DNA of 64,000 nucleotides from a virus (taxonomy: Duplodnaviria; Caudoviricetes), in the IMG/VR virus record IMGVR_UViG_3300017917_003016, positions 64,001 through 128,000 of that record. The stretch is one strand, 5' to 3'. Positions within the stretch are counted from its first letter, which is position 1. Each line of letters opens with the position of its first letter. Under the pieces are notes generated by a model, which saw only the letters and a program-made list of their open reading frames with translations, ran no database searches and was not told where the DNA came from. Of the stretch, positions 1 to 64,000 are shown piece by piece. Both the position numbers and the translations under genes were made by a program.

Positions 1-2
1 CA

Positions 3-707
3 TGGCAGTCCAGAATAACCGAATATACTATTAACTATCTTGTGGCCTGGGGCGAGGCCAATGACTTTGCAATCTGCGACGGTGTTAGGTCACTGATGAA
101 TATAATTGATGCCTGTGGACAAACTTCCTACGAAATAAAATTAGTCACTACAGACCAAGGTTTTGCCATTACCAATGCAGCCAAATCTTTAGTTGACTAC
201 GTCGACAATCACATCGGTGGATTTGCACACGACAACGTGATAAAACTAGTTGATCATGCGGGGCTCTTGGGTTACACCGTAGACGACAGTATACTCGCGC
301 AAGTGCCCGGCTTTCTGACTCAGATTGGCCCAAACCACTCAACACACCTATCGCCCACTAGCGAGAATTTTGAAAGAATTTTAGACTATGCCAAACTTAC
401 CAATAGGTATCCTATTTGCATTTATGAACCGGGTGCTATCGGAGTTAACAGCACCATAGATCTAAGTCAATTTAGCGAACAAGACATTCTTCGTTTTGAC
501 CACAACGGTAAAACTAAGACTAGAAATTACAACCTTAGTGACGTTAAAATTGTACATGCAAAAAAGATTCCATCGCACTGGAACTTTTCAGTTCCCTTGC
601 TAGTGACCACAGTAGAAATGATGTATGGTGGTCGTAGAGTTGACTGGACTCGCCGTGCTGAAAGAATAATTTATTTTACAAATGCAATGCTCAGGGACAC
701 TGCCTAA
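3..707 (+). CDS. hypothetical phage protein, 5'-truncated by window edge
   Basis: Frame is open from base 3 (WQSRITEY...); stop overlaps start of the helicase gene. Confidence 0.7.
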   Translation, partial: WQSRITEYTINYLVAWGEANDFAICDGVRSLMNIIDACGQTSYEIKLVTTDQGFAITNAAKSLVDYVDNHIGGFAHDNVIKLVDHAGLLGYTVDDSILAQVPGFLTQIGPNHSTHLSPTSENFERILDYAKLTNRYPICIYEPGAIGVNSTIDLSQFSEQDILRFDHNGKTKTRNYNLSDVKIVHAKKIPSHWNFSVPLLVTTVEMMYGGRRVDWTRRAERIIYFTNAMLRDTA

Positions 708-2164
708 TGGCCACAGCAAGACTGATAATCAAAGACGAAGTTAATGTAAAGATCGAAGGCCTAGATCTAACCGAACGCAAGGAACTCAGCAACAAATTCA
801 AGTATGAAATCCCCGGTGCTCGTTATTTGCCTGCAGTGCGTCTGGGACGATGGGATGGAAAGGTAGCATTTTTTCAACTGGGCGGCAGCACGTACATTAA
901 TCTTTTACCAGAAATCATACCTTATCTAGAATCACGTGGTTATGACATAGACGTAGAAGATCTAAGAAATTATCAAACACAGTTTGCATTCAAAGAAATC
1001 AAGGAAACAAGTTATGAGAACACCACGTGGCCTGAGAAACATCCCATGGCTGGTCAGCCTATTAGGTTGCGAGATTATCAAGTTGAGATTATCAATCGTT
1101 TCTTAGAAAACCCGCAGTGCCTGCAAGAGGTAGCCACTGGTGCAGGCAAGACTTTGATCACTGCGGCTCTGAGTCACAGTTGCGAGCCACACGGTCGCAC
1201 TATTGTAATTGTGCCCAATAAGAGCCTGGTCACCCAGACCGAAGTAGACTATCGTAATCTAGGCCTGGACGTTGGTGTGTACTTTGGTGATCGTAAAGAG
1301 TATGACCACACGCACACTATCTGCACATGGCAAAGCCTTAATATCTTACTCAAAGGCTCACGCAGTCATGAAGTAGACATCACTATACAGGAGTTTATAC
1401 AAGACGTAGTCTGCGTTATAGTAGATGAAGTGCACATGGCCAAAGCAGATGCACTAAAGACCTTGTTAACAGGTGTAATGAGCCATATACCCATACGGTG
1501 GGGTCTTACTGGAACCATACCTAAAGAAAACTACGAACAGGTCAGCCTGTTGTGTTCACTAGGTCCAGTGGTTGGTAAACTCAGCGCCAGCGAACTTCAG
1601 GAGCAAGGGGTTTTGGCCAGTTGCCATGTAAATATACTACAGTTGGCAGACTTTGTAGAGTACAAGGATTATCAAAGCGAACTTCGCTATCTGTTGGAAA
1701 CAGAAGGCCGCCTAGACTATATCGCTCAATTGGTTGAGAACATAAGATCTACAGGAAATACTCTGTTGTTGGTGGATCGTATTGCACCAGGCAAGGCTTT
1801 GGTAGAAAGGATACGCGATGCGGTATTTGTTTCGGGCGGCACAAAAGCGGATGACAGAAAAGACCACTATGACGATGTGGCAACCAGTGACGACAAAGTT
1901 ATTGTTGCTACCTATGGTGTTGCTGCTGTGGGCATTAATATTCCCCGTATTTTTAATCTTGTTTTGGTTGAGCCTGGTAAGAGTTTTGTTCGCGTCATCC
2001 AATCAATTGGGCGTGGTATTCGCAAGGCGGAAGACAAAGACTTTGTTCAAATCTGGGACGTAACCAGTACCTGTAAGTTTGCCAAACGGCATCTAACCAA
2101 ACGCAAGCAATTTTATAAGGATGCCAACTATCCTTTCGCTGTTGAAAAAGTTGACTGGCAATAG
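707..2164 (+). CDS. uvsW: UvsW-like superfamily 2 DNA helicase
   Basis: Q motif RDYQ, Walker A ATGAGKT, DEVH, GLTGT, QSIGRGIR. Confidence 0.9.
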   Translation: MATARLIIKDEVNVKIEGLDLTERKELSNKFKYEIPGARYLPAVRLGRWDGKVAFFQLGGSTYINLLPEIIPYLESRGYDIDVEDLRNYQTQFAFKEIKETSYENTTWPEKHPMAGQPIRLRDYQVEIINRFLENPQCLQEVATGAGKTLITAALSHSCEPHGRTIVIVPNKSLVTQTEVDYRNLGLDVGVYFGDRKEYDHTHTICTWQSLNILLKGSRSHEVDITIQEFIQDVVCVIVDEVHMAKADALKTLLTGVMSHIPIRWGLTGTIPKENYEQVSLLCSLGPVVGKLSASELQEQGVLASCHVNILQLADFVEYKDYQSELRYLLETEGRLDYIAQLVENIRSTGNTLLLVDRIAPGKALVERIRDAVFVSGGTKADDRKDHYDDVATSDDKVIVATYGVAAVGINIPRIFNLVLVEPGKSFVRVIQSIGRGIRKAEDKDFVQIWDVTSTCKFAKRHLTKRKQFYKDANYPFAVEKVDWQ

Positions 2165-2175
2165 GAAAGATTTTA

Positions 2176-2778
2176 GTGGGCAAAACATATCAACAGACTG
2201 AATATTATCTATCCAACGATGATGGTATATTTTTAGAGATTGGTTCAACAAGAGAAGAAAACTCGTCAGAGTATTTTGCTAAAGTAGCAAAAAAACACAA
2301 TTCTAAATTTATTTCTGTAGACATTGATGCTGATTGTTCTAATAGATTTACTAGTGATATTGACGTAGAATTCTATTCAATGAGCGGATCTGAATTTGCA
2401 GAAAAAATACTCCCAACGTTGGGAGTCAAAGTCAAATGTTTGTATTTAGACAATATGGATTGGATTTGGACTCCGTTGAATCTTCCCTTGTGGATGCAAG
2501 AGCAGATAGATTGGTATAGACAAAATTTTAATATAAAGTTAACTAATTTATCTAGCCAGGCTGAACATTTAAAACAAATGATATTCATATTGCCGCATAT
2601 GGCTGAAAAAAGTGTTATAGTGTGTGATGATACTTATAAGATTCCTGAACAAACATATACTGGTAAGTGTGGAGCAGTAATTCCATTGTTGATAGATCAT
2701 GGTTATCAAATAGTCTACGAGGATGAATATCAGGCAGGACTTATTCTTAGAAATTTTAAAGTTGACAATAACGAATGA
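2176..2778 (+). CDS. putative class I SAM-dependent methyltransferase
   Basis: FLEIGS motif I-like, SVDID, LYLDNMD, VIVCDDT; AT-rich. Confidence 0.5.
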   Translation: MGKTYQQTEYYLSNDDGIFLEIGSTREENSSEYFAKVAKKHNSKFISVDIDADCSNRFTSDIDVEFYSMSGSEFAEKILPTLGVKVKCLYLDNMDWIWTPLNLPLWMQEQIDWYRQNFNIKLTNLSSQAEHLKQMIFILPHMAEKSVIVCDDTYKIPEQTYTGKCGAVIPLLIDHGYQIVYEDEYQAGLILRNFKVDNNE

Positions 2779-2892
2779 TCAATTGACCTTTTTAATTACC
2801 TAAACGCAAGGCATGCTAAAAAGAAGTCAACCATTCATGCTCTGTATACAAATACTGATGCAATATCATATAAATTACGTAGGAAATAATTA

Positions 2893-3393
2893 ATGTACAT
2901 ACTAACACTAGAAAATCGCGCATATGAAATGAATGAAATCCCAGACGAAGTTGAAGATCTTCGTTTTGCTATCTTAGACAATTCAGATCCTAAGAATCCA
3001 GACTATTTTTTTATTCCTCTGATATTTTTAGAAAGTTTTAATAGTCCGGCACTGGTCTTGAGCATAGGAGGCAACATAGTCAAAATGCCTGTAGACTGGC
3101 AGGTTCTAATTGGTGAACCTGAGTTTGGTGACTTAGAAGTAGTACCATTGACCAGCATCAATGATCGCGGGTTTTCAGCATTTACCTTTAACCCTTTAGA
3201 GAGTTTTAAGCCAGAGTTTCATCCAGTGGAAATTGTAGACATCTATCAAGATGTTAAATGGTATTTTCCTAAACTTAAACCTGGTCAGATGCTGGCAGTG
3301 CCTATTGCAGACGGGGACCAACCACTGTGTGCTTACTTTGTCAAAGACATAAGTAGACAAAGTGAAATCGTTGACTATGGGAAGATATGGTGA
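2893..3393 (+). CDS. hypothetical phage protein
   Basis: 166-aa ORF with AGGA SD, beta-rich. Confidence 0.7.
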   Translation: MYILTLENRAYEMNEIPDEVEDLRFAILDNSDPKNPDYFFIPLIFLESFNSPALVLSIGGNIVKMPVDWQVLIGEPEFGDLEVVPLTSINDRGFSAFTFNPLESFKPEFHPVEIVDIYQDVKWYFPKLKPGQMLAVPIADGDQPLCAYFVKDISRQSEIVDYGKIW

Positions 3394-3557
3394 TGACAGA
3401 TAATGAATGGTTGGCTAAGGTAAGAGTGGCCTATGCAGAGTACAGCAGGCAATATCCCAGTGCAGCCCCAGATGCAGAAATGTTTGTGCGTTGGCTGCAC
3501 CAACAGTATGGTATAATCTACAAGGAACGAGAACACAGTGGGCAGATTCAAACCTAA
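3393..3557 (+). CDS. small hypothetical protein (54 aa, MTDNEWLAKVRVAYAEY...)
   Basis: TGATG coupling to upstream stop; absent from ORF track. Confidence 0.55.
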   Translation: MTDNEWLAKVRVAYAEYSRQYPSAAPDAEMFVRWLHQQYGIIYKEREHSGQIQT

Positions 3558-3777
3558 TACCGTCTACATTTACGAACGTGTGGAAGATGTAATCTATGCT
3601 AGAGAACAGGGATCGGACGTCAGTACAAGGTTTCCAATTGGCAGAGACTTTGATGCCAATGTAAATATATCATTACGTGACTGGTATGACGTCTTGGACA
3701 AATCCAACACCAATACTACTTTACAAGACGCAGTTGCTAAATGTATAATGATATATAGATTATCCAAGGAAGAATAA
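3538..3777 (+). CDS. hypothetical protein
   Basis: GTG start, coupled operon arrangement. Confidence 0.6.
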   Translation: MGRFKPNTVYIYERVEDVIYAREQGSDVSTRFPIGRDFDANVNISLRDWYDVLDKSNTNTTLQDAVAKCIMIYRLSKEE

Positions 3778-4007
3778 TGTTTAATCCTGCACAGTTTAAA
3801 CAAAAGAAAAAGCGCAAGGTCAATCCAGATATACCTCGTCCTAATCTGTTTAGTCACGAGAAAAAACTCAAAGACCAAACAGCAGCCATGGATCGACTGC
3901 TGCAGTTGGTAGACAGTCAGCAAAGTGAGATACGAGACCTTAAAAGAAAGTATGACAACATGCAGCAGAGCATAGATCAAATTCTCAGTCTGTTGAGGCG
4001 TAGATGA
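3777..4007 (+). CDS. hypothetical coiled-coil protein
   Basis: TAATG overlap; heptad pattern in C-terminal half. Confidence 0.6.
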   Translation: MFNPAQFKQKKKRKVNPDIPRPNLFSHEKKLKDQTAAMDRLLQLVDSQQSEIRDLKRKYDNMQQSIDQILSLLRRR

Positions 4008-4471
4008 GCAACACCGATCCGCTTTACATTGGCAATGAAATGGCCGCCTACGATCGCAAGGATCGAGGCTACTATGATAAGTTTTCAGATGAGCAACGCA
4101 AGAAGTTTTCAACTTATCTGATGCTGCGCTATGGCGCCAGCGTCAATGGGTCTGCAGACCTGCAGGCCTACTACCTAATGGCCGCCAATGAGCGAGTAAA
4201 CAAGTATTTCTTTGATCTTAACAAACATCCTAAGTTACAATGGTTGTGCTGCACTACAGTGAGCCCAGGAATGGGCAAACAATACCACTATTGGCAAGGC
4301 AGCAAAAAGAGTGAAACTGATAACAAGGCAATTAAATTTTTGAGTCAGGTATTTCCTCAACTCAAAGACGATGAAATTAAATTACTAGCGGAAATCAATG
4401 ATCGACGAGATCTTACAGACCTGGCAAGAAGGCTCGGCTGGGATGACAAGCGCATCAAATCTGAGTTATAA
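4004..4471 (+). CDS. putative clamp-loader small subunit (T4 gp62-like)
   Basis: Size, helical content, HPKLQW and G-x(5)-W motifs, replication-block context. Confidence 0.5.
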   Translation: MSNTDPLYIGNEMAAYDRKDRGYYDKFSDEQRKKFSTYLMLRYGASVNGSADLQAYYLMAANERVNKYFFDLNKHPKLQWLCCTTVSPGMGKQYHYWQGSKKSETDNKAIKFLSQVFPQLKDDEIKLLAEINDRRDLTDLARRLGWDDKRIKSEL

Positions 4472-5141
4472 ATGCCGTTACTGCGGTAAAGAATTTCGCA
4501 AGGAATCAACACTTGCGGCGCATCTTTGCGAAAACAAGCGGCGGTGGCAGCAGGAAAAGGAAGTGGGCGTGCAGTTTGGTCTGCAGGCCTATCTACGTTT
4601 CTATGAAATGACACAGGGTTCAGCCAAGACCAAATCATATGCAGATTTTGTAGAAAGTCCCTACTACGCAGCCTTTGTGAAATTTGGTCGCCATATGGTT
4701 GCCATACGTGCGGTCAATCCTCGCATGTTTATCGACTGGGTAATTAACGAGAATAAGAAACTTGATCACTGGACGCACGAAAAGGTCTATACAGAATATC
4801 TACATCGCTATCTAAAAAAAGAAGCAGTACAGGATGCACTTGAACGTGCGCTAATAACCATGCAGGAGTATACAGATGAAGGAACAGGTATTGCAAGTTT
4901 TAAGGACTATTTTAGATTTGGTAACACTAATCGCGTGTGTTACCATATTGCTAACGGTAGAATTAGTCCTTGGGTTGTTTTCAATTGTGCGTCGGGGGTG
5001 GAATTTCTTGAAAGTCTCAATGATGAACAAGTTACGATTATTCTACCGTGGATAGATCCTGACTATTGGCAGCAAAAGTTTAGAGACTATGTGGCTGACA
5101 CAGAGTGGGTCAAGATGGTGTTAGGGGAAGCAGGACTATGA
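4443..5141 (+). CDS. C2H2 zinc-finger hypothetical protein
   Basis: CRYCGKEFRKESTLAAHLC near N terminus; likely start ATG 4443. Confidence 0.65.
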   Translation: MTSASNLSYKCRYCGKEFRKESTLAAHLCENKRRWQQEKEVGVQFGLQAYLRFYEMTQGSAKTKSYADFVESPYYAAFVKFGRHMVAIRAVNPRMFIDWVINENKKLDHWTHEKVYTEYLHRYLKKEAVQDALERALITMQEYTDEGTGIASFKDYFRFGNTNRVCYHIANGRISPWVVFNCASGVEFLESLNDEQVTIILPWIDPDYWQQKFRDYVADTEWVKMVLGEAGL

Positions 5142-5728
5142 AATTTTCTTCAGACATTGACATTGACTTTGCTGACAGAGATCAAGTATTGTCTCTGTTG
5201 GATGTAATCCCTGCAGGCATCATCCGCGATGAACAGTTGACTCGCCACAACACTGGTGTCTATGCCACAGACATACCGCAGGATCCATTTACGGGCACTG
5301 CTGCTTTGGATTATCGTGTGGCTGAACAAAGAGGATATGTCAAATTAGATTTTCTCAATGTGCATGTCTATCGACAGGTACGCGATGAGCAGCATTTAAT
5401 TGAACTCATGCGAGAACCTGATTGGACTAAGTTATATGATCCTGCAGTATGTCAGCAGTTGATTCACATCAACGGGCACTATGATACTCTGCTGAAAATG
5501 CCTGAGCCAGTGGATAGTATTCCTCGCTTGGCTATGTTTTTGGCTGTGATACGCCCTGCTAAACGTCATCTAATAGGTCGCACTTGGCGTGAAGTTGCTG
5601 ACTCCATATGGGATCGACCCGCTGATGACAGTTACTATTTTAAAAAATCACACTCGGTGAGTTATGCACAACTGGTAGTGGTGCACCTTAACTTACTTTG
5701 CGAACAAGAGTTATTGAACGGCGCTTAG
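5138..5728 (+). CDS. compact DNA polymerase III alpha (DnaE/family C) catalytic-core protein
   Basis: SDIDIDF, RHNTGVY and KLDFLNV match DnaE PDIDxDF, HAxGV and KxDFLGL motifs. Confidence 0.7.
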   Translation: MKFSSDIDIDFADRDQVLSLLDVIPAGIIRDEQLTRHNTGVYATDIPQDPFTGTAALDYRVAEQRGYVKLDFLNVHVYRQVRDEQHLIELMREPDWTKLYDPAVCQQLIHINGHYDTLLKMPEPVDSIPRLAMFLAVIRPAKRHLIGRTWREVADSIWDRPADDSYYFKKSHSVSYAQLVVVHLNLLCEQELLNGA

Positions 5729-6095
5729 ACCGTTTGCTGGCAATTTCTTTGAGACTCACATAAGGTCCGTGGTGTATGGCCACATCCTTGCTGTTGAATG
5801 TCTTAAGACACACTCTAAACTCAATCCAATCCTGCTTTAAAAACACATTGATAGGCACTAGCCTATTGCTTTCCCACCACCATTGATCGGCTAATTCTAG
5901 ATATTTGGTCTTTTGATCCATGGTCCTCAGAGCAGCATAATCATAGATTGTGGTTATCAGTTCGTCTGAGTTTTGAATAATGCCTATGTAGTCGTTACCG
6001 CCGTAGGTAATGTAACTGATAAAAGGGTATTCATTAAGCAAACGCCTGATATGGTCTTCCATAGGATTTCGATAAATACTTCTATTAGGATCCAA
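5688..6095 (-). CDS. hypothetical phage protein
   Basis: 135-aa ORF; true start may be the internal Met (MEDHIRR). Confidence 0.6.
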   Translation of the reverse strand: MDPNRSIYRNPMEDHIRRLLNEYPFISYITYGGNDYIGIIQNSDELITTIYDYAALRTMDQKTKYLELADQWWWESNRLVPINVFLKQDWIEFRVCLKTFNSKDVAIHHGPYVSLKEIASKRSKRRSITLVRKVS

Positions 6096-6100
6096 CTAAA

Positions 6101-6601
6101 TTGACTACAGTAATTACAAGTTATTTATATGATCAAGTGATCAATGTACAACTATTAGACCAGGACCCTACTGTCACCACAAGGTATAGAACCGTGTACA
6201 ACAGACCTATCATAATTTATCAGGGCATAGACAATCCACTAAAAATTGTCATCAAAAATCAAGATCAAAAACCAGTAAATTTATATGGTTATGATGTACA
6301 ACTGGACATACAGGATCCCGTGATTCAAAACGCAGTGGTCAGCATTTCCTGTGACTGGGCTAATGCCAATGTAGGCATAGCCACTGTGACCATAGACAAA
6401 AATACAGTCAATGCACTTGATCAACGTATCTACAAGGCCACACTCAAAAGAATTGAACTCGTAACCAACCAAGAACGTCCCTTGTTTATGGATGACAACT
6501 TTACCGTACAGTTAGATCTAGATGTACAACCGGGATGGTACGAAAGCGCAGCACAAACGCCGCTGCCAGACTTTATCATTGACGGCGGAGAAATACAATA
6601 A
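6101..6601 (+). CDS. virion structural protein, BppU-like beta-sandwich
   Basis: IYQGIDNPLKIVIKNQDQKPVNL pattern; directly upstream of fibre genes. Confidence 0.5.
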   Translation: MTTVITSYLYDQVINVQLLDQDPTVTTRYRTVYNRPIIIYQGIDNPLKIVIKNQDQKPVNLYGYDVQLDIQDPVIQNAVVSISCDWANANVGIATVTIDKNTVNALDQRIYKATLKRIELVTNQERPLFMDDNFTVQLDLDVQPGWYESAAQTPLPDFIIDGGEIQ

Positions 6602-9600
6602 TGACCGACCAAATCAGACAATTTATACTCAAGCGCGGCAACACTGCTGTTAGCCAAAACTACACAGGACCCATAGGTGAAATAACTTATGATACTGATC
6701 TCAAGACAGTGCGTGTACACGATGGGGTCACACCTGGTGGTAATATTATTGTTGGTGGTAATGTATTTTCGGTCCTGAGTTCAGAAATCTATGTCATACA
6801 ATCTAATGTAGCCAACCTACAGGCCAATGTTTCAGCACTGCAGGGCAATGCTGCGAATCAACAGACTGAGATCAATAATTTGTTTGCCAATGCTCTAGCA
6901 CAGCAGACTCAGATCAATACTTTGATCGACAACACTAATTTTGGTAATTTGTCGATCAACGATCAGACTATCTCTGGATTGATTTCAGACCGAGACATCA
7001 CACTAGCACCCACAGGCAATGCTTTGGTTACGGTGCCTGGTTTAAAAATCCCAGTGGGATCAGTGATTCAAGGTGTCAGTAATATTGTAGCAGTGATTAC
7101 TAACCTGACCTTAGACAGTGTAGTAGACACTTCAACAGGGCCCGGCGACAATCTCAACATAGGTGACTATGGATTGACTAATGGTATACCGCACCCATGG
7201 ACTGTGTATAAATTTACCACTACACCTAGTCCTATACTGCAGGTCAACGATGTGATCACAGGTGCAGGCATCCCCTTTAACAGCAACGTACAGTTTGTGG
7301 GTTCGGGTCTTTACAGTCAAGACGTCATAGTCAACACCAGTATCTATGGTAATGTATATCCCCCCAACGGTACCACAGTGTTTACCACACGTGCTGTGGT
7401 CAATGCTGGACTGGCCATTACCACACAGGCCAACACTGATATTACTCTTAATCCCGGTGTCAGTGGTAACATTGTACCAGCATCAAGTCTGATCCCCTTG
7501 GTACACAACGTCTATAACCTAGGCACTCCTACCAAACGCTTTAAAGAACTATGGTTGGGCGCAGGTACTATCTATGTGCTCGATGAAACTCTGGGCATTG
7601 ACTTGTCAATTGGCGCACGTGATGGTAACCTATACGTGGGCGGTGCAGCCGGGCTGACTGTGGGCAAGTTTACTCTAACAGGCAACACCATCGCACTAGA
7701 GAATCCCACAGAAGATTTCAGAATTGGTACAAATCTAGCCACTGGTAATTTGATCATCAATCGACCAGTAGTCATTAACAATCCTCTTTATCCCAGTTTT
7801 GAGTATCCAGCATTTTCAGTTGATCGCAACGGTCTGGTTGAAATTAATCCTCCAGGTAACTGGGATATCACTCGTGCAGCACTGAATATTGTTGGTACAT
7901 CAAGTGGTAATCAACTACCGCGTAATTTTGGCAACACCATGTTGAATATAGTTGGACAAGACAATAGTCCAACTCGTATATCTGCTGATGCACATGGCGT
8001 TACTGGAAGTCAAAATGCCTATGTGTCCATAGCAGCACGTGCTACTCGCGGCACTGTAGATGCACCATCACAGACCTTGGCCGGTGATACCATGCTGCGT
8101 TTGACCAATCAAGGTTGGACCTCCGGTGGAGCATTTGCATCCAGTATACTGCGTTTGAATTTTGAAGCCGCTGAAAACTTTACTCCGGTGGCCACTGGTA
8201 CACGCATGACTGTGCAGACCACCCCTGTGGGCAGCAATGTCATACAAACCACAGCCACGTTCTACTCTAACGGTCTACACCTATTTGGTAACACTGTAAC
8301 CACTGCTTACTATTTTGCTGATGGGTCGGCACAGTATACCGCAGCCAATATCCTAGCAATTAATGCTAGTGTCGCTGCAGTAAATGCCAATGTTGTACTA
8401 GCCAACACTACTATGAAGTCATATGTAGATGGGCAGATTCTGGCTGCTAACGCTGGAGTAACAGCAGCCAATCTAGCCATGAAAGGCTATGTAGATGGCA
8501 CTGCAGTGACTACCATTAATGGTGGCACCGGCATCGGTGTTAGTCGTGTTAACGGCACAGTGACTGTGAATGCCACAGGTGTTGCTAACGTGTTTGGCAC
8601 TGCCAATCAGGTCATTGTCACAGATGCTGGCAGTAAGAATCTAACTCTGAGTCTGCCACAGAGCATTGCTACTAATTCAAGTCCAACGTTTAGTAACCTA
8701 ACAGTGACTAACCTAACAGTCACAGGCAACTTGGCCTACACACAAACAGGTACGCTCACTGGCAAGAACATTTATCTTGCCAACAACTCAACCAACAGTA
8801 GCCAAATTGACGGCGGTGGTTTCTATCTGGGCAATATACAACAGGCCTACTATAGAAGTTTCTTGTACAACCTAAACAGCAATGCATGGGATACCAATGG
8901 CGCTGGGCTGATCACACAGAATTTAATAGCCACGGATGCAAACTTTAATGGAAACGTTTTTTCCAATGGTTCAGCACATTTCGGTGCGCTAGCGATGACC
9001 ATTAATTTCCCAAATGCTGCTATTCAAGTTGATGAAAATCTCAACAGTTATGCACAGGTAGTAACAATGAACCACAACAATGGTTCAGATGCCAGCACAG
9101 ACTACGTAGCAGTTAACGACATTGGAAATGATAGCAGTAACTATATTGACATGGGTATCAACTCAAGTACCTACACCGGCGCTGCATTAGGTTGGACTGT
9201 GTCAGGACCCAATGCTGGTTACTTGGTTGTCTATGGTAATGCACAGTTACCTCCAAACGGCAACTTGACCTTGGGCACCGCCACACCCAGCACACACATT
9301 GACTTCCATACCAGCGGCACCACTGCTGCCAACATACGTCTAACAATCAACGACAATGGATTGGTCATACCTGGTAACGTCAATGTCACAGGTAATATCC
9401 TGGCTAACAATGCTACAGTTAACAATCTTACAGTAACTACCCTTACAGCCACCACAGTCACCGGTAATATCAACTATGCTAACATCTACAACGCTCCTGT
9501 AAATCTAAGTCAGTTTAACAATGACACTAGTTTTGCCAACACTACCTATGTTACCAACAGCGTTAACACAGCCAATCTTGCGCTAAAAGGCTATGTAGAT

Positions 9601-11490
9601 CTGGCCAATACCATACAAAGCAATCAGATCAATACTCTGACTGCCAATGCGGCTACACAAAGCGATTTAATTATTGCAACTAATGCTAACATAACTCAGG
9701 CCAACCTAGGCATGCGAGGCTACGTTGATCAAGGCAATCTAGGCATGATAGGTTTTGTCAACGCTACCACAGTGTTTGCCAACGTTGGCATGCGGGGCTA
9801 CGTAGATCAACAGATTTTGATTACCACACAGACTGCAGCCAATGCCAACGTGGCCATGCGCGGTTATGTAGATTTTGCCAACACCATACAGGCCAATGCC
9901 ATTGCTGCTGCTAACATAGGCATGCAGGGATATGTTGATTTTGCCAACACTGTACAGGCCAATGCCATTGCTGCTGCTAACATAGGCATGCAGGGATATG
10001 TTGACTTTGCTAATTCTATACAGGCTGGTAGTATATCGGCCGGCAATGTGGGCATGCGAGGCTATGTAGATCAGCAGATTTTGATTACTACACAAACTGC
10101 AGCCAACGCTAACGTAGCAATGAAGGGCTACGTTGACAATGCTGTGACCACAGCCAACGTTGGTATGGTTGGATTCGTCCAAGCGTCAGTGTTTAATGCC
10201 AATGCTGGTGTCATCGGTTATGTAAATCTCAGCAACAGTTCAATGAAGAGTTATGTGGATCTCAGTAACTCTAGCATGAAGAGCTATGTTGATTTCACAG
10301 TTAATAACATAGCACAATACAGCAACGTACAGGTAGCCACATATCTACCAACTTATAATGGCACTATTGGCAGTCTAACCACTGCCAATACTAACATGAA
10401 AAACTATGTTGATGGGCAGATCACTGCGGCCAATGCAGGCGTAACTGCGGCCAACGTTGGTATGGTTGGCTATGTTCAATATACTGTGACACAGGCTAAT
10501 CTGGGTCTAAAGGGCTATATTGATCTGGCCAATACCATACAAAGTAATCAGATCAACACGTTGACGTCAAACGCCGCTACACAAAGCGATTTGATTATCG
10601 CAATCAATGCTAATGTGACCCAGGCCAATTTGGGTATGAAAGGCTACGTTGACAGCCAGGTAACAGCGGCTAACGTGGCTTGGGCTGCTAATGCATCGGC
10701 CCAACAAACACTAATTTATGATTTGCAGTCTAGCAAGATTGGCAACGTGCTGGGCACAGCCAACGAAATCACAGCCACACCTAGCGGAACTAATGTAACC
10801 TTAAGCCTGCCAGGCAATGTAATAATGCCAGGCAAACTAACATTGGCTGCAGGCAATGCCACAGTTACTCCTTTGGTATTCCAATTGGGAACACTAAACA
10901 CTGCAGTATCTGGTAGTTGGGAGTATGACGGACGAGTGTTCTACGCAACACCACAGGATGCCGAAAGGGGTGTAGCGAAAACAGCACAGATGTACATGGC
11001 CAATCTTACACAGACCATGACCAGCACCACTAGCCCCCAACCGCTGTTCCCACAATTGACGCGTGGTGTTTCATTAAACTCGCAAACACGCTATGCTTAT
11101 CGTATCCTGGGTGAAATTGACACAGGTAGCCATATTAGCAGTACCACAGTTAGTTATGGGCTAGCACTCAGCGGTGGTGCAACCATAGCCAAACACTGTT
11201 GGGTAGCCAACCCATGTACCGGCAGCGGCCCACAGCCGGCCTATCAAGTGGCCTATCAAGTGTTTGGCAGTTACGGCGGCAACACCATGACGCCCAGCAT
11301 CAGTAACGGCGCTAAATTTACTTTTATCATAGATGGTATCATTGACATGATCACATCAGGCAATGTTAACCCGCAACTTACATTCAGTGTGTCACCAGGT
11401 AGTGCCACAGCACTACAACAGGGTACATTTATGGAAATTTGGCCTGTGGGTAATATTACTGGTAATGTAAACATCGGCAATTGGGCTTAG
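6601..11490 (+). CDS. tail fibre / adhesin 1 (1629 aa)
   Basis: N-terminal ILKRGNT...GEITYDTDLKTVRVHDGVTPGG fibre-attachment domain; AANxGMxGYVD repeats; Asn/Thr/Gly-rich. Confidence 0.8.
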   Translation: MTDQIRQFILKRGNTAVSQNYTGPIGEITYDTDLKTVRVHDGVTPGGNIIVGGNVFSVLSSEIYVIQSNVANLQANVSALQGNAANQQTEINNLFANALAQQTQINTLIDNTNFGNLSINDQTISGLISDRDITLAPTGNALVTVPGLKIPVGSVIQGVSNIVAVITNLTLDSVVDTSTGPGDNLNIGDYGLTNGIPHPWTVYKFTTTPSPILQVNDVITGAGIPFNSNVQFVGSGLYSQDVIVNTSIYGNVYPPNGTTVFTTRAVVNAGLAITTQANTDITLNPGVSGNIVPASSLIPLVHNVYNLGTPTKRFKELWLGAGTIYVLDETLGIDLSIGARDGNLYVGGAAGLTVGKFTLTGNTIALENPTEDFRIGTNLATGNLIINRPVVINNPLYPSFEYPAFSVDRNGLVEINPPGNWDITRAALNIVGTSSGNQLPRNFGNTMLNIVGQDNSPTRISADAHGVTGSQNAYVSIAARATRGTVDAPSQTLAGDTMLRLTNQGWTSGGAFASSILRLNFEAAENFTPVATGTRMTVQTTPVGSNVIQTTATFYSNGLHLFGNTVTTAYYFADGSAQYTAANILAINASVAAVNANVVLANTTMKSYVDGQILAANAGVTAANLAMKGYVDGTAVTTINGGTGIGVSRVNGTVTVNATGVANVFGTANQVIVTDAGSKNLTLSLPQSIATNSSPTFSNLTVTNLTVTGNLAYTQTGTLTGKNIYLANNSTNSSQIDGGGFYLGNIQQAYYRSFLYNLNSNAWDTNGAGLITQNLIATDANFNGNVFSNGSAHFGALAMTINFPNAAIQVDENLNSYAQVVTMNHNNGSDASTDYVAVNDIGNDSSNYIDMGINSSTYTGAALGWTVSGPNAGYLVVYGNAQLPPNGNLTLGTATPSTHIDFHTSGTTAANIRLTINDNGLVIPGNVNVTGNILANNATVNNLTVTTLTATTVTGNINYANIYNAPVNLSQFNNDTSFANTTYVTNSVNTANLALKGYVDLANTIQSNQINTLTANAATQSDLIIATNANITQANLGMRGYVDQGNLGMIGFVNATTVFANVGMRGYVDQQILITTQTAANANVAMRGYVDFANTIQANAIAAANIGMQGYVDFANTVQANAIAAANIGMQGYVDFANSIQAGSISAGNVGMRGYVDQQILITTQTAANANVAMKGYVDNAVTTANVGMVGFVQASVFNANAGVIGYVNLSNSSMKSYVDLSNSSMKSYVDFTVNNIAQYSNVQVATYLPTYNGTIGSLTTANTNMKNYVDGQITAANAGVTAANVGMVGYVQYTVTQANLGLKGYIDLANTIQSNQINTLTSNAATQSDLIIAINANVTQANLGMKGYVDSQVTAANVAWAANASAQQTLIYDLQSSKIGNVLGTANEITATPSGTNVTLSLPGNVIMPGKLTLAAGNATVTPLVFQLGTLNTAVSGSWEYDGRVFYATPQDAERGVAKTAQMYMANLTQTMTSTTSPQPLFPQLTRGVSLNSQTRYAYRILGEIDTGSHISSTTVSYGLALSGGATIAKHCWVANPCTGSGPQPAYQVAYQVFGSYGGNTMTPSISNGAKFTFIIDGIIDMITSGNVNPQLTFSVSPGSATALQQGTFMEIWPVGNITGNVNIGNWA
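9871..10010 (+). repeat. 66-bp in-frame tandem repeat (DFANTIQANAIAAANIGMQGYV), about 2.1 copies
   Basis: Units start at 9871, 9937 and 10003; near-identical DNA. Confidence 0.9.
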
Positions 11491-11507
11491 TATACCTAAT
11501 CTAACTA

Positions 11508-11536
11508 AAACAAACCCGCCCAGGCGGGTTTTGTTT
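11508..11536 (+). terminator. intrinsic terminator, potentially bidirectional
   Basis: AAACAAACCCGCC-CA-GGCGGGTTTTGTTT after fibre 1 stop. Confidence 0.85.
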
Positions 11537-11548
11537 GACTAAAACCTG

Positions 11549-11555
11549 ATAAATA
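11549..11555 (+). promoter_or_regulatory. T4-type late promoter box
   Basis: ATAAATA upstream of fibre 2. Same box at 26913, 28994, 29469, 29898, 30257, 35126, 45424, 45868, 47700, 50662, 53140, 59555, 59929, 60882. Confidence 0.65.
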
Positions 11556-11580
11556 CTGAATATACAACAAGAGTGTTCCC

Positions 11581-14500
11581 ATGTCCGATCCAGTAAATTC
11601 AGTAGCAGGCAGAACAGGCAACGTAATCCTAACAGTTAACGACATAGTTGGATTTGACAATGCCAACTTTGCCAACACCGCTTATGTAGATCTACAGTTA
11701 AATGCCATTGTAGGCGGCGCACCGGGTGCGCTACAAACATTGGCCAATCTTGCCAATGCACTGAATGATGGCAGCAATATTGCCAGTGTAATTATCAATG
11801 ATATAACACTATTACAGGCCAATGATGCTGTACAGTCTGGTAATATTCGAACTCTACAGAACCAGGTCACTGCACTACAGTTGGGTAATGCTGCAGTTAC
11901 GGGTAGAGTAACTTCTCTAGAAACTGCCAACACTGTGCAGTATGCTGCAATTAGCAGTATTAGTACCACAATTACCAACATGCTCAACGGAACTGCACAG
12001 TTCCAAGATTTAGTAACTGTTGGTAACGGGATTTACAATCTGGGATCAGAAATTCATCAATGGAAGTATGGTTACTTCACTGACAAGATTTTCCTTGGTG
12101 GACATCAACTGACAGTTGACTATTATGGCAATCTGCGCATCGATGGACATTTAGTTGCTACGGGGAATGTAAATCTTGATTTATCAAACTACAGTGGTAA
12201 CATTGTTCCCAGCACCAATAGAAGATATACCATAGGCAACGTTAACTATCAATGGCATAGTTTGTTCGTTAGTAATACAGTTTACATAGGCGGTACATCC
12301 CTGACCATCTCCAATGGTAACCTATTGGTCAATGGCAATGTAATCACAGGCAGTGGCGGCACTGCTAATACAGGTAATATCGTATTCAATGGTACTTCTA
12401 TTGCTTTAGATGCAGGCAAAGTCGCAGCGGCTAGCACAGTATTAGAATTGAGCCCTAATGCAGAAGGCTGGGCATATTTACAACTACCTAATGACATTAG
12501 TGGTAACATATACAATACTCGCTTACACAATGATGCTGGTAATGTAGAAATTGGCACAGGCGATTCCAGTCATGGTGGTCCTGGATACACTTGGACATTT
12601 GGCAGAGATGGGCTTACACGATTCCCTAGCGGATTAAGATTCCCAGGACAATATTCTGATATTGTCACTGCCAACGTTGGTATTGATAATAAAGACATTG
12701 ATATCTATACTAACGAATGGATGGGCGGTGGTGTAGAAGTTTACCTAGAACACGACAGTCGTGTTTCTATACAGACTAACAACGGTGGTTATATTTGGGG
12801 ATTTGACAAGTACGGTAATCTAACCCTACCACATAACAGCAGAATAACAGAAGTGCCAAGCCCGGTGCCTGGAAATTATGCCCTATCTTTATCCGGCACA
12901 GGAGCAGTTAGTCCAGATCAACAGTTATTGATATATCCAACTAGTATCGATGCTAACCACTTGCACCTAACCACAGGTAATTTATACAACACCGAATTAT
13001 TCTTTGGTAATGATGATCTATTTGTTAAGTTGTCTAACATTGGTGATATAGTAGTCAACACCAACAATAACCAAGGTAATACTGCACAATGGACATTTGG
13101 TGCTGATGGCACATTAACAACTCCGGGCACAGTCAAAACCAACTTGATCAGTAGCAGAGCAGCCGGTCAACGAGTTACAATTGATCCAGACGGGACAAAT
13201 CTATCATACATTAGAGTTGACGGCTTTGATGATGGCGGCGAACGAATAGTTATTTCTAATCAATTTACTAATAGCCTGGGTATGTATTTCTATACAGAAA
13301 ATGGTACATTCAGAATGTATCAAAACATGCTTGGCTTCCCAGACAGTACTTGGCAAACTACAGCGTTCAGTAATGCTGCAATTGATACCTACTTAGTAGC
13401 AGAAACAGTCAAAAATATCCACGGTAACGTAACTATTTTTGGTAACTTATTTGTTAACGGTTCTACAACTACAATTAGCACTAATAATTATGTGATTAGT
13501 GACAATATTGTCAACTTTGCCAATGCTAACCCAGCAGACAGTTTAGATATTGGTTTTGTTGGGCATCGTACACCAAGCGGTCAACCTTTACAACACACTG
13601 GTTTGGTACGTGATGCCAGTGCCAACCAATGGAAATTGTTCAGTAACGTAACACAAAATCCAGGTGCCACTGTTGATTTCACTGATGCAGTCTACGATGA
13701 CCTGCAGGTTGGCAACATTACCAGTCCAACCATCACAGCGATTAACGCTAACATAGCGGCGGCCAACGCGGCTATTGCCTTTGCTAATACCATACAGTCA
13801 CAACAGATCGCTGCTGCCAACGTGGGCATGAAAGGCTATGTTGATAGTCAAACATTCTACAGTAACGCTCGGGTAGCAACTTATCTACAATATGGTAATA
13901 TCGCTAATATTTCAGCAGCGGGCAATGTCACAGCAACATATTTTATTGGTAACGGTGCGCTACTGACCGGTATTGCGGCTAGCAGTAGTTACAGTAACGT
14001 TCAAGTGGCCACATACTTGCCAACTTATTCAGGCAATCTATCAGCAGGTGGATATTTTGGCATGGCTGGCGCAGACGGAACTACGGTGGTAGATTTCCAA
14101 ACGGGTGCTGCAACCAATCAAATTATCACTCTAAGCAGCAACTACACATTCAGTATCAAAGCAGGTGCTGCAGCAAGCAATCGAGGATCTCTAGTACTAG
14201 AGTCTGGTCAAAACAGCCGCGTTAGAATCAATGGTAACGGTAGTAATGTTCTAATTACAGCAGGCAATGGCACACAATCTAGTACTTGGATATTTGCTAA
14301 TTCTGGTGTGTTGACATTCCCAGATGGCACTACACAAACCACAGCGGCTTCAGGTGGTGGAAGTAACTACAGCAACAGCAACGTGGCTAGTTATCTGGTG
14401 ACCTACACAGGCAATCTATCTGCAGGCAATGCTAACATTATCAGCAACCTAACTGTTGGTAGTTATCTAACAACATCAGGAACAGGCGGTAATATTTCAG

Positions 14501-17500
14501 GTGTAAACTACTACCTGGGTAATACCGCAATTATCACCAGTAACGTTTATGTATCATCGGGTAACGTAACAGCACAATACCTATTTGGTAATGGTAGCCA
14601 ACTGACAGGCATACCAAGTTCATATAGCAATGTTCAAGTGGCTACTTACCTAGCCACAGGATTATCTTCAAATATTGTTGTTGGCACAGGAGCATTTTTT
14701 GTAGGTAATGTGTCAGCAACCACTACCATGCAATACAGTAGTGGTCAAGGTGGCTTACTATTTACAAAACTTGTAGGCGGAACCGGCGCGGCAATCTATA
14801 GTCTAAATGTGACCCCAAGTGCACAAAACTATGCTTTGTCAACCAATGGAGCATCATTGAATTTAAATGCACCAACTGGTGGCGGCGTTTATACCAGCAT
14901 CAACAATACCTTAGTTACATCATTGACTGCTGGATACTTGAACGTAGCAGGCAATGTGTCAGCGGCAAACGTTTCAGCACAATATCTATTTGGTGACGGT
15001 AGCAATCTAACCAATATGTATAGCAACGTAAACGTTACCAATTACTTGCCGTCGCACACAGGCAACGTTGGTGTTAACTACTTGCTAGGTACGACACCAA
15101 ATGTAATATTAACAGCAGGCACATTCAACAGTACATTTGACACTCTGGGTAATGTGTCCATGCCCAATGTTTATGTTACTGGTAATGTCATTGCTGGATA
15201 TTTCATAGGCAATGGAAGTTTACTAACAGGATTGCCCAGCAGTTACAGCAACACCCAAACAGCCGCTTACCTGAATACCATGGGTTATAACCTGTATTCA
15301 AACGTAAACGTGGCCGCGTACATGCCCACATACTTGTCTAGTTACACAGGCAATATCACAGCACAGAACATTACCGTCAGCGGCAATATTAATCTAACTG
15401 GTAATATCCTGCAGATCAACAGCGCGGTATTCTATGGTAATGTTGGCACGGGCTTCTCGGCATTATACGCTGGTGCCCCTGGCTATACACAACTACCACA
15501 AGTAGTAGCGCAGTTTACAACCAACTATAATGGCTACGCACAACTTAACTCACAAAATTTAGGTGTTGGTAACCAAGCATCAACCGACTTTGTAGCCACT
15601 GCTAATAATGGTAATGACAGCGCATACTTCGTAGATTTGGGCATTGCAGGCAATGGATACGATCCTGCAGTGGGTGCTAATAACAACGCACTTGGTACAG
15701 TATTATCAGCCAACGATGCTTACTTGTACACCGCAGGTAATACCGCAGTTAATGTGGGTGGTAACTTGGTTATTGGTGTTCAAACACAGAATAAGAACAT
15801 TAAATTCTTTGCTGGCGGCGTTAATGCCAACAATGTGGTGTTGACCATAGCCAATACTGGTATCACTACAAGTAACGTCACAGCCGACTATTTGATTGCC
15901 AGTGGGCAGTTCTTAACATCATTACCGGGATATGCCTACAGCAATGTCAATGTCAAAGCCTATACTGAGTCTATGGGCTTCCAAAATTACGGTAATGTCA
16001 ACGTAGCAGCATTGATAACAACCAATGGACTTACCAACTACAGTAATGTTAACGTAGCAGCATATGCTCAAACTCAAGGTTATACTAACTATAGTAATGT
16101 TAATGCAGCAGCATTTACGTCGGGACTCACAAACTACAGTAACGTAAACACTGCAGCCTACTTAAACAGCCAAGGTTATAACCTATACAGCAATGTCAAC
16201 GTAATCGCTTATCTAGCAGGTAATATCACTGTGGGTAATGTCACTGCTACATATTTTACTGGTAACGGTGCATTCTTAACAGGGTTACCGGCGGGTTATA
16301 GTAATGTTCAGACTGCAGCATATTTAAACGCTACAGGTTACAACTTATATAGCAATGTCAACGTTGCGGCTTACCTAAGCACAGCAACTATTAATACCAC
16401 AGGTAATATCACGGCCGCTTACATCAGCGGTAATATTTCAGTAACTGGTAATGTAACAGGCACAAGTCCAAATGTAACGATACAAGCCGGCAGTTACTCG
16501 AGTGTATTTGATAATCAAGGTAATGTTACAGTTCCAAGATTATTTGCCAACGGTAATATTCAAAGCACAGGTTACGTATTTGGTAACGGCGCGTTCTTAA
16601 CTGGTGTAGTTACAGGTAGTAGTTACAGCAATGTCCAAGTGGCCACATACTTGCCAACTTACTCGGGCAATATTGCCAATGTCAGGCTTGGCGTAAGTGG
16701 TGTGTTAACATTCCCAGATGGCACAACACAAATCACAGCAGCCACAGGCGGCGGAAGTTCGTATAGCAATGTCAATGTAGCAGCCTATATATCAACCTAC
16801 ACAGGAAATTTATCAGCAGGTAATGCCAATATTATCAGCAATTTAACTGTTGGTAGTTACATATCAACATCGGGTACAGGCGGTAACATTTCAGGTGTTA
16901 ACTTCTACCTTGGTAACCTTGCTATCCTAACAGGCAATATCACAGCCAGTTCGTTCATCGGTAGCGGTATATACTTGTCAGCACTACCCGGATATGCTTA
17001 TAGCAATGTTAATGTTATTGCTTATCTAAATGCAACTGGCTACAACTTATACAGTAATGTAAACGTGGCCGCCTATCTAACAACCTACGGTGGTGCAATA
17101 CAGTCGAGTAACGTTCAAACAACCACAGCCAACATACAGGCACTCACAGCATCTACTAACAATGCCACTGGTGCACTGCGTGTCATGGGCGGTGCCGGCA
17201 TACGCGGTAACTTGAATGTAGGATCATTGGATATTCCAGGTGCTCTGCATACTATAGTGGGTAATGTTAGTGTTACTGGCGCTGGCACTGAATACTTTAA
17301 CATTGGTGGCAACGTCATGGCCATCCAAGGTTCGTTTGGTTCAATCAATGCCACTGGTGCAATCAATACCACAGGTAACGTTTTGGCTGCTAGCATTGTT
17401 GGTACATTAGCCACTGCTAGTCAGACAGGTATTACCGCAGTTGGTACATTGGCTACCTTAACTGTATCAGGTAATGCCACAGTTGGTAATTTAGTGGGTG

Positions 17501-19410
17501 TTGAGGCTAACACACGTATTATTGCTAACAATTATGTGTCAACGTTTGATATCTATGGAAATGTAACATTCCCTGGTAATGTTATTGCTACACGGTTTAT
17601 CGGTGACGGTAGTCTACTAACTGGTATCGCAGGCGGTGGAACTAACTATTCAAACGTAAACGTGGCTGCTTATTTAAATACACAAGGTTACAACTTATAC
17701 AGTAACGTAAACGTGGCTAGTTATCTAGGCACAGGTCAGATTACAGTTGCTAATCTAAAATTGGCACCAAGTGGCAATATCGTATTTGCTGATGGTACAA
17801 CACAGACCACAGCAGGTATTAATAATAATTATGGTAATGTAAACGTAGCAAGTTATCTGGGCGCAATGAACCCAGTTAAACTTGGGTCAGGTGCAGGTGC
17901 AACAAGCCAAGGTACAGATGCGGTGGCCATTGGCCGTGATGCCGGCAAACAACAGGGCACAGAAGCAGTGGCCATTGGTGTTATAGCAGGTCAGACCAAT
18001 CAAGGAAATTGGGGTGTAGCAATTGGCAGTAGTGCAGGTGCAAGTAATCAAGGCGCTCGTGCGGTGGCCATTGGTGTACAGGCTGCTGAAGTTACTCAAG
18101 GCGTGGGCGCAGTGGCCCTTGGTGCATATGCAGGTGACAACAATCAAGGACAATATGCCATTGCTGTTGGTTATCAAGCAGGTCCCCTTAATCAACCACA
18201 AAACAGTATTATATTAAACGCCAGCGGGTCAACATTAAATGTTTCTAATAGTGGTCTATATGTAAATCCAGTACGAAATGATTTGGCCAATGTTGCTAAT
18301 GTAATTTATTACAATGCAGCAACCAATGAACTAACCTATGCGCCAGCAAGCGCCATATATTCAAATGTACAGGTCGCTACATATCTGCCAACTTATAGTG
18401 GAAATATTTCTTCTGGTAATGTTACAACTATTGGTAATGTCACAGCCAGTTACTTGGTTGGTACACAAGTTGGTAATAGTGTTGGTACTACGGCAACCTA
18501 CACTGGTAACATATCGGCTGGTAATGTCTCAGTTACAGGCAACGTTACTGCCGGTTACTTAGTTGGCATTCATGTTGGTAACGCAGTTGGTACAACAGCC
18601 ACATATACCGGTAATGTTAATGCCGCATACTTCATCGGTAATATCGCTAGTAGCCCAAGTGGTAATCTAAACGTTGTTGGCAACTTGATATCTACAGGTT
18701 ATGGCTTCTTCCCAGGAGCATATAACGAAAGTGCTACAACATCTGGTGTGTTTATTGGTAACACTGGTAGTGGGACACCAACTCCACGTATTGGATTCTA
18801 CAATGGTAACGTTACACAGAACTGGCAGGTAGACAACTACTTTGGCCAATTCCGTTGGTTTACTCCTGGCATTACACAGATGACATTAGATCCTACTGGC
18901 AGTTTGTCAGTAACAAACGCTACGGTTACAACATTAACAGCAACCGGAAACGCAAACGTTGCTGGTACTGGTGGCATATCTATACCAAATCGACCAGCGT
19001 TCCGGGTAACTGGACAAGGTAGTTCACAGACTACAGGTGCTAACCTTACATCTAGCAACTGGACTGTTGATTATACCCAAGGAAACTCTGCGGCTTATCT
19101 AAACGGTACTAATGGTACATTTACAGCACCAGTGGCTGGCCTATACCAAACCAGCCTAACAGCCAGAACATCGACTAATACTAATGCTAGTATCATACAA
19201 GCAGTGATATATCAGATAAAAGGTGGAACTCAAACAGTGGCTCTGATGATTGAGTGGGGACCAAATACCTCATTTAATCACGCTAGTGGATCAACTACGG
19301 TTAAATTGGCTGCAGGCGACAAACTGTATGTAACCTGTACAGCCAATGGCGGCGGCTCAGGATTCAGTTTTGACGGTAATGATCATTGGGACGTAGTCTA
19401 TTTGGGATAA
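11581..19410 (+). CDS. giant tail fibre / adhesin 2 (2609 aa)
   Basis: Many YSNVxVAxYL repeats; GxxAVAIG YadA-head-like repeats (~17890-18185); C1q/TNF-like C terminus (PAFRV...GTFTAPVAGLY...VKLAAGDKLYV). Confidence 0.8.
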   Translation: MSDPVNSVAGRTGNVILTVNDIVGFDNANFANTAYVDLQLNAIVGGAPGALQTLANLANALNDGSNIASVIINDITLLQANDAVQSGNIRTLQNQVTALQLGNAAVTGRVTSLETANTVQYAAISSISTTITNMLNGTAQFQDLVTVGNGIYNLGSEIHQWKYGYFTDKIFLGGHQLTVDYYGNLRIDGHLVATGNVNLDLSNYSGNIVPSTNRRYTIGNVNYQWHSLFVSNTVYIGGTSLTISNGNLLVNGNVITGSGGTANTGNIVFNGTSIALDAGKVAAASTVLELSPNAEGWAYLQLPNDISGNIYNTRLHNDAGNVEIGTGDSSHGGPGYTWTFGRDGLTRFPSGLRFPGQYSDIVTANVGIDNKDIDIYTNEWMGGGVEVYLEHDSRVSIQTNNGGYIWGFDKYGNLTLPHNSRITEVPSPVPGNYALSLSGTGAVSPDQQLLIYPTSIDANHLHLTTGNLYNTELFFGNDDLFVKLSNIGDIVVNTNNNQGNTAQWTFGADGTLTTPGTVKTNLISSRAAGQRVTIDPDGTNLSYIRVDGFDDGGERIVISNQFTNSLGMYFYTENGTFRMYQNMLGFPDSTWQTTAFSNAAIDTYLVAETVKNIHGNVTIFGNLFVNGSTTTISTNNYVISDNIVNFANANPADSLDIGFVGHRTPSGQPLQHTGLVRDASANQWKLFSNVTQNPGATVDFTDAVYDDLQVGNITSPTITAINANIAAANAAIAFANTIQSQQIAAANVGMKGYVDSQTFYSNARVATYLQYGNIANISAAGNVTATYFIGNGALLTGIAASSSYSNVQVATYLPTYSGNLSAGGYFGMAGADGTTVVDFQTGAATNQIITLSSNYTFSIKAGAAASNRGSLVLESGQNSRVRINGNGSNVLITAGNGTQSSTWIFANSGVLTFPDGTTQTTAASGGGSNYSNSNVASYLVTYTGNLSAGNANIISNLTVGSYLTTSGTGGNISGVNYYLGNTAIITSNVYVSSGNVTAQYLFGNGSQLTGIPSSYSNVQVATYLATGLSSNIVVGTGAFFVGNVSATTTMQYSSGQGGLLFTKLVGGTGAAIYSLNVTPSAQNYALSTNGASLNLNAPTGGGVYTSINNTLVTSLTAGYLNVAGNVSAANVSAQYLFGDGSNLTNMYSNVNVTNYLPSHTGNVGVNYLLGTTPNVILTAGTFNSTFDTLGNVSMPNVYVTGNVIAGYFIGNGSLLTGLPSSYSNTQTAAYLNTMGYNLYSNVNVAAYMPTYLSSYTGNITAQNITVSGNINLTGNILQINSAVFYGNVGTGFSALYAGAPGYTQLPQVVAQFTTNYNGYAQLNSQNLGVGNQASTDFVATANNGNDSAYFVDLGIAGNGYDPAVGANNNALGTVLSANDAYLYTAGNTAVNVGGNLVIGVQTQNKNIKFFAGGVNANNVVLTIANTGITTSNVTADYLIASGQFLTSLPGYAYSNVNVKAYTESMGFQNYGNVNVAALITTNGLTNYSNVNVAAYAQTQGYTNYSNVNAAAFTSGLTNYSNVNTAAYLNSQGYNLYSNVNVIAYLAGNITVGNVTATYFTGNGAFLTGLPAGYSNVQTAAYLNATGYNLYSNVNVAAYLSTATINTTGNITAAYISGNISVTGNVTGTSPNVTIQAGSYSSVFDNQGNVTVPRLFANGNIQSTGYVFGNGAFLTGVVTGSSYSNVQVATYLPTYSGNIANVRLGVSGVLTFPDGTTQITAATGGGSSYSNVNVAAYISTYTGNLSAGNANIISNLTVGSYISTSGTGGNISGVNFYLGNLAILTGNITASSFIGSGIYLSALPGYAYSNVNVIAYLNATGYNLYSNVNVAAYLTTYGGAIQSSNVQTTTANIQALTASTNNATGALRVMGGAGIRGNLNVGSLDIPGALHTIVGNVSVTGAGTEYFNIGGNVMAIQGSFGSINATGAINTTGNVLAASIVGTLATASQTGITAVGTLATLTVSGNATVGNLVGVEANTRIIANNYVSTFDIYGNVTFPGNVIATRFIGDGSLLTGIAGGGTNYSNVNVAAYLNTQGYNLYSNVNVASYLGTGQITVANLKLAPSGNIVFADGTTQTTAGINNNYGNVNVASYLGAMNPVKLGSGAGATSQGTDAVAIGRDAGKQQGTEAVAIGVIAGQTNQGNWGVAIGSSAGASNQGARAVAIGVQAAEVTQGVGAVALGAYAGDNNQGQYAIAVGYQAGPLNQPQNSIILNASGSTLNVSNSGLYVNPVRNDLANVANVIYYNAATNELTYAPASAIYSNVQVATYLPTYSGNISSGNVTTIGNVTASYLVGTQVGNSVGTTATYTGNISAGNVSVTGNVTAGYLVGIHVGNAVGTTATYTGNVNAAYFIGNIASSPSGNLNVVGNLISTGYGFFPGAYNESATTSGVFIGNTGSGTPTPRIGFYNGNVTQNWQVDNYFGQFRWFTPGITQMTLDPTGSLSVTNATVTTLTATGNANVAGTGGISIPNRPAFRVTGQGSSQTTGANLTSSNWTVDYTQGNSAAYLNGTNGTFTAPVAGLYQTSLTARTSTNTNASIIQAVIYQIKGGTQTVALMIEWGPNTSFNHASGSTTVKLAAGDKLYVTCTANGGGSGFSFDGNDHWDVVYLG

Positions 19411-19419
19411 GGATAATCA

Positions 19420-20166
19420 ATGGCAATAATAGGATCAGGAATAACAATAGGATCAGGCATAACATTTAGCCCGCCCTATTCCATCACTTCAGCACAACTG
19501 ATCTATGATTTAGATGCGGCTAACTTTGTTTCAACCCCAGTAACTGGCAATCTTGACGCCACTGGTACTTATTCACTGACAGTGACCAATGCAGGGAGTA
19601 TTAGTTGGAAAAGTGCCAACGGTGGCTACTTTGAAAAGAACAATGCCACAGGTACAGACCATATCACTGGTGGACCTAACTACGCTACCAGCCAAAGTTA
19701 TACAGTATTCCTAGCATATCAAGTTGACAGTAGAAGCGGTGGCAGACTATTAAACACATCTAGTGAAGCGGTCAGCGACTGGCTAGCAGGCAGTTATTTT
19801 ACTGGTAGTTATTACAAGAATGTATTCTTTCCGGCTACCACTGTTAACTTGAGTAGTGATGTTTACACTACCAATAGTGGTTGGAACTTCCTTTGGGCAC
19901 TGTACAACACCACCACAGGTTGGGGTAACTTGTATATCGCGTCCAGCACAGTCAACAATGTCACAGGCCCAAGTGCAGTATACAAATCAGTACTTGTTGG
20001 ATCAGGCAGTGGCCACGGATTTAATCAATTGAGAATGTTCAGTCGTGCAGCAGGCAGTGAAGTTCAAACAGGCAATATTGGTTTTGTCAAAGTATGGAAT
20101 GGTATACTGTCCACAGCAGACATACAATATCTGTGGGGACAATATCACACGAGATTTGGAATATAA
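19420..20166 (+). CDS. LamG/concanavalin A-like virion-associated protein
   Basis: LIYDLDAANF...GNIGFVKVWNGILSTADI LamG-type ends. Confidence 0.65.
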   Translation: MAIIGSGITIGSGITFSPPYSITSAQLIYDLDAANFVSTPVTGNLDATGTYSLTVTNAGSISWKSANGGYFEKNNATGTDHITGGPNYATSQSYTVFLAYQVDSRSGGRLLNTSSEAVSDWLAGSYFTGSYYKNVFFPATTVNLSSDVYTTNSGWNFLWALYNTTTGWGNLYIASSTVNNVTGPSAVYKSVLVGSGSGHGFNQLRMFSRAAGSEVQTGNIGFVKVWNGILSTADIQYLWGQYHTRFGI

Positions 20167-20168
20167 GC

Positions 20169-20864
20169 ATGCTGATCTCAGGTGTAACACTCACAGGCAC
20201 TTATATCACAGACGTTCCACCTATAGTTACCAGTGGATTAACTTTGAATATAGATGCAGGAAATTCTACTAGTTATCCAGGTAGTGGCACAACTTGGTTT
20301 GATCTTGCTGGCACCGCTGACAACATAACTTTAGTTGGCAGTCCTGCCTATACTGCAGGTACTCCTGCGTATTTTACATTCAATGGAGCAACTCAATACG
20401 GCACCGGCTCTGCGGCCAATTTGCTGGATACTACAGCATATACAAAATCTGTTTGGTTTCAGGCCAGCAGTTACGTCGACAATAATTTAGTCAGCAGCGA
20501 CACCGGTGGGCACTTTATGTACATGTCGGGCTCTAGCAAACTATACTGCGGCCATGCCAATTGGCCAGTGTACTCTGCCTATCCATCTACAGCAACAATT
20601 AATCTGAACACATGGTATAATGCTGCTTTGACATTTAGTACTACTAACGGTATGGTTCTGTACATCAATGGCAGTCAAGACAGCACCTACATAGCCAATA
20701 AAACTGCTCGCTCGGGTGACGGGTCAACAAACATTGCCTGCTTTGGTGCTGGCGGAAATTTATTAAATGGTCGCCTGTCACAGGTTCTGTTGTATAACAG
20801 AGAATTAACAGCCGCCGAAGTTCTGCAGAATTATCGTGCTCTAGCGTGGAGATACGGTCAATGA
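20169..20864 (+). CDS. LamG/concanavalin A-like virion-associated protein
   Basis: GLTLNIDAGNSTSYPGSGTTWFDL...LYNRELTAAEVLQNY; start refined to MLISGV. Confidence 0.75.
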   Translation: MLISGVTLTGTYITDVPPIVTSGLTLNIDAGNSTSYPGSGTTWFDLAGTADNITLVGSPAYTAGTPAYFTFNGATQYGTGSAANLLDTTAYTKSVWFQASSYVDNNLVSSDTGGHFMYMSGSSKLYCGHANWPVYSAYPSTATINLNTWYNAALTFSTTNGMVLYINGSQDSTYIANKTARSGDGSTNIACFGAGGNLLNGRLSQVLLYNRELTAAEVLQNYRALAWRYGQ

Positions 20865-21907
20865 TAATCCAAGGTGCGACCATCAGCGGTACTAGTATCT
20901 ATGATAAATCGACAGGTTTATATGGATTTACTAGTTTTACATTTACCAATGCCAATGCCGTAAATCGCACAGGGCCAACACTGCCGGGCCTGCTGGCCAG
21001 TTACGATACTGGTACTAACAGTTGGCTTAACAACACTAACTATTTTAATGTGACCACACAGGGTATTCAAACTTGGACGGTGCCTAGAACGGGCACATAC
21101 CAAATTGAAGTAGTGGGTGCTGCGGGCGGTGAACCATTTAGTACTAATGTCAACACTGGCTTTGGCGCCAAAATGGTCGGCAATGTATCATTAACACAAG
21201 GAGACAAAATCAATATCGTAGTTGGTCAACGAGGCTACCCAATGTCTCCAAACGTTGCCGCTGGCGCGTATAATGCAGGTGGGGGAGGTGGTAGTTTTGT
21301 ATTCCGCAACATAACCGACCTAGTACCATTAATGGCCGCAGGTGGAGGCGGTGGCGGAACTCTAAGCGCGGGTACAAATCCCCGTGCTAATGCGGCTGTT
21401 TTCGCCAATGGTATACCCGGAACAGGCTACTCAGATTCGGCTGCTGCCGCTTTTTCTGGACTGGTCACAGGTGCTAACATAGGTCAAGGTGGTATAAACA
21501 TATCAACAACAACATACAAAGTTGGAGCCGGGGGTGGTTGGACCACCAACGGTCAGGGAGGTCACGCATTGTGTACCTATCCAGTATCGGGAGGCAATGG
21601 CGGCTCCAATGCCAACCCATTCCTAGGTGGTTATGGTAATAACACACAATCTGGCTCATTGGTTAATAACCAAGGTGGGGGTTTTGGTGGTGGTGGCGGC
21701 GGCACAGGGCGTTGCGGACAAAGTGGATCGGGTGGTGGTGGTGGCTACACCGGCGGTAGCATGGGTACGGATACCAATACCACTCCAGCCACTCAGAGGG
21801 CGCAAGGCGGTGGTAGTTATATAGATACAGTGAATGTTACCACAGTCAGTACCAGCATCTATCCATTTTTAGCCAATGGCTATGTTACGGTTACTCTAAT
21901 ATCATGA
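20861..21907 (+). CDS. glycine-rich domain protein
   Basis: GIQTWTVPRTGTYQIEVVGAAGG, VVGQRG, poly-Gly runs, terminal NGYVTVT. Confidence 0.7.
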   Translation: MIIQGATISGTSIYDKSTGLYGFTSFTFTNANAVNRTGPTLPGLLASYDTGTNSWLNNTNYFNVTTQGIQTWTVPRTGTYQIEVVGAAGGEPFSTNVNTGFGAKMVGNVSLTQGDKINIVVGQRGYPMSPNVAAGAYNAGGGGGSFVFRNITDLVPLMAAGGGGGGTLSAGTNPRANAAVFANGIPGTGYSDSAAAAFSGLVTGANIGQGGINISTTTYKVGAGGGWTTNGQGGHALCTYPVSGGNGGSNANPFLGGYGNNTQSGSLVNNQGGGFGGGGGGTGRCGQSGSGGGGGYTGGSMGTDTNTTPATQRAQGGGSYIDTVNVTTVSTSIYPFLANGYVTVTLIS

Positions 21908-22074
21908 TAATAGACGCTAAAGAACGATACAAAATTTGCCAAGAGTGCGAATATTTTGATAACACCACCAAAATATGCAAAGAATGCTGGTGTTTTATGC
22001 CTGCTAAAACCAAATTGCCTATGGCAACATGTCCCAAAGACAAATGGGAACCTGTTAATATTGTGAGATCATAA
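21904..22074 (+). CDS. small Cys-rich protein (56 aa)
   Basis: CQEC...CKECWC...CPKDKW; coupled on both sides; absent from ORF track. Confidence 0.7.
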   Translation: MIIDAKERYKICQECEYFDNTTKICKECWCFMPAKTKLPMATCPKDKWEPVNIVRS

Positions 22075-23087
22075 TGCAGATCATTGGCGGACGAATCAAC
22101 GGTGGTAGGATACAAGATCTCAGCGATCTATACGCATTCTCTACCTTCTTATTCACCAATGGTAATGCGCAAGGACGTACTGGTCCTACACTGGCGGGAT
22201 TACTAACTACCTATAGTAATGCAGGTAACTCTTGGATTACCAGCACTGCCTATCTAGATGTGCAAACACAAGGCATACAGCTATGGACAGTGCCACACAC
22301 TGGTACCTATCAAATCACTGCCGCTGGTGCTGGTGGTGGATATAATTTAAAACATAACCTCATGGGCGGTAACGGTGCTATCGTCACTAACCAAGTTAGC
22401 CTAAATCGTGGACAACAGTTGGCTATCGTAGTAGGACAGCGTGGCGGTAATTGTAATGTCGCTACTGCTTATTCAGGTGGTGCTGGTGGTGGTGGCTCGT
22501 TCGTCTATGACAATTCTACTATTACCTATTATACCGTAGCAGGTGGCGGTGGAGGCGCGGCATCAGCCACAGCGGCATTACTTACCACACAGGCCAATGC
22601 TCACGCTAACGCTTTTTCCGTCAACGGTGGAACTATCACTGGTTCTACTACATTCCGCGCCAATGGTGGTCAAGGTGGTCAAGGTGGTAACGTTGAGATG
22701 GCTACCAAATTGATCACAGGTGCTGCAGGTGCAGGTATACTAACCAGCGGGCAAGATGGACAAACCTATACTGGAACACAGCAATGGGGCGGAACCCGTG
22801 CTAATAATTGGGTAGGTGGTAATACCTATACGACTTTTGGTGCGCCTGGTGGCTTTGGCGGTGGTGGTGCCGCCTGTAACTCAGACAGCACTTATTATAA
22901 CAATTCTACTTATATTTGGCCAGGCGGTGGAGGTGGATATTCAGGTGGCGCCGCTGGATTCAACACTCGCGCAGGTGATGGTCAGTATGCAGGCGGCGGC
23001 GGCAGTTATACCACAGGCACTTTCATCAGTGGCGTCACTGGTGGCAATTTTGGCAATGGTTACGTGCAGATAACCAAGATAAACTAA
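22074..23087 (+). CDS. glycine-rich domain protein, paralog of 20861-21907
   Basis: GIQLWTVPHTGTYQITAAGAGGG, VVGQRG, NGYVQIT. Confidence 0.7.
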   Translation: MQIIGGRINGGRIQDLSDLYAFSTFLFTNGNAQGRTGPTLAGLLTTYSNAGNSWITSTAYLDVQTQGIQLWTVPHTGTYQITAAGAGGGYNLKHNLMGGNGAIVTNQVSLNRGQQLAIVVGQRGGNCNVATAYSGGAGGGGSFVYDNSTITYYTVAGGGGGAASATAALLTTQANAHANAFSVNGGTITGSTTFRANGGQGGQGGNVEMATKLITGAAGAGILTSGQDGQTYTGTQQWGGTRANNWVGGNTYTTFGAPGGFGGGGAACNSDSTYYNNSTYIWPGGGGGYSGGAAGFNTRAGDGQYAGGGGSYTTGTFISGVTGGNFGNGYVQITKIN

Positions 23088-23088
23088 T

Positions 23089-23337
23089 ATGAGAGCAGAC
23101 ATTTTTCTAAATCCTAACCCAGGTGACACTTACGATTATGATGGCAGCACTTTTGTCTATGATGGTGAACATTGGGTAGATGATGCGGACGGTGATACAT
23201 TTTGGGTTAGCGAAGCTACTCCGCCGCCTTGCGACATAACTTGGTCAGCGGTGTATTATTGGTATAAACCCAGCGAAAACGCTATAACCAAATACAATCC
23301 TGAAACCAACATTTGGGATTTAGTCATAAACTATTGA
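23089..23337 (+). CDS. hypothetical acidic/aromatic protein
   Basis: NPNPGDTY...YDGEHW module typical of virion accessory proteins. Confidence 0.55.
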   Translation: MRADIFLNPNPGDTYDYDGSTFVYDGEHWVDDADGDTFWVSEATPPPCDITWSAVYYWYKPSENAITKYNPETNIWDLVINY

Positions 23338-23362
23338 TCTATCCAAAAAATCAGTGCATAAT
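23334..23362 (+). promoter_or_regulatory. sigma70-like promoter of primase
   Basis: TTGATC-17-CATAAT, ATG 7 nt downstream. Confidence 0.5.
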
Positions 23363-23369
23363 GTAGTAT

Positions 23370-24395
23370 ATGCTGAATATCATAAGCGACTTCATACGAT
23401 CAATCTTACCAGTTAAGAAAAAGACTACTCCAAGCGGTTGGACTAGTTTCAACGCACCCTGCTGTGTACACAATGGTGAAACTGCTGATACACGTGGACG
23501 CGGCGGACTAACTGCTAACACAGACGGTAGCGTCAGTTATCACTGCTTTAACTGCGGCTTCAAAGCCAGTTATCAACCCGGGCGACACCTAACCTTTAAG
23601 TTCCGCAAACTTCTTCGTTGGTTGGGTGCCGATGACACAGACGTCAAACGCCTGGTAATTGAGGCCATCAGAATCAAAGATCTGGTAGCACCCGAAACAG
23701 TCAAGGGAGAAATTGATGAGCCTGTGGTCTTTACTGCCAAATCCCTGCCAACAGGTTCAGTTAGTTTTGGAGAAATACGAACATTTCTTTCCCTAGCAGG
23801 CGAAAAATATGATGCTGATCAAAATGTTTTAAACAAACTCAACTACGTTGCACGTAGGCTAATAGACACACAAAAGTATGAATTTTACATTACAGACGCA
23901 GTAGAACACAGTCTACATCAGCGGGTGATCATACCATTTACCTGGCAGAACAAAGTCATAGGGTGGACTGCACGTGCTGTCACAGACGGAGTTAAACCCA
24001 AATACTACACCGATTGCGATCCTGGATATGTGTTTAACATTGACAGACAAGCAGCAGATTGGAAGTTTGTTATAGTATGTGAAGGACCGTTTGATGCTAT
24101 GAGTATCGATGGTGTAGCAGTTTTGGGCAGCGAATGCTCAGAACAACAAGCAGAAATAATTGAAAGTCTTGGACGAGAAGTAATTGTAGTGCCTGATAAA
24201 GATCGTGCTGGAGGAAAACTCATTAAAAATGCTATTGACTATGGGTGGAGTGTGAGTTTTCCTGTTTGGCAAGAAATTTGTAAAGACATTAACGAAGCCG
24301 TGATTAGGTACGGTAAGTTATTTGTAATGAAAAGTATATTGTCTGCTAAAGAGTCTAATAAATTAAAAATAGAATTAATGAGAAAAAAACTATGA
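23370..24395 (+). CDS. DNA primase (T4 gp61-like)
   Basis: Zn-binding APCC...YHCFNCG; Toprim VCEGPFDAM and VPDKDRAG. Confidence 0.85.
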   Translation: MLNIISDFIRSILPVKKKTTPSGWTSFNAPCCVHNGETADTRGRGGLTANTDGSVSYHCFNCGFKASYQPGRHLTFKFRKLLRWLGADDTDVKRLVIEAIRIKDLVAPETVKGEIDEPVVFTAKSLPTGSVSFGEIRTFLSLAGEKYDADQNVLNKLNYVARRLIDTQKYEFYITDAVEHSLHQRVIIPFTWQNKVIGWTARAVTDGVKPKYYTDCDPGYVFNIDRQAADWKFVIVCEGPFDAMSIDGVAVLGSECSEQQAEIIESLGREVIVVPDKDRAGGKLIKNAIDYGWSVSFPVWQEICKDINEAVIRYGKLFVMKSILSAKESNKLKIELMRKKL

Positions 24396-25507
24396 AGTTA
24401 GACAAAATAGATATAGAAGATTTAATTACTGATCACAAAATTATTTCAAGGATAACAGTTGAAATATTGCAAATAATCAGTAACGCGCCTGCAGATGACA
24501 ATAAAGAAAAATACATACATAATTATTTAGATAAAACTATTTTTAAAAAAGATCTACTGGACAGTTTTCAAAGACCTGTGATTGTGATATACGATGAAGT
24601 CTTAACCGTTGAAATTCTATTGGCTATACATTTGTGGTTTATCAAACAATCTTGTAATATAGATAATATTTTTTTAGTAACTACGCACACGTTGGGTGCT
24701 AGCGAGTGGTATAAAAAATATCTAAATTTATTTGGTCTTAGAGGTTTTAGGTTAGTTGAAGCACCTTTAATGTCTCGTAGGTATGTCGATCGATTTATTG
24801 ACATTCCTAAAAAAGATATTTTTTCTAACAAAAAAATAAAACATTATTTTAGTTATTATGGAGGAAGTTATCCATCTCTAGAGAAAGACTTTTTAGTAAC
24901 AGTCATGTTACAATTACCCAACGGATGTGTAGAGTATATGTCAGGCTTCTCAAACGATGAAGAAAAACTAGATAATTATTTAGAAGAATTAACTGGATTT
25001 TGTGACAGAAAAACCGTTGACAATCTAATGAATATTAGGCGGTCGTTTGTCTTTACTAAAAACAAAACACAAACGTTAAATGAAACTTTTAATCTTTTAG
25101 GACATCAGTACCAAATTGATCAACAATGTGCCTTTCAAATTATAAGAGAAACCAATAATTCAACTCCGTTTTCCTGTATTACTGAAAAAACTCTCAGAAG
25201 TTTTATTCATGGGCAATTGCCTATTCCTTTGAGCGGTAAAAATTCAGTTAACAATATTAAAAAATTAGGATTCTTATTGGACAGTAATATTATTGACTAT
25301 AATTATCAATACTTAGATACTTTTTATGAAAGAATACAGGCAGTTGTTACTGAAGTTTGTAGAATACAAAAGAATTTTTCTCTTGAAGATTTGACCAACT
25401 ATATTAATGACAATCTAGATTTAATAGAGTATAATTATAAGTATGTTGCATCGGGTATGTTGTTTGACACTATCAAAACAAATTTTTTAAAACAAATTAA
25501 TGACTAA
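24392..25507 (+). CDS. hypothetical glycosyltransferase-like protein (TEK family)
   Basis: IIRET...ITEKT...PIPL...KKLGF...IIDYNY, shared with 33366 and 63525 ORFs; very AT-rich. Confidence 0.45.
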   Translation: MKLDKIDIEDLITDHKIISRITVEILQIISNAPADDNKEKYIHNYLDKTIFKKDLLDSFQRPVIVIYDEVLTVEILLAIHLWFIKQSCNIDNIFLVTTHTLGASEWYKKYLNLFGLRGFRLVEAPLMSRRYVDRFIDIPKKDIFSNKKIKHYFSYYGGSYPSLEKDFLVTVMLQLPNGCVEYMSGFSNDEEKLDNYLEELTGFCDRKTVDNLMNIRRSFVFTKNKTQTLNETFNLLGHQYQIDQQCAFQIIRETNNSTPFSCITEKTLRSFIHGQLPIPLSGKNSVNNIKKLGFLLDSNIIDYNYQYLDTFYERIQAVVTEVCRIQKNFSLEDLTNYINDNLDLIEYNYKYVASGMLFDTIKTNFLKQIND

Positions 25508-26897
25508 AGAATATTCTCTAGATTTGCAAAAACTGTTTTTGGAAATGATGCTGCAGGATGCGCAGAGTTATGTACGGGTGCAGAATATCTACAATCCAGA
25601 AAACTTTGAACGCAGTCTGCGCAGTGTGGCTAAATTCATAAGCGAGCACACAGATCGGCACAAAACTATGCCTACTCTAGAACAGGTCAAGGCAGTTACC
25701 AACGTTGACCTTCGGAAGGTGCCAGATCTTAATGAAGAACACTACAACTGGTTTTTGGGAGAGTTTGAAGGATTTACCAAACAAAAAGAACTTGAACGTG
25801 CAATTCTCAAAGCCGCAGACATGCTAGAAAAAGGCGAATACGACCCTGTAGAAAAACTCATCAAAGATGCTGTGCAAATCAGTTTGACCAAAGATCTAGG
25901 CACAGAATACTTTGAAGATCCTCGTACAAGATTGATGAAGATCAAATCAAATAACGGACAGGTCAGCACTGGGTGGCCTACACTAGACAAGCGACTGTTT
26001 GGTGGCATGAATCGTGGGGAACTCAACATTTTTGCAGGCGGTTCAGGCAGTGGCAAGAGTCTGTTCATGCAGAATATTTCAATCAATTGGGCTACACAGG
26101 GACTGAATGGAGTATATCTTAGTCTAGAACTGAGTGAGGAACTCTGCGCCATGCGTATGGATAGCATGGTGGCCAATGTCAGCACTAAAGAAGTATTTAG
26201 AGATCTTGACACAGTAGAAATGAAGGTCAAGATGACTGGGAAGAAGTCAGGTAGTTTGCGCATTAAGTATATGCCTGCACAGAGTAATGTTAATCAGATT
26301 CGTGCATATCTTAAAGAACTACAGATACAAACAGGTATCAAACTGGATTTTATCATGGTAGATTACTTAGATTTGGTAATGCCTGTGAGTGCCAAAGTGT
26401 CACCCAACGACCTGTTTGTCAAGGACAAGTATGTCAGTGAAGAACTGCGTAACCTAGCCAGAGAAACCAACATTCTAATGATCACTGCTAGTCAGTTGAA
26501 CAGATCTGCGGTAGAAGAAATTGAATTTGATCATAGTCACATTGCAGGCGGATTGAGTAAGATCAACACAGCAGATAATGTGTTTGGTATTTTCACAAGC
26601 CGTGCTATGCGTGAACGCGGTCGTTATCAAATACAACTTATGAAGACACGTTCAAGTTCGGGTGTAGGACAAAAGGTTGATCTTGAATATGACGTTGAAA
26701 CTCTGCGTATTACCGATCCAGGCGAAGAAGCACAAGAAAATGGATTCAAACAAGAGGGTGCTTCTAACATCTTAAATCAGATAAAAACAGGCAGTACCCT
26801 AAACAGAGAGCCGGGTCAAGACTCTCCTAAAATTAATGCAACAGTTGACAGCAGCAAACTTAAAAACATGCTAGCAGGTTTAAAAAGAGGCGAATAA
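25500..26897 (+). CDS. replicative DnaB-family helicase (T4 gp41-like)
   Basis: AGGSGSGKS, SLELSE, IMVDYLDL, TASQLNR, QLMKTRSS. Confidence 0.9.
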   Translation: MTKEYSLDLQKLFLEMMLQDAQSYVRVQNIYNPENFERSLRSVAKFISEHTDRHKTMPTLEQVKAVTNVDLRKVPDLNEEHYNWFLGEFEGFTKQKELERAILKAADMLEKGEYDPVEKLIKDAVQISLTKDLGTEYFEDPRTRLMKIKSNNGQVSTGWPTLDKRLFGGMNRGELNIFAGGSGSGKSLFMQNISINWATQGLNGVYLSLELSEELCAMRMDSMVANVSTKEVFRDLDTVEMKVKMTGKKSGSLRIKYMPAQSNVNQIRAYLKELQIQTGIKLDFIMVDYLDLVMPVSAKVSPNDLFVKDKYVSEELRNLARETNILMITASQLNRSAVEEIEFDHSHIAGGLSKINTADNVFGIFTSRAMRERGRYQIQLMKTRSSSGVGQKVDLEYDVETLRITDPGEEAQENGFKQEGASNILNQIKTGSTLNREPGQDSPKINATVDSSKLKNMLAGLKRGE

Positions 26898-26940
26898 ACT
26901 TTTCAAACCAGCATAAATAGTATAAATTGGAGTTGTCACT

Positions 26941-27189
26941 GTGCAAAAACGCACTCGTAGCATTCTTTCTGAACTTGATGAATTGTTGTTGCATAAAGAC
27001 AAGGATAATCTCCTTGAAAGTCGTGCAAACAACATTATCAATGGCGCCATTAACCTCATTCGTTACATTCATGAAACATATGAGCCAGAGAAAGCCGGAG
27101 AACTAGAGCGCCGCCTGCTGAATGCAATCAAAGGACAAGATCCTGCAAAATTTGCTCGCGGTATCAGGAAAATCAAAGATGAAGATTAA
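26941..27189 (+). CDS. hypothetical protein
   Basis: GTG start after late box 26913 and GGAG SD. Confidence 0.6.
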   Translation: MQKRTRSILSELDELLLHKDKDNLLESRANNIINGAINLIRYIHETYEPEKAGELERRLLNAIKGQDPAKFARGIRKIKDED

Positions 27190-27751
27190 AGAAATAACGG
27201 AAAGTCAATTGAACGAAGGTGTTTTAGACTTCATTGGCCGAGTTGGTGCTGGACTAAGAGGTAGTATTGCGGGAGCCCAAGCAGCCATGCCTACTACGCC
27301 TACAAATGCATTCAGAACAGTGGGAAACATCGGAGGTGGATTGATTAAGGGCGCACAAACGGGTTACCAAACCGCTGCTGCACAACAACTGGGAAAACAG
27401 CAACTTACCCAACAGGTACAAAATGTTTTTAAAAGTTGGAATACCTATTATGGTCAAACTAAAGACCCTAATATTTTAAATTGGGCAACAAGATTTTTTA
27501 AAAAATCAATAGGTCGTAACAGTGAACTAAAAAGAACTTTGCCCAACATTACAAATTCGTTAGCAGTAAAGAATTGGATTACTCAAGTACTTCAAAAATA
27601 TCAACAAGGTGTTTTAAAAGATTTATCACCAACAGCACCAACAGCACAACAAATAGCACAACCAACAGCAGGGTCAACAGCACGGCCAACAGTACGACAA
27701 AGAATGCAACAGCAACGTACTGCCACGCAACAAAGAAGGCAAAGAGAATAA
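27179..27751 (+). CDS. hypothetical protein, probably virion-associated
   Basis: MKIKEI...LNEG N terminus; Gln/Thr-rich tail. Confidence 0.55.
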   Translation: MKIKEITESQLNEGVLDFIGRVGAGLRGSIAGAQAAMPTTPTNAFRTVGNIGGGLIKGAQTGYQTAAAQQLGKQQLTQQVQNVFKSWNTYYGQTKDPNILNWATRFFKKSIGRNSELKRTLPNITNSLAVKNWITQVLQKYQQGVLKDLSPTAPTAQQIAQPTAGSTARPTVRQRMQQQRTATQQRRQRE

Positions 27752-27755
27752 CAAT

Positions 27756-28997
27756 ATGAAACTGTTTGAAATTAAAGATCAAACTCCGCAATGGTTGCTG
27801 CTAGAATCTGCAGAAGGCAAAAACGTACATCTAGAACATCTCGAAGATGAAATTTTTAACAAGGGGTGGGCAGGAGCACAATCCGCTCTTAATTATCTTG
27901 ATAGCCTACGTAATATGTTGGCTGAAGGCACGGGCACCACTACAAAACTAACAGTGAAATGGGACGGTAGCCCTGCAATAATCTGCGGTATAGACCCCGA
28001 GGACAGCAAATTTTTTGTTGGAACTAAATCAGTTTTTGCTAAAACAGAACCTAAACTCTGCAAGTCTTCAAAAGATATTCAAGAATGGTACAGTGCAGAA
28101 AAGCCAGAGTTGGCCCAAAAATTAGAATTTGCCTTGAAGTATTTGTCTAAATTAGGTATAGGTAGAGTAATACAGGGAGACCTAATGTTTACTCCTGGAG
28201 ACCTTAACATAGTTGAGATCAATGGTGAAGATTGCTATGTCTTTACTCCAAATACCATAACCTATGCCGTTCCAGTTAACAGTGCACTAGGCAAAAGAAT
28301 ATCTCAGGCTAAAATTGGTATAATTTTTCACACAGGATATTCTGGAGACTCCATGTCGTCGATGACGGCGGAGTTTGGGGTAAATGTTGCAGGATTAAAT
28401 CAAATTAAAGATGTATGGTTTGATGATGCCACCTACAAAGATTACACAGGTATAGCCAGTCTAACCCCCAGCGAAAACGAAAAAATAAAAAAGGTATTGG
28501 CATCAGCGGCTGCAACCATGAACAAACTTGGCGAACAGAGATTTAACATAGTTCTTCAGGACAGAGAATTTGCTCGTGTTATTAAACCTTTTATCAACAA
28601 ACAGATCCGCAGCGGCGAACAGATTGGAGAACCCACAAGATTTCTTCAAGATTTTGTTAGACATTATGAACAAGAACAAATGAAAGATGTAGGAGACCCT
28701 ACATCACGCAAAGCACAGAACAGATTGGCTAAAATCAAAGAGCGTGAACAGTGGGTCGCTGATAATAGCAATAATCTACTGGGAGTTTTAGCAATATACA
28801 AACGTGTTGTTGAGTTAAAACTCATGCTTATTCGCAAACTGCAGCAGGTAGAAGGGATTGGGACATTCCAAAAAACTGAAGACGGCTATAAAGTAACTGC
28901 TCCTGAAGGTTTTGTGGCTATAGGTCACGATGGCGGCGCAGTTAAACTAGTGGACCGTTTGACATTCAGCAGGACGAATTTTCTCCGTCGAGCATAA
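27756..28997 (+). CDS. ligase-fold nucleotidyltransferase-like protein (DUF6267-like)
   Basis: TVKWDGSP, IQGDLMF, PEGFV, VKLVDR in ligase motif order. Confidence 0.5.
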   Translation: MKLFEIKDQTPQWLLLESAEGKNVHLEHLEDEIFNKGWAGAQSALNYLDSLRNMLAEGTGTTTKLTVKWDGSPAIICGIDPEDSKFFVGTKSVFAKTEPKLCKSSKDIQEWYSAEKPELAQKLEFALKYLSKLGIGRVIQGDLMFTPGDLNIVEINGEDCYVFTPNTITYAVPVNSALGKRISQAKIGIIFHTGYSGDSMSSMTAEFGVNVAGLNQIKDVWFDDATYKDYTGIASLTPSENEKIKKVLASAAATMNKLGEQRFNIVLQDREFARVIKPFINKQIRSGEQIGEPTRFLQDFVRHYEQEQMKDVGDPTSRKAQNRLAKIKEREQWVADNSNNLLGVLAIYKRVVELKLMLIRKLQQVEGIGTFQKTEDGYKVTAPEGFVAIGHDGGAVKLVDRLTFSRTNFLRRA

Positions 28998-29040
28998 ATA
29001 ATATTAAGCGCGAAAGCGTAAAAAATTTAGGAGAAATAAA

Positions 29041-29412
29041 ATGGCAACAATTTCACGTACAAACGGCGGCGCTCGCCCAGCAGACGGTTCAAGTTTTGGT
29101 AATGCACAGATTACCGGTCGTCAGTTAACACACTACACCATCACATCAGCAGGTCTGTTCTCGTATGGCAACGGTACAAACATGAACTACCTAGCCGCTG
29201 GTTCAGATTATGAAAAACTAGTTCTTGCTATTGAACAAGTTGGCTCAATCGAACTACTAGGTGCTCCTGTGTCAGGCAACACATTCCGCGTTGCTCTGTC
29301 AGGCGCTGCTCCCAGCCCATCAACCGGCGCAACAAGTCTGCAAGCATATTGCAACACCTATGTTAACGGTTCAGGCGTTTCAGGCGCAACTGTAGCAGCA
29401 TTCACATACTAA
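29041..29412 (+). CDS. probable abundant virion structural protein
   Basis: Late box, CGC-GAAA-GCG leader hairpin, AGGAG SD and own terminator; Ala/Gly/Ser-rich. Confidence 0.55.
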   Translation: MATISRTNGGARPADGSSFGNAQITGRQLTHYTITSAGLFSYGNGTNMNYLAAGSDYEKLVLAIEQVGSIELLGAPVSGNTFRVALSGAAPSPSTGATSLQAYCNTYVNGSGVSGATVAAFTY

Positions 29413-29435
29413 TTTGTAACAGATTGTTTGTGACA

Positions 29436-29462
29436 AAAAGGCACTTTTTAAGTGCCTTTTTT
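29436..29462 (+). terminator. intrinsic terminator
   Basis: AAAAGGCACTT-TTT-AAGTGCCTTTTTT. Confidence 0.85.
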
Positions 29463-29480
29463 GTTGGTTATAAATATTCA

Positions 29481-29894
29481 GTGAGCAATCAATATCTATA
29501 TCAAGGTTTTACATTAATCGATATTACCCCCACTGGCATTACTGACACTAGTGATGAGTTTAGGCGTAACCAACAGCGCAACTGGGAAACCGTGCAGCAG
29601 ATTATCAGCCTAAGAACACAGCCTACTATTCTAAGTACCAGTAACGTGCTTGATGAAATAAACAAATATCATTTTGGCATCAACTATACAGGAAAACATA
29701 GAATTTGGACATTTAAATTTTCTGTAGAGTACGCCGACATCTATCAGGAAGGCCTAGACCGCTTTGGCCTTGTCAAATACGACTTTAAAATTACTCCAAT
29801 AATTTTGGGATTGAACGAAACGGCAAAACCAGAGCGTGCATTATTTTATCCCAAAGGCCCGTGGAATAACATATACTTTAAAACCCTGACCTAA
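29481..29894 (+). CDS. hypothetical protein
   Basis: GTG start 4 nt after TATAAATA; in frame with track ORF 29424. Confidence 0.55.
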   Translation: MSNQYLYQGFTLIDITPTGITDTSDEFRRNQQRNWETVQQIISLRTQPTILSTSNVLDEINKYHFGINYTGKHRIWTFKFSVEYADIYQEGLDRFGLVKYDFKITPIILGLNETAKPERALFYPKGPWNNIYFKTLT

Positions 29895-29993
29895 TACATA
29901 AATATTAGTTGATGCTCAAAGCACATTATTAAGGCACAGATAGGCACGGGATCAAGGCACAGTAAACAGCATCGCTTGTAATATGGAGCGGTT

Positions 29994-30257
29994 ATGTCTA
30001 CACCTACGGACATCGAAAAGCAGAATTTGGAAGCCCACGTTGAAATCTGTGCTGTGAGGTACAGTAACTTGGAAACCAAACTGAATAATTTAGAACAGCG
30101 TATGGACAAGATGGAAGTTTATCTTGTGAATATCAAGGATAGTCTTGAGGGGCGTCTTGATGACCGCAGCAAGGCATCTATGCACTATGTCATTATGATT
30201 TTTGGTACCGTCCTAGCAGCACTACTAGGTTATATCGGACACGGTCTGTTCAAGTAA
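29994..30257 (+). CDS. coiled-coil plus C-terminal TM protein (holin/XhlA-like topology)
   Basis: Heptads LETKLNNLEQRMDKME; hydrophobic C terminus. Confidence 0.5.
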   Translation: MSTPTDIEKQNLEAHVEICAVRYSNLETKLNNLEQRMDKMEVYLVNIKDSLEGRLDDRSKASMHYVIMIFGTVLAALLGYIGHGLFK

Positions 30258-30268
30258 TAAATACTTGT

Positions 30269-30478
30269 ATGAAGATTGTAGAACTAGTAAATAAAATTCA
30301 ACTGCCTATAACCAACGAAGAAAGTGATCTATTAGATCGATTTGTTGGTAATACCCCAGTACCTAAGAGTCATTTAACTGAGCGAGAGCAATTGCTGGCT
30401 AATCATCTAACTATCAAGGATGTACTGACACGTACTCAAAACGATGGTAAAATCTATTACTCAAAACGCATCAAATGA
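30269..30478 (+). CDS. hypothetical protein
   Basis: ORF right after late box 30257. Confidence 0.6.
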   Translation: MKIVELVNKIQLPITNEESDLLDRFVGNTPVPKSHLTEREQLLANHLTIKDVLTRTQNDGKIYYSKRIK

Positions 30479-30938
30479 ATCATTTGATATAGAAAAAATA
30501 CGTCGATTTACGCAGCAAGAATTAGAACGTTTAAACAAACTATCTAGAGAACTGCCAATTTGTTATCAAATTGGGCTGGATGTTCTTGTTGGTATCTATC
30601 GGGTACACAAAATAGATGACAGGCGCTGGCAGGTCTTTGAAAAAGAAACTCAACTTTTTGAATTTTTCAATAGAAAAGATGCTATTTTTTATTGTATTGC
30701 CCTGCATAAAAAACAATATCAATTGGCCAAAGACATTAAAAACTGCGATAGTCAATTGAGCAAACTTGAATTTGATGCTGCACTCTATAGAATACGTTAT
30801 AAGAAAGCACAACAAAAATCTGATGTCTGGGGCCAGGAATTTTACAGTACTCGATATAACGAAACTATGGAACGAATTGCCCGTACTAAGAAAGAAATAA
30901 AGAAAAACTTAGAATTGGCTAAATATATAAAACTGTAA
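30444..30938 (+). CDS. hypothetical protein
   Basis: 164-aa ORF in late cluster. Confidence 0.6.
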   Translation: MVKSITQNASNESFDIEKIRRFTQQELERLNKLSRELPICYQIGLDVLVGIYRVHKIDDRRWQVFEKETQLFEFFNRKDAIFYCIALHKKQYQLAKDIKNCDSQLSKLEFDAALYRIRYKKAQQKSDVWGQEFYSTRYNETMERIARTKKEIKKNLELAKYIKL

Positions 30939-30951
30939 CTAGGAACCAATC

Positions 30952-31629
30952 ATGAAACTAGCAGAAATGGCTCGTACATCGCCTAAAAAAATTAATAAAC
31001 TAATGGAGAGTCGCTTTGGCTTTTCTATAAACTTTGATAAACTCACTGTAGAAAAGGCTGAACAACTTAGCGAAACTATCGCTGCTAACTTAAATCGTAT
31101 TCGCCATTCAGTGGGCTTACACACTGCAGAACGCAATCCTCGATACATGGAACTACTAACTGTGCAAGAAGGGCTAAACGTCTGGTTAAACCAGAATCGC
31201 CAACAACTAACCGAAGGCGAAGTTGGTAATGCAGAAGTTCTGCTAGCAGCCAAAGATATGGTAGATTCAATTCAAGACGTTATTGAAAAAGTTGGTAAGA
31301 TGCAAAATGAACAACTGCCACAACTACTAGACAGTATTCGTGATCAAATTGGTTCAGAACAGGCCAACGGTTTTAAGAACGCAGTAGGTAGCACCTTAGA
31401 GACCTTGATGCAACAACTGCAGTCGGCACGAGAAGGTGTTGATCAAGGTGTTGGAATACTCACCGGCGAGCAGTCACAGCCTATGGATCTAGGTGGCGAT
31501 ATGGATATTGGCATGCCCGCAGACATGAGTGCACCTCCTAGCGACTTTGATCAAGACGAAAGTGACGGATTCGCTGCCACTGACGCAGCAGTTGGTGGTG
31601 TAGAAGAACTTGGCCGCGAACGTAGATAA
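30952..31629 (+). CDS. hypothetical helical protein with acidic tail (possible scaffold/virion protein)
   Basis: AGGA SD; helical and acidic. Confidence 0.55.
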   Translation: MKLAEMARTSPKKINKLMESRFGFSINFDKLTVEKAEQLSETIAANLNRIRHSVGLHTAERNPRYMELLTVQEGLNVWLNQNRQQLTEGEVGNAEVLLAAKDMVDSIQDVIEKVGKMQNEQLPQLLDSIRDQIGSEQANGFKNAVGSTLETLMQQLQSAREGVDQGVGILTGEQSQPMDLGGDMDIGMPADMSAPPSDFDQDESDGFAATDAAVGGVEELGRERR

Positions 31630-31631
31630 TT

Positions 31632-32012
31632 GTGAAAATTAATGAATTTATATCATCCCCGAGTAATCCAGAGTCTAACTTATTAACGGCTCTGCAACTC
31701 ATCCGGAACAGATATAAAGATCGTCAAACAATGCCTAGAATATCAACCAAGGCTTTGATAAATCTTGTTCTTAATACCGACAGAACATTTGATTATGATG
31801 CACTAGCATCAGCCGCTGAAAACAATCCCGCAGTAAAAAATCTTATTAAATCTTTTAACAAAGAATTTGTTAAACTTCGCCCAGCGGGCGAACTTGGCGC
31901 TGAAGAAGAAACTACAACTATCACACCCCAAGATGACGTCACTCAAGAACCAGTTGATACAGTCAGTGACATGGCTAAACGTGCTGCAAAAGAGCGCGGC
32001 GCCGCCGTTTAA
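31632..32012 (+). CDS. hypothetical protein
   Basis: GTG start, MKINEF N terminus. Confidence 0.6.
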   Translation: MKINEFISSPSNPESNLLTALQLIRNRYKDRQTMPRISTKALINLVLNTDRTFDYDALASAAENNPAVKNLIKSFNKEFVKLRPAGELGAEEETTTITPQDDVTQEPVDTVSDMAKRAAKERGAAV

Positions 32013-32079
32013 AAATACTTTTATTTCTACAAAAATTGAATTAAATACTAAGCAACGACTTTTATAAGGGGGTGCTATT

Positions 32080-32193
32080 ATGTTAGAAATGCTATTTTGG
32101 GTAGCAGTTGGTGCGGTTGTTGGTTGGCATGTTCCCCAACCTGCCTGGGCTAAGACTCTTCAAGATAAAGTTCTAAGTATTTTTGGAAAATAA
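32080..32193 (+). CDS. small membrane protein (37 aa, MLEMLFWVAVGAVVGWHVPQPAWAK...)
   Basis: GGGGG SD, single TM; absent from ORF track. Confidence 0.6.
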   Translation: MLEMLFWVAVGAVVGWHVPQPAWAKTLQDKVLSIFGK

Positions 32194-32202
32194 TCACTTA
32201 AC

Positions 32203-32586
32203 ATGGCTTACAGTGACAAAGTAATTGAACATTATGAAAACCCACGCAATGTGGGAAGTTTTGACAAAGATGAGCAGGGAGTGGGCACCGGTATGGTTGG
32301 TGCTCCTGCCTGCGGCGATGTGATGAAACTACAAATTAAAGTTGAAAATGACATCATTACAGATGCTAGATTTAAAACATACGGGTGTGGGTCGGCTATT
32401 GCTAGTTCGTCTTTGGTTACCGAATGGGTTAAAGGCCGTACACTTGATCAGGCCCGGGCAATTAAGAATACAGAAATCGCAGAAGAACTTGCGCTTCCAC
32501 CTGTCAAGATTCATTGCTCGATACTTGCAGAAGATGCAATACGTGCAGCCATAGACGACTACAGAAAGAAAAATCAAAATGATTGA
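32203..32586 (+). CDS. iscU: Fe-S cluster scaffold IscU
   Basis: YENPRNVG, GAPACGDVMKLQI, FKTYGCGSAIASSS, LPPVKIHCSILAEDA. Confidence 0.95.
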   Translation: MAYSDKVIEHYENPRNVGSFDKDEQGVGTGMVGAPACGDVMKLQIKVENDIITDARFKTYGCGSAIASSSLVTEWVKGRTLDQARAIKNTEIAEELALPPVKIHCSILAEDAIRAAIDDYRKKNQND

Positions 32587-32761
32587 TAGTCCCTGTATTG
32601 GTGTTTGTCGGTTAGAAAACGAAAAATGTGTGGGCTGTGGTCGCACCAAATCTGAAATTGCCGATTGGTGGGACATGACTGATAATCAAAAACAACAAAT
32701 TTTAGATAGACTATTAGATGATTACCTTAACGAAAGCAGCCGCAACGGCTATTGGTCATAG
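32579..32761 (+). CDS. DUF1289-family small Fe-S protein
   Basis: SPCIGVC...CVGCGRT..EI..W. Confidence 0.85.
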   Translation: MIDSPCIGVCRLENEKCVGCGRTKSEIADWWDMTDNQKQQILDRLLDDYLNESSRNGYWS

Positions 32762-33038
32762 CATAGACAAAAGAGGTCAAGGTCTAGGAATTCGTGTTGG
32801 TGTTAAAACCACTGGTTGTAGCGGTATGAGTTACGTCTTAGAATATGTAGATGTTCAAAATGCTGATGATCAAATATTTGAATCTTATGGTGTAAAAATA
32901 TTTGTAGATAGAAAAAATCTAATCTATGTTGATGGTTTGGTAATGGACTGGCAGCGACAGGGCCTTAATGAAGGATTTGAATTTTCCAACCCTAACGAAA
33001 AAGGACGTTGCGGTTGCGGGGAGAGTTTTACAGTATGA
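32718..33038 (+). CDS. iscA: Fe-S assembly carrier IscA (HesB family)
   Basis: GVKTTGCSGMSY and CGCGESF. Confidence 0.92.
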   Translation: MITLTKAAATAIGHSIDKRGQGLGIRVGVKTTGCSGMSYVLEYVDVQNADDQIFESYGVKIFVDRKNLIYVDGLVMDWQRQGLNEGFEFSNPNEKGRCGCGESFTV

Positions 33039-33385
33039 AGTTCCCCGTCGTTGAAATAGTTGATCGATATGCTATTGCTGTAGTCAAATTTGAAATGACT
33101 GCCGGTGAAAACAAACAAGAATTAGATTTTTACACAGCACAAATAAATGAAGCAGGAATAGATGTTAATCACACGTTGTTACAAGAATTGATCGAGCACC
33201 ACAAATATGTTTGGTCGCTTGAAGATGACATAAAAAAAGGCAGAGCCGATGCTTTGCCTTTAGAAGAAATCGGAAGACGGGCACTACATGTACGGGATGT
33301 CATGAGTCAGCGTACAGAATTAAAAAATGCACTTGCAGAAGTATACAACGATCCAATACGAGAAATCAAACGTTATCCCGTTTAG
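33035..33385 (+). CDS. hypothetical protein
   Basis: Start MKFPVVEI overlapping iscA stop. Confidence 0.6.
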   Translation: MKFPVVEIVDRYAIAVVKFEMTAGENKQELDFYTAQINEAGIDVNHTLLQELIEHHKYVWSLEDDIKKGRADALPLEEIGRRALHVRDVMSQRTELKNALAEVYNDPIREIKRYPV

Positions 33386-34388
33386 CCTTTATGGCCTTTT
33401 GAAATCCTTCATTAACCAATGCATTGAGATCTAGTGAATTAACTAGATTCTGATTATGTTCTAGTAATTCCAAATTTTCAAAGTAAATTTTATGGATTTC
33501 CTCAATTGGTTTTGATAAAAAATCGATCATTGATTTAGCCAATGCAACAACACGCCGGCTGTCATTTTCGATAGTGTCATAACTCTCATCGATAATGTGA
33601 GAAAAAGTTTTAAATCCAACAGATCTTAAATACTTCAAACTATGTGCTGGGCCAAGATAAAAAATAATATGTTTAAATAACATACTACAAAAGACCTTTT
33701 CGCTGAAAAATAAATGTTTCCCAGTGAAAAAGGTATCGGTTACTATTGATGTATAACACTCTCTACCAATTGACGGTGGTATCATTAATACCTCAGGTGA
33801 ATCATCAAACCCCGGTAACGGTAATAAACTATCGATAATTGAACAATCATCGATGAATTTATTTTGCACATCGTGTTGGAAACGTTCCATAGTATAATTT
33901 TTCACGTGGCACTTATATGAAACGTGTCCCTGCGCCAGAAGATTGTTTTTGTACAATTCACATAACAGATATTTTCTAGAAAGATAGTCTTTGGTACTGG
34001 CAAAAAGAAATTTTTTGGGTTTGGGCCATAAAGATAAATTTTCTGTTTCGTAATATGTTTTCACATAAAATTGAAAAAGCGGCCACTCGGCATAGGGAAA
34101 TCTAATAAGTTTATCAGGTTGTTGACAAATTTGACCGTTAACAAGAATCATAGGATTTGAAATTGATTCATAAAATTCATTTAATACTTCTATTTCCTGA
34201 TGATATATATCGATTCTGTGACCGATTCCCCATAATACAATCAGACTCTGATTGTTATGGATTTTAAGATTCTTAATAAATTCTGGATAGTTGTAACAGT
34301 CGTCACATCTTATATAATTCCAAGAAAAATTAAATTCGTCCGGAAAATTAAATGTTATATGGTAATTCTTTTCAACAAAAGACTGCAT
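33366..34388 (-). CDS. hypothetical glycosyltransferase-like protein (TEK family)
   Basis: IVTDT...FSEKV...GFKTFSHIIDESYD; AT-rich, counter-oriented. Confidence 0.45.
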   Translation of the reverse strand: MQSFVEKNYHITFNFPDEFNFSWNYIRCDDCYNYPEFIKNLKIHNNQSLIVLWGIGHRIDIYHQEIEVLNEFYESISNPMILVNGQICQQPDKLIRFPYAEWPLFQFYVKTYYETENLSLWPKPKKFLFASTKDYLSRKYLLCELYKNNLLAQGHVSYKCHVKNYTMERFQHDVQNKFIDDCSIIDSLLPLPGFDDSPEVLMIPPSIGRECYTSIVTDTFFTGKHLFFSEKVFCSMLFKHIIFYLGPAHSLKYLRSVGFKTFSHIIDESYDTIENDSRRVVALAKSMIDFLSKPIEEIHKIYFENLELLEHNQNLVNSLDLNALVNEGFQKAIKAKRDNV

Positions 34389-34394
34389 TAGATA

Positions 34395-34423
34395 TTTACT
34401 TCCAAAAAAATAAACTATATACT
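34395..34423 (+). promoter_or_regulatory. sigma70-like promoter
   Basis: TTTACT-17-TATACT, ATG 7 nt downstream. Confidence 0.5.
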
Positions 34424-34430
34424 ATTTACA

Positions 34431-35129
34431 ATGTTAATCGATAAATTTAATTATACCCCCATCAATAGAGAAACCCTAGACGGTAAAAGGCACTACTGTT
34501 TACCTGATGGCAGTAAGGTCCCTAGCGTTACTACAATTTTAGATAAAACTAAACCTGAAGAAAAACGTCAGGCATTGGCTAACTGGAAAAAGCGTGTAGG
34601 TGAACAACAAGCACAACAGATCACCACAGAAGCCGCTGGCCGTGGTACTCGCATGCATAAGTATCTTGAGGACTATGTTAGAAACAATCGAGTGTTAACT
34701 GATCCAGGATCAAATCCTTTCAGCCAACAAGCACATCAAATGGCCAAAGAAATTATCAATAACGGGCTTGTGCACGTGGATGAAATGTGGGGAATAGAAG
34801 TTCCATTATATGTAAGTGGATTGTATGCAGGGACTACTGATGCTTGCGGTGTACACCAAGGTGCCCCTGCCATACTTGATTATAAACAAACTAACAAGCC
34901 CAAAAAAACCGAGTGGATTGAAGACTACTTCTTGCAGTTAGTAGCCTATGGTTTGGCACACAACGAAACATATGGGACAAATATACGCAAGGGTGTAATT
35001 CTAATGGCAGTAGCACCAAAGCCCAACGAATCAGCAGAATTTCAAACATGGACCATAGAAAATTCTGAATGGGAGCATTGGACTGAGAAATGGCTGTCCA
35101 GAGTTGAGCAGTATTACAAACTAGGATAA
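34431..35129 (+). CDS. PD-(D/E)xK exonuclease
   Basis: PSVTTIL, GTRMH, E...AGTTD...ILDYKQT, YFLQLVAY. Confidence 0.85.
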   Translation: MLIDKFNYTPINRETLDGKRHYCLPDGSKVPSVTTILDKTKPEEKRQALANWKKRVGEQQAQQITTEAAGRGTRMHKYLEDYVRNNRVLTDPGSNPFSQQAHQMAKEIINNGLVHVDEMWGIEVPLYVSGLYAGTTDACGVHQGAPAILDYKQTNKPKKTEWIEDYFLQLVAYGLAHNETYGTNIRKGVILMAVAPKPNESAEFQTWTIENSEWEHWTEKWLSRVEQYYKLG

Positions 35130-35157
35130 ATACTAGACAATAACTCAAGGTAAAGCC

Positions 35158-35760
35158 ATGGCAGTCATAACCGTTAGTAAAATACAAGTTCGTAGTGGAT
35201 TCCAGGAAGACCTTCCTTCTCTAGATACAGGTGAATTTGGCTGGTGTGTAGACACTCAACGTCTTTTTATAGGCAAGGGAACACTAGCAGAAGGTGCACC
35301 GACTGTGGGTGTCACTGAAATACTAACTGAATACTCTTCAGGGTTGATAAATATCAGCATTACTGCATTAGAAGCCAACGTTGCTAATCTACAGTCAAAT
35401 GTAGCATTTATATCTTCAATAGTTGGTAATTTAATACCAGTTACAACTCAGTTACTGGATAATCAATCTAGTATTGTTAATATATCAGGTGTGAGCATAG
35501 ATTCTCTTTCTTCTCGGGTTATTAATTATAACATTACTAGAAGTACAGCAATGCGCATTGGAACTATCAAAGTTTCAAACTACGCTGGCAATGCCATAAC
35601 ATTTTCAGATGATTATACCGAAACAGCCAGCACCGGCGTGACTTTGTATTTTACTGGCAATCTTAATTTTGGCAATGCCGTGTTGGGATATACCACAACC
35701 AACACAGGTATTAACGGAAATATTACCTACAACTATCAAGACTTAAGAACAATCACCTAG
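35158..35760 (+). CDS. virion structural protein with fibre-type N-terminal domain
   Basis: KIQVRSG...LDTGEFGWCVDTQRLFIG; late box 35126. Confidence 0.55.
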   Translation: MAVITVSKIQVRSGFQEDLPSLDTGEFGWCVDTQRLFIGKGTLAEGAPTVGVTEILTEYSSGLINISITALEANVANLQSNVAFISSIVGNLIPVTTQLLDNQSSIVNISGVSIDSLSSRVINYNITRSTAMRIGTIKVSNYAGNAITFSDDYTETASTGVTLYFTGNLNFGNAVLGYTTTNTGINGNITYNYQDLRTIT

Positions 35761-35761
35761 T

Positions 35762-36223
35762 ATGTGGACAAACTTTTGGAACCTGCGGGTCAATGATAGA
35801 CTAGCGCAGTGGAAAGATATTCGTCACCGGCTTAGTGATTTGCCTATTGATCAGGCTGTTAAAGAATTAAACGACATTTGGAGTTCTGCACCTTTTGTCA
35901 ATTATTATCTTGATCCCAGTAATCCAAGATCATGGCCAGATCCCTGGACTTTATTAGCCGAAAACTACTGGTGTGATGTTGCTAAAGCATTGGGTATCGT
36001 TTATACTTTATACTTCACACGGCATCGTCCGGTGCCAATGGAGATAAGAATTTACTATGATTACCAAGACAAGAGCAGATATAATTTATCTTGGATTGAT
36101 AATGGGAAATATATTCTTAATTGCTATCCCTATGAGATAGTAAATACAGAATCAGTTAAAGATAACAAATTACAATTATTATATCAATATTCAAGCATGG
36201 ACCTGGCACTAGACAAGTACTAA
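35762..36223 (+). CDS. hypothetical protein (weak transglutaminase-like pattern)
   Basis: WPDPWTLL...YWCDVAKALGIVYTL. Confidence 0.45.
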   Translation: MWTNFWNLRVNDRLAQWKDIRHRLSDLPIDQAVKELNDIWSSAPFVNYYLDPSNPRSWPDPWTLLAENYWCDVAKALGIVYTLYFTRHRPVPMEIRIYYDYQDKSRYNLSWIDNGKYILNCYPYEIVNTESVKDNKLQLLYQYSSMDLALDKY

Positions 36224-36236
36224 TAGAGGTAATCAA

Positions 36237-38561
36237 GTGAGTGATATTCAAGTTAAAAAACGTAGCGGAGCATTAGTTCCATTAGATCTAACCAAGTGGC
36301 AGAATCAGATCGCAAAGGTCTGTCAGAGAATCGCTGACGTTAGTCAAAGTATGATTGAAATCAAAGCGCAGCCGCATTTTTACGATGGGATTAGTACTCG
36401 AGAAATTGACGAAATTACTCTACGTGCTATAGTTGATCTTATTGATGTAGAACAGAATCCCAATGTTGGTCATACAAATTATCAATATGTAGCAGGTAAA
36501 CAGCGCCTTAGTATGCTACGTAAAGATGTATATGGCGACTACCAAGTTCCCCATCTCTATGAGATTGTTAAAAAAAATATAGCAACTGGCCTCTACACAC
36601 CAGAATTACTTGAATGGTATTCGGAAGAAGAGTGGGATCGTATGAATGATATTATTGACCACGACAAAGACGAAGAATATTCCTATGCTGCTATCGAGCA
36701 ACTAATTGAAAAATATTTGGTTCGCAATCGTAGTACCAAACAAATATATGAAACTCCACAGATAAGATATATCGTTGCTGCTGCTACGGTATTTCATGCT
36801 GAACCGCAAAAAGAAAGACTAAAATACGTTAAAGAATACTATAATGCCTCTAGTGATGGCCTATTTACTTTGGCCACCCCTGTGCTTGCTGGACTTGGCA
36901 CACCTACCAAACAGTTTAGTAGTTGTGTGCTCATCCGTAGTGATGATGATCTCGATAGTATTTTTGCCAGCGGTGAGATGATGGCCAAGTATGCCAGCAA
37001 ACGTGCTGGCATTGGTCTAGAAGTTGGCAGACTCAGACCCTTGGGTAGCCCTATTCGCGGCGGTGAAATCATGCATACTGGTATGATTCCATTTCTTAAA
37101 AAGTGGTTTGGTGATCTGCGTAGTTGCAGCCAGGGAGGCATACGCAACGCCAGTGCCACAGTGTTCTATCCCATATGGCATCATCAGTTTGATGATCTTA
37201 TTGTCCTTAAGAACAATCAGGGTACAGAAGAAACACGTGTACGGCACATGGACTATGGTGTTGTACTCAACGCCATGTTCTGGCGTCGTTTTAAAAATAA
37301 AGAAAATATCACATTCTTTGATCCTAATGAAGTCCCTGATCTATACGAAGCCTTTTATAGAGACACAAAACTATTTGAAGAACTCTACGAGAAGTATGAA
37401 GCCAAACGGGGACTACGCAAGAAGGTACTCAGCGCCGAGGAAGTATTCAAGAGTGGCATACTCAAAGAACGCACAGACACTGGACGCATCTATCTTGTGT
37501 TTATTGACAACGTAATGGATCAAGGACCATTTGACCCAGAATATCACACTATCTATCAAAGTAACTTGTGTTGCGAAATTTTACTGCCCACCAAACCTTT
37601 CAAACGTTTGGATGATACCAATGGAAGAATCGCTCTTTGTACGTTAGGCAGTATAAATTGGGGAGCGTTCCGTAATCCTGAAGATATGCGTAGAGCATGC
37701 CGTATCCTCCAACGCAGTTTGTGTAATATTTTAGACTACCAGGATTTCCTAAGTGTGCAAAGTCGACTCAGCAATGATGAGATTCAACCTTTGGGTATTG
37801 GTGTGACTAACTTGGCCTATTGGCACGCCAAACGCGGATTAAGATACGGCGAAAAAGATGCTCTACAAGAGGTCAAGTCTTGGATGGAGCATCAGGCTTT
37901 TTATCTAACCGAAGCCACGGTAGAATTGGCCAAAGAACGAGGTCCGTGTAAGCACAGCGAATTAACTCGCTATGGGAAAGGGCACTTTCCCTGGGAACGT
38001 CGAGCCTATGCCGTCAATGAACTAGCAGATTTCACCCCCACTAGAGAACTTGACTGGGAGCAATTAAGGTCAGAGATGAGACAATGGGGAGTTCGCAATG
38101 CCACACTTATGGCCATTGCTCCGGTTGAATCCAGTAGTGTGGTGATTAATTCGACCAATGGTATTGAAATGCCCATGAGTCTGATCAGTGTAAAAGAAAG
38201 TAAAGCAGGTTCATTTATACAGGTTGTACCGGAGTACAATAAACTAAAGAATCGTTACCAAATGATGTGGGAACAAACTGACTGCCAAGGTTATCTAAAA
38301 ACTGCTGCGGTGTTGGCTGCTTACGTTGATCAAAGTATAAGTACAAATACGTTTTATAATCCAGCGCACTTCCCAGACCGTAAGGTACCAACCACACTAA
38401 TTGCTAGGAATTTGATGCAGGCACATCGGTGGGGAATAAAGACTTTCTATTATAGTTTGATAAACAAACAGGGTTCCAAGGCACAAGAAGAAACTATTGC
38501 GGATAAATTGTCACTTTCAGAAGAATTACCAGAAGAGGATTGCGAAAGTTGTAAATTATGA
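36237..38561 (+). CDS. nrdA: ribonucleotide reductase class Ia alpha subunit
   Basis: ATP-cone VKKRSG, QFSSCVL, QSNLCCEI, CTLGSIN, C-terminal CESC. Confidence 0.97.
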   Translation: MSDIQVKKRSGALVPLDLTKWQNQIAKVCQRIADVSQSMIEIKAQPHFYDGISTREIDEITLRAIVDLIDVEQNPNVGHTNYQYVAGKQRLSMLRKDVYGDYQVPHLYEIVKKNIATGLYTPELLEWYSEEEWDRMNDIIDHDKDEEYSYAAIEQLIEKYLVRNRSTKQIYETPQIRYIVAAATVFHAEPQKERLKYVKEYYNASSDGLFTLATPVLAGLGTPTKQFSSCVLIRSDDDLDSIFASGEMMAKYASKRAGIGLEVGRLRPLGSPIRGGEIMHTGMIPFLKKWFGDLRSCSQGGIRNASATVFYPIWHHQFDDLIVLKNNQGTEETRVRHMDYGVVLNAMFWRRFKNKENITFFDPNEVPDLYEAFYRDTKLFEELYEKYEAKRGLRKKVLSAEEVFKSGILKERTDTGRIYLVFIDNVMDQGPFDPEYHTIYQSNLCCEILLPTKPFKRLDDTNGRIALCTLGSINWGAFRNPEDMRRACRILQRSLCNILDYQDFLSVQSRLSNDEIQPLGIGVTNLAYWHAKRGLRYGEKDALQEVKSWMEHQAFYLTEATVELAKERGPCKHSELTRYGKGHFPWERRAYAVNELADFTPTRELDWEQLRSEMRQWGVRNATLMAIAPVESSSVVINSTNGIEMPMSLISVKESKAGSFIQVVPEYNKLKNRYQMMWEQTDCQGYLKTAAVLAAYVDQSISTNTFYNPAHFPDRKVPTTLIARNLMQAHRWGIKTFYYSLINKQGSKAQEETIADKLSLSEELPEEDCESCKL

Positions 38562-39106
38562 CCTACGGATTTATTAAAAATGTTATCCTTCGTGAAGGCA
38601 AGGAAAAACTAGTCATTGAAGAATTGCCATACGGTAAGCGTGATCTCGCGCCCAGCATTTCCAAAGATACCATAGACTATCATTATGAGAACCTAGCCAA
38701 GACCTATGCCAAAAGATATAATGCAGGAGAAGGGGACCCTGACTTCAATGAAGCAGGCGTATTTCTACACAATACACTTTTTCCACAGTATAAAAAATAC
38801 GACAAAGATAATGCACCTGCGGGACAGATAGAAGAATTTATAAATAAACATTTTACCAGTTTTGCCAAGTTCAAAGAAGAATTTCAAAAAGTTGCTATGA
38901 CCATACAGGGCAGCGGTTGGGTTTATCTAAGTCAAAGCGGTAAAATTAAAACTATAAAGAATCATGAAATCAAAAGCGATATAGTATTATTGATAGATTG
39001 GTGGGAACATGCCTGGGCATTAGACTATCAGGCCGATAAAAAAGATTATTTAGAAAATCAGTGGTATATAATTAACTGGACAAAAATTGAGGAGCGACTA
39101 CGATGA
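38558..39106 (+). CDS. Fe/Mn superoxide dismutase
   Basis: LPY..DLAP.IS...IDYH, FLHN, IDWWEHAW; all four metal ligands present. Confidence 0.88.
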   Translation: MTYGFIKNVILREGKEKLVIEELPYGKRDLAPSISKDTIDYHYENLAKTYAKRYNAGEGDPDFNEAGVFLHNTLFPQYKKYDKDNAPAGQIEEFINKHFTSFAKFKEEFQKVAMTIQGSGWVYLSQSGKIKTIKNHEIKSDIVLLIDWWEHAWALDYQADKKDYLENQWYIINWTKIEERLR

Positions 39107-40203
39107 GCCGAGCACAATACGACCTAAAACACGACACAGACTATCTTAACCGCAAGATGTTTTTAGATCCTGCAGGGCCTGTGACTATTCAACGTTTTGA
39201 AGAAGTCAAATATAATAAACTAGCAAAGTTTGAGCAGACTGCTCGCGGATTCTTTTGGGTTCCAGAAGAAATTAGTCTAACCAAAGATGCTAACGATTTT
39301 AAGGATGCCAGTAGCACAGTCAAACATATTTTTACCAGCAATCTGCTAAGACAAACTGCACTTGACAGCCTACAAGGCCGTGGCCCAGCACAGGTGTTTA
39401 CTCCTGTGGTAAGCATTCCTGAACTTGAAGCGTTGATGTACAACTGGAGTTTCTTTGAGACTAACATACATTCACGCTCATACAGCCACATTATTCGTAA
39501 CATCTACAATGTGCCTAAGGATGTGTTCAATACCATTCACGAAACTAAAGAAATTGTTGACATGGCATCTACTATTGGTCGCTATTATGATGCACTACAT
39601 GACGTCAACTGCCGTGTAGAAATGGGACAAAAAGTCACCGAAAAAGAACATATTAAGGCTATATGGCTGGCACTTAATGCCAGTTATGGCCTAGAAGCGT
39701 TCCGCTTTATGGTATCATTTGCTACTAGCCTTGCTATGGTGGAAAATAAGATCTTCATCGGCAATGGCAACATTATCAGTCTAATCCTGCAAGATGAAGT
39801 ACTGCACAAAGACTGGACCGCATGGTTAATCAATCAAGTGGTCAAGGAAGACCCTCGCTTTGCTGAAGTTAAACGTGAATGCGAGGGAGAAGTATATGCC
39901 ATGTACATGGATGTGATTCGTGAAGAAAAGGCATGGGCTGATTATCTATTCAAAATGGGTCCAGTTATTGGACTAAACGCCAATATTCTTAAGGATTTTG
40001 TTGACTATACTGCACTGAACGCGCTCAAAGAAATCGGCATTAAGTATCTTGAACCTGCCCCAAGAAACACACCTATTCCGTGGTTTAACAAGCACTCAGA
40101 CACTAGCAAGAAGCAGACTGCACTACAAGAAAATGAATCAACTAACTACGTCATAGGCGTTATGAGTGATGCTATCGACTATGATCTATTGCCAGAATTA
40201 TAA
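39103..40203 (+). CDS. nrdB: ribonucleotide reductase class Ia beta subunit
   Basis: FFWVPEEISL, LDSLQ, ETNIHSRSY, LEAFRFMVSF, DEVLH, ALQENE. Confidence 0.95.
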   Translation: MSRAQYDLKHDTDYLNRKMFLDPAGPVTIQRFEEVKYNKLAKFEQTARGFFWVPEEISLTKDANDFKDASSTVKHIFTSNLLRQTALDSLQGRGPAQVFTPVVSIPELEALMYNWSFFETNIHSRSYSHIIRNIYNVPKDVFNTIHETKEIVDMASTIGRYYDALHDVNCRVEMGQKVTEKEHIKAIWLALNASYGLEAFRFMVSFATSLAMVENKIFIGNGNIISLILQDEVLHKDWTAWLINQVVKEDPRFAEVKRECEGEVYAMYMDVIREEKAWADYLFKMGPVIGLNANILKDFVDYTALNALKEIGIKYLEPAPRNTPIPWFNKHSDTSKKQTALQENESTNYVIGVMSDAIDYDLLPEL

Positions 40204-40214
40204 GAGGAAAAATT

Positions 40215-40478
40215 ATGTTAACTGTATATTCTAAATTAAACTGCCAATTTTGTGACCAGGCTAAACATCTACTCAAAAGCAAAGACATTGCTTTTGAAGA
40301 AGTAAGAGTTGATCAGGATTCGACTGCTCGTCAATTTTTAATGGAACAGGGTCATCGTTCAGTGCCGCAAATTTATCTAGGTAAAGAACTTTTTGTAGAA
40401 AACGGTTATCAAGGGCTGACCAAATTGTCAGACGATGAGTTACGTACAAAGTTAGGAGATTCAATTGTTAGCAACTAA
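40215..40478 (+). CDS. glutaredoxin
   Basis: CQFC active site, SVPQIY. Confidence 0.9.
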   Translation: MLTVYSKLNCQFCDQAKHLLKSKDIAFEEVRVDQDSTARQFLMEQGHRSVPQIYLGKELFVENGYQGLTKLSDDELRTKLGDSIVSN

Positions 40479-40776
40479 GCCTTATGAAAAAGACACTATT
40501 GTTAGTTTAAAACTGGTTAACGGCGATGAAGTTGTGGCCAAAATTATTGAAGAGACTGCTACAAGTTATGTAGTTAGTAAACCTTGCACAGTTGTACCCA
40601 GTGCCAAGGGTTTGGGGCTTATACAGAGCCTCTTTACCAGCGACTTAAATAAGAGTATAACTCTAGACAAGAGCCATGTAATGCTGCATAGTATTACTAT
40701 CAAAGATGTTGAAAATTATTACATACAAACCACCACAGGAATAACTCCAGCGGGCAGCGGGGGTATTATAACCTAA
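40465..40776 (+). CDS. hypothetical protein (Sm-like beta pattern)
   Basis: IVSLKLVNGDEVVAKI. Confidence 0.6.
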   Translation: MLATKPYEKDTIVSLKLVNGDEVVAKIIEETATSYVVSKPCTVVPSAKGLGLIQSLFTSDLNKSITLDKSHVMLHSITIKDVENYYIQTTTGITPAGSGGIIT

Positions 40777-40777
40777 A

Positions 40778-42304
40778 ATGTCTGAACACGACATAAATCT
40801 TGTAACTGCTAAAGCCGGATCTGTTGTAGCGGAGGGTCTCAAACTCAGCCTTGCTACCCCGGGTAGTAGCAGCCTTACTCCCAGTACCGTTACTGCTATG
40901 GTAGGTATTTCCAAAGGTGAGGCACTTGATCTAGCACCTGAAGTTAAAACGGTCATGTCAAAACTATCTGACTGTGCAGCCAACGTTGGCGGAATATATA
41001 CTCCGGCGCAGAGTGCAAATGCAGCAGCAGCACTATCGGACCTACAATCTCTTCAAAGTGATCTTGGTGTTACAGGCAATCCCAGTACTAACAAACTTGG
41101 TGTTTTTGGTGCCTTTATGGCTCAAGCACAGAGTCATATAAATGATTCCATTGAGTTGAAAAATGCCACAAGTTTTATGAGTAATGCCAGTTATTCTGGT
41201 CTTGGTTCTGGAATTACCAGTATGAGTTCAATGGTAGATCAGGGATTAACTGCAAAATTAGGAAATTTAACCGGCGCAGCAAATGTCATGGGCTCATTGG
41301 GTAAGATGTTTAATCTTAGAGACATGACTAATTTTGGCTCCGGTGCGGGATTAGTTAACCAACTTAATGCTAACAAGATTGGGAACCTCAGTGGAGTTAA
41401 CAAAGCACTGGTTGAAGCCGGAGTTGATACCAATGATTTAAGCAATCCAGTATATAAAGATTCTATTACAAAAGTTTTAGAAAATATCAAAGATCCTGTG
41501 GTCATAGGCCAAATCAAAGATCAATTGGAAATCTCTCCAGCAGGTCCAATTGGAAATCTCAATGATCTATTGGATGTAAAAAAATTCATGCCTCCAGGTT
41601 CAATTGTAGGATTGTCTGGTGGATTTGGTGATATAGGGCAAAAATTCAATGATCTGGGAGCAAAATTTACAGGACCCAATGCAGCAAAAAATATGTTGCA
41701 AAATATTTCAGTGCCCAACATTCCAAAATTAAACTCTGCGGCACCTAACCTTTCGTCTTTGATGACTGGTCAACAGGCTGAAATTAACAGCATGATAGGT
41801 TCAAATTTAACTTCGAGTCCGACTGGTATTCCTAATATGACCGACTTTATGGGAGTAGTTGGCGGCGGCGGCGTGATGAAGCAACTGAGCCAAAGTTCTA
41901 ATATAGATTCGATTATTGGCGGAGTTAAATCACAGGTAACTAACACACAGACACTGTTGTCTAAGGCTGGAATAGATACTGCTGCTCCCCCTCCATCGGG
42001 ACTTAGCACAGCAATGAATTTTGCTACAGGCCTACATAAATTTGGTGCAGATACCAGCGGCTCGGGAATTACTCAAATGCTTGGAAACATGGCTAACTCT
42101 TCTAGCCAGTATGGTGATGCCATACAGTCTAGTTTGGCCGAAGGAAAAAACAAAGCATTGATGCAGGCTTCGGGTATTAAGCCATTGGATTTCAGTGGTG
42201 TCCCAATTGGAGAAGGAATGAAAAATCTTCAAGAGGGAAAGTTTATACCAGGAACTGGACAAATGACTCCAGACCAGATCAATAAGATATTTGGCGGCGG
42301 ATAA
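40778..42304 (+). CDS. hypothetical Gly/Ser/Ala-rich protein, possibly virion-associated
   Basis: 508 aa, low-complexity helical composition. Confidence 0.6.
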   Translation: MSEHDINLVTAKAGSVVAEGLKLSLATPGSSSLTPSTVTAMVGISKGEALDLAPEVKTVMSKLSDCAANVGGIYTPAQSANAAAALSDLQSLQSDLGVTGNPSTNKLGVFGAFMAQAQSHINDSIELKNATSFMSNASYSGLGSGITSMSSMVDQGLTAKLGNLTGAANVMGSLGKMFNLRDMTNFGSGAGLVNQLNANKIGNLSGVNKALVEAGVDTNDLSNPVYKDSITKVLENIKDPVVIGQIKDQLEISPAGPIGNLNDLLDVKKFMPPGSIVGLSGGFGDIGQKFNDLGAKFTGPNAAKNMLQNISVPNIPKLNSAAPNLSSLMTGQQAEINSMIGSNLTSSPTGIPNMTDFMGVVGGGGVMKQLSQSSNIDSIIGGVKSQVTNTQTLLSKAGIDTAAPPPSGLSTAMNFATGLHKFGADTSGSGITQMLGNMANSSSQYGDAIQSSLAEGKNKALMQASGIKPLDFSGVPIGEGMKNLQEGKFIPGTGQMTPDQINKIFGGG

Positions 42305-42306
42305 CT

Positions 42307-43020
42307 GTGTTTGCACTAGATCCAATTGATGAATTTCAAAAAATACAAAATTGGACCAATAGACTCGAAAACCTCTCACTAACTCCCTTGCATTTTATTC
42401 AACGCCTGGGACAATTTTTAAATAAAAGTCATCCTATAACAGTGCAACTGCATGATGGGGATTTGTATGGTCTCAACCCTAGAGATTTTTGCATTTCGGC
42501 GGAGTATGATCCTCATGAAGATCAATTGGGACTAAAGTGTTTTAAATTTGATTTCATAATTAACCATCCTAAAAATCAAATTTATATTTGGGATCAGGAT
42601 AAGATCAATGATTTGAACTTGCAACTGTGCGAATCTTTGGTTCACGAATATCAACATCAAAAACAGTTTCAAAGTAGAAAATTTAAAACAAAGTCTTTTA
42701 GATACTCCACTGATTCAGTAGATCAATCTTTGATAAAGGAACAGCAACATTATGCTCACCCAGACGAATTAGAAGCCTATGCAACAAATATTGCAACTAG
42801 AATATTTTTACTTAGAAAAATATTAAATACATGTGTGGACGTTCAGGAAAGTCTAGACTATCAACATTATCTAACTTTGTTTGGTTCTAGACACCACGTG
42901 GTCTGTACTCTGTATAGCCAAATACAACAAAATCTAAAAAGCCTAGAGGAATTAGCAAATGGCAAAATCCCACAGCAAAGTAGAAGAAGTTCAAGTCGAA
43001 GCAGAAGATTACCTAAGTGA
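42307..43020 (+). CDS. hypothetical protein with HExxH motif
   Basis: LVHEYQHQKQ...PDELEAYA; AT-rich. Confidence 0.5.
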   Translation: MFALDPIDEFQKIQNWTNRLENLSLTPLHFIQRLGQFLNKSHPITVQLHDGDLYGLNPRDFCISAEYDPHEDQLGLKCFKFDFIINHPKNQIYIWDQDKINDLNLQLCESLVHEYQHQKQFQSRKFKTKSFRYSTDSVDQSLIKEQQHYAHPDELEAYATNIATRIFLLRKILNTCVDVQESLDYQHYLTLFGSRHHVVCTLYSQIQQNLKSLEELANGKIPQQSRRSSSRSRRLPK

Positions 43021-43198
43021 ATTAGATGATCTTGACGAAGACGATTATATTTTTGTAGTCAATTCTGAAGGAGAAATGAAAACTGTAATTTTTCCACCCT
43101 CAGATGGTTTTGAATACAGCAAAAAACTACTCAAACTTTTTAAACTTTTAGGATGTAATAATCCGGACATTCTACTGCAGCGGCCTACTATACACTAG
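42959..43198 (+). CDS. small acidic hypothetical protein
   Basis: EDDYIFVVNSEGEMKTVIFP. Confidence 0.55.
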   Translation: MAKSHSKVEEVQVEAEDYLSELDDLDEDDYIFVVNSEGEMKTVIFPPSDGFEYSKKLLKLFKLLGCNNPDILLQRPTIH

Positions 43199-43434
43199 GA
43201 CCACTGCAGCAAGAAGGCCATAACATCTTTGTGATTATCGAAAGATATCACGCAGCCATTTATCTCAACTGCGTTTGAGATATTTTTATAGACCCATGAT
43301 TCAATCTCATCGTAGTTTTCCAGCCAGAAACTAAGATCTGCTGCCACAACAAAATGAACATCTTCATCGTAACCGTGATCGTTGGGGCCGCTATAAACAA
43401 ACCTGCGGCCCTGTACACCTTCTAAGAGACTCAT
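43195..43434 (-). CDS. hypothetical protein
   Basis: Last gene of minus-strand cluster; ends ...FLLQWS. Confidence 0.55.
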   Translation of the reverse strand: MSLLEGVQGRRFVYSGPNDHGYDEDVHFVVAADLSFWLENYDEIESWVYKNISNAVEINGCVISFDNHKDVMAFLLQWS

Positions 43435-44253
43435 TTAGACCTCAAAGGTCACAGGCTCAAACTCCTGTGACCGCGGTTCATGCCCTGCATAACCTCGAGG
43501 ATTGCAAACAACTCTAGTGGTACCGATTGTATAATCAAACGGATCATGCATGTGTCCGTGACACCATAGACGAATCTGCGGATGGTCAAGGATCAACTCG
43601 CTCAAATCACTAGAGTAACCACCGTTCATTTCTCGGTCCTCTTTATACCAGTCGGCAATACTAAGATGACTAGGGGCATGATGTGTGACCACCACAACCT
43701 TACGGTCCTCAAGTTTTGCTAGTTCATCTCTAAGCCAATCTTTGGTCTGTTGGTGAATTTCACAGGTGTCTCTAGGATCCAACTTGCGATAAACACCGTG
43801 ATTGCAGTTTGTGATCACACGATAATCTGTCATCATGTTCTTGAGATACTGTATGGTCACAGGGTCCCCACGATTACAATCAGTCCACAAGGTAGCACCT
43901 AAAAAGGTTACATCATCTAAGTCAAACCTTTGCTGTTCTAGGAGTTCAACGTTGTCTGGCAAGTCTTGGTTAATTTCATTCCAAGTCTTCCACATCTTGC
44001 CGTGGTAATGTTCGTGGTTACCCATGACATAAATCACTCGGCTGTACTTAGCACATTCCTCCCAAAAGAAACGTGCCGCACGGTCCATGCGCCGGTTCCT
44101 TGAGTCTTTGACTAGAAGATTATAAGGGTCATACTTGTAATTGTTGAGTGTACGACTTTCGCAGGCATCACCTGCAATCACAAGAACTTCGCCACCGGGC
44201 AGGTCAAGGTCATCAAATTCAAGATGTAGATCGCTAACTAGTGTAATTTTCAT
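43435..44253 (-). CDS. calcineurin-like metallophosphoesterase
   Basis: SDLH, AGD, MGNHE, THH, CHGHMH. Confidence 0.9.
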   Translation of the reverse strand: MKITLVSDLHLEFDDLDLPGGEVLVIAGDACESRTLNNYKYDPYNLLVKDSRNRRMDRAARFFWEECAKYSRVIYVMGNHEHYHGKMWKTWNEINQDLPDNVELLEQQRFDLDDVTFLGATLWTDCNRGDPVTIQYLKNMMTDYRVITNCNHGVYRKLDPRDTCEIHQQTKDWLRDELAKLEDRKVVVVTHHAPSHLSIADWYKEDREMNGGYSSDLSELILDHPQIRLWCHGHMHDPFDYTIGTTRVVCNPRGYAGHEPRSQEFEPVTFEV

Positions 44254-44525
44254 AAGGTGTACTTTAAGTTGAATAATATAAATTTTTGTTCGTCGTATAC
44301 TCGATGTTCTGCAGTTAACATACCATCCATCATGACTACATCAAGTCCCCAGGTATCATGCATCCAACGACAGAACTCGCCGGTATTAAACATGCCCACA
44401 TCTAAGTTTTTAGACTCTTTAAGAAAATCTTCCTTGGCTCGACTGAGTTGTCCTAGATAGGTAATGTCGCCAAACAAGGTATCCCAACGCTGTTTTTGCG
44501 AACTGTATAGACTATTGTTGCCCAT
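44250..44525 (-). CDS. hypothetical protein
   Basis: Coupled in minus-strand cluster. Confidence 0.55.
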   Translation of the reverse strand: MGNNSLYSSQKQRWDTLFGDITYLGQLSRAKEDFLKESKNLDVGMFNTGEFCRWMHDTWGLDVVMMDGMLTAEHRVYDEQKFILFNLKYTL

Positions 44526-44751
44526 ACTTAAGATACCAATAGGTCAAAAATCTTTCAAGGTCGTAATTTGATTTCCAATACCACATGTCATAACTCATGC
44601 GACGAACGCCGGGTCTATCTTTAAGATCCTCTACCAGGCGGTCAATCTCCGCTAATTCCCATTTGAACACTGGTCCATCGAATAAAGAAGGATTTATGTC
44701 TAGGTCTAATTGCATGACCCATGTATTGCGGCGTTGAAAGATTTTGAACAT
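44512..44751 (-). CDS. hypothetical protein (start refined to MFKIFQ)
   Basis: ATG 7 nt past a minus-strand -10 box. Confidence 0.55.
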   Translation of the reverse strand: MFKIFQRRNTWVMQLDLDINPSLFDGPVFKWELAEIDRLVEDLKDRPGVRRMSYDMWYWKSNYDLERFLTYWYLKYGQQ

Positions 44752-44758
44752 AGGAAGT

Positions 44759-44818
44759 ATTTTACACTCTACTGTAGAAAATGTCAAGGTTGACAGGTGT
44801 CCTTTTTTGTAATATAAT
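44759..44818. promoter_or_regulatory. back-to-back divergent sigma70 promoters
   Basis: + strand TTGACA(44790)-17-TATAAT(44813); - strand TTGACA(44787)-17-TAAAAT(44764). Confidence 0.8.
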
Positions 44819-44863
44819 CACAGTGTAGTAATTATTTAACTGACTCTTAACCAGTGAGGCAAT

Positions 44864-45088
44864 ATGACTGTTCTACTGCATGCTGATACTATCAAACCTT
44901 CTTTGACCAATACTCACAAAAGGGTATTTGATCCAAATAATCAAGAAGATCTTAAGATCTATAAAAAGTTTCTTGAAACAGGAAGTTGGAGTCAAAAGCC
45001 TTGTCCATTTTTTCTTGAGTGGCCGTGGTTGACTATCCCCCATATGATCAATCATAAGATTACAGAAAGTGTTCTAGAAAAGATTTAA
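44864..45088 (+). CDS. hypothetical protein
   Basis: GAGG SD; between consensus promoter and terminator. Confidence 0.65.
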   Translation: MTVLLHADTIKPSLTNTHKRVFDPNNQEDLKIYKKFLETGSWSQKPCPFFLEWPWLTIPHMINHKITESVLEKI

Positions 45089-45094
45089 AATACC

Positions 45095-45122
45095 AAAAGC
45101 CCAGAATTGTCTGGGCTTTTTT
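45095..45122 (+). terminator. intrinsic terminator
   Basis: AAAAGCCCAGA-ATTG-TCTGGGCTTTTTT. Confidence 0.85.
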
Positions 45123-45141
45123 ACGGCTACTAAATATTTTT

Positions 45142-45420
45142 ATGGCCAGTTATAGTGTATACGCAAAATTAGACGAAAGCCAGACTAGTCCTATACTTGT
45201 TCGCGGTGAAATACGTATATCTGCAGACGTTACGGTCTACTATCGCATAGGCGAAAATCCTATAGCAGATTCCAGATGTGCAGTTATTAGAGCAGGGCAG
45301 AGTATAACCACTACACTACCTTCCTGTGGACTAAAAATTGCATTTTTAGCAACTAATAACTCAGGTCACGTCTCAATTGTACAGGTTAACAAAACCAAGG
45401 CCAGTTGTTCTGCTCGGTAG
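45142..45420 (+). CDS. small beta-rich protein, paralog of 45455
   Basis: VRISADVTVYYRIG...CAVIRAG. Confidence 0.55.
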   Translation: MASYSVYAKLDESQTSPILVRGEIRISADVTVYYRIGENPIADSRCAVIRAGQSITTTLPSCGLKIAFLATNNSGHVSIVQVNKTKASCSAR

Positions 45421-45454
45421 TTGATAAATAACTAAAAGTTCCGAGGAATTAACA

Positions 45455-45787
45455 ATGGCAACATTTAATATCATAGCACAGCCCAACGCTAGTAACGTCA
45501 GTGTAGCACTTAACAGCACCAAAGTTAAGGTTGTTAGCAATGTGGCTGTTTATTACGCTGTGGGAAATGGTACCCCAGTAGCATATACCACAGGTAACTG
45601 TGCACTTCTTCCCGCTAATACCATACGCGATATCAATTGTGGCCCAGGGGTACTAACCATTGATGCTAACCTAGCGGTCACCGTAACAGGAACCGGACCA
45701 AGGGTTGCATTTATCAGTGCTGGCGGAACTGCGTTAGTCAGCGTCACTGAAATTGGTTATGTAGATTTTACAAAAGTATCAAATTAA
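45455..45787 (+). CDS. small beta-rich protein, probable virion component
   Basis: VKVVSNVAVYYAVG...CALLPAN; late box 45424, GAGG SD. Confidence 0.6.
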   Translation: MATFNIIAQPNASNVSVALNSTKVKVVSNVAVYYAVGNGTPVAYTTGNCALLPANTIRDINCGPGVLTIDANLAVTVTGTGPRVAFISAGGTALVSVTEIGYVDFTKVSN

Positions 45788-45882
45788 ATTCTACAATAGA
45801 AGAGTCTCAATAATTCAAAAAGGTTGCGCTCTAGCATTATCTTTTGCTAGAATAACTAGCGTAATCCTATAAATACCTGACT

Positions 45883-47364
45883 ATGATATTTGGACTATTT
45901 GTATTAGCAGTTGCACTTGTTATCAGCGCAGTAGCCGCGTACTACAGTATTGCAGGTCTTACGGCTATATTCGCTGCGGCTGTTATACCTATCATTATAA
46001 TGGGTGCTGCTCTCGAAGCAGGTAAGATCACTGCCACAGTGTGGCTACACAAATATTGGCATCGAGCACCTATACAATTCAAACTCTATCTAGTTCCGGC
46101 TATTGTAATTTTAATGTTAATTACTAGCATGGGTATCTTTGGATACCTATCAAAAGCACACATGGATCAAACGCTAGTAGTAGGTGATAGTTCTAGCAAG
46201 GTATCTATCCTAGACGAAAAAATTGCCACAGAAAAGTCTAACATAGACAGTGCTCGTAAAGCCCTGCAGCAGATGGATGCACAGGTTGACCAACTCTTGG
46301 GTCGCACCACAGATGACCGAGGCGCTAACCGTGCAGTGCAGGTTCGTAAGCAACAGGCTAAAGAACGCAAGGCTTTACAGGATGAAATAAGCCAAGCACA
46401 GAAAAATATTGCGGCATTACAAAATGAACGTGCGCCTTTGGCAGCAGAAACTCGCAAGATAGAAGCAGAAGTTGGTCCTATCAAGTATATCGCAGCCCTG
46501 ATCTACGGCGACAATCCTGATGCTAATCTGCTAGAACGTGCGGTTCGTTGGGTTATTATTTTATTGGTGTTTGTATTTGATCCTCTTGCTCTTGTGCTAA
46601 TTCTTGCAGCAGAGCAAACTATCGAGTGGTCTAGAGAAGATAAGAAAAAGCAACCTGATCTGGGACTAAACATTCCTTTGCCTGAGGACGATGCTGCAGT
46701 GACAGATTTTTTTCGTCAGGGCAAGGAATTAGCAGAACGTATAGACCAGGGCGGCGGAACACTTACAGATGACGACCTTGCAGCCATGAATATTCGTCCG
46801 CCTAAAGACGAAGAAATCAGACCATTTATTGAAGAAGAAGTAGAGGCCCTGAACAGTTATGTTAGCAATATAACTGTTCAACTAGATTCAATCCCCAAAG
46901 TTGAAACTCCTACTGTAGAAGAAACACCTGTAGTAGATGAACTACCCCACGCTGATCCTCCCCCTATACGCGGGTTCCAACCACCAGCCATTGATGAGTC
47001 ACCGATAAACCCTCCGCCCAAATCAGTACAAATCGACGAAAATCAGGTGTTAATTCCTAACATGGCTTTAACCGCAGATGAAAATCCTGCTAGTGCTGGT
47101 TTTGGTACAGAGTTTCCGCAAAATCCCCAACGTGGTGATATGTTCCTCCGCGTAGACTATTTGCCTAGTAGACTTTACAAGTGGAATGACCGTAAGTGGA
47201 TAGAGGTCAGTAAGGAAAACTCAGATACACTGGCCTACGATGAACATTATATCAAACATCTAATAGAACGTATTGACCAAGGGGAGTATGATGTAGAACT
47301 ACTTTCTGATGTTGAACGTGAGCAAATTCAAAGGTACTTAAATGAAAAATCAAACACCCAGTAG
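45883..47364 (+). CDS. membrane-anchored coiled-coil protein
   Basis: N-terminal TM segments, long coiled coil, further TM, acidic/Pro linker. Confidence 0.65.
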   Translation: MIFGLFVLAVALVISAVAAYYSIAGLTAIFAAAVIPIIIMGAALEAGKITATVWLHKYWHRAPIQFKLYLVPAIVILMLITSMGIFGYLSKAHMDQTLVVGDSSSKVSILDEKIATEKSNIDSARKALQQMDAQVDQLLGRTTDDRGANRAVQVRKQQAKERKALQDEISQAQKNIAALQNERAPLAAETRKIEAEVGPIKYIAALIYGDNPDANLLERAVRWVIILLVFVFDPLALVLILAAEQTIEWSREDKKKQPDLGLNIPLPEDDAAVTDFFRQGKELAERIDQGGGTLTDDDLAAMNIRPPKDEEIRPFIEEEVEALNSYVSNITVQLDSIPKVETPTVEETPVVDELPHADPPPIRGFQPPAIDESPINPPPKSVQIDENQVLIPNMALTADENPASAGFGTEFPQNPQRGDMFLRVDYLPSRLYKWNDRKWIEVSKENSDTLAYDEHYIKHLIERIDQGEYDVELLSDVEREQIQRYLNEKSNTQ

Positions 47365-47665
47365 ATTTATAACCTATCCAGACGTAGTCAACTCAACAGG
47401 AAACCATACAGTTTTGTTGGTTGATGCAGACCTTGATGATGTTGCTAATCTAGCCACTTTCTGTAGTTTGAGCCGGAGAGACTATGACATTTATTTGTAC
47501 AAGGGATCGCAGGATGATCTACAATGGTTATCCTACGTAAACAATCTTTCTAGTAAGACCTTTATAAGAGAACCTAGCGAAGTTACCATAACCGGCGTAG
47601 AACGATATTCATCGATTGATAGACTCAAAGACTATTTTACTAATATTGATAAGTCTCCCCAGTAA
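47342..47665 (+). CDS. hypothetical protein
   Basis: 107-aa ORF overlapping upstream stop. Confidence 0.55.
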   Translation: MKNQTPSRFITYPDVVNSTGNHTVLLVDADLDDVANLATFCSLSRRDYDIYLYKGSQDDLQWLSYVNNLSSKTFIREPSEVTITGVERYSSIDRLKDYFTNIDKSPQ

Positions 47666-47736
47666 TCAAAATTAATTTTTTTGATAAAAATTTAGCATGA
47701 TAAATAATATACTCATATATTGGGGAATACATTTTT

Positions 47737-47970
47737 ATGGGGTATGACAAAATAATCAAAGGCAACACTGTCTACGTTAAAAACGACAATGTAGATCAGG
47801 CTCTGCGCAAGTTTAAAAAACGTGTACAAGACAGTGGTTTACTGCAAGAACTTCGCGACCGCGAGTTTTATGAAAAGCCAACTAGCGTAAGAAAACGCAA
47901 GGTTGGTGCAGCCAAACAGCGTTGGCGCAAGCGTGTAGAGAGCGAGAAACTACCAAAGAAAATGTTCTAA
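47737..47970 (+). CDS. rpsU: ribosomal protein bS21
   Basis: VDQALRKFKKRV..SGLLQELRDREFYEKPTSVRKRK. Confidence 0.92.
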   Translation: MGYDKIIKGNTVYVKNDNVDQALRKFKKRVQDSGLLQELRDREFYEKPTSVRKRKVGAAKQRWRKRVESEKLPKKMF

Positions 47971-49517
47971 GCAAGTATTTTTTTCATCCGATCGGTGATT
48001 AAATTATCTATAGGATAATTGCTGTTAAGAATATTTTTAATAATTACGTTATTTTGATTTTTATCTGCAAGCATGCTGTGATCGTAACCGATAGTCCTTA
48101 GTTCAGGATATTCAATTAGGTCCGCTGGGTAAAAATTATCGAAGTATTCTCGATCATCTTTTTCAACTAATTTGGCTACCTGTTTAAAACTTACCCCTAC
48201 ATTATTGACCCAACCGTCCTCTCCCCAAGTAAGTTGATATTTTTCATAGTCGTTACTCATTGAATTTGTTTTTATAACAATGTGTTTATGTTCGGGAGGG
48301 GTTACCCAAAGTGCACTATATTTGTAACTGTCAACCAATGGTGTAGTTTTTAACCAAGCCATTGTTTCTAAAATACTGTCGTACGGTTCCCATGGTAATC
48401 CGGCTATCATGAGAGCATTAATTAAAACATCCTGTTTCCATACAGATCTTAAGTGTTCAAGTGTTTCTATAATTCTAGATCGCCCAAGCCCTTTTCCAAC
48501 AAATTTGCCTGCTTTGTCATGCAAGGTTTCAATACCAAAACAACCTAATTTACAACCTGATTCCATCAACCATTGTGCACTTTCTGGATTTGACCAGATA
48601 AGGTCTAATCTCAAATAACTAACCCATTCTGGAGTAAAAGGCAATTTACTCCAAACTTCGTCGTAAAGCGTTTTAATCTTATGATCACTATCATTATACA
48701 AGTCGTCTAATAGATGATATTTGGTAACACCAAACAATTCATAATTTCGAATTAGTTCATCTAATAGCGTTTTGGTGTATTTTGTAGTATCAGATTTTCC
48801 TTTATGATCGTAGGTGCAATAAGCACATTTAAACGCACATCCTCGACTTACTTCTAAAGTTAGCCACTCATCTGGAAGGATATGATCGTTGGGAGTATAA
48901 ATTATACTACTCGATTTAAATTCTTTTTCTCCTTCGTATGACTGTGGAACTGTTGTTTTGTTTGATAAGGCGTTGGTAAAATCAACTATAAAATCTTCAG
49001 TATAACCTACTGAAAAGTGTATGAATGGGCTAGACAAATTTAACGCACCTTTTTTAATATGACTTACCCAGGTACCACCTATCATTAAATGAGCATTTGA
49101 TTTTTTAAAAGCATAATCCGCTAAGGCTGTTAATTCGTCTGTGCCCCAAGCCAGTTGCGTAACGGCGGTAGTTATATAGGTTAAGTTAGTTAATACATTA
49201 AGATTTAAAAAATCTTCAGAACTTTCTCGCCAAAGGGTTCGATATTCGTCAATATTATTAGATTTAATAGTTAAAAAGGTAGTGCTAACGCCTATCCACA
49301 ACAGTGTTGAGGCGTGTTGGTCAATGAGATTTTTAATTGCTCTTAACGTCAGACGCAGGCAATTTGGAACAACTAAAACTTCATACCCTTTAGAACGTAA
49401 CACGCTGGCTACTTTATAGGCTCCAGCGGCTCTAGAGTATCTTTCTAATTGTATACTTGTTCCTTGAAGTTCCCTTGTTAGCGGACTTCTGTCTGTAAAA
49501 AGAATTACTTGAGCCAT
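47967..49517 (-). CDS. radical SAM protein with B12-binding-like N-terminal domain
   Basis: LEVSRGCAFKCAYC, LLDDLY, FGIETL, MIAGLP. Confidence 0.8.
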   Translation of the reverse strand: MAQVILFTDRSPLTRELQGTSIQLERYSRAAGAYKVASVLRSKGYEVLVVPNCLRLTLRAIKNLIDQHASTLLWIGVSTTFLTIKSNNIDEYRTLWRESSEDFLNLNVLTNLTYITTAVTQLAWGTDELTALADYAFKKSNAHLMIGGTWVSHIKKGALNLSSPFIHFSVGYTEDFIVDFTNALSNKTTVPQSYEGEKEFKSSSIIYTPNDHILPDEWLTLEVSRGCAFKCAYCTYDHKGKSDTTKYTKTLLDELIRNYELFGVTKYHLLDDLYNDSDHKIKTLYDEVWSKLPFTPEWVSYLRLDLIWSNPESAQWLMESGCKLGCFGIETLHDKAGKFVGKGLGRSRIIETLEHLRSVWKQDVLINALMIAGLPWEPYDSILETMAWLKTTPLVDSYKYSALWVTPPEHKHIVIKTNSMSNDYEKYQLTWGEDGWVNNVGVSFKQVAKLVEKDDREYFDNFYPADLIEYPELRTIGYDHSMLADKNQNNVIIKNILNSNYPIDNLITDRMKKILA

Positions 49518-49550
49518 TTTAAATTTTTATCTACAACTATTTATAAGTAC

Positions 49551-49964
49551 ATGTATTACAGTCAAACTAAAGTGTCTAATATTGTTATAATTCTTGTTAG
49601 TGATTCCCCACCAAACCTATTCATTGAGTTGAACGGGCAATATGTGGAGAATAAAATATTGTGTGACGATAATCAGAAGGACACATGGAAGTTGTTATTT
49701 TCTGCAGATTTGAAATCAAAAAATGAAATTTGTGTTCATTGCGCTAATGTTAACAACTATATTAAAGTTGAAGAAGTAATAGTTGATGGGATTAATTTTG
49801 GTCTAGTAACATTCTTGTGTACCAACGTTGAAAATAAACAAGGCACACAGTTAAACAAAAGTGGAACAATAAAAATTGAATTAGAATTTCCAATTTGGAA
49901 ATTTTGGTGTGAAAAAATGAATGATTTTAACTACGAAAGGTATCCGCTTGGATCAACTGACTAA
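49551..49964 (+). CDS. hypothetical protein
   Basis: Start refined to MYYSQ; AT-rich. Confidence 0.5.
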   Translation: MYYSQTKVSNIVIILVSDSPPNLFIELNGQYVENKILCDDNQKDTWKLLFSADLKSKNEICVHCANVNNYIKVEEVIVDGINFGLVTFLCTNVENKQGTQLNKSGTIKIELEFPIWKFWCEKMNDFNYERYPLGSTD

Positions 49965-50646
49965 AGATTTTTTTTCTAACGATTTTCCAAAATTTAATAA
50001 ATCAGTCACAATGAGTGATGATGTGTTGGAAACAGATATTCCTGTATTAGAACTTCCTCTGAGATTAAATGTAACTTACCTGTTGGAACTACTTAAAGAT
50101 CAAACAACTGAAATTCATGTTAGGCCAAAGTATCCGTATGAGACAGAACCAAGAATAGCCAATTGGAATATACAACCTCTTTGGAGCGATGGCACAATAA
50201 TAACAAACTACAGTGATTTTTATTATAAAAAATGTCAACCCCCCTGCGAAAAAGTTGAGCCAACTCCAACCAGCGCAATAATTAAAAATTATTTAGAACA
50301 ATTTGGTTTTACTTTGGGACTATGTTTTTATTCAGTTTTTGATGCTGGTGGTTACGTTAGACCTCACAGGGACATCAGACCTTCCCAAAAATCACTTGAT
50401 TATATATGGATTCCTTTGAATAATCCCAACGGTAGTGAATTAAAAGTCTATCCATACGGAACAGTTAAAATAAATTTAGGTAGTGCTTATTTGCTGAATC
50501 AAAGTAATTATGTACATGCAGTAAAAAATCAATCTAATGAGCAAAGAAAAGTATTGCTAGGATACATAAGAAAAACCAACAAAAATTTTTTAAATCTAGT
50601 AGAATCTTGTATTAGAGAAAAATATAGGTTGACTGATGAAAATTAG
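49921..50646 (+). CDS. 2OG-Fe(II) oxygenase (Asp/Asn beta-hydroxylase-like)
   Basis: GGYVRPHRD...IPL...YVHAVKN...R: HxD...H triad. Confidence 0.7.
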   Translation: MILTTKGIRLDQLTKDFFSNDFPKFNKSVTMSDDVLETDIPVLELPLRLNVTYLLELLKDQTTEIHVRPKYPYETEPRIANWNIQPLWSDGTIITNYSDFYYKKCQPPCEKVEPTPTSAIIKNYLEQFGFTLGLCFYSVFDAGGYVRPHRDIRPSQKSLDYIWIPLNNPNGSELKVYPYGTVKINLGSAYLLNQSNYVHAVKNQSNEQRKVLLGYIRKTNKNFLNLVESCIREKYRLTDEN

Positions 50647-50705
50647 TCATTTAAAATAAAGTATAAATAATGTTATAAGTTGCTCAGGTGAGGGCTTATA
50701 TTTAG

Positions 50706-50725
50706 ATCTTGCTTAACTAAGGAGA
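50706..50725 (+). promoter_or_regulatory. ROSE-like RNA thermometer hairpin over dnaK SD
   Basis: ATCTTGCTTAACTAAGGAGA: UUGCU opposite AGGAG with bulged G. Confidence 0.6.
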
Positions 50726-50731
50726 TATGAT

Positions 50732-52648
50732 ATGTCAAAGATCATTGGTATTGACCTTGGCACCACAAATAGTTGTGTGGCCGTTCTTGAAAACAACAAA
50801 CCCCGCGTAATTGAAAATTCAGAAGGTGCTCGTACTACACCTAGTATCGTTGCCTACGGCGACGAAATCATCGTAGGTGCTAGCGCCAAACGACAAGCAG
50901 TGACCAATCCTAAGAAGACTATCTACGCTGCCAAACGTCTAATTGGTCGTAAGTTTGACGAAAAGGAAGTGCAAAAGGACATTGACCTTATGCCTTACAA
51001 GATTGTCAAGAATGACAACGGCGATGCATGGGTAGAAATTGATGACAAAAAACTAGCACCTCCGCAAATTTCAGCAGAAGTTTTGCGCAAAATGAAGAAG
51101 ACTGCCGAAGACTATCTGGGTCATGAAGTTACACAGGCTGTGATTACTGTGCCAGCCTACTTCAACGATGCACAACGCCAGGCCACTAAAGACGCTGGCA
51201 AGATTGCTGGTCTAGAAGTTTTGCGTATTATCAACGAGCCTACTGCTGCTGCACTGGCCTATGGCTGTGACAAGACCTCTAAGAAGGACCAGCGGGTTGC
51301 AGTATATGACCTAGGTGGTGGTACTTTTGATATTAGTATCATTGAAATTTCTGAAGTAGACGGCGAAAAGCAATTTGAAGTTCTTGCTACCAACGGTGAT
51401 ACATTCTTAGGCGGTGAAGACTTTGACCAACGTCTTATGGACTATCTCATTGACGAATTTAAGAAGGATTCAGGTATCGATCTTGGTAAGGATCCAATTG
51501 CCCTGCAACGTGTCAAATCTGCGGCTGAAAAGGCTAAGATCGAACTATCGGGTCAACAACAGACGGAAGTCAATGAACCCTACATTGCTATGGACTCTAC
51601 AGGGCCCAAGCATCTTAACGTTAAGATTACCCGTGCCAAATTTGAAAGTTTGGTTGCAGATCTTATCAAGCGTTCGATTGAACCCTGTAAAGCAGCCATC
51701 AAGGACAGTGGCGTAAATATCGCAGACATCGACGAAGTCATCCTCGTAGGCGGACAAACTCGCATGCCCAAAGTTCAAGAAGCAGTTAAGGAACTGTTTG
51801 GCAAGGAACCTCGCAAGGATGTCAACCCAGATGAAGCAGTTGCCGCCGGTGCTGCAATCCAAGGTGCTGTGTTGGGAGGAGATAAAACAGACGTACTGTT
51901 GCTGGACGTTACTCCTCTTTCTCTAGGAATTGAGACCATCGGTGGAGTGTTTACTAAATTAATTAGAAAGAATACAACTATTCCTACCAAGGCTACCCAA
52001 GTGTTCAGCACCGCAGACGACAATCAACCTGCAGTTACAGTCTGTATTGCACAGGGCGAACGTGAATTTATCAAAGATAACAAGATTCTTGGCCAGTTCA
52101 ACCTTGAGGGTATTGAACCTGCTCCACGTGGAATTCCTCAAATTGAAATTACTCTAGACATTGATGCCAATGGTATTCTTAAGGTATCGGCCAAAGACAA
52201 GAAGACCGGCAAAGAAAACAAGATTACCATCAAGGCCAACAGCGGTCTGAGTGAGGAAGAAATTGAACGCATGGTTAAGGATGCTGAAGCCAATGCTGAA
52301 GCAGATAAAAAAGCACGTGCACTAGTGGACACTAAAAACAATGCTGAACAGCAGATCTATAGTGTTAAGAAGACATTAGACGAACTTGGCGACAAGATTA
52401 CGTCTGATGAAAAGACCGCTATTGAAACTGCTATCAAAGCCGTTGAAGAAGCAATTAACGGCGATGATATTTCTGGTATTACTGACAAGGTGGAGGAACT
52501 TACCAAAGTTTCTGGTCCGCTATTTGCTGCATACCAGGCTGATGCTGCTGCCAAACAAGCAGAAGTGCAGCCCGGTGAGCCACAAAATTCAGAGAAGGCA
52601 GCGGATGTAGTTGATGCTGAATTCACTGAAGTAAAGAAAGATGCCTAA
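50732..52648 (+). CDS. dnaK: chaperone DnaK (Hsp70)
   Basis: [41 protein letters not shown]. Confidence 0.98.
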
Positions 52649-52664
52649 TGGGTCTTTCATGTTA

Positions 52665-52684
52665 ATCTTGCTTAATTAAGGAGA
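52665..52684 (+). promoter_or_regulatory. ROSE-like RNA thermometer hairpin over hsp20 SD
   Basis: ATCTTGCTTAATTAAGGAGA, 19/20 identical to dnaK leader. Confidence 0.65.
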
Positions 52685-52690
52685 CTAAAA

Positions 52691-53134
52691 ATGAAGCAAC
52701 ACTATGTTACAACTTTTGATATTCCAACAATCAGTCGTTTTGCTGTGGGTTTTGACCGTATGTTTGATGAACTTCAGCGCACCGCTACTACCCTTAATGG
52801 TACCAACTATCCTCCCTACAACATCGTTAGGGTCGATGAAACTCAATATGACATCGAGTTGGCCGTAGCAGGTTTTGAAGAAGATGAATTGGATGTTGAA
52901 GTACAAAATGGTGAACTCAGCATTCGCGGTGAAAGCAAGAGCGAGTCTGCTCGACTGGGAAATTATATCCATCAGGGTATTGCTAGTCGTAATTTTGTAC
53001 GTACATTTGCTCTGGCAGATAATGTAGAAGTCAGGACCGCCACTGTTAAGAATGGAATCCTTACAGTGAAGTTAGAAGTAATTGTGCCTGAGCACGAAAA
53101 GCCAAAAAAGATTGCTATTACTTTTCAAAAGTGA
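52691..53134 (+). CDS. small heat-shock protein (Hsp20, IbpA-like)
   Basis: GFDRMF, NYPPYNI, ELAVAGF, HQGIASRNF, NGILTV. Confidence 0.93.
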   Translation: MKQHYVTTFDIPTISRFAVGFDRMFDELQRTATTLNGTNYPPYNIVRVDETQYDIELAVAGFEEDELDVEVQNGELSIRGESKSESARLGNYIHQGIASRNFVRTFALADNVEVRTATVKNGILTVKLEVIVPEHEKPKKIAITFQK

Positions 53135-53149
53135 TATAATATAAATACT

Positions 53150-53167
53150 GGGGGAGGAAACTCCCCC
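53150..53167 (+). promoter_or_regulatory. GC-rich GAAA-tetraloop hairpin just after late box (5' stabiliser or terminator)
   Basis: GGGGGAG-GAAA-CTCCCCC after TATAAATA 53140. Confidence 0.5.
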
Positions 53168-53188
53168 AACTAATATAATAAGGACGCT

Positions 53189-53497
53189 ATGAGCACAAAA
53201 GTTGTTACCAAAACCAAAGTCTCGCCAAATCTTAATCTACAAGAGCCTCCTCAGTACAAGGTTATATATATCAATGATGATGTTACTACCATGGAGTTTG
53301 TAATTGAATCTTTGATTTCAGTTTTTGATTACACTCTCGATGATGCGGTATTTTTAACTAAGAAAATTCATGATGAAGGTACTGGAGTCGCTGCAATTCT
53401 TCCCTATGAAATGGCCGAACAGAAGGGAGTTGAAGTCACACAACTGGCGCGCAATAATGGATTTCCTTTAAATATTAAGTTGGAGCCGCAGGGATGA
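53189..53497 (+). CDS. clpS: ATP-dependent Clp protease adaptor ClpS
   Basis: PPQYKVIYINDDVTTMEFV, IHDEG, AEQK, FPLNIKLE. Confidence 0.92.
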   Translation: MSTKVVTKTKVSPNLNLQEPPQYKVIYINDDVTTMEFVIESLISVFDYTLDDAVFLTKKIHDEGTGVAAILPYEMAEQKGVEVTQLARNNGFPLNIKLEPQG

Positions 53498-53973
53498 TTT
53501 TCAATCACATTAAAGAACTTAAATCAGCCGGTAAGAAAATAGGTATCACCTTCAGTACATTTGACATGCTGCATGCCGGACATGTGGCCATGCTTAGTGA
53601 AGCAAAAAATCATTGCGATTATTTGATCGTTGGTCTACAGACAGATCCAACTATTGACAGGCCTATGGAAAAGAACAAACCAGTTCAAAGCATAGTTGAA
53701 AGACAGATTCAACTGTCAGCCTGCAGATACGTAGATGAAATCGTAGTATACGAAACTGAAAGAGATCTAGTAGACATCCTGTTGACTCTGCCCATTGACG
53801 TGCGTATTCTTGGTGTAGAATACGAGGACAAGGATTTCACTGGCCGCGAAGAATGTATGATGAGAGGTATCGAACTAGTGTTTAACAGTCGAGATCACAG
53901 TTTCTCAAGTTCAAGTCTACGCAAACGTGTAGCACACGCCGAAACTCACAAAATACTCAAAGCAGACCTCTAA
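53494..53973 (+). CDS. cytidylyltransferase (TagD/RfaE-like)
   Basis: TFDMLHAGH, LIVGLQTD, RYVDEI, HSFSSSSLR. Confidence 0.85.
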   Translation: MIFNHIKELKSAGKKIGITFSTFDMLHAGHVAMLSEAKNHCDYLIVGLQTDPTIDRPMEKNKPVQSIVERQIQLSACRYVDEIVVYETERDLVDILLTLPIDVRILGVEYEDKDFTGREECMMRGIELVFNSRDHSFSSSSLRKRVAHAETHKILKADL

Positions 53974-54509
53974 TGCATGTAATGCTGGATCTTGAGACTC
54001 TGAGCACTCGCCCAGATGCTACGATTCTTACCTTTGGTGCGTGTAAGTTTGATCCCTATCGTTTTCATGAAATTGATCAAGGGATATATTTTCGTATCGA
54101 CGTAGATGAACAAATTGGTCTAGGTCGTCATGTAGATGATAACACCATTGCTTGGTGGTCACAGCAGGCCCAAGATGTTCGTGAAGAGGCTCTAGGGGAT
54201 AGTAATCGTATTTCTTTAGAGCAATTTACGCAAGAATTAAATAGATTTATTGTTGGAGCCAAATGCATTTGGGCACAGGGTCCGGTTTTTGATATTGTTA
54301 TTTTAGAAAATCTCTATAGACAATTAGGCAAGCCTGCACCATGGCAGTATTGGCAAATTAGAGATAGTCGCACATTGTTAAGTACCCTAGGGGACCCTAG
54401 AGACAAAAACAAAGCAGGTCTGCACAATGCTCTAGAAGATTGCGTGAGCCAGGCTCAGGCAGTGCAGAAAATGTTTGGTCTATATAGTATTATTGACAAG
54501 GACAGATGA
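53973..54509 (+). CDS. DEDDh 3'-5' exonuclease
   Basis: MLDLETL, WAQG..FD, RDSRT, HNALEDC. Confidence 0.85.
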   Translation: MHVMLDLETLSTRPDATILTFGACKFDPYRFHEIDQGIYFRIDVDEQIGLGRHVDDNTIAWWSQQAQDVREEALGDSNRISLEQFTQELNRFIVGAKCIWAQGPVFDIVILENLYRQLGKPAPWQYWQIRDSRTLLSTLGDPRDKNKAGLHNALEDCVSQAQAVQKMFGLYSIIDKDR

Positions 54510-54826
54510 TGGATATAATTTTTGGTAGAGAAAACGCAGAAAGACTCCGTGAAAAATACACCGTGCTGGATCTTGAAACAGTCACTAAAGATGGAGTAAG
54601 TCTGGAAGTTTTTTGTCTTATACCTGCAGATAAAATTAGTATAATGGATCTTCCACAACTAGACAATTGGGTTAAATTGCATAACGATTTCCTGCATGGT
54701 TATCATTCTAAGCAATATAATTTCTGTCGACAGTGCATAGAGCATCTCAGAGGTAAATTCAGCGGAGAGTTAGATAGTTTCTACGATGAAATTCTAAAAC
54801 GCATTGACCAAGAAGAAAAAGTTTAA
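54506..54826 (+). CDS. hypothetical protein
   Basis: 106-aa coupled ORF; weak likeness to the C-terminal part of class III cyclases. Confidence 0.55.
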   Translation: MMDIIFGRENAERLREKYTVLDLETVTKDGVSLEVFCLIPADKISIMDLPQLDNWVKLHNDFLHGYHSKQYNFCRQCIEHLRGKFSGELDSFYDEILKRIDQEEKV

Positions 54827-54854
54827 TATAGATTAAACCACTATATTATCTAGT

Positions 54855-54891
54855 CTAGATTCCTTGTAAATACTTTTGAGCAAGGAGCTAG
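54855..54891 (+). promoter_or_regulatory. SD-sequestering hairpin with late-promoter-like box in its loop
   Basis: CTAG-A-TTCCTTG / CAAGGAGCTAG 11-bp stem; loop region holds GTAAATA. Confidence 0.55.
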
Positions 54892-54894
54892 ACA

Positions 54895-55377
54895 ATGAAA
54901 AAAACAATAACCTACCTCGCTCTACTCGCCTCTGCACAGGTTGCTCAGGCGGCAGAGTTGGTACATCAATTTAACAGCCCGGCATTCAGTGGAGCCGGCT
55001 ACAGTGCTCACGTACTTACCGTTAAACAATTAGAAGATCAAGCCAAAGAAAAAAATCACGCTGCAGCCGAAGCCATAAAAGCAAAAGCAGAACAGGAAGC
55101 AGCCAATACTCCCCAGGCACGTTTTATTGCTAATCTAGAATCACGTATCTATAGTCAATTGGCTAAACAATTGACCGATACTATGTTTGGTGAAGGCGCG
55201 ACCTGTACAACCACTGGGGTTATTTGTGGTACTATTGACAACTTAGGTGGCAATAGTATTAGTTGGATGTTGGGTGCCGGCAGCGATGCAGGAAATATAA
55301 TTATAACAATTAGAGACCTTAATAATACTAGTAATATTACAACAATGAAGGTCCCTGCCGGTACGTTTTACTTTTAA
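54895..55377 (+). CDS. csgF: curli assembly protein CsgF-like
   Basis: Signal peptide; ELVHQFNSPAFSG; FIANLESRIYSQLAKQL. Confidence 0.75.
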   Translation: MKKTITYLALLASAQVAQAAELVHQFNSPAFSGAGYSAHVLTVKQLEDQAKEKNHAAAEAIKAKAEQEAANTPQARFIANLESRIYSQLAKQLTDTMFGEGATCTTTGVICGTIDNLGGNSISWMLGAGSDAGNIIITIRDLNNTSNITTMKVPAGTFYF

Positions 55378-55386
55378 GGATGCTAG

Positions 55387-56265
55387 ATGAAAAGATCAAT
55401 ACTTGCGATTGCAGTTCTGACTGCACTAACAGGGTGTGCTAGTTCTAGCGCACTTCGAGAAAAGGCCTTTGGTGAACAGTTTGACCCTCCTACTGTAGAG
55501 CGAGAAACATTTTTTACCAAAGCAGAAAATCAATTAGCGCCGCCGGCTAGTGGACCAATCCCTGTAGCAGTCTATAGTTTTACTGACCGCACTGGACAAC
55601 GTAAAAACATTCCTAACATTGCTAGTTTTTCAACAGCAGTGACACAAGGTGGAGAAGCCTATCTTATCAAGGCTCTTCAGGATGTTGGCAACGGTCGTTG
55701 GTTTACTGTATTAGAACGTGTGGGACTGGACAACCTCATTAAAGAACGTCAGATGATACGCCAAATGCGTGAGCAATATCAGGGACGCGATGCTAAACCA
55801 TTACCGCCAATGGTGTTTGCTGGCATGATTGTAGAAGGAGCAATCACAGGATACGACAGTAATAGTTTAACAGGCGGTAGCGGAGCAAGAATTTTAGGTA
55901 TTGGCGCACAGACACAGTACCAAAGCGATACTGTTACAGTTACCCTTAGAACTATCAGTGTTAATACAGGAGAAGTTTTAACCACTGTTACTGTTACAAA
56001 AACTGTGCTGAGTTATATGGACAAGTTTGGTGTACTTAAATTTGTCAGCGCAGGCGAGCGTGCTATAGAAGCAGAGGCCGGCATGAGCATAAACGAAAGC
56101 ATTAACAAGGCCACTAGTCTAGCGGTCAAAGCAGCAGTAGTAGAAACTATTCGAGAAGGTGTCCGTAAAGGATATTGGGCACACAAGGCAGACAATCAAG
56201 AATCTGCTGTCAAGGTCGTACCTTTGCCTGCAGAACCCGCAGTGCAAAGTGAACAATTAAATTAA
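55387..56265 (+). CDS. csgG: curli secretion channel CsgG-like lipoprotein
   Basis: Lipobox LTGC; VAVYSFTDRTGQRK, STAVTQG, WFTVLERVGLDNLIKERQMIR. Confidence 0.9.
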   Translation: MKRSILAIAVLTALTGCASSSALREKAFGEQFDPPTVERETFFTKAENQLAPPASGPIPVAVYSFTDRTGQRKNIPNIASFSTAVTQGGEAYLIKALQDVGNGRWFTVLERVGLDNLIKERQMIRQMREQYQGRDAKPLPPMVFAGMIVEGAITGYDSNSLTGGSGARILGIGAQTQYQSDTVTVTLRTISVNTGEVLTTVTVTKTVLSYMDKFGVLKFVSAGERAIEAEAGMSINESINKATSLAVKAAVVETIREGVRKGYWAHKADNQESAVKVVPLPAEPAVQSEQLN

Positions 56266-56277
56266 AGGAGCAAGGCA

Positions 56278-57057
56278 ATGAAACTAAAAACTTTAGTTAG
56301 TTTAGTCGCCCTAGTAGTAGCAGGATCGGCATATGCTGCCGGCGAAACCGGTCCAAACCGCGTGTATATTGAACAAATTGGTAACACTAACCTTATAACC
56401 ATTCAGCAGGTTGGTGGCACCAACGACGTTGGCGGTGTTGCAGGCAGTGCTAGTGTTGATGTAACAGGCGTAACAACCTTGACAGTTACAGCACCTAGTA
56501 CCAGTAACTACGCTACTATTAACGGCAGTAGTAACACAGTAACACTGACACAAACTGGTAGCAATAACCAAGCACAGTACAATATCAAAGGTGGTAACAA
56601 TACCTATACCAGCACAATGACTGGTAATAATAATCAAACCAAACTAACTGTGGGTTCTACCAATACCAACGGTTCACAAAATTCAATAACTGAAACTGCA
56701 ACCGGTAGCAGTAATATGTTTATCACTGATGTTGTAGGCAGTAGCAATACTTTGGCAACTACAGTAACTGGTAGTTCAAACCAAATTACTCAGAGTGTTT
56801 TAACTAGCAATGCTGACATTACTAATACTGTTAGTGGTAGCAACAATATTTTTAATATTCAACAACGTGATGCTGCAGGCAGTGCTGGACACAGTCTGAC
56901 CATGGCAACCACAGGTGACTACAATAGCATTACCACTCAGCAGCAAGGTACTAATGACACCACTGTTAATATTTCTACTCAAGGTGATCACAATACCATC
57001 ACAGTTCGTACTAGCAGCACTAGTATATTAAACTCAGCCACAGCCATAGCGAGGTAA
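56278..57057 (+). CDS. secreted curlin-repeat protein
   Basis: Signal peptide; repeated N-x(5)-Q-x-G-x(2)-N (IEQIGNTNLITIQQVG, TQQQGTNDT). Confidence 0.7.
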   Translation: MKLKTLVSLVALVVAGSAYAAGETGPNRVYIEQIGNTNLITIQQVGGTNDVGGVAGSASVDVTGVTTLTVTAPSTSNYATINGSSNTVTLTQTGSNNQAQYNIKGGNNTYTSTMTGNNNQTKLTVGSTNTNGSQNSITETATGSSNMFITDVVGSSNTLATTVTGSSNQITQSVLTSNADITNTVSGSNNIFNIQQRDAAGSAGHSLTMATTGDYNSITTQQQGTNDTTVNISTQGDHNTITVRTSSTSILNSATAIAR

Positions 57058-57060
57058 GCC

Positions 57061-58146
57061 GTGAGGGCTTATCTTGCTGCGGCATTGCTGTTAGCCAGCG
57101 TTGGGGCATGGGCAGGCATAGGTGTAGTCAGTGACACCAAGGGATCTGCCTGTGCAATCGAACGTGCTAAAAAATCATTACCTGGAGACAAAGGTGCAGC
57201 CGTTGAATCAATGGACACCTATGTTACCGGTGGGTGTGTGAGTAACATAACCTTTAATGACGACACTCGGGTTAAAATAACAGAAAACAGTAGACTGCTA
57301 ATCGATGATTTTGTGTTTGATCCCAAAAAGAGCGATGCAGGCAAGTTGGCCTTAAAAGTTTCCATGGGCACGGTTCGGTATGCCAGCGGGCAAATAGCCA
57401 AGAACAATCCACAGCGAGTTGATATTAAAACACCCAGTGCTACTATTGCAGTGCGCGGTACTGATTTTAACATGACTGTTGATGAAACCGGTCAGAGTCT
57501 TGTGATTCTTGTACCTAGTTGTAGAGACAAAGACAAGGTCAAAGAGTATGAATTAGAGGAAAATACCTGTAAAGTAGGAAAGATTGAGGTGACCACCCTG
57601 GCGGGAACTGTGAGTCTGGACAAGGCGTTTGAAGCAACATATGTGGTCAATGCCACAGTACCGCCCACACCTCCGGTAGTGCTAAACACAGTAGAAGGTA
57701 AGATTAGTAATCTACTGATTATTTCTGGGCCGCCTGAAATTCAGCGAATGATGAAGGACAACAGTAAGGCCCGCAAAGAGCAAGAAGATTGGGAAGCCGA
57801 ACAGGCCAGACAGATAGCACAACGTATAAAAGAAGGTCAGCACGAAGAGACTCCTAAAGTAGTTTCCTACACATTTGACAATGGAAAAACCGGATGTAAC
57901 CCTTCTACTAGTATTTGTGTGCGTTGGGAAAAACCCGACGGAGAAACCATACAGGATCGAGGCAAGGGTACTGCCTTTCGCTCAAATGCAGATCACTATG
58001 CAGAAGTCAAAACTCTAGGCTATGACAGCAACACTTCTCTAACCATTACTCACGATGACAGTGTAGCCACAGCACAGATTGGCAGCGGTGATTTTGGAGG
58101 CAACGTAGTTAACATCAAACAAACTACCGGAGTTCTAAGAAAATGA
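57061..58146 (+). CDS. secreted FecR-domain protein
   Basis: Signal peptide; ITFNDDTRVKITENSRLLID, GTVRY, IKTPSATIAVRGTDF. Confidence 0.8.
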   Translation: MRAYLAAALLLASVGAWAGIGVVSDTKGSACAIERAKKSLPGDKGAAVESMDTYVTGGCVSNITFNDDTRVKITENSRLLIDDFVFDPKKSDAGKLALKVSMGTVRYASGQIAKNNPQRVDIKTPSATIAVRGTDFNMTVDETGQSLVILVPSCRDKDKVKEYELEENTCKVGKIEVTTLAGTVSLDKAFEATYVVNATVPPTPPVVLNTVEGKISNLLIISGPPEIQRMMKDNSKARKEQEDWEAEQARQIAQRIKEGQHEETPKVVSYTFDNGKTGCNPSTSICVRWEKPDGETIQDRGKGTAFRSNADHYAEVKTLGYDSNTSLTITHDDSVATAQIGSGDFGGNVVNIKQTTGVLRK

Positions 58147-59558
58147 AGTTCGTTATCGGTCTGATATTTTTGTTACTGTCTTCACTAGCACAGGCTCAAG
58201 ACCTCAGTTGGGAATCGGGTACACTCAATGGTTGGACTGTGGGTGGCGGTAGTTCAAGTTCTGTTAAATCATCAGGTTGGAGTTCAAACGGCATAGGTGC
58301 AGCAGTCAGTGGCGGTCTTACTAACTATTCTCCAGGCGGCGGCAAAACCTGGACTATTGCTCCCTATGGTACTTACATGGGTAGCCTGCAGCCAGGCAAC
58401 GGTTCGGTAACATTCGATACTGCTGTGTCAAATCTTGGATTAAGCAGCACAGAAAACACTGCAATAAAAAGTTATCTAAGTTATCAGGCCAGCAACGGCG
58501 GCGGTGGGAACCCTACACCAACTAACGCTACATGGATCAAACAAACTGTGGCACTCACAGCAGGGCAGACCTATACCATTGCATGGAACTATCTATCAAC
58601 AGATTACACTCCTTGGAACGACGGTTCTATGATAACGCTGACTCATACTACCAATGCCAATATCACTCCAACCCTAAATAACAAACAGCAAAGATATGGA
58701 CTATTGGGATTTACCAATCCGGGAACTGGTGAATATGCCACAGGTTCATACGGTAGTACCGGCTGGCAAGTGGCCGTGTTTACAGTGCCAGAAACAGGCA
58801 ACTATGTCTTAGGTTTTGCATCATTTAATCTAGGCGACACTGCACTAAGTCCTATTTTGTTTGTTGATCAATTGCAGGGTGTTACTACACTAAATGGTCA
58901 AAGTTTTGGTCCTGTTGCACCTAATCCTGGCAGCACAGCACCAACTGCACCTTCCGGTGGTGGCAGTTCTTTGTGCTGTGGCGGAAGTTCAGCAAGTTTT
59001 ACCATGGATGCAGACAAAGCAGCCAGTGTCAACGCATTTAAAAATCGTACCACAGCAGACAGTAAGGTCTACGTAGATCAAATTGGCAATGGCAATACTA
59101 TCACTGTTCAGCAAACGGGCACTAAAAATAACTATGCAGAATACAACGGCAATGGTAGTTCTAATACGGTAAACATAACTCAAAGCGGAACTGCAGCCAC
59201 AGAAGCCAACTATACAAGACTAGATATTATTGGCAACAGCAACACTGTCAATCTAACACAGACCAGCACTGGTGGGACTAAAAGTGTATTTGCCAGTATA
59301 AACAATAACAATAATTCAGTAACCATATTACAAAAAGACGCCGGCAGTCATCACCTAGATCTTACCTTAAGCGGTGGTGGCAAAACTGTAGACATCACAC
59401 AACAAGGATCTGCAGCACACATGGCAGACATTACCCTCACAGGCGCAGGTTCACGCAGCCTTACCTTGACTCAGCAGGGCAGTACTCAGCAATTCTACAG
59501 TATTAACAGCAGTTGTGCTTCAAGTTGTCAGGCCATAACCGTCACACAAGGACAATAA
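58143..59558 (+). CDS. secreted protein: carbohydrate-binding-like N domain, Pro/Ser linker, curlin repeats
   Basis: Signal peptide; jelly-roll-like N half; VYVDQIGNGNTITVQQTG repeats at C terminus. Confidence 0.65.
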   Translation: MKFVIGLIFLLLSSLAQAQDLSWESGTLNGWTVGGGSSSSVKSSGWSSNGIGAAVSGGLTNYSPGGGKTWTIAPYGTYMGSLQPGNGSVTFDTAVSNLGLSSTENTAIKSYLSYQASNGGGGNPTPTNATWIKQTVALTAGQTYTIAWNYLSTDYTPWNDGSMITLTHTTNANITPTLNNKQQRYGLLGFTNPGTGEYATGSYGSTGWQVAVFTVPETGNYVLGFASFNLGDTALSPILFVDQLQGVTTLNGQSFGPVAPNPGSTAPTAPSGGGSSLCCGGSSASFTMDADKAASVNAFKNRTTADSKVYVDQIGNGNTITVQQTGTKNNYAEYNGNGSSNTVNITQSGTAATEANYTRLDIIGNSNTVNLTQTSTGGTKSVFASINNNNNSVTILQKDAGSHHLDLTLSGGGKTVDITQQGSAAHMADITLTGAGSRSLTLTQQGSTQQFYSINSSCASSCQAITVTQGQ

Positions 59559-59580
59559 ATATCTAGTGGAGGACCACAAA

Positions 59581-59661
59581 ATGAGTTGGACTAATCACAA
59601 AACGCCCACACCAAAAGTACCACCAAGCCAATCAAAACCACCGCACCAGCCTAATCGTTGA
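59581..59661 (+). CDS. 26-aa Pro-rich peptide MSWTNHKTPTPKVPPSQSKPPHQPNR
   Basis: GGAGGA SD, late box 59555, terminator at end; absent from ORF track. Confidence 0.5.
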   Translation: MSWTNHKTPTPKVPPSQSKPPHQPNR

Positions 59662-59673
59662 TTAGGCTTTTTT
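59648..59673 (+). terminator. intrinsic terminator
   Basis: AGCCTAATC-GTT-GATTAGGCT then T run. Confidence 0.8.
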
Positions 59674-59796
59674 AATGGTTTTACGCATGGTTTTTAGGGG
59701 TTTTAGGCCATATACTGTGTATAAGTAATTGTGTAACAGTATTCATTGTTATACGGTTACGAGACAACTTTAGTTTTTTATAAAGGAGAAATAAAC

Positions 59797-59868
59797 ATGT
59801 GGACCAAACCCGCTGCTCAAGACAAGCGTTTCGGTTTTGAAGTAACCATGTATATTGCTGCTCGCTAA
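59797..59868 (+). CDS. pqqA: PQQ precursor peptide PqqA (MWTKPAAQDKRFGFEVTMYIAAR)
   Basis: W-x-K-P...R-F-G-F-E-V-T-M-Y with ExxxY core; AAGGAG SD; own terminator; absent from ORF track. Confidence 0.92.
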   Translation: MWTKPAAQDKRFGFEVTMYIAAR

Positions 59869-59885
59869 TCGAGTAACAAGTACTG

Positions 59886-59912
59886 AAAAGCCCGCCTAGT
59901 GCGGGCTTTTTT
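59886..59912 (+). terminator. intrinsic terminator after pqqA
   Basis: AAAAGCCCGC-CTAGT-GCGGGCTTTTTT. Confidence 0.88.
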
Positions 59913-59955
59913 ATTGATATTTTATCAAATAAATATTATTGAATTTCAATAACAC

Positions 59956-60852
59956 ATGACTCGATATTCTTCCTATCATGAATTTGATCAAGATACAAAA
60001 AACTTACCAAGAATAAGTTATCTTGAGACCATGCTGACCTATGCTTGCACACTGAGTTGTCGCAGTTGTACAAACTACAGCGACTACGGTATGAAAGGTG
60101 GGCATGTCAAATGGTCTACAGCGAAACCGTGGTTAGATGCATGGTTTGATCGTATACGAGTGGACTGCTTTGGTTTTATTGGTGGCGAACCTCTAATGAA
60201 TCCAGAATTAGAAACATGGATTAGAGAATTTCGTAAAAACTATCCATTTACTACAATTATGATTGTAACCAATGCTCAACTGTTTACAAAAAATCTTTGG
60301 ATACTAGATGTTATGGAAGAACTAGGTATGATTTACCTTAAGTTCACTAATCACATTCCCAAAGCCAAATATTTTACCAAAGCGGTGGATACAGTATTAT
60401 CTAGATTTCCGTGGGAATATAAACCCGAGTGGGAAAGGTATTTTTATCAAGAAAAAATTCTAGACTTTCTTGTTAGTGAATCACCAACTTTTATGAAAAC
60501 CTATCGGGGTGAGTATGGTTCAATGAAACCCTACAACAACGATCCACAACAGGCATTTAAGATTTGTAATCAACAAATTTGTCCTCTTCTTTATAACGGT
60601 CGCCTCTACAAGTGTAGCAGCCTAGGTATGCTATCGAGAGTTTTACAAGACCACGGCCAAGTTGACGATCCTGACTGGCAACCGTTTGTGCAAAATCAAG
60701 GATTGGATTTAAGTTGTTCTGATGAAGAATTGCGAGCATGGGCTGATAATTTTGGTAAGCCTATTAAAGAATGTAGGATGTGCCCAACAGAGAAAGATAA
60801 ACCTTTTCATTCTCACTATGACACAGTTGTTAATAGAATTAACATTTTTTAA
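59956..60852 (+). CDS. radical SAM protein with C-terminal auxiliary Cys motifs
   Basis: CTLSCRSC, GGEPL, VTNA, C-x4-C...YKC...CRMC. Confidence 0.85.
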   Translation: MTRYSSYHEFDQDTKNLPRISYLETMLTYACTLSCRSCTNYSDYGMKGGHVKWSTAKPWLDAWFDRIRVDCFGFIGGEPLMNPELETWIREFRKNYPFTTIMIVTNAQLFTKNLWILDVMEELGMIYLKFTNHIPKAKYFTKAVDTVLSRFPWEYKPEWERYFYQEKILDFLVSESPTFMKTYRGEYGSMKPYNNDPQQAFKICNQQICPLLYNGRLYKCSSLGMLSRVLQDHGQVDDPDWQPFVQNQGLDLSCSDEELRAWADNFGKPIKECRMCPTEKDKPFHSHYDTVVNRINIF

Positions 60853-60899
60853 TAGAAATCACATGTGATTTTTTGGACAAGTATAAATAAAATGTATGG

Positions 60900-60928
60900 T
60901 TGATACAAGTCAACGTAAGTATTACAAT
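60900..60928 (+). promoter_or_regulatory. sigma70-like promoter of leader ORF (late box TATAAATA at 60882)
   Basis: TTGATA-17-TACAAT. Confidence 0.6.
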
Positions 60929-60943
60929 AGGCGTTATACAAAG

Positions 60944-61069
60944 ATGAACACAAATCTTAACCTAAGACCAACACAGCCCAAAACACTAACCAGTGTTGTA
61001 GCATCCTATTGGTCACAGTTTGAGAGTCTAAATTGCGATCGCAGCATTGGCGGGGGGGTTCTAGGTTAA
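60944..61069 (+). CDS. putative attenuator leader peptide (41 aa)
   Basis: MNTNLNLRPTQPKTLTSVVASYWSQFESLNCDRSIGGGVLG; last codons form the 5' strand of an antiterminator. Confidence 0.55.
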   Translation: MNTNLNLRPTQPKTLTSVVASYWSQFESLNCDRSIGGGVLG

Positions 61070-61101
61070 CGGTATAGCAGCACATGCACACTAACTTAGG
61101 A

Positions 61102-61128
61102 CCCTGGACAGAAAATCCAGGGTTTTTT
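61102..61128 (+). terminator. attenuator-type intrinsic terminator
   Basis: CCCTGGA-CAGAAAA-TCCAGGG-TTTTTT; 5' arm overlaps alternative 12-bp helix 61056-67/61093-104. Confidence 0.8.
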
Positions 61129-61151
61129 GTTTTGTGCAGTAGAAAAAGAGG

Positions 61152-61180
61152 TTGACACTGGCGCAGATTAGTACTATACT
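61152..61180 (+). promoter_or_regulatory. sigma70 promoter of ncRNA/tRNA cluster
   Basis: TTGACA-17-TATACT. Confidence 0.8.
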
Positions 61181-61202
61181 GTGCAACATGTTAACTAAAC
61201 AT

Positions 61203-61957
61203 GCGGTTGTAAGGTGTGGTGGGTAACGAGGACCCAGACAGCACTCTAAACATTGTCAAACGGGCGGAGGCTGGGAGTCACAACAAACAGTCAGGGTACA
61301 GACGGTGTACCCACTATACATAAGCACACTGAAGGGCATTACCGCGTGTCTAACACTGCCCGATGAGTTAGACCAGTGTGCTTATGTATAGTGAAATCAG
61401 TTTTGGGGAGGGCACCTCCGTGACGGGAGGTTTTGATCGCCAGTGCAGTTGGGTCCCGGGTTAGTGGACAGAAAGACTGCCCTGCGTCACCAGAGTGCAC
61501 ATCAAGCGCCTCTCCAACCCTTTTATGAGGCTGCAGCCTCATATACGGAAGATGAGTAAACTCGAGTAAAACTCATCAAGGCACAAACAGCGGAGGCGTA
61601 TCGTCCCTCCCATGCTGAACCTGACAGCCTGGAAAGACAGGCACTATAGATAAGTGCTGTCAAGGGTATCGTTACGGGACGCCGTAACTATGCGGGCCTA
61701 ACTGGCGTGGAACAGGTCCTGATATAACCGCTATACGCTGTGGGATGGAAGCACCAGACCCCTAAATTGGCAAGACAGCACTTTTCTATAGTTTTCAAAA
61801 ACTATAAATCTGCACGGTAGCGAAAGGAGTCTAGTCAACTCGCCCACCTGCAAGGGTAGTACATATGCCATCCCTGGCCCTGCTGACCCAGGATAACCCA
61901 GGTGACACCAGAGCCGCTTACATGAGGCTCACGCAGGGTGCAGATCTATAGTTTTTT
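61203..61957 (+). ncRNA. array of unidentified structured RNAs (at least 5 modules)
   Basis: GC-rich, no credible ORF; long closing stems 61312-31/61374-93, 61643-61/61774-92, 61801-15/61938-52; internal hairpins and pseudoknots. Confidence 0.7.
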
Positions 61958-62045
61958 GGAAGTGCGGCTCAGATGGCGGATGGGCACCGGACTGTAAATT
62001 CGGCACACAGAAACGCAGTAGGTTCGAATCCTACCACTTCCACCA
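61958..62045 (+). tRNA. tRNA-Tyr(GTA)
   Basis: GGAAGTG/CACTTCC acceptor, CCGGA-CTGTAAA-TTCGG, long variable arm, encoded CCA. Confidence 0.9.
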
Positions 62046-62048
62046 TTC

Positions 62049-62200
62049 AATGACGACCGGCTAAATCTGCGGAGTGCAGGCCCAGGTTGGGGGTGATACG
62101 CCACTCAAGTTCCAACCCGTCATTTATCAAAAAGGGAGAGCGTTGAGCATGAAACCATGCCTGCTCTTAAACGACAATGACTGCGTCCCTAGAGATTCCC
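62049..62200 (+). ncRNA. two unidentified structured elements between tRNA-Tyr and tRNA-Glu
   Basis: AATGACG/CGTCATT and GGTTGG/CCAACC stems; AGAGC/GCTCT with GCATG-AAAC-CATGC hairpin. Confidence 0.5.
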
Positions 62201-62278
62201 GTCCCTATAGATTACGATTGGTTAGATCATCACCCTTTCAAGGTGAAGAACCGGGATCGTCGCCCGGTAGGGACGCCA
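62201..62278 (+). tRNA. tRNA-Glu(TTC)
   Basis: GTCCCTA/TAGGGAC, TCACC-CTTTCAA-GGTGA, CCA. Confidence 0.9.
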
Positions 62279-62284
62279 GTTTTA

Positions 62285-62373
62285 GGAGAGTTGCCAGAGT
62301 GGTAATGGAGCGGATTGCTAATCCGTCGTTTGCGAAAGCAGGCGCATTGGTTCGAATCCAATACTCTCCGCCA
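62285..62373 (+). tRNA. tRNA-Ser(GCT)
   Basis: GGAGAGT/ACTCTCC, long variable arm, TTCGAAT, CCA. Confidence 0.93.
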
Positions 62374-62378
62374 AGTAT

Positions 62379-62455
62379 GGTCTGTTAGAATAGTGGCCTA
62401 ATTCGCCTGCCTGTCACGCAGGAGATCAGGGGTTCAAATCCCCTACAGACCGCCA
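62379..62455 (+). tRNA. tRNA-Asp(GTC)
   Basis: GGTCTGT/ACAGACC, CCTGC-CTGTCAC-GCAGG, CCA. Confidence 0.93.
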
Positions 62456-62457
62456 TT

Positions 62458-62532
62458 TGCCGCGTAGCTCAGAGGAAGAGCAATCGGTTGATAACCGATA
62501 GGTCGACATTTCAAAACTGTCCGTGGCAACCA
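62458..62532 (+). tRNA. tRNA-Ile(GAT)
   Basis: TGCCGCG/CGTGGCA, ATCGG-TTGATAA-CCGAT, atypical T arm, CCA. Confidence 0.85.
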
Positions 62533-62537
62533 ATTAT

Positions 62538-62611
62538 TGGGGTATGGTGAAATGGTATCACACAGGATTTTGATTCCCGTGTTCTTGGTTCGATTCCAAG
62601 TACCCCTGCCA
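62538..62611 (+). tRNA. tRNA-Gln(TTG)
   Basis: GGGGTA/TACCCC, loop TTTTGAT, TTCGATT, CCA. Confidence 0.88.
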
Positions 62612-62612
62612 A

Positions 62613-62688
62613 GGTAATGTAGCACAGCGGGAAGTGCAGCGTCTTCATATGTCGCAGGTCGTTGGTTCAAATCCAACCATTACCACCA
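62613..62688 (+). tRNA. tRNA with CAT anticodon (elongator Met or Ile2)
   Basis: GGTAATG/CATTACC, loop TTCATAT; lacks initiator GGG/CCC anticodon-stem pairs; CCA. Confidence 0.85.
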
Positions 62689-62692
62689 AAAT

Positions 62693-62769
62693 ACGCCTGT
62701 AGTTCAGCGGAATAGAACACTGGTCTACGAAACCAGAGGTCGGTGGTTTGAATCCACCCAGGTGTGCCA
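62693..62769 (+). tRNA. tRNA-Arg(ACG)
   Basis: ACGCCTG/CAGGTGT, CTGGT-CTACGAA-ACCAG, CCA. Confidence 0.9.
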
Positions 62770-62835
62770 AATTTACTGATCAGTAAATTTACAGTTAAAA
62801 CTAACTGAATTAGTAAAATTATTACTGATCAGTAA
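62769..62835. repeat. two copies of palindrome TTACTGATCAGTAA
   Basis: Perfect 22-bp AAATTTACTGATCAGTAAATTT at 62769-62790; core again at 62822-62835. Confidence 0.9.
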
Positions 62836-62842
62836 ATTTTAT

Positions 62843-62917
62843 GGTGTCTGTAGTGTAGCGGCAACACTCAAGATTGTGGATCTTGCATCATGAGTTCGAA
62901 CCTCATCGGGCACCCCA
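62843..62917 (+). tRNA. tRNA-His(GTG)
   Basis: G-1/C73, GTGTCTG/CGGGCAC, CAAGA-TTGTGGA-TCTTG, CCA. Confidence 0.93.
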
Positions 62918-62918
62918 C

Positions 62919-62947
62919 TTGACAATTGGTCAGTTTACAGTTATAAT
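62919..62947 (+). promoter_or_regulatory. consensus sigma70 promoter
   Basis: TTGACA-17-TATAAT. Confidence 0.88.
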
Positions 62948-62970
62948 TATGAAAATTTAAAGGAGGCAAC

Positions 62971-63528
62971 ATGCCAGCAACATTTTTGGTCAGCGACACG
63001 CATTTTGGTCACGCTGGCGTCTGCCGATTCCTGCGTGAGGATGGTACTAAACTCAGACCATTTGACACGCCCGAAGACATGGACGAATTCATGATCAAGG
63101 CGTGGAACGACCGTGTTAAGCCTAACGACAAGGTCTACCATCTCGGTGATGTGGTCATTAACCGCAAGTCTCTCAAAACTCTTGCTCGCCTTAACGGTGA
63201 CAAAGTGCTTATCAAGGGTAACCACGATATCTTTGCACTAGAGGATTATACCACCTACTTTAGAGATATTCGCGGTTATCACGTCATGAATGGCATGATC
63301 CTTAGTCATATCCCTGTGCATGCAGACAGTCTTGCACGTTTTGGTACCAACATTCACGGACATCTGCACGCCAATCGTGTCATGAAAGATGGAGTTATTG
63401 ATCCAAGATACCACTGTGTTTGTGTAGAGCACACCGACTATGCTCCTATACTGTTTGAGGATGTAATCAAACGTATTCTAGAAGAAGGCGGCAGTGTGGG
63501 TTTTAGGAACGGCAACGGTCCACTTTAA
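62971..63528 (+). CDS. calcineurin-like phosphoesterase
   Basis: SDTHFGH, YHLGDV, KGNHD, LSHIP, NIHGHLH; AGGAGG SD. Confidence 0.9.
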   Translation: MPATFLVSDTHFGHAGVCRFLREDGTKLRPFDTPEDMDEFMIKAWNDRVKPNDKVYHLGDVVINRKSLKTLARLNGDKVLIKGNHDIFALEDYTTYFRDIRGYHVMNGMILSHIPVHADSLARFGTNIHGHLHANRVMKDGVIDPRYHCVCVEHTDYAPILFEDVIKRILEEGGSVGFRNGNGPL

Positions 63529-64000
63529 TAGGCCAGCAGATTTCTTGCTGGCCTAATCCAATCAGTCATTAGAAAATGCTGCTTGTTGTGATCTAATACA
63601 GGTTGCAACCTTTCAATTATTTGTCTGGGGTTCTGTTGACAAAGATATTCAACCTGCTGCCACGCTAGTTTGAATCGTGTTTGATCATTGGCATGGTCAT
63701 CATAACTTTCATCGATTACACTACTAAAAGTTTGAAAACCTAATTTTTTTAGATTTCTTAGATAGTGTTGACCTGCAAACACAACAAAAGGTCTTAATGC
63801 TACTATAGGTTTTGCAACTTTTTCTGTAAAATGACTGTATTCGTTTGTGGATATGGTCTCGGCAACAACGGAGTAGTAACTGTTGTTATAGATATCAGTG
63901 GGTATCATAGCACTGACGCGAGCGTCCTCATCGTCAATTTTAAATTGATTAGAAGTAAGAGGTACTCCAAGTTTTGAAGGATGATATTTTGAATCCCATA
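63525..64000 (-). CDS. glycosyltransferase-like protein (TEK family), start beyond window edge
   Basis: Frame open to the edge (WDSKYHPSK...); VVAET...FTEKV...PFVV...GFQTFSSVIDESYD. Confidence 0.5.
   Translation of the reverse strand, partial: WDSKYHPSKLGVPLTSNQFKIDDEDARVSAMIPTDIYNNSYYSVVAETISTNEYSHFTEKVAKPIVALRPFVVFAGQHYLRNLKKLGFQTFSSVIDESYDDHANDQTRFKLAWQQVEYLCQQNPRQIIERLQPVLDHNKQHFLMTDWIRPARNLLAY
63529..63555. terminator. hairpin at convergent gene junction
   Basis: TAGGCCAGCA-GATTTCT-TGCTGGCCTA. Confidence 0.5.

Follow-up and report, generated by a model that had tools for sequence, protein, structure and literature searches.

PqqA is the peptide precursor from which bacteria make the cofactor PQQ, and its Glu and Tyr are the residues that are cross-linked and turned into PQQ. 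One PqqA is consumed per PQQ, while PqqB-E are catalytic. Methylotrophs, among them the abundant OM43 and LD28 clades, depend on this cofactor for the methanol and alcohol dehydrogenases that drive their turnover of carbon. Methylophilaceae keep 3-12 copies of pqqA against a single pqqBCDE (PMC4109929), which suggests that precursor dosage matters. Viral pqqA is a kind of gene already reported: PqqA was described in T4-like Methylophilaceae phages of Lake Baikal, which also encode methanol dehydrogenase (Coutinho et al. 2020, Microbiome 8:163; bioRxiv 10.1101/2020.04.02.019802), and pqqA was listed in 2026 among the viral P-cycling genes and AMGs of reservoir sediments (PMC13188868). Here, we analyzed a stretch of 64,000 nucleotides (the window) from a giant uncultured phage. 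It spans bases 64001-128000 of a linear IMG/VR virus record (201,732 bp; estimated CheckV completeness 56%), and a first-pass annotation had proposed a phage-encoded PqqA in it.

A stand-alone pqqA gene and its signals

The window gene encodes a 23-residue peptide (Table 1), PqqA being a short peptide of about 20-40 residues. The HMM search suggested as a check with the first-pass annotation gave 35.4 bits with PF08042 (Pfam PqqA; cut-off 21.1) and 34.1 bits with the equivalog model TIGR02107 (cut-off 20), and the PqqA consensus it had claimed is present. Direct reading of the peptide identified E15-V-T-M-Y19 as the Glu-x3-Tyr pair, which is retained together with W2, P5 and R11. The general PqqA format, with a W-x-x-P leader and an Arg ahead of the core, is likewise kept, with the exception of a Lys at position 10. 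We conclude that this is very probably a real, translated gene.

Both the strong Shine-Dalgarno sequence and the terminator described previously were found, and the proposed span of the unit (59720-59912) rightly includes the leader and terminator of pqqA. The leader hairpin, given earlier as GTAAC...GTTAC, is real, although that sequence covers only part of its 16-pair arms. It is present in both the MFE and the centroid fold (z = -3.4 for the 216-nt unit), lies immediately 3' of a TATAAG(T) box and, judged from sequence and folding, could possibly serve as a 5' stabilizer or processing site. On the related metagenome contig L126 a hairpin occurs at the same location but is a different one. 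The terminator ahead of the gene sets pqqA apart from the upstream curli-type operon. The description of the gene as monocistronic is based on the terminators on either side, the interval from the upstream one to pqqA having yielded no sigma-70-like promoter. A T4-type late box (TATAAATA) was also absent upstream of pqqA, and the window as a whole contained 8 matches to it against 5.5 expected (no enrichment). Around the gene, G+C falls to about 0.37-0.40.

Searches of the window and of the entire 201,732-bp record returned a single PqqA match and no pqqB, C, D or E, extending the earlier statement that the window holds no pqqB-E; nor was a methanol/ethanol-type PQQ dehydrogenase found in either. 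Applied to Ca. Methylopumilus universalis as a positive control, the searches for PqqC and PqqE scored 331 and 517 bits, respectively. As the record is about 56% complete, pqqB-E or a dehydrogenase could sit in the missing part. The lack of linkage between pqqA and pqqBCDE on the 201.7-kb record does not disqualify the gene, because Ca. Methylopumilus and other Methylophilaceae also keep orphan or extra pqqA copies.

The gene content of the window includes helicases, primase, ribonucleotide reductase, DnaK, Hsp20, ClpS, CsgF and CsgG. The closest relatives of its DnaB-like helicase are in jumbo phages such as PA5oct and Atu_ph07 (about 50% identity); those of its CsgG are in pelagiphage HTVC008M and the Methylophilales phage Melnitz (42-44%). 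Viral genes thus lie on both sides of pqqA (replication, ribonucleotide reductase and chaperone genes, CsgG and a tRNA array, all on a virus record), as expected of an AMG and as the term phage-encoded had implied, and these phage-typical flanks make a host-insert chimera unlikely.

Several neighbors were noted in their own right. Within the curli-type module, the 259-aa protein has a weak curlin repeat and the 471-aa protein has curlin repeats scoring 26 bits, above the cut-off. The paper on Melnitz described phage curli modules without fiber subunits (csgA/B); the window phage may carry candidate curli fiber subunits. The 26-codon ORF downstream of the module (MSWTNHKTPTPKVPPSQSKPPHQPNR) begins M-S-W-T as PqqA does but is without the Glu/Tyr core, and no relatives were found in the retrieved loci. 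A cytidylyltransferase follows the DnaK/Hsp20/ClpS set and is common to several phage contigs carrying the Lys-10 form of pqqA. In the ORF-poor stretch ahead of the tRNA array, Rfam detected no family at E <= 0.1.

Table 1. Coordinates of pqqA, its signals and other features of the window, and of pqqA in cultured Methylophilales phages
Feature	Sequence	Position	Strand	Details
Second radical SAM protein	Window	47967-49517	-	516 aa; no PqqE-model match
Chaperone/proteolysis set	Window	50732-53497	+	DnaK (855 bits, Pfam HSP70), Hsp20, ClpS adaptor
Curli-type module	Window	54895-59558	+	CsgF, CsgG, 259-aa protein, FecR-domain protein, 471-aa protein
26-codon ORF	Window	59581-59661	+	MSWTNHKTPTPKVPPSQSKPPHQPNR; GGAGG 7 nt upstream; ends at terminator 59648-59668
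Intrinsic terminator of upstream curli-type operon	Window	59648-59675	+	9-pair stem and T-run
TATAAG(T) box	Window	59720-59726
Leader hairpin	Window	59725-59760	+	16 pairs (59725-59740 with 59745-59760), 4-nt loop
Shine-Dalgarno AAGGAG	Window	59783-59788	+	8 nt upstream of ATG, direct reading
pqqA	Window	59797-59868 including stop	+	23 codons and stop; peptide MWTKPAAQDKRFGFEVTMYIAAR from 59797-59865, stop codon 59866-59868; PF08042 and TIGR02107 matches above cut-offs
Intrinsic terminator of pqqA	Window	59885-59917	+	11-pair stem, 6 G-C pairs, then T-run; also delimited as 59885-59911
Radical SAM enzyme	Window	59956-60852	+	298 aa; CxxxCxxC and five more conserved Cys
ORF-poor stretch	Window	60852-61958		About 1.1 kb; no ORF >67 aa; raised G+C (0.50)
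Terminator in ORF-poor stretch	Window	61098-61126
Promoter-like site in ORF-poor stretch	Window	61152-61180		11/12
Nine-tRNA array, tight	Window	61958-62917	+	Tyr, Glu, Ser, Asp, Ile, Gln, Met, Arg, His
pqqA of Melnitz	MZ577097	76140-76205		Extracted locus L002, about 5996-6070
pqqA of Venkman	MT375522	9977-10045		Extracted locus L328, 2501-2569
pqqA of P19250A	KX815270	28094-28153		Extracted locus L329, 2501-2569
Unannotated pqqA of MEP301/401/402	OP830906, OP830907, MW452941

Recurrence of viral pqqA and its carriers

A degenerate DNA pattern for F-G-F-E-V-T-M-Y was run against IMG/VR and matched at least 120 contigs, with a complete PqqA of 23-25 residues in 120/120 of the contigs listed. 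Among these, the neighbors of pqqA were YqaJ exonuclease, Sak annealing protein, capsid, terminase and lysin genes, and not pqq operons. The listed contigs yielded 112 genes of 23 codons (100 distinct as DNA), for which pS was 0.52 and pN 0.135 outside the search motif (pN/pS 0.26 for the 100 distinct sequences). W2, P5 and R11 were invariant throughout, R11 being written with five different codons; this synonymous freedom alongside fixed residues indicates that selection acts on the peptide and not on the RNA. Of 136 pqqA genes from viruses or metagenomes, 130 have an SD-like motif upstream and 75 a terminator-like site within 90 nt. Judged from these sequences, orphan pqqA is recurrent in phage gene contexts and is under purifying selection.

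These patterns bear on two other explanations of the locus. The strong hairpin, short ORF and terminator resemble an attenuator, and weak, sub-threshold Rfam matches to Phe and Trp leaders (E 0.13-0.14) could suggest that the unit works as RNA, either as a leader-peptide attenuator or as a small RNA, with the likeness to PqqA being secondary. However, Rfam families detected across 59500-63000 were tRNAs only, with leader, sRNA and permuted-tmRNA matches far below their gathering scores, the peptide is kept while synonymous sites vary freely, and the hairpin sequence is not conserved among relatives, so that an RNA function appears extremely improbable. The permuted-tmRNA candidate (62018-62096; 23.5 bits against a gathering score of 47 bits) was rejected as probable tRNA-like noise. 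Alternatively, the very short length of pqqA, the absence of a detectable promoter and the local dip in G+C would fit a roleless passenger, that is, a recent scrap of host DNA or an assembly chimera. A host insert or assembly chimera was rejected on the phage-typical flanks together with the recurrence of the gene in other phages; the clear purifying selection, the conserved SD and terminator features and the occurrence of the Lys-10 form on many unrelated phage contigs with little further resemblance to the window also argue against a passenger, which we regard as highly improbable.

In GenBank phages, the tblastn search also suggested earlier identified a PqqA-like gene in 12 records, 10 of which infect Methylophilales. 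The cultured Methylophilales carriers are Melnitz (four strains), Venkman, P19250A, MEP301, MEP401 and MEP402 (Table 1). None of these carriers has pqqA annotated in GenBank, in agreement with the first-pass remark that standard callers skip such a gene: in Melnitz a 'hypothetical protein' called on the wrong strand (MelnitzEXVC044M_152) occupies the site, whereas in Venkman and P19250A pqqA sits in an intergenic gap. The gene is also unmentioned in the publications on Melnitz and on MEP401/402. The bacterial genomes in which the FGFEVTMY core turned up belong mostly to methylotrophs (Methylophilaceae, Methylococcaceae and Methylophaga). In Ca. Methylopumilus universalis, pqqC and pqqE form a single cluster, and three orphan copies of pqqA lie far from it; each encodes MWTTPAATEMRFGFEVTMYVMNK, the same peptide as that of LD28 phage P19250A and also the one most frequent among viruses. 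With Methylophilales as the hosts of most GenBank carriers and an FGFEVTMY core characteristic of methylotroph genomes, the evidence points to a PQQ-using host, as the presence of PqqA had been taken to imply, and on this sequence evidence the host of the window phage is most likely a methylotroph.

The Lys-10 subclade and the adjacent radical SAM enzyme

Position 10 of the leader is Lys in the window peptide; it is Met, Leu or Ile in the 100 other viral sequences and in bacterial PqqA. A pattern for D-K-R-F-G-F-E-V-T matched 8 IMG/VR and 14 metagenome contigs (loci L330-L351), defining a Lys-10 subclade. All of these peptides read MWTKP-x-A-[QE]-DKRFGFEVTMYIA... and mostly end in Ala-Arg or Ser-Arg, all of the genes have an SD-like motif (mostly AAGGAG), and the exact window peptide was encoded on two of the contigs. 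Besides pqqA itself (80-92% nucleotide identity), the Lys-10 contigs have little in common with the window. A homologue of T4 RNase H is encoded on one 145.7-kb contig, a sequence match that hints at a T4-like myophage. Neither methanol dehydrogenase nor pqqB-E was found in five other Lys-10 viral records, one of which is 85% complete. As a separate observation, Lys-10 and Arg-11 are written AAG CGT in 16/16 distinct subclade sequences (window 59821-59829) while the neighboring codons vary freely; the search pattern admitted any synonym.

The Lys-10 variant was found in 0 of 617 bacterial genomes (361 Methylophilaceae, a sample of 251 Methylococcales and 5 other PqqA-bearing genomes), a scan of mostly methylotrophs that covered CGN-coded Arg, so that the variant is best described as not found in those searched rather than as absent. 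Its occurrence so far on viral and metagenome contigs only, the hydrophobic residue at position 10 in 100/100 other viral sequences and the strong conservation of the subclade (pN/pS 0.12 for 16 distinct sequences) raise the idea that it evolved in phages as a precursor that engages host PqqD/PqqE differently, displacing the host's own peptide, evading host control or blocking the pathway. We consider this unlikely, although if true the Lys-10 form would represent a RiPP precursor redesigned specifically in viruses and not a borrowed host gene. Viewed as a phage-adapted manipulator, the subclade could act as a decoy tying up PqqD/PqqE, as a competitor or by escape from host control or proteolysis. 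However, E15, Y19 and the remaining core and leader are intact, as for a true substrate, most phage PqqA peptides are identical to host ones, which fits plain supply, and a Lys-10 host may exist outside the sampled taxa and Arg codons. A manipulator is thus decidedly unlikely.

The gene for a 298-aa radical SAM enzyme begins 90 nt downstream of pqqA on the same strand; the first-pass annotation had made no reference to it. The enzyme carries CxxxCxxC and further conserved cysteines (C204, C209, C220, C273 and C276), and belongs to a family with 106 protein-database homologues, 149 IMG/VR loci and no assigned substrate. On metagenome contig L126, a 63% identical enzyme is encoded with pqqA about 750 bp upstream. 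This direct adjacency and the cysteine content could point to a two-gene phage RiPP unit, in which the PqqA peptide would be the substrate of the enzyme for PQQ-like or other cross-linking. However, a PqqA-like peptide was found within about 6 kb in 0/80 viral loci of the enzyme family, including those of 64% identity, and the enzyme was missing from all of the at least 120 viral pqqA loci listed, from all Lys-10 loci and from the cultured Methylophilales phages that bear pqqA. The five Lys-10 viral records were also without any PqqE-like match, and in the window the pqqA terminator intervenes before the enzyme gene.

The enzyme itself bears limited likeness to PqqE. TIGR02109 (PqqE) matched at 17 bits against a cut-off of 381, in the generic cluster-binding N-terminal core only, hhalign to PqqE covered 69 columns, and no full-length PqqE match including a SPASM domain was obtained. 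Pfam and NCBIfam detected no PqqD-type peptide-recognition domain in the enzyme, and no PqqD is encoded on the record. A predicted structure (pLDDT 94.3) had its best full-length match in the Twitch dehydrogenase SpeY, followed by MoaA and BtrN, three enzymes with small-molecule substrates; PqqE was absent among the 50 structural matches listed. The unconserved adjacency, the core-only match and the SpeY/BtrN-like Twitch fold led us to reject a PqqE-like partner, and a RiPP unit of any kind is very unlikely. As modeled, the enzyme is probably an unrelated neighbor acting on a small molecule.

Proposed role and comparison with known systems

Since PqqA is used one-for-one while PqqB-E turn over, a precursor gene alone would be enough to supply the pathway. 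We therefore favor, as the probable function suggested by the sequences and in line with the first-pass proposal, that the phage replenishes host PqqBCDE with PqqA, the only component that PQQ synthesis uses up stoichiometrically. In the infected cell, the phage peptide of 23 residues would be translated from its own ribosome site and bound by host PqqD, after which host PqqE would cross-link E15 with Y19 and host peptidases, PqqB and PqqC would complete PQQ for periplasmic methanol/alcohol dehydrogenases. PQQ synthesis, and hence energy supply, could in this way be maintained once the phage shuts down host transcription.

At 72 nt, and unannotated in the GenBank records checked, pqqA appears to be among the commonest metabolic genes of methylotroph phages, and AMG surveys undercount such very short genes. 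What is new here is the breadth of orphan viral pqqA, the unannotated copies in cultured phages and the Lys-10 subclade. As cultured phages carry pqqA, the proposal that phages replenish only what a cofactor pathway uses up is directly testable.

A functional analogy is offered by cyanophage psbA, whose product (D1 protein) is a rapidly consumed component of the host energy system and whose role has been shown by experiment. In both cases the phage would bring only the consumed component and the host would provide the rest, although protein and pathway are unrelated and the role of pqqA is inferred. The window peptide resembles bacterial PqqA (PF08042, TIGR02107) in its length class, W-x-x-P leader and R-x-G-x-E-V-T-x-Y core, and the orphan pqqA genes of Methylophilaceae in being distant from pqqBCDE. 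It differs from bacterial PqqA in being phage-encoded, in having Lys-10 in place of Met, Leu or Ile and in its location on a record without pqqB-E. The Lake Baikal phages likewise encode the PqqA precursor, read as an AMG for methanol oxidation; however, they also carry methanol dehydrogenase, in contrast to the window record and the five related viral records, and they are T4-like, whereas the DnaB-like helicase of the window phage is nearest to jumbo phages. The cultured Methylophilales phages have small sipho- or podo-like genomes, or in Melnitz a 141-kb myophage genome, compared with the 201.7-kb window record, and their peptides have Met-10 in place of Lys-10, those of Venkman and P19250A matching Methylophilaceae-type peptides. 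Like the window phage, they carry a stand-alone pqqA of 23-24 codons with an SD; Melnitz PqqA is the closest to the window among the cultured carriers (77% identity), and the Venkman gene is followed directly 3' of its stop by a terminator-like hairpin, as in the window.

Follow-up and report, generated by a model that had tools for sequence, protein, structure and literature searches.

What is the role of a short open reading frame (ORF) that stands, between a promoter of its own and an intrinsic terminator, just ahead of a non-coding RNA and tRNA array in a giant lake phage? The locus lies in a stretch of 64,000 nucleotides, here called the window, which corresponds to bases 64001-128000 of a 201.7-kb IMG/VR record. 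The record is 56% complete according to CheckV and carries DnaB- and DnaK-like genes, a ribonucleotide reductase, and 27 tRNA genes. An earlier note on this DNA had proposed that the ORF is the leader of a ribosome-dependent attenuator, in which a ribosome that reaches the stop codon covers an antiterminator strand so that transcription terminates, and a stalled ribosome permits read-through into the array. Our comparison of 56 distinct units from related uncultured phages (that of the window and 55 others), together with modeling of their RNA, suggests that the unit probably belongs to a conserved family of ribosome-dependent, leader-peptide transcription attenuators. The phages that harbor these units are probably T4-like.

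All of the features described in that note were found on the plus strand, at most 1 nt from where they had been placed. The promoter of the unit (P1, 60900-60928) consists of TTGATA at 60900-60905 and TACAAT at 60923-60928, separated by 17 nt, and a consensus scan gives 10 matches in 12 positions. P1 is homologous to the TTGACA...TACAATAGA promoters of three relatives (L083, L022, and L031), and transcription would be expected to start near 60935, leaving a 5' untranslated region (UTR) of 8-9 nt; the 5' UTR contains no Shine-Dalgarno sequence. A degenerate copy of the relatives' leader promoter is present at about 60873-60900, upstream of P1, and tandem promoters are also found in L031. The leader ORF (60944-61069) comprises 41 codons and a stop codon, running from an ATG at 60944 to the TAA at 61067-61069; another ATG upstream, at 60896, is in frame with it (57 codons from there). 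Its sole Trp codon (W23, 61010-61012), which is invariant in the family, is located 45 nt ahead of the 5' strand of a helix that we call H1, and a Cys codon (C31) is found at 61034-61036. H1 had been described as a 12-bp helix between 61056-61067 and 61093-61104, including two G-U pairs; these pairs are present, and the helix has 14 bp in the ViennaRNA fold. Its 5' strand (region 2, 61055-61068) spans the final four sense codons plus the TA of the stop codon. Its 3' strand (region 3, 61092-61105) overlaps, as claimed, the start of the terminator 5' arm by 4 nt (61102-61105). The terminator (61102-61133) has a G+C-rich stem of 7 bp (CCCTGGA, 61102-61108, with TCCAGGG, 61116-61122), a 7-nt loop (61109-61115), and a T6 tract (61123-61128) followed by G and T4; the 12 kb examined contain no other strong terminator on the plus strand. 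The second strong promoter of which the note had warned is real: P2 (61152-61180; TTGACA at 61152-61157, a 17-nt spacer, TATACT at 61175-61180; 11 of 12 consensus matches) begins 24 nt past the T6 tract, at the head of the non-coding RNA and tRNA array. The 96-nt fold has a stability z score of -3.6, with none of 200 shuffled sequences equally stable, and the pre-terminator segment folds with z = -2.7. The three mutually complementary 11-mers each occur once in the 201.7-kb record.

Upstream of P1, at 60882-60889, lies the TATAAATA box, which the note had taken for a late box. This reading is plausible, as 11 of the 13 plus-strand sites of the motif in the genome are intergenic. Nine of the sites are located 6-62 nt before an ORF start. 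Those in the window include 45868, 50662, 53140, and 60882, and those beyond it 64579, 70763, 93093, 93099, 123031, and 132485; one copy stands 7 nt ahead of a virion-protein ORF at 45883. The box, a motif like that of T4 late promoters, looks like a real promoter element, and its positions fit promoters of this type. In most relatives the box does not precede the leader promoter and is placed within its spacer: 42 of 55 units have ATAAATA within the 17 nt that separate the two elements of their sigma-70-type leader promoter (for example, L053:5590-5633). Early and late promoters may overlap here, or the box may bind a factor.

The family was recovered by means of neighboring proteins. The phosphoesterase encoded close to the unit (62971-63528) led to 80 related IMG/VR loci with 71-85% protein identity. 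When the window leader was compared with these loci by blastn, the terminator alone matched, in four loci. The same unit is present at those loci with a quite different sequence, and iterated nhmmer searches gave 19 units. Several of these have a small gene that begins about 20 nt behind the terminator and encodes a protein of 57 residues. An alignment of this protein then provided 43 more loci, at each of which a leader unit is found directly upstream of the gene for this protein, and a protein search added four further contigs, for a total of 56 distinct units. Every one of them contains a strong promoter, an open ORF of 27-53 codons, H1, and a terminator. A blind scan for the architecture (sigma-70 promoter, 25-65-codon ORF, and terminator) of all loci and the 201.7-kb genome returned this family alone, with one unit per locus and one in the genome. 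The leader peptides diverge to approximately 20% identity, whereas the neighboring phosphoesterase stays at 80-85%. The design is conserved across the family, and the sequence is not.

Other searches did not extend the family. No match to 60600-62000 was obtained by blastn against GenBank phages, and the nearest GenBank carriers of the phosphoesterase (OM954018 and ON615601) have it without a tRNA or leader context. Exact and degenerate scans of IMG/VR and metagenome contigs for the H1 pair of the window found none. A peptide profile searched against 5.8 billion proteins gave 6 hits, all of them members already known; gene callers mostly miss the leader ORFs. A covariance model found no further copies in 98 sources, and its marginal hit in the window at 55293-55357 (E = 0.045) was taken as chance. 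No Rfam model, the leader models included, matches within 60882-61135 at E values up to 1, which sets the window unit apart from the leaders described there, and no Pfam family matches the leader peptide.

Comparison of the units shows that the leader ORF is under selection as a coding sequence. The leader frame is open in all 54 distinct ORFs, with an average of 3.4 and 2.6 stop codons in the other two frames. For the three subfamilies that can be aligned, pN/pS values are 0.31-0.48, and third-position changes are in excess. A conserved block of 14 codons contains six differences between L017 and L079, all of which are synonymous and at third positions, and L082 and L067 differ by an in-frame codon indel. 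In 29 units the ATG follows the -10 box by 6-7 nt, a spacing like that of leaderless mRNAs, and others have GGAG or AAGGA Shine-Dalgarno sequences with ATG or GTG starts. The 5' UTR of approximately 8 nt and the lack of a Shine-Dalgarno sequence in the window are a weakness of the translation reading for this particular copy. The purifying selection seen here is also what one would expect of a small protein that has a function of its own. In that case the unit would be an independent gene, H1 and the terminator would form an mRNA-stabilizing 3' end, and the genes downstream in the relatives would be fed by a constant leak past a mediocre terminator. The presence of a promoter and a terminator of the unit's own, the pN/pS values, and the conserved blocks in the peptide speak for such a gene. 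We nevertheless consider it unlikely, since a peptide that falls to the identity given above beside a far better conserved phosphoesterase, and that has no Pfam family, is not what an independent protein would lead one to expect, and since it leaves the geometry described below unexplained.

This geometry is constant across the family. The distance from the stop codon to the T-run is 47-61 nt in the 56 units, and in every member the 5' strand of H1 either includes the stop codon or ends just before it, having started 5-30 nt (median, about 13) ahead of that codon. The 3' strand takes 2-7 nt, most often 4, of the 5' arm of the terminator without exception (56 of 56 units). The energy of H1 ranges from -9 to -27 kcal/mol. 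A small-protein gene with a stable 3' end would account neither for the position of the stop codon at the 5' strand of H1 nor for the fixed spacing, nor for the fact that H1 always takes the base of the terminator. All three are what one would expect if a terminating ribosome masks the antiterminator strand, and the central proposal of the earlier note is supported by this conserved geometry, by the covariation of H1, and by the modeled competition described below.

The note had suggested looking for covariation in homologous leaders, and H1 does covary. RNAalifold predicted no structure from a plain MAFFT alignment of 53 pre-terminator segments; this alignment is not structure-aware, and pairs were therefore counted for the named structure instead. 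Over 14 H1 pairs in the same alignment, 70.8% of the cells are paired, compared with at most 59% for slid partners. Covariation scores 0.247, the shuffles giving 0.185 +/- 0.013, and changes on both sides of a pair are seen in 44 cells, against 23 +/- 5.6; 0 of 500 shuffles reached either value, although the members are related by descent and shuffle-based p-values are therefore optimistic. An Infernal alignment gave the same picture. Further evidence that the RNA is constrained comes from GGGGTTCT at the base of H1, which is read in the frame GGG-GTT-CTA in the window and AGG-GGT-TCT in L053. Conservation of these bases despite the change of frame, and with it the Gly-rich C terminus of the peptide, reflects a constraint on RNA. 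The earlier note had entertained an arrest peptide; one with a fixed tunnel geometry is unlikely and was rejected, as the G-rich C terminus is dictated by an RNA helix that different members read in different frames, and the Trp residue is found anywhere from 6 to 31 residues from the stop across the family.

Competition between H1 and the terminator was examined by equilibrium folding of the nascent RNA, beginning 60 nt ahead of the stop codon and ending with the 3' arm of the terminator, with the probability of the bottom three terminator pairs as the readout. The ribosome was represented by a 28-nt footprint, idealized as -15 to +12 around the A-site codon. In the free RNA, the terminator base forms with a mean probability of 0.28 (median, 0.09) across the family. 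With a footprint on the stop codon, the probability rises to a mean of 0.93 (median, 0.99), and with a footprint on the first Trp codon it is 0.32 (median, 0.15). The corresponding values for the window are 0.19, 0.99, and 0.19. The same calculation for 78 control terminators elsewhere in this DNA gave a mean of 0.91 and a median of 0.98, with 5% below 0.5. In silico, H1 and the terminator would thus be mutually exclusive, in a manner dependent on the position of the ribosome. A cruder test, which asks whether the 5' arm pairs with something upstream, is positive for 87% of the family and 30% of the controls; it discriminates weakly, and the argument therefore rests on conservation and the ensemble calculation, not on the existence of a helix. 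In the window, where the overlap is merely 4 nt, a slightly shortened H1 could coexist with the terminator, so that real read-through would depend on kinetics beyond equilibrium folding. The terminator loops of the family are also larger (7-11 nt) than those of the controls (4.8 nt on average), and the hairpins are intrinsically weak, a property that would suit a small-protein gene whose downstream neighbors are fed by leakage.

There is also the possibility that the terminated transcript of approximately 195 nt is itself the product, a small regulatory or dual-function RNA of which the ORF and H1 are structural parts. A strong promoter and a terminator would indeed yield a short transcript that is well folded over its whole length (z = -3.2), and an attenuator-derived small RNA, rnTrpL, and an active leader peptide, peTrpL, are known (PMC6614838, PMC7968998). 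Conservation is poor outside H1, the terminator, and the coding constraints, as reflected in the blastn matches to the terminator alone, and no conserved single-stranded stretch resembling a seed was seen. We regard a regulatory RNA as improbable as the explanation of the family, and it would in any case be compatible with an attenuator without replacing it.

How the putative attenuator may work can be outlined as follows. Host RNA polymerase would start at P1, and possibly also at the TATAAATA box late in infection, and the short leader ORF would be transcribed and translated. H1 draws its 5' strand from the end of the ORF, stop codon included, and the CCCU of the terminator stem is part of its 3' strand. 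If a ribosome is at the stop codon when the terminator is made, its footprint would keep H1 open, the full 7-bp terminator would form, and transcripts would end close to 61128-61133. If no ribosome is present, or if it lags or has stalled farther upstream (at the invariant Trp codon, for instance), H1 would instead form first, the base of the terminator stem would be withheld, and polymerase would read through. We infer from the sequences that ribosomes set the outcome, and the same holds for the signal that would slow them, for which general translation capacity and the decoding of Trp, Cys, and the other sampled codons are both candidates. The window leader does contain a segment (60959-60969) that can pair with 61057-61067 in the minimum-energy fold of the whole leader, as in the 1:2 helix of the trp leader, and that would thereby round out a set of 1:2, 2:3, and 3:4 helices, but this is probably chance: the helix is not conserved, with z = -1.6 in the window and about 0 in relatives. 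Neither a conserved anti-antiterminator nor a pause hairpin was found among the relatives, in contrast to trp-type leaders with their conserved 1:2 pause/anti-antiterminator hairpin. The lack of an anti-antiterminator would make the unit a two-state device, whose untranslated leader should read through, the opposite of trp. The lack of a pause hairpin leaves nothing conserved to synchronize ribosome and polymerase, and this counts against an attenuator.

What lies behind the terminator bears on the claim that read-through leads into the non-coding RNA and tRNA array. This claim finds support in many relatives, where a gene or tRNA without a promoter follows the terminator, and not in the same sense in the window, where P2 follows. 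At 43 of 43 loci the gene for the 57-residue protein starts 18-38 nt after the T-run, leaving no room for a promoter, so that it would be transcribed by read-through alone. A tRNA-Trp gene begins 9 nt beyond the T-run in L037 and L043. On the other hand, a consensus promoter directly follows the terminator in the window and in L066, L017, L067, and L079, which favors an independent small-protein gene to some extent. Every tRNA array in this genome has a near-consensus TTGACA-17-TATAAT promoter before it (61152, 65080, 67335, and 69563), and a fifth such promoter (62919) precedes the phosphoesterase gene. Given P2 and these promoters, read-through from the leader would be at most an extra input in the window, merely adding to the transcription from P2. 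With P2 in this position, the unit probably has little regulatory weight on the array here, and the released leader RNA or peptide may be as important.

The 57-residue protein is conserved in 43 related phages (for example, L053:5813-5983, L075:4210-4380, and position 2501 of L090-L132) and is probably helical. It has no Pfam or PHROGs match, and no homolog was found in the 201.7 kb of this genome. At L072:5589-5831, the gene behind the terminator encodes instead an 81-residue Cys-rich protein (phrog_13558, DUF6171-like), a homolog of which is encoded elsewhere in this genome (C1:85916-86047). In the window, P2 and a tRNA-Tyr gene are separated by approximately 770 nt (61190-61957) with a G+C content of about 50%, compared with 42% for the genome, and with no long ORF; Rfam gave no match in this interval.

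The earlier note had remarked on the absence of a run of a single amino acid in the leader. A run is indeed never seen, and tandem or clustered regulatory codons occur neither in the window, with its single Trp, nor in the relatives. The composition of the peptides is nonetheless distinctive, as Trp is found in 56 of 56 leaders and Cys in 55 of 56. The relatives have 1-3 Trp codons and 0-3 Cys codons per leader, and the two residues make up 3.6% and 3.5% of the leader peptides, respectively, compared with 1.1% and 0.7% of phage proteins. In L008, L037, L017, and L079, the Trp codon is only 5-15 nt from H1; a ribosome stalled there would itself cover H1, and sensing of Trp therefore cannot be universal.

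The leaders may also be matched, if weakly, to the tRNA genes that follow them in the amino acids represented. In 39 distinct tRNA orders downstream, no tRNA is found among the first three as often as tRNA-Cys (20) and tRNA-Trp (19). For tRNAs within 2.6 kb downstream, 98.5% of their amino acids are present in the leader, against 94.0 +/- 1.1% when arrays are permuted, 80% when peptides are drawn at random from the leader composition, and 68% when the proteome composition is used. At the level of anticodons the coverage is 92.2% against 89.3 +/- 1.4% (p = 0.017, an optimistic value because the units share descent), and cognate codons are not enriched among the leader codons across the family. 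The window leader covers 7 of the 8 non-Met tRNAs of its first array, which is nearly what chance would give and is not significant alone. These data raise the possibility, which we put forward tentatively and with more doubt than assent, that the leader peptide serves as a sample of the amino acids that the downstream tRNAs carry, the rare Trp and Cys in particular, and that tRNA is supplied on demand. Slow decoding caused by scarce or damaged host tRNA would delay the ribosome, H1 would form, and the phage would transcribe its own tRNA-Trp/Cys block and the gene for the 57-residue partner. As part of this tentative picture, the window copy would represent a lineage in which insertion of a promoter has partly decoupled the array. 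In the broader sense, the conserved design and the modeled folding suggest that these phages probably tune their output of tRNAs and small genes to the performance of translation.

Leader-peptide attenuation is textbook knowledge for amino acid operons. The phage units share with the leaders of these operons (Escherichia coli trpL, hisL, pheL, leuL, thrL, and ilv; Rfam RF00513, RF01859, and others) a short, probably translated ORF close to the promoter and an intrinsic terminator, an alternative helix that competes for the 5' arm of the terminator, and a stop codon placed so that a terminating ribosome would mask the antiterminator strand. They differ in having no regulatory codon run, with one invariant Trp and usually one Cys in its place, in their location on a phage, and in their cargo, which consists of tRNAs, non-coding RNAs, and small proteins and not of biosynthetic enzymes. 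The pheM leader of E. coli pheST, a peptide rich in Phe codons, attenuates a tRNA synthetase by cognate decoding. Attenuation of a component of the translation apparatus by a leader peptide would be common to both, whereas the phage cargo is tRNA genes and the phage leader samples many amino acids. In vmlR (PMC9226507) and mef/msr(D) (PMC4335068), whether the terminator or the antiterminator forms depends on where a ribosome stands on a short ORF upstream. The logic would be shared, and no amino acid run is needed, but those systems respond to ribosome-bound antibiotics and reside in bacterial chromosomes or mobile elements. A full-text literature search, incomplete in coverage, found no published case of leader-peptide attenuation in a phage or over tRNA genes.

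The tRNA arrays of large phages are usually thought to compensate for codon usage or to provide an escape from host defenses that cleave tRNA. If the attenuator reading is true, giant phages would gauge the decoding capacity of the host by a cheap test translation and would match the output of their tRNAs and small early genes to it, which bears on why large phages carry tRNA arrays and when they are used. The supply of tRNA on demand, if true, would be the logic of the trp operon applied to tRNA genes in a two-state form. The family would represent a minimal two-state attenuator, often with a leaderless-type start, and its prediction is opposite to that for trp, in that read-through should rise when the leader cannot be translated. 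The 56 natural variants provide a ready-made mutational series.

The idea that the leader ORF encodes a precursor peptide (RiPP) for the radical SAM enzyme encoded upstream (59956-60852) was rejected and is close to refuted: although the gene lies directly upstream of the unit in the window and in L087 and the peptide has conserved Trp and Cys, a radical SAM homolog is present at only two of the loci compared (L087, where a leader unit is present as well, and L002, on a contig that stops approximately 100 nt after the gene) and absent beside the other 18 members of the first set, and the enzyme already has a pqqA-like peptide gene upstream (59797-59868). Used as a search handle, the radical SAM protein gave one relative, cut at the contig end.

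Several minor observations were made around these genes. The pqqA-like mini-ORF, which ends in FGFEVTMYIAAR with its stop at 59868, is followed by a strong terminator (59885-59911) before the radical SAM gene, so that the segment 59746-59915 is part of a second arrangement of small ORF, terminator, and gene 1 kb upstream of the leader unit; Rfam gives weak hits resembling Trp/Phe leaders there (E of about 0.3). Directly after the stop codon of the radical SAM gene, an A+T-rich perfect palindrome (AAATCACATGTGATTT; 60856-60874) is followed by T residues and may be a weak terminator of the upstream operon. One of the relatives, L088, encodes a RegA-like translational repressor (PF01818). Finally, beyond the window, ARAGORN predicts in this genome a tRNA-Ser with the anticodon ACT (C1:134669-134759) and a permuted tmRNA (C1:152844-153399) with a 29-residue tag ending in ...SAEAVAA.

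What the first reader, a model, noticed from the sequence alone, without database searches (positions are those of the whole stretch)
61312..61952. Cassette array of novel RNAs, each closed by a long ACTATA...TATAGT stem
Three different inserts are bracketed by long stems with shared termini: 61312-31/61374-93 (20/20 bp), 61643-61/61774-92 (18/19) and 61801-15/61938-52 (14/15, extended by A/T runs). The first two also both continue AAGGG(C/T)AT after the 5' arm. The inserts (42, ~112 and ~122 nt) are unrelated and structured. The last stem ends 5 nt before tRNA-Tyr. A common wrapper around variable payloads suggests a shared processing signal (RNase III-like or a phage nuclease) releasing a set of small RNAs. 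Shared ends also allow alternative pairing (TATAGTTTT-C-AAAAACTATA, 61787-61806). I could not assign any module to a known family.
Basis: partly seen in the sequence, partly recalled or inferred. Interest (0 to 1): 0.85.

Follow-up and report, generated by a model that had tools for sequence, protein, structure and literature searches.

The report
Stem-wrapped RNA cassettes in phage tRNA arrays
Ahead of a giant lake phage's tRNA genes lie three small RNA modules, each closed by the same kind of long stem, and this stem proves to be a conserved "wrapper" that hundreds of related phages use around more than a hundred different RNA inserts, a system that does not seem to have been described.

Summary
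Three 19-20-nt inverted repeats with shared ACTATA...TATAGT ends lie at the stated coordinates. They are three of only four such repeats in the 64-kb window; 300 shuffles gave none.

They sit in a gene-free, strongly folding ~770-nt leader between a sigma-70-like promoter (61152-61180) and a nine-tRNA array in an uncultured jumbo phage.

- A conserved helix, 5' (N)CCAUAUWRAARCACAUU / 3' AGUGUGUUUYWAUAUGG(U), encloses inserts of 3-360 nt.
- I found 146 distinct cassettes in about 100 payload clusters. A separate strict pattern scan hit at least 120 viral contigs, against one tiny contig in 185,579 prokaryote genomes.
- The helix usually starts at the encoded CCA of one tRNA and ends at the next tRNA.

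Module 1 carries this wrapper. Module 2 belongs to a widespread ~155-nt RNA family with strong covariation (40 of 50 pairs) that is absent from Rfam. Module 3 and the module 1 payload have no detectable relatives.

Best reading: cassettes co-transcribed with the tRNAs, cut out by tRNA-processing nucleases, with ends protected by the helix. Release, the enzyme and payload functions are inferred. Earlier notes of this scan describe look-alikes in other genomes.

The parts
61098..61126 (+). Terminator-like hairpin plus U-run that closes the upstream unit
   Evidence: 11-pair stem, 5 G-C pairs, followed by TTGTTTTGTG.
61152..61180 (+). Sigma-70-like promoter (TTGACA, 17 nt, TATACT; 11 of 12), the likely start of the cassette and tRNA transcript
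   Evidence: There is no terminator-like site on the + strand between it and the tRNAs.
61187..61311 (+). Structured leader before module 1
   Evidence: fold. Weak nhmmer relatives of 61211-61280 occur in about 7 related loci.
61312..61393 (+). Module 1: perfect 20-bp wrapper (61312-31 / 61374-93) around a 42-nt payload
   Evidence: I1. Its arms are the best (3' arm, 15.5 bits) or among the best (5' arm, 12.9 bits) matches in the 201-kb genome to a wrapper matrix built only from other phages. The payload has no homolog.
61394..61641 (+). Structured spacer between modules 1 and 2. It could be enclosed by the alternative pairing 61378-93 / 61642-57.
   Evidence: No homologs were found.
61640..61795 (+). 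Module 2: a member of a widespread ~155-nt phage RNA family ('family A'), closing helix 61643-61 / 61774-92
   Evidence: BLAST relatives at E 1e-13 to 1e-17. Model R1 finds 8 relatives among 81 loci and 76 among the 100 pattern-derived loci (66-167 bits). In a 67-sequence alignment 94% of cells pair, against 36-44% with slid partners, and 40 of 50 pairs have double changes.
61797..61956 (+). Module 3: 19-bp helix (61797-815 / 61938-56, one A.C) around a 122-nt payload, ending 1 nt before tRNA-Tyr
   Evidence: (I3). The payload has no homolog. Wrapper membership rests only on its resemblance to modules 1 and 2.
61958..62917 (+). Array of nine tRNA genes (Tyr, Glu, Ser, Asp, Ile, Gln, Met, Arg, His), all with an encoded CCA
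   Evidence: The CCA ends are read directly.
62769..62839 (+). Fourth cassette: perfect 18-bp hairpin filling the tRNA-Arg / tRNA-His gap. It starts right after the CCA of tRNA-Arg and is followed by TATGG before tRNA-His.
   Evidence: The arm sequence differs and contains the palindrome TTACTGATCAGTAA.
62971..63528 (+). Calcineurin-type metallophosphoesterase gene embedded in the tRNA array (conserved neighbour; possible RNA-end healing enzyme, inferred)
   Evidence: There are more than 597 relatives in viral contigs, nearly all beside tRNAs. It is present in 21 of 115 loci found by the wrapper pattern alone.

Best explanation
The three modules are RNA cassettes of a system found across a clade of freshwater jumbo phages. 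This is the phage group whose tRNA arrays also carry GOLLD RNA.

Each cassette is a variable 'payload' RNA held in the loop of a conserved 18-22-bp helix. The consensus is 5' (N73)CCA-UAUWRAARCACAUU ... AGUGUGUUUYWAUA-UGG(U) 3'.

The cassettes are transcribed as part of the tRNA operon. Here that is from the sigma-70-like promoter at 61152-61180, through modules 1-3, into tRNA-Tyr.

In the typical arrangement the first bases of the helix are the encoded CCA end of the upstream tRNA. Its last bases abut, or are, G1-G2 of the downstream tRNA. The enzymes that mature the tRNAs would therefore also free the cassette:
- RNase P cuts after the conserved U at -1 on the 3' side.
- An endonuclease cuts just after the CCA. 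The candidates are an RNase E-type cut in the A/U-only outer half of the helix, host RNase III on the 20-bp duplex, or the phage's own YkuK-like RNase H-fold nuclease.

The inner half of the helix, which contains G-C pairs, would stay behind as a clamp that shields both ends of the excised RNA from exonucleases.

The helix is the constant functional part: 'empty' copies with a 3-nt loop exist. The loop acts as a slot in which new small RNAs arise or are swapped. Some have become conserved structured RNAs, such as module 2's family A, family B and several tRNA-like inserts. Others are specific to one lineage, such as the payloads of modules 1 and 3.

Shown: the architecture, its conservation, the covariation and the link to tRNAs. 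Inferred: co-transcription, the cleavage sites, the enzyme, and any payload function.
For: Anatomy in the window: promoter, three helices, tRNAs and no ORF. The fold has z = -8.5. G+C is 0.49-0.54 here against 0.35-0.45 in the flanks.

Generalisation:
- Among 611 inter-tRNA gaps in related loci, terminal-stem length is bimodal: 70 gaps have stems of 17-24 pairs, against 2 in chimeric controls.
- I found 183 cassettes, 146 of them distinct, in 100 loci, forming 101 payload clusters.
- A strict two-arm pattern hits at least 120 viral contigs, against one 1.5-kb contig in 185,579 species genomes.
- 113 of the 115 new loci carry tRNAs. In 81 of 119 matches the pattern's CCA is the 3' CCA of a tRNA. 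In 35 the final GG is G1-G2 of the next tRNA.

Pairing is under selection. At variable positions the two arms change together: offset 4 shows U:A 72, A:U 41, G:C 15 and only 2 mispairs of 131. Different arm subtypes coexist in one genome.

The helix is functional on its own. Empty hairpins occur (L089 6636-6678). The slot after tRNA-Lys(UUU) holds 24 payload types in 25 distinct cassettes.

Payloads look like RNA:
- G+C is 0.50 against 0.29 in the arms.
- T-loop hairpins occur in 9 payloads, against 0.46 expected.
- Family A covaries strongly.
- Family B is present in 38 loci.

Candidate enzymes:
- RNase P alone can separate polycistronic tRNAs in E. coli (PMC4176162, abstract seen).
- A YkuK-like nuclease sits inside the array in 4 of 5 genomes and in 23 of 115 pattern-derived loci. 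It has invariant acidic residues and an RNase H-type fold.
- A phosphoesterase is also embedded in the arrays.
Against: - No RNA data.
- Modules 1-3 do not follow a tRNA. They lie in the leader and read CACUAUA instead of NCCAUAU, so the CCA-anchored logic applies to them only by homology.
- Only module 1's arms score well against the family matrix. The arms of modules 2 and 3 fall below 8 bits, and an outer-half matrix does not discriminate in this A+T-rich genome.
- Payloads as a class are only weakly more structured than mononucleotide shuffles (mean z = -0.68), so many may be neutral filler.
- The helix is conserved in sequence, not only in pairing. It also has two recurrent non-Watson-Crick pairs: A.C at offset 5 in 58 of 104 cassettes and U.G at offset 13 in 74 of 104. 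Simple end protection does not explain this.
- Genome G003 has cassettes but no YkuK-like gene.
- No phage RNase III or dsRBD protein was found.
Confidence: 0.6

Rival explanations
1. Punctuation hairpin only. The helix is a processing or insulating signal of the tRNA operon: it separates folding units, blocks exonucleases and directs cleavage. The inserts are mostly neutral loop expansions with no function of their own. The window's three modules would then be relics of such hairpins in the leader.
For: - Empty hairpins with 3-nt loops exist, and one tRNA-Lys slot carries 24 different inserts.
- About 100 payload clusters occur among 146 cassettes, most seen once.
- Payload folding is weak.
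- The payloads of modules 1 and 3 have no relatives in 2.8 Mb of related arrays.
Against: - Families A and B are conserved across dozens of phages, and family A's internal helices covary.
- Payloads are G+C-rich like tRNAs in A+T-rich genomes.
- The same payload recurs in different tRNA contexts.
- In the window the cassettes are not between tRNAs, so there is nothing there to punctuate.
Confidence: 0.22
2. DNA-level recombination cassettes. The conserved arms are crossover or folded single-strand sites, comparable to the PeSL motifs of T4-type phages or to integron attC sites. They shuffle payloads and neighbouring tRNA genes between co-infecting phages. The RNA hairpin would be a by-product.
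For: - Arm sequence is conserved beyond what pairing needs.
- The left and right arms differ consistently at two positions.
- tRNA order downstream of a given cassette varies widely, and identical payloads sit in different contexts.
- PeSL-mediated modular shuffling is documented (PMC2839356, PMC4122927).
Against: - The cassettes sit only in tRNA arrays and on the tRNA strand.
- The helix is anchored on RNA-processing landmarks, the CCA and +1.
- The payloads are non-coding structured RNAs with G.U-containing covariation.
- There are no target-site duplications.
- No recombinase was seen as a recurrent neighbour.

This reading can coexist with the RNA reading.
Confidence: 0.1
3. Miniature inverted-repeat transposable elements (MITE-like) that insert next to tRNA genes.
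For: The elements have conserved terminal inverted repeats around short non-coding inserts, are present in many copies, and occur in varied contexts.
Against: - There are no target-site duplications: observed counts equal the shuffled control.
- Internal sequences are not homogeneous.
- The arms covary within each copy, and subtypes coexist in one genome.
- The elements are confined to tRNA arrays of one phage clade and absent from 185,579 prokaryote genomes apart from one phage-like scrap.
- No transposase is a recurrent neighbour.
Confidence: 0.03
4. A single giant ornate RNA (GOLLD- or ROOL-like) of about 770 nt, rather than separate cassettes.
For: The stretch is long, ORF-free and strongly folding, and it lies next to tRNAs. 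GOLLD itself occurs in related arrays (L200, L009, L125).
Against: - There is no GOLLD or ROOL hit in the window, even at E <= 10.
- Module 2 occurs on its own between two tRNAs in other phages.
- The other segments are not conserved alongside it.
- The GOLLD copies in relatives are not flanked by wrapper arms.
Confidence: 0.03
5. The CACTATAG / CACTATAC boxes are promoters of a T7/SP6-type single-subunit RNA polymerase.
For: The sequence at 61642-61654 (CACTATAGATAAG) resembles the -8 to +5 part of SP6/T7 promoters. This comparison is from memory.
Against: - No T7-like RNA polymerase was found in five genomes. The search had no positive control.
- The clade consensus is CCAUAU, not CACUAUAG.
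- Each box has a complementary partner, and the two covary.
Confidence: 0.02

Closest known systems
Small stable RNAs processed out of phage and bacterial tRNA operons: T4 species 1 and 2 (rnaC/rnaD) RNAs, and the E. coli 3'ETS-leuZ and tRNA-spacer sponge RNAs (own knowledge, not checked here)
   Same: They are non-tRNA RNAs embedded in a polycistronic tRNA transcript and released by the tRNA-processing nucleases. Their 5' and 3' ends are paired.
   Different: Those are single, fixed RNAs. Here one conserved helix, anchored on the CCA, recurs around more than 100 different inserts in hundreds of phages. I did not test sequence similarity to the T4 RNAs.
RNase III processing stems of rRNA operons and T7 early transcripts
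   Same: A long duplex is formed by the sequences flanking a payload RNA. It has about 20 bp, recurs within one transcript, and is partly conserved in sequence, with non-Watson-Crick pairs.
   Different: The phages encode no RNase III, and cleavage is untested. The helix ends coincide with tRNA ends, which rRNA and T7 stems do not.
Theta (minimal HDV-like) ribozymes at the 3' ends of phage tRNAs (Kienbeck et al. 2024, PMC10879173)
   Same: Both are RNA elements placed flush against the 3' end of phage tRNAs, specific to phages and thought to serve tRNA 3' maturation.
   Different: Theta ribozymes are a fixed catalytic fold starting with G1. They occur in gut phages, next to tRNAs that mostly lack an encoded CCA (4.5% have one). 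Here the constant part is a plain helix starting at an encoded CCA followed by U, the inside is variable, no HDV-family match was found, and the phages are from lakes.
GOLLD RNA (Rfam RF02032)
   Same: It occurs in the same phage clade and the same tRNA-array neighbourhood. It is present in related loci L200, L009 and L125 at 160-214 bits.
   Different: The window has no match. GOLLD is one large conserved RNA and is not enclosed by the wrapper arms.
Bacterial and phage Y RNAs (YrlA, RF02553) with Ro60/Rsr
   Same: Both have a long terminal stem closing a structured, sometimes tRNA-like, module, and both occur near tRNAs in some phages.
   Different: There is no RF02553 match on the modules, no TROVE/Ro gene in five genomes, and the stem sequence is unrelated.
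PeSL promoter-terminator cassettes of T4-type phages (PMC2839356, PMC4122927)
   Same: A short conserved repeated motif brackets highly variable inserts and could mediate modular shuffling.
   Different: PeSLs are direct repeats that flank protein genes and act as promoter plus terminator. Here the arms are inverted, covary as a hairpin and enclose non-coding RNA inside tRNA operons.

Membership tests
CCA-anchored wrapper-hairpin cassettes of lake jumbo-phage tRNA arrays (family defined here) | Closing helix of 18-22 bp matching the consensus (N)CCAUAUWRAARCACAUU / AGUGUGUUUYWAUAUGG | tested here: met
   Module 1 scores 12.9 and 15.5 bits, the best or near-best in the 201-kb genome, with a matrix built from other phages only. 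It is 16/19 identical (by my eye) to the CACTATATGTAAACACATT variant found in L125, L142, L162 and others. Module 2 shares only the outer half, but its orthologs carry canonical arms. Module 3 is below threshold, so inconclusive.
CCA-anchored wrapper-hairpin cassettes of lake jumbo-phage tRNA arrays (family defined here) | Lies in or at the head of a tRNA array, on the tRNA strand | tested here: met
   An analogous leader array of four cassettes lies upstream of the tRNAs in L023.
CCA-anchored wrapper-hairpin cassettes of lake jumbo-phage tRNA arrays (family defined here) | The 5' arm begins with the encoded CCA of the upstream tRNA | tested here: not met
   Modules 1-3 follow no tRNA and read CACUAUA. 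In the window only the 62769-62839 hairpin starts at a tRNA's CCA end (tRNA-Arg). Across the clade, 32% of pattern matches likewise lack an upstream tRNA.
CCA-anchored wrapper-hairpin cassettes of lake jumbo-phage tRNA arrays (family defined here) | The 3' arm ends at, or within a few nt of, +1 of the next tRNA | tested here: met
   Module 3 ends 1 nt before tRNA-Tyr. Modules 1 and 2 are followed by further non-coding RNA instead.
Family A RNA (~155 nt, model R1, defined here) | Sequence and structure match, with a covarying four-helix core carrying the conserved GGACG loop, CUAUNCGGG and UCCUGANAUAAC | tested here: met
   Module 2 scores 159.8 bits, but it was one of the four seed sequences. 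Independent support comes from BLAST at E 1e-13 to 1e-17 to four loci and from all the conserved motifs being present. Family covariation is shown.
GOLLD (RF02032) / ROOL | Match to the Rfam covariance model | tested here: not met
   There is no hit in 60700-63000 at E <= 10 and none in the window at gathering score.
YrlA / Y RNA with Ro60 | RF02553 match on the module, and a TROVE (Ro/Rsr) gene in the genome | tested here: not met
   The only RF02553 hit (17.5 bits) lies on tRNA-Met/Arg. PF05731 is absent from five genomes, while controls were positive.
HDV-like / theta self-cleaving ribozyme | Nested double-pseudoknot fold with G1 at the tRNA 3' end and a catalytic C in J4/2 | tested here: inconclusive
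   No HDV-family Rfam match at E <= 10. The base after the CCA is U, and the inside is not conserved. The published theta descriptor itself was not run.
RNase III substrate | About two turns of dsRNA (met), and cleavage by RNase III (unknown) | not testable with these tools
   The helices have 18-24 bp. No phage RNase III or dsRBD protein was found. Testing needs an enzyme assay.
MITE | Target-site duplication and a homogeneous internal sequence | tested here: not met
   Flank identity equals the shuffled control. There are 101 payload clusters among 146 cassettes.

The most novel reading that the evidence does not exclude
The wrapper helix is the recognition handle of a dedicated phage RNA-processing system. 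A YkuK-like RNase H-fold nuclease, perhaps working with the array-embedded phosphoesterase, would use it to turn the highly expressed tRNA operon into a plug-in platform. Any RNA placed in the loop would be excised and stabilised. The hypervariable payloads (more than 100 types, including tRNA mimics) would then be an evolving arsenal of small RNAs for host takeover or for countering tRNA- and RNA-targeting defences. The two conserved non-Watson-Crick pairs would mark the cleavage or binding register.
Probability: 0.2. Interest if true: 0.9.

Novelty: new variant of a known kind. Interest (0 to 1): 0.74.

Why it matters
Phage tRNA arrays are usually read as lists of tRNA genes. This result shows that in a large, abundant clade of freshwater jumbo phages the spaces between and ahead of the tRNAs follow a rule.

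A sequence-conserved helix is anchored on the CCA end of one tRNA and the first base of the next. It carries interchangeable RNA inserts. This gives:

1. At least two new, strongly supported structured RNA families (A and B), absent from Rfam, to add to GOLLD in the same arrays.
2. A concrete, testable model of how a phage matures long tRNA transcripts and releases extra small RNAs.
3. A natural 'expression slot' that may show how new non-coding RNAs are born. It could also be borrowed as a tool for producing stable RNAs.
4. A candidate substrate for the widespread but uncharacterised YkuK/DUF458 nuclease family.

If the payloads prove to be decoys or regulators, this would be a new layer of phage-host conflict.

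Tried and rejected
- Rfam at gathering and at E <= 10 on the window, on the rest of the own array and on 12 related loci found only tRNA, tmRNA, GOLLD and one group I intron. None lies on a cassette.
- BLAST against 50,697 cultured phage records hit only the tRNAs.
- nhmmer with the module 1 payload, 61394-61641, module 3, the Tyr/Glu gap and the Gly/Ala cassette against 2.8 Mb of related arrays found nothing.
- A family B HMM finds no copy in the window's genome.
- GOLLD as a wrapped payload was rejected: there are no arms around it.
- Five genomes were searched for phage-encoded RNase III, dsRBD, Ro/TROVE, RtcB, CCA-adding enzyme and T7-type RNA polymerase. All were absent.
- Using G.U versus A.C counts to fix the strand of the helix was not decisive. 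The two recurrent non-Watson-Crick pairs swap roles on the other strand.
- An outer-half arm matrix meant to place modules 2 and 3 was uninformative in this A+T-rich DNA. Its top hits are coding sequence.
- The target-site duplication test was negative.
- A strict single-arm pattern in four complete genomes gave only 1-2 hits each, all in the tRNA region, too few for statistics.
- A PDB sequence search with the YkuK-like protein found nothing. The fold search gave only generic RNase H-superfamily matches at E of about 1e-3.
Full report
**Setting**

The window is bases 64001-128000 of a 201.7-kb IMG/VR virus record, estimated 56% complete. Relatives reach 320-365 kb, so this is a jumbo phage.

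The finding lies in a 1.1-kb stretch with no credible ORF (60853-61957), directly upstream of nine co-oriented tRNA genes (61958-62917). The array continues beyond the window: the genome has 27 tRNAs and a tmRNA.

A terminator-like hairpin (61098-61126) is followed by a strong sigma-70-like promoter (61152-61180, 11 of 12 matches). No terminator-like site follows on the + strand before the tRNAs. The simplest reading is one transcript from about 61187 through the modules into the tRNAs. This is inferred.

G+C rises to 0.49-0.54 here, against 0.35-0.45 in the flanks. The 771 nt fold with z = -8.5.

**Observation**

All three inverted repeats exist as described: 20/20, 18/19 and 18/19. They share CACTATA-type 5' ends and TATAGT-type 3' ends.

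They are three of only four such long-range repeats in the entire 64-kb window, and 300 shuffles gave none. The fourth (62769-62839) fills the gap between tRNA-Arg and tRNA-His. A fifth, weaker one lies just outside the window between tRNA-Gly and tRNA-Ala, at window coordinates 65485-65576.

Rfam 15 recognises nothing but tRNAs here, even at E <= 10.

**Module 2 is a member of a large RNA family**

- BLAST of the region against 80 loci fetched through the neighbouring phosphoesterase gene hit only 61652-61783, in four loci.
- In L016, L073 and L078 the homolog exactly fills a 153-nt gap between tRNA-Glu and tRNA-Lys. Its closing helix has changed sequence but kept pairing.
- A covariance model built from four sequences (R1) found 8 relatives among 81 loci and 76 among 100 loci fetched with a short conserved pattern, at 66-167 bits.
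- On a 67-sequence alignment, 94% of cells pair, against 36-44% when partners are slid. Forty of 50 pairs show double changes, and no shuffle of 500 reaches the observed scores.
- The alignment is fitted to the model and the sequences are related, so these figures lean high. The effect is nonetheless very large.
- Conserved unpaired motifs are a GGACG loop, CUAUNCGGG and UCCUGANAUAAC. I could not identify this RNA with any known class.

**The wrapper is a family in its own right**

I ran ARAGORN on all loci and measured, for each of 611 inter-tRNA gaps of 50-450 nt, the longest helix joining its first and last bases.

- The distribution is bimodal: 70 gaps have 17-24 pairs, against 2 in chimeric controls.
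- Of the 59 gaps holding family A, 25 have such a stem.
- Forty-eight other gaps with stems of 14 or more pairs have unrelated inserts but nearly the same arms.
- A seed-and-extend search over all loci gave 183 cassettes (146 distinct) in 100 loci, with inserts of 3-360 nt that fall into 101 sequence clusters.

Anchored on the ATAT box, 131 distinct cassettes give the consensus 5' A-C-C-A-U-A-U-W-R-A-A-R-C-A-C-A-U-U, paired with 3' A-G-U-G-U-G-U-U-U-Y-W-A-U-A-U-G-G-U. Eight positions are more than 93% invariant. The variable positions change in concert (offset 4: U:A 72, A:U 41, G:C 15, 2 mispairs).

As an independent check I scanned with a strict two-arm pattern:
- It hit a single 1.5-kb contig, binned to a freshwater actinobacterial MAG, among 185,579 prokaryote species genomes.
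- In the 115 new loci, 113 carry tRNAs (1,649 in 1 Mb).
- In 81 of 119 matches the pattern's CCA is the 3'-terminal CCA of a tRNA.
- In 35 the terminal GG is G1-G2 of the next tRNA.
- There are 102 distinct inserts.
- In complete genomes, matches to a strict arm pattern fall only in the tRNA region.

**How the window's modules relate to this family**

- Module 1's arms are the best (3' arm, 15.5 bits) or among the best (5' arm, 12.9 bits) matches in the whole 201-kb genome to matrices built without it. By my eye they are 16/19 identical to the CACTATATGTAAACACATT variant that several phages use in cassettes not preceded by a tRNA.
- Module 2's helix shares the outer half (CACUAUAGAUAAG against CCAUAUUGAAG). 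Its inner half belongs to family A.
- Module 3 resembles modules 1 and 2 (ACUAUA, six bases, CAC) but does not reach significance.
- Leader arrays like the window's occur elsewhere. L023 has four consecutive cassettes upstream of its tRNAs.
- The payloads of modules 1 and 3 and the 248 nt between modules 1 and 2 have no detectable relatives.

**What the helix and the payloads tell**

- The helix exists without a payload: there are 3-nt loops between tRNA-Lys and tRNA-His in L089 and L134.
- The slot after tRNA-Lys(UUU) carries 24 payload types in 25 distinct cassettes. Identical payloads also turn up between different tRNA pairs.
- Payloads are G+C-rich (0.50 against 0.29 in the arms) but on average only modestly structured (z = -0.68, mononucleotide shuffles).
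- Nine payloads contain a T-arm-like hairpin with GTTCRANYC, against 0.46 expected. Some are cloverleaf-like with the wrapper as a giant acceptor stem.
- A second conserved payload family (B, 170-215 nt) occurs in 38 loci but not in this genome.
- Two non-Watson-Crick pairs recur at fixed places: A.C at offset 5 in 58 of 104 cassettes and U.G at offset 13 in 74 of 104. Each single-step 'repair' is present at 14-30%. Because they swap roles on the complementary strand they do not fix the strand. The strand follows from the tRNAs and from G.U-containing covariation in family A.

**Mechanism**

All tRNAs here encode CCA and are mostly 2-7 nt apart. This layout fits separation by RNase P followed by exonuclease trimming, as documented for some E. 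coli operons (PMC4176162).

Where a cassette intervenes, RNase P cleavage at the next tRNA would leave the upstream tRNA carrying a blunt, exonuclease-resistant hairpin on its CCA. An endonucleolytic cut just after the CCA is therefore required (inference).

The outer half of the helix is almost purely A-U, and it reads A76-U-A-U-U/A. From my own knowledge this fits the RN|WUU preference reported for RNase E. I did not check that here.

Alternatives for this cut:
- Host RNase III acting on the 20-bp duplex. No phage RNase III or dsRBD protein exists in five genomes.
- A phage enzyme. Two protein genes recur inside these arrays.
  - One is a calcineurin-type phosphoesterase.
  - The other is a 156-aa YkuK/DUF458 RNase H-like protein (PF04308, E = 3.5e-16).
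    - It lies among tRNAs in 4 of 5 genomes and is present in 23 of 115 loci found by the wrapper pattern alone.
    - It is very abundant and well conserved: 6,888 relatives, with the 120 listed at 74-88% identity. It keeps invariant acidic residues D27, E64, D68, D106 and D148.
    - It is modelled at pLDDT 83, with generic Argonaute-PIWI, EndoV and RNase HI fold matches.
    - This is co-location, not proof, and genome G003 has cassettes without the gene.

**Rivals**

- A DNA-level recombination role (PeSL- or attC-like) is compatible with the sequence conservation and the shuffled tRNA order. It may coexist with the RNA role, but it does not explain the anchoring on tRNA ends.
- MITEs are disfavoured: there are no target-site duplications and the interiors are heterogeneous.
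- A single GOLLD-like giant RNA is rejected.
- Y RNA with Ro is rejected.
- RtcB-mediated circularisation has no phage enzyme.
- T7-type promoters lack a polymerase.
- Theta ribozymes (PMC10879173) are the nearest published case of an RNA element at phage tRNA 3' ends, but they are a fixed catalytic fold in a different setting.

**Novelty and limits**

My literature searches found no description of this wrapper or of families A and B. The library is incomplete, so this is not proof of absence.

First-stage notes and follow-up reports of this scan describe look-alike stem-closed RNAs flush with tRNAs in other phage genomes. Two of the first-stage notes share sequence words with module 2.

I rate this a new variant of a known kind: stable RNAs excised from stable-RNA operons by flanking helices. 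The unusual feature is a standardised wrapper with interchangeable contents.

Everything about expression, cleavage and function is inferred from sequence. No RNA data could be consulted.

Noticed in passing
window 60882-61146: A separate unit upstream of the cassette promoter has its own promoter-like site (60900-60928) and a terminator (61098-61126). It has weak but repeated nhmmer relatives in about 19 related loci. Another first-stage note reads it as a leader-peptide attenuator. I did not test that reading.
   Followed up: partly
window 62769-62839: A perfect 18-bp hairpin fills the tRNA-Arg / tRNA-His gap, with a CCA ... UAUGG frame like the clade's cassettes. Its arms contain the self-complementary TTACTGATCAGTAA, which could also be a protein-binding palindrome present twice.
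   Followed up: partly
window 62184-62213 and 62046-62200: The 155-nt gap between tRNA-Tyr and tRNA-Glu ends with a 14-nt near-copy (13/14) of the 5' end of tRNA-Glu (CGTCCCTAGAGATT / CGTCCCTATAGATT). The gap has no relatives. A sub-threshold permuted-tmRNA hit (23.5 bits) overlaps 62018-62096.
   Followed up: no
G000 129485-129576 (window coordinates 65485-65576, just outside the window): A 92-nt cassette lies between tRNA-Gly and tRNA-Ala, closed by a 13-bp stem that shares ACATAAG/CTTATGT with module 1.
   Followed up: partly
G000 130225-130695 (L204 3326-3796); also L206-L208: A YkuK/DUF458 RNase H-like nuclease gene is embedded among the tRNAs. It has 6,888 metagenomic relatives. A TilS-like PP-loop gene (G000 132962-133582) and an AdoMet decarboxylase-like gene also sit inside the array.
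   Followed up: partly
L089 679-914, L125 8007-8241, L200 5884-6127 and 35 other loci: 'Family B' is a conserved 170-215-nt payload (GGGUUACC..CCGUUAGG..AUGAA..GCGGCGGA..GUAAUGA) inside the same wrapper. It is not in Rfam and is absent from the window's genome.
   Followed up: partly
L200 8336-8801, L009 9002-9465, L125 10928-11336: GOLLD RNA (160-214 bits) sits in related tRNA arrays, and in L200 and L009 a tRNA gene lies inside it. In L009 that is a tRNA with anticodon UUA (an ochre-suppressor type). L009 and L014 also carry CUA-anticodon tRNAs.
   Followed up: no
L089 6636-6678, L134 7202-7244: 'Empty' wrappers occur: the full 20-bp helix with a 3-nt loop, between tRNA-Lys and tRNA-His.
   Followed up: yes
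L209 (CAZQNP010000058.1, 1,478 nt): The only prokaryote-genome hit to the wrapper pattern is a tiny contig binned to a Candidatus Planktophila MAG. It is probably a mis-binned phage fragment, and it hints at a freshwater setting.
   Followed up: no
related loci, cassettes that start at a tRNA: The upstream tRNA is strongly skewed to Lys(UUU), Gln(UUG) and Glu(UUC): 46, 15 and 3 of 81 in the pattern set, and 25, 6 and 11 of 57 in the first set. From my own knowledge, these three tRNAs carry 2-thiouridine wobble modifications and are the ones attacked by several anticodon nucleases. Shared ancestry of the slot could equally explain the skew.
   Followed up: no
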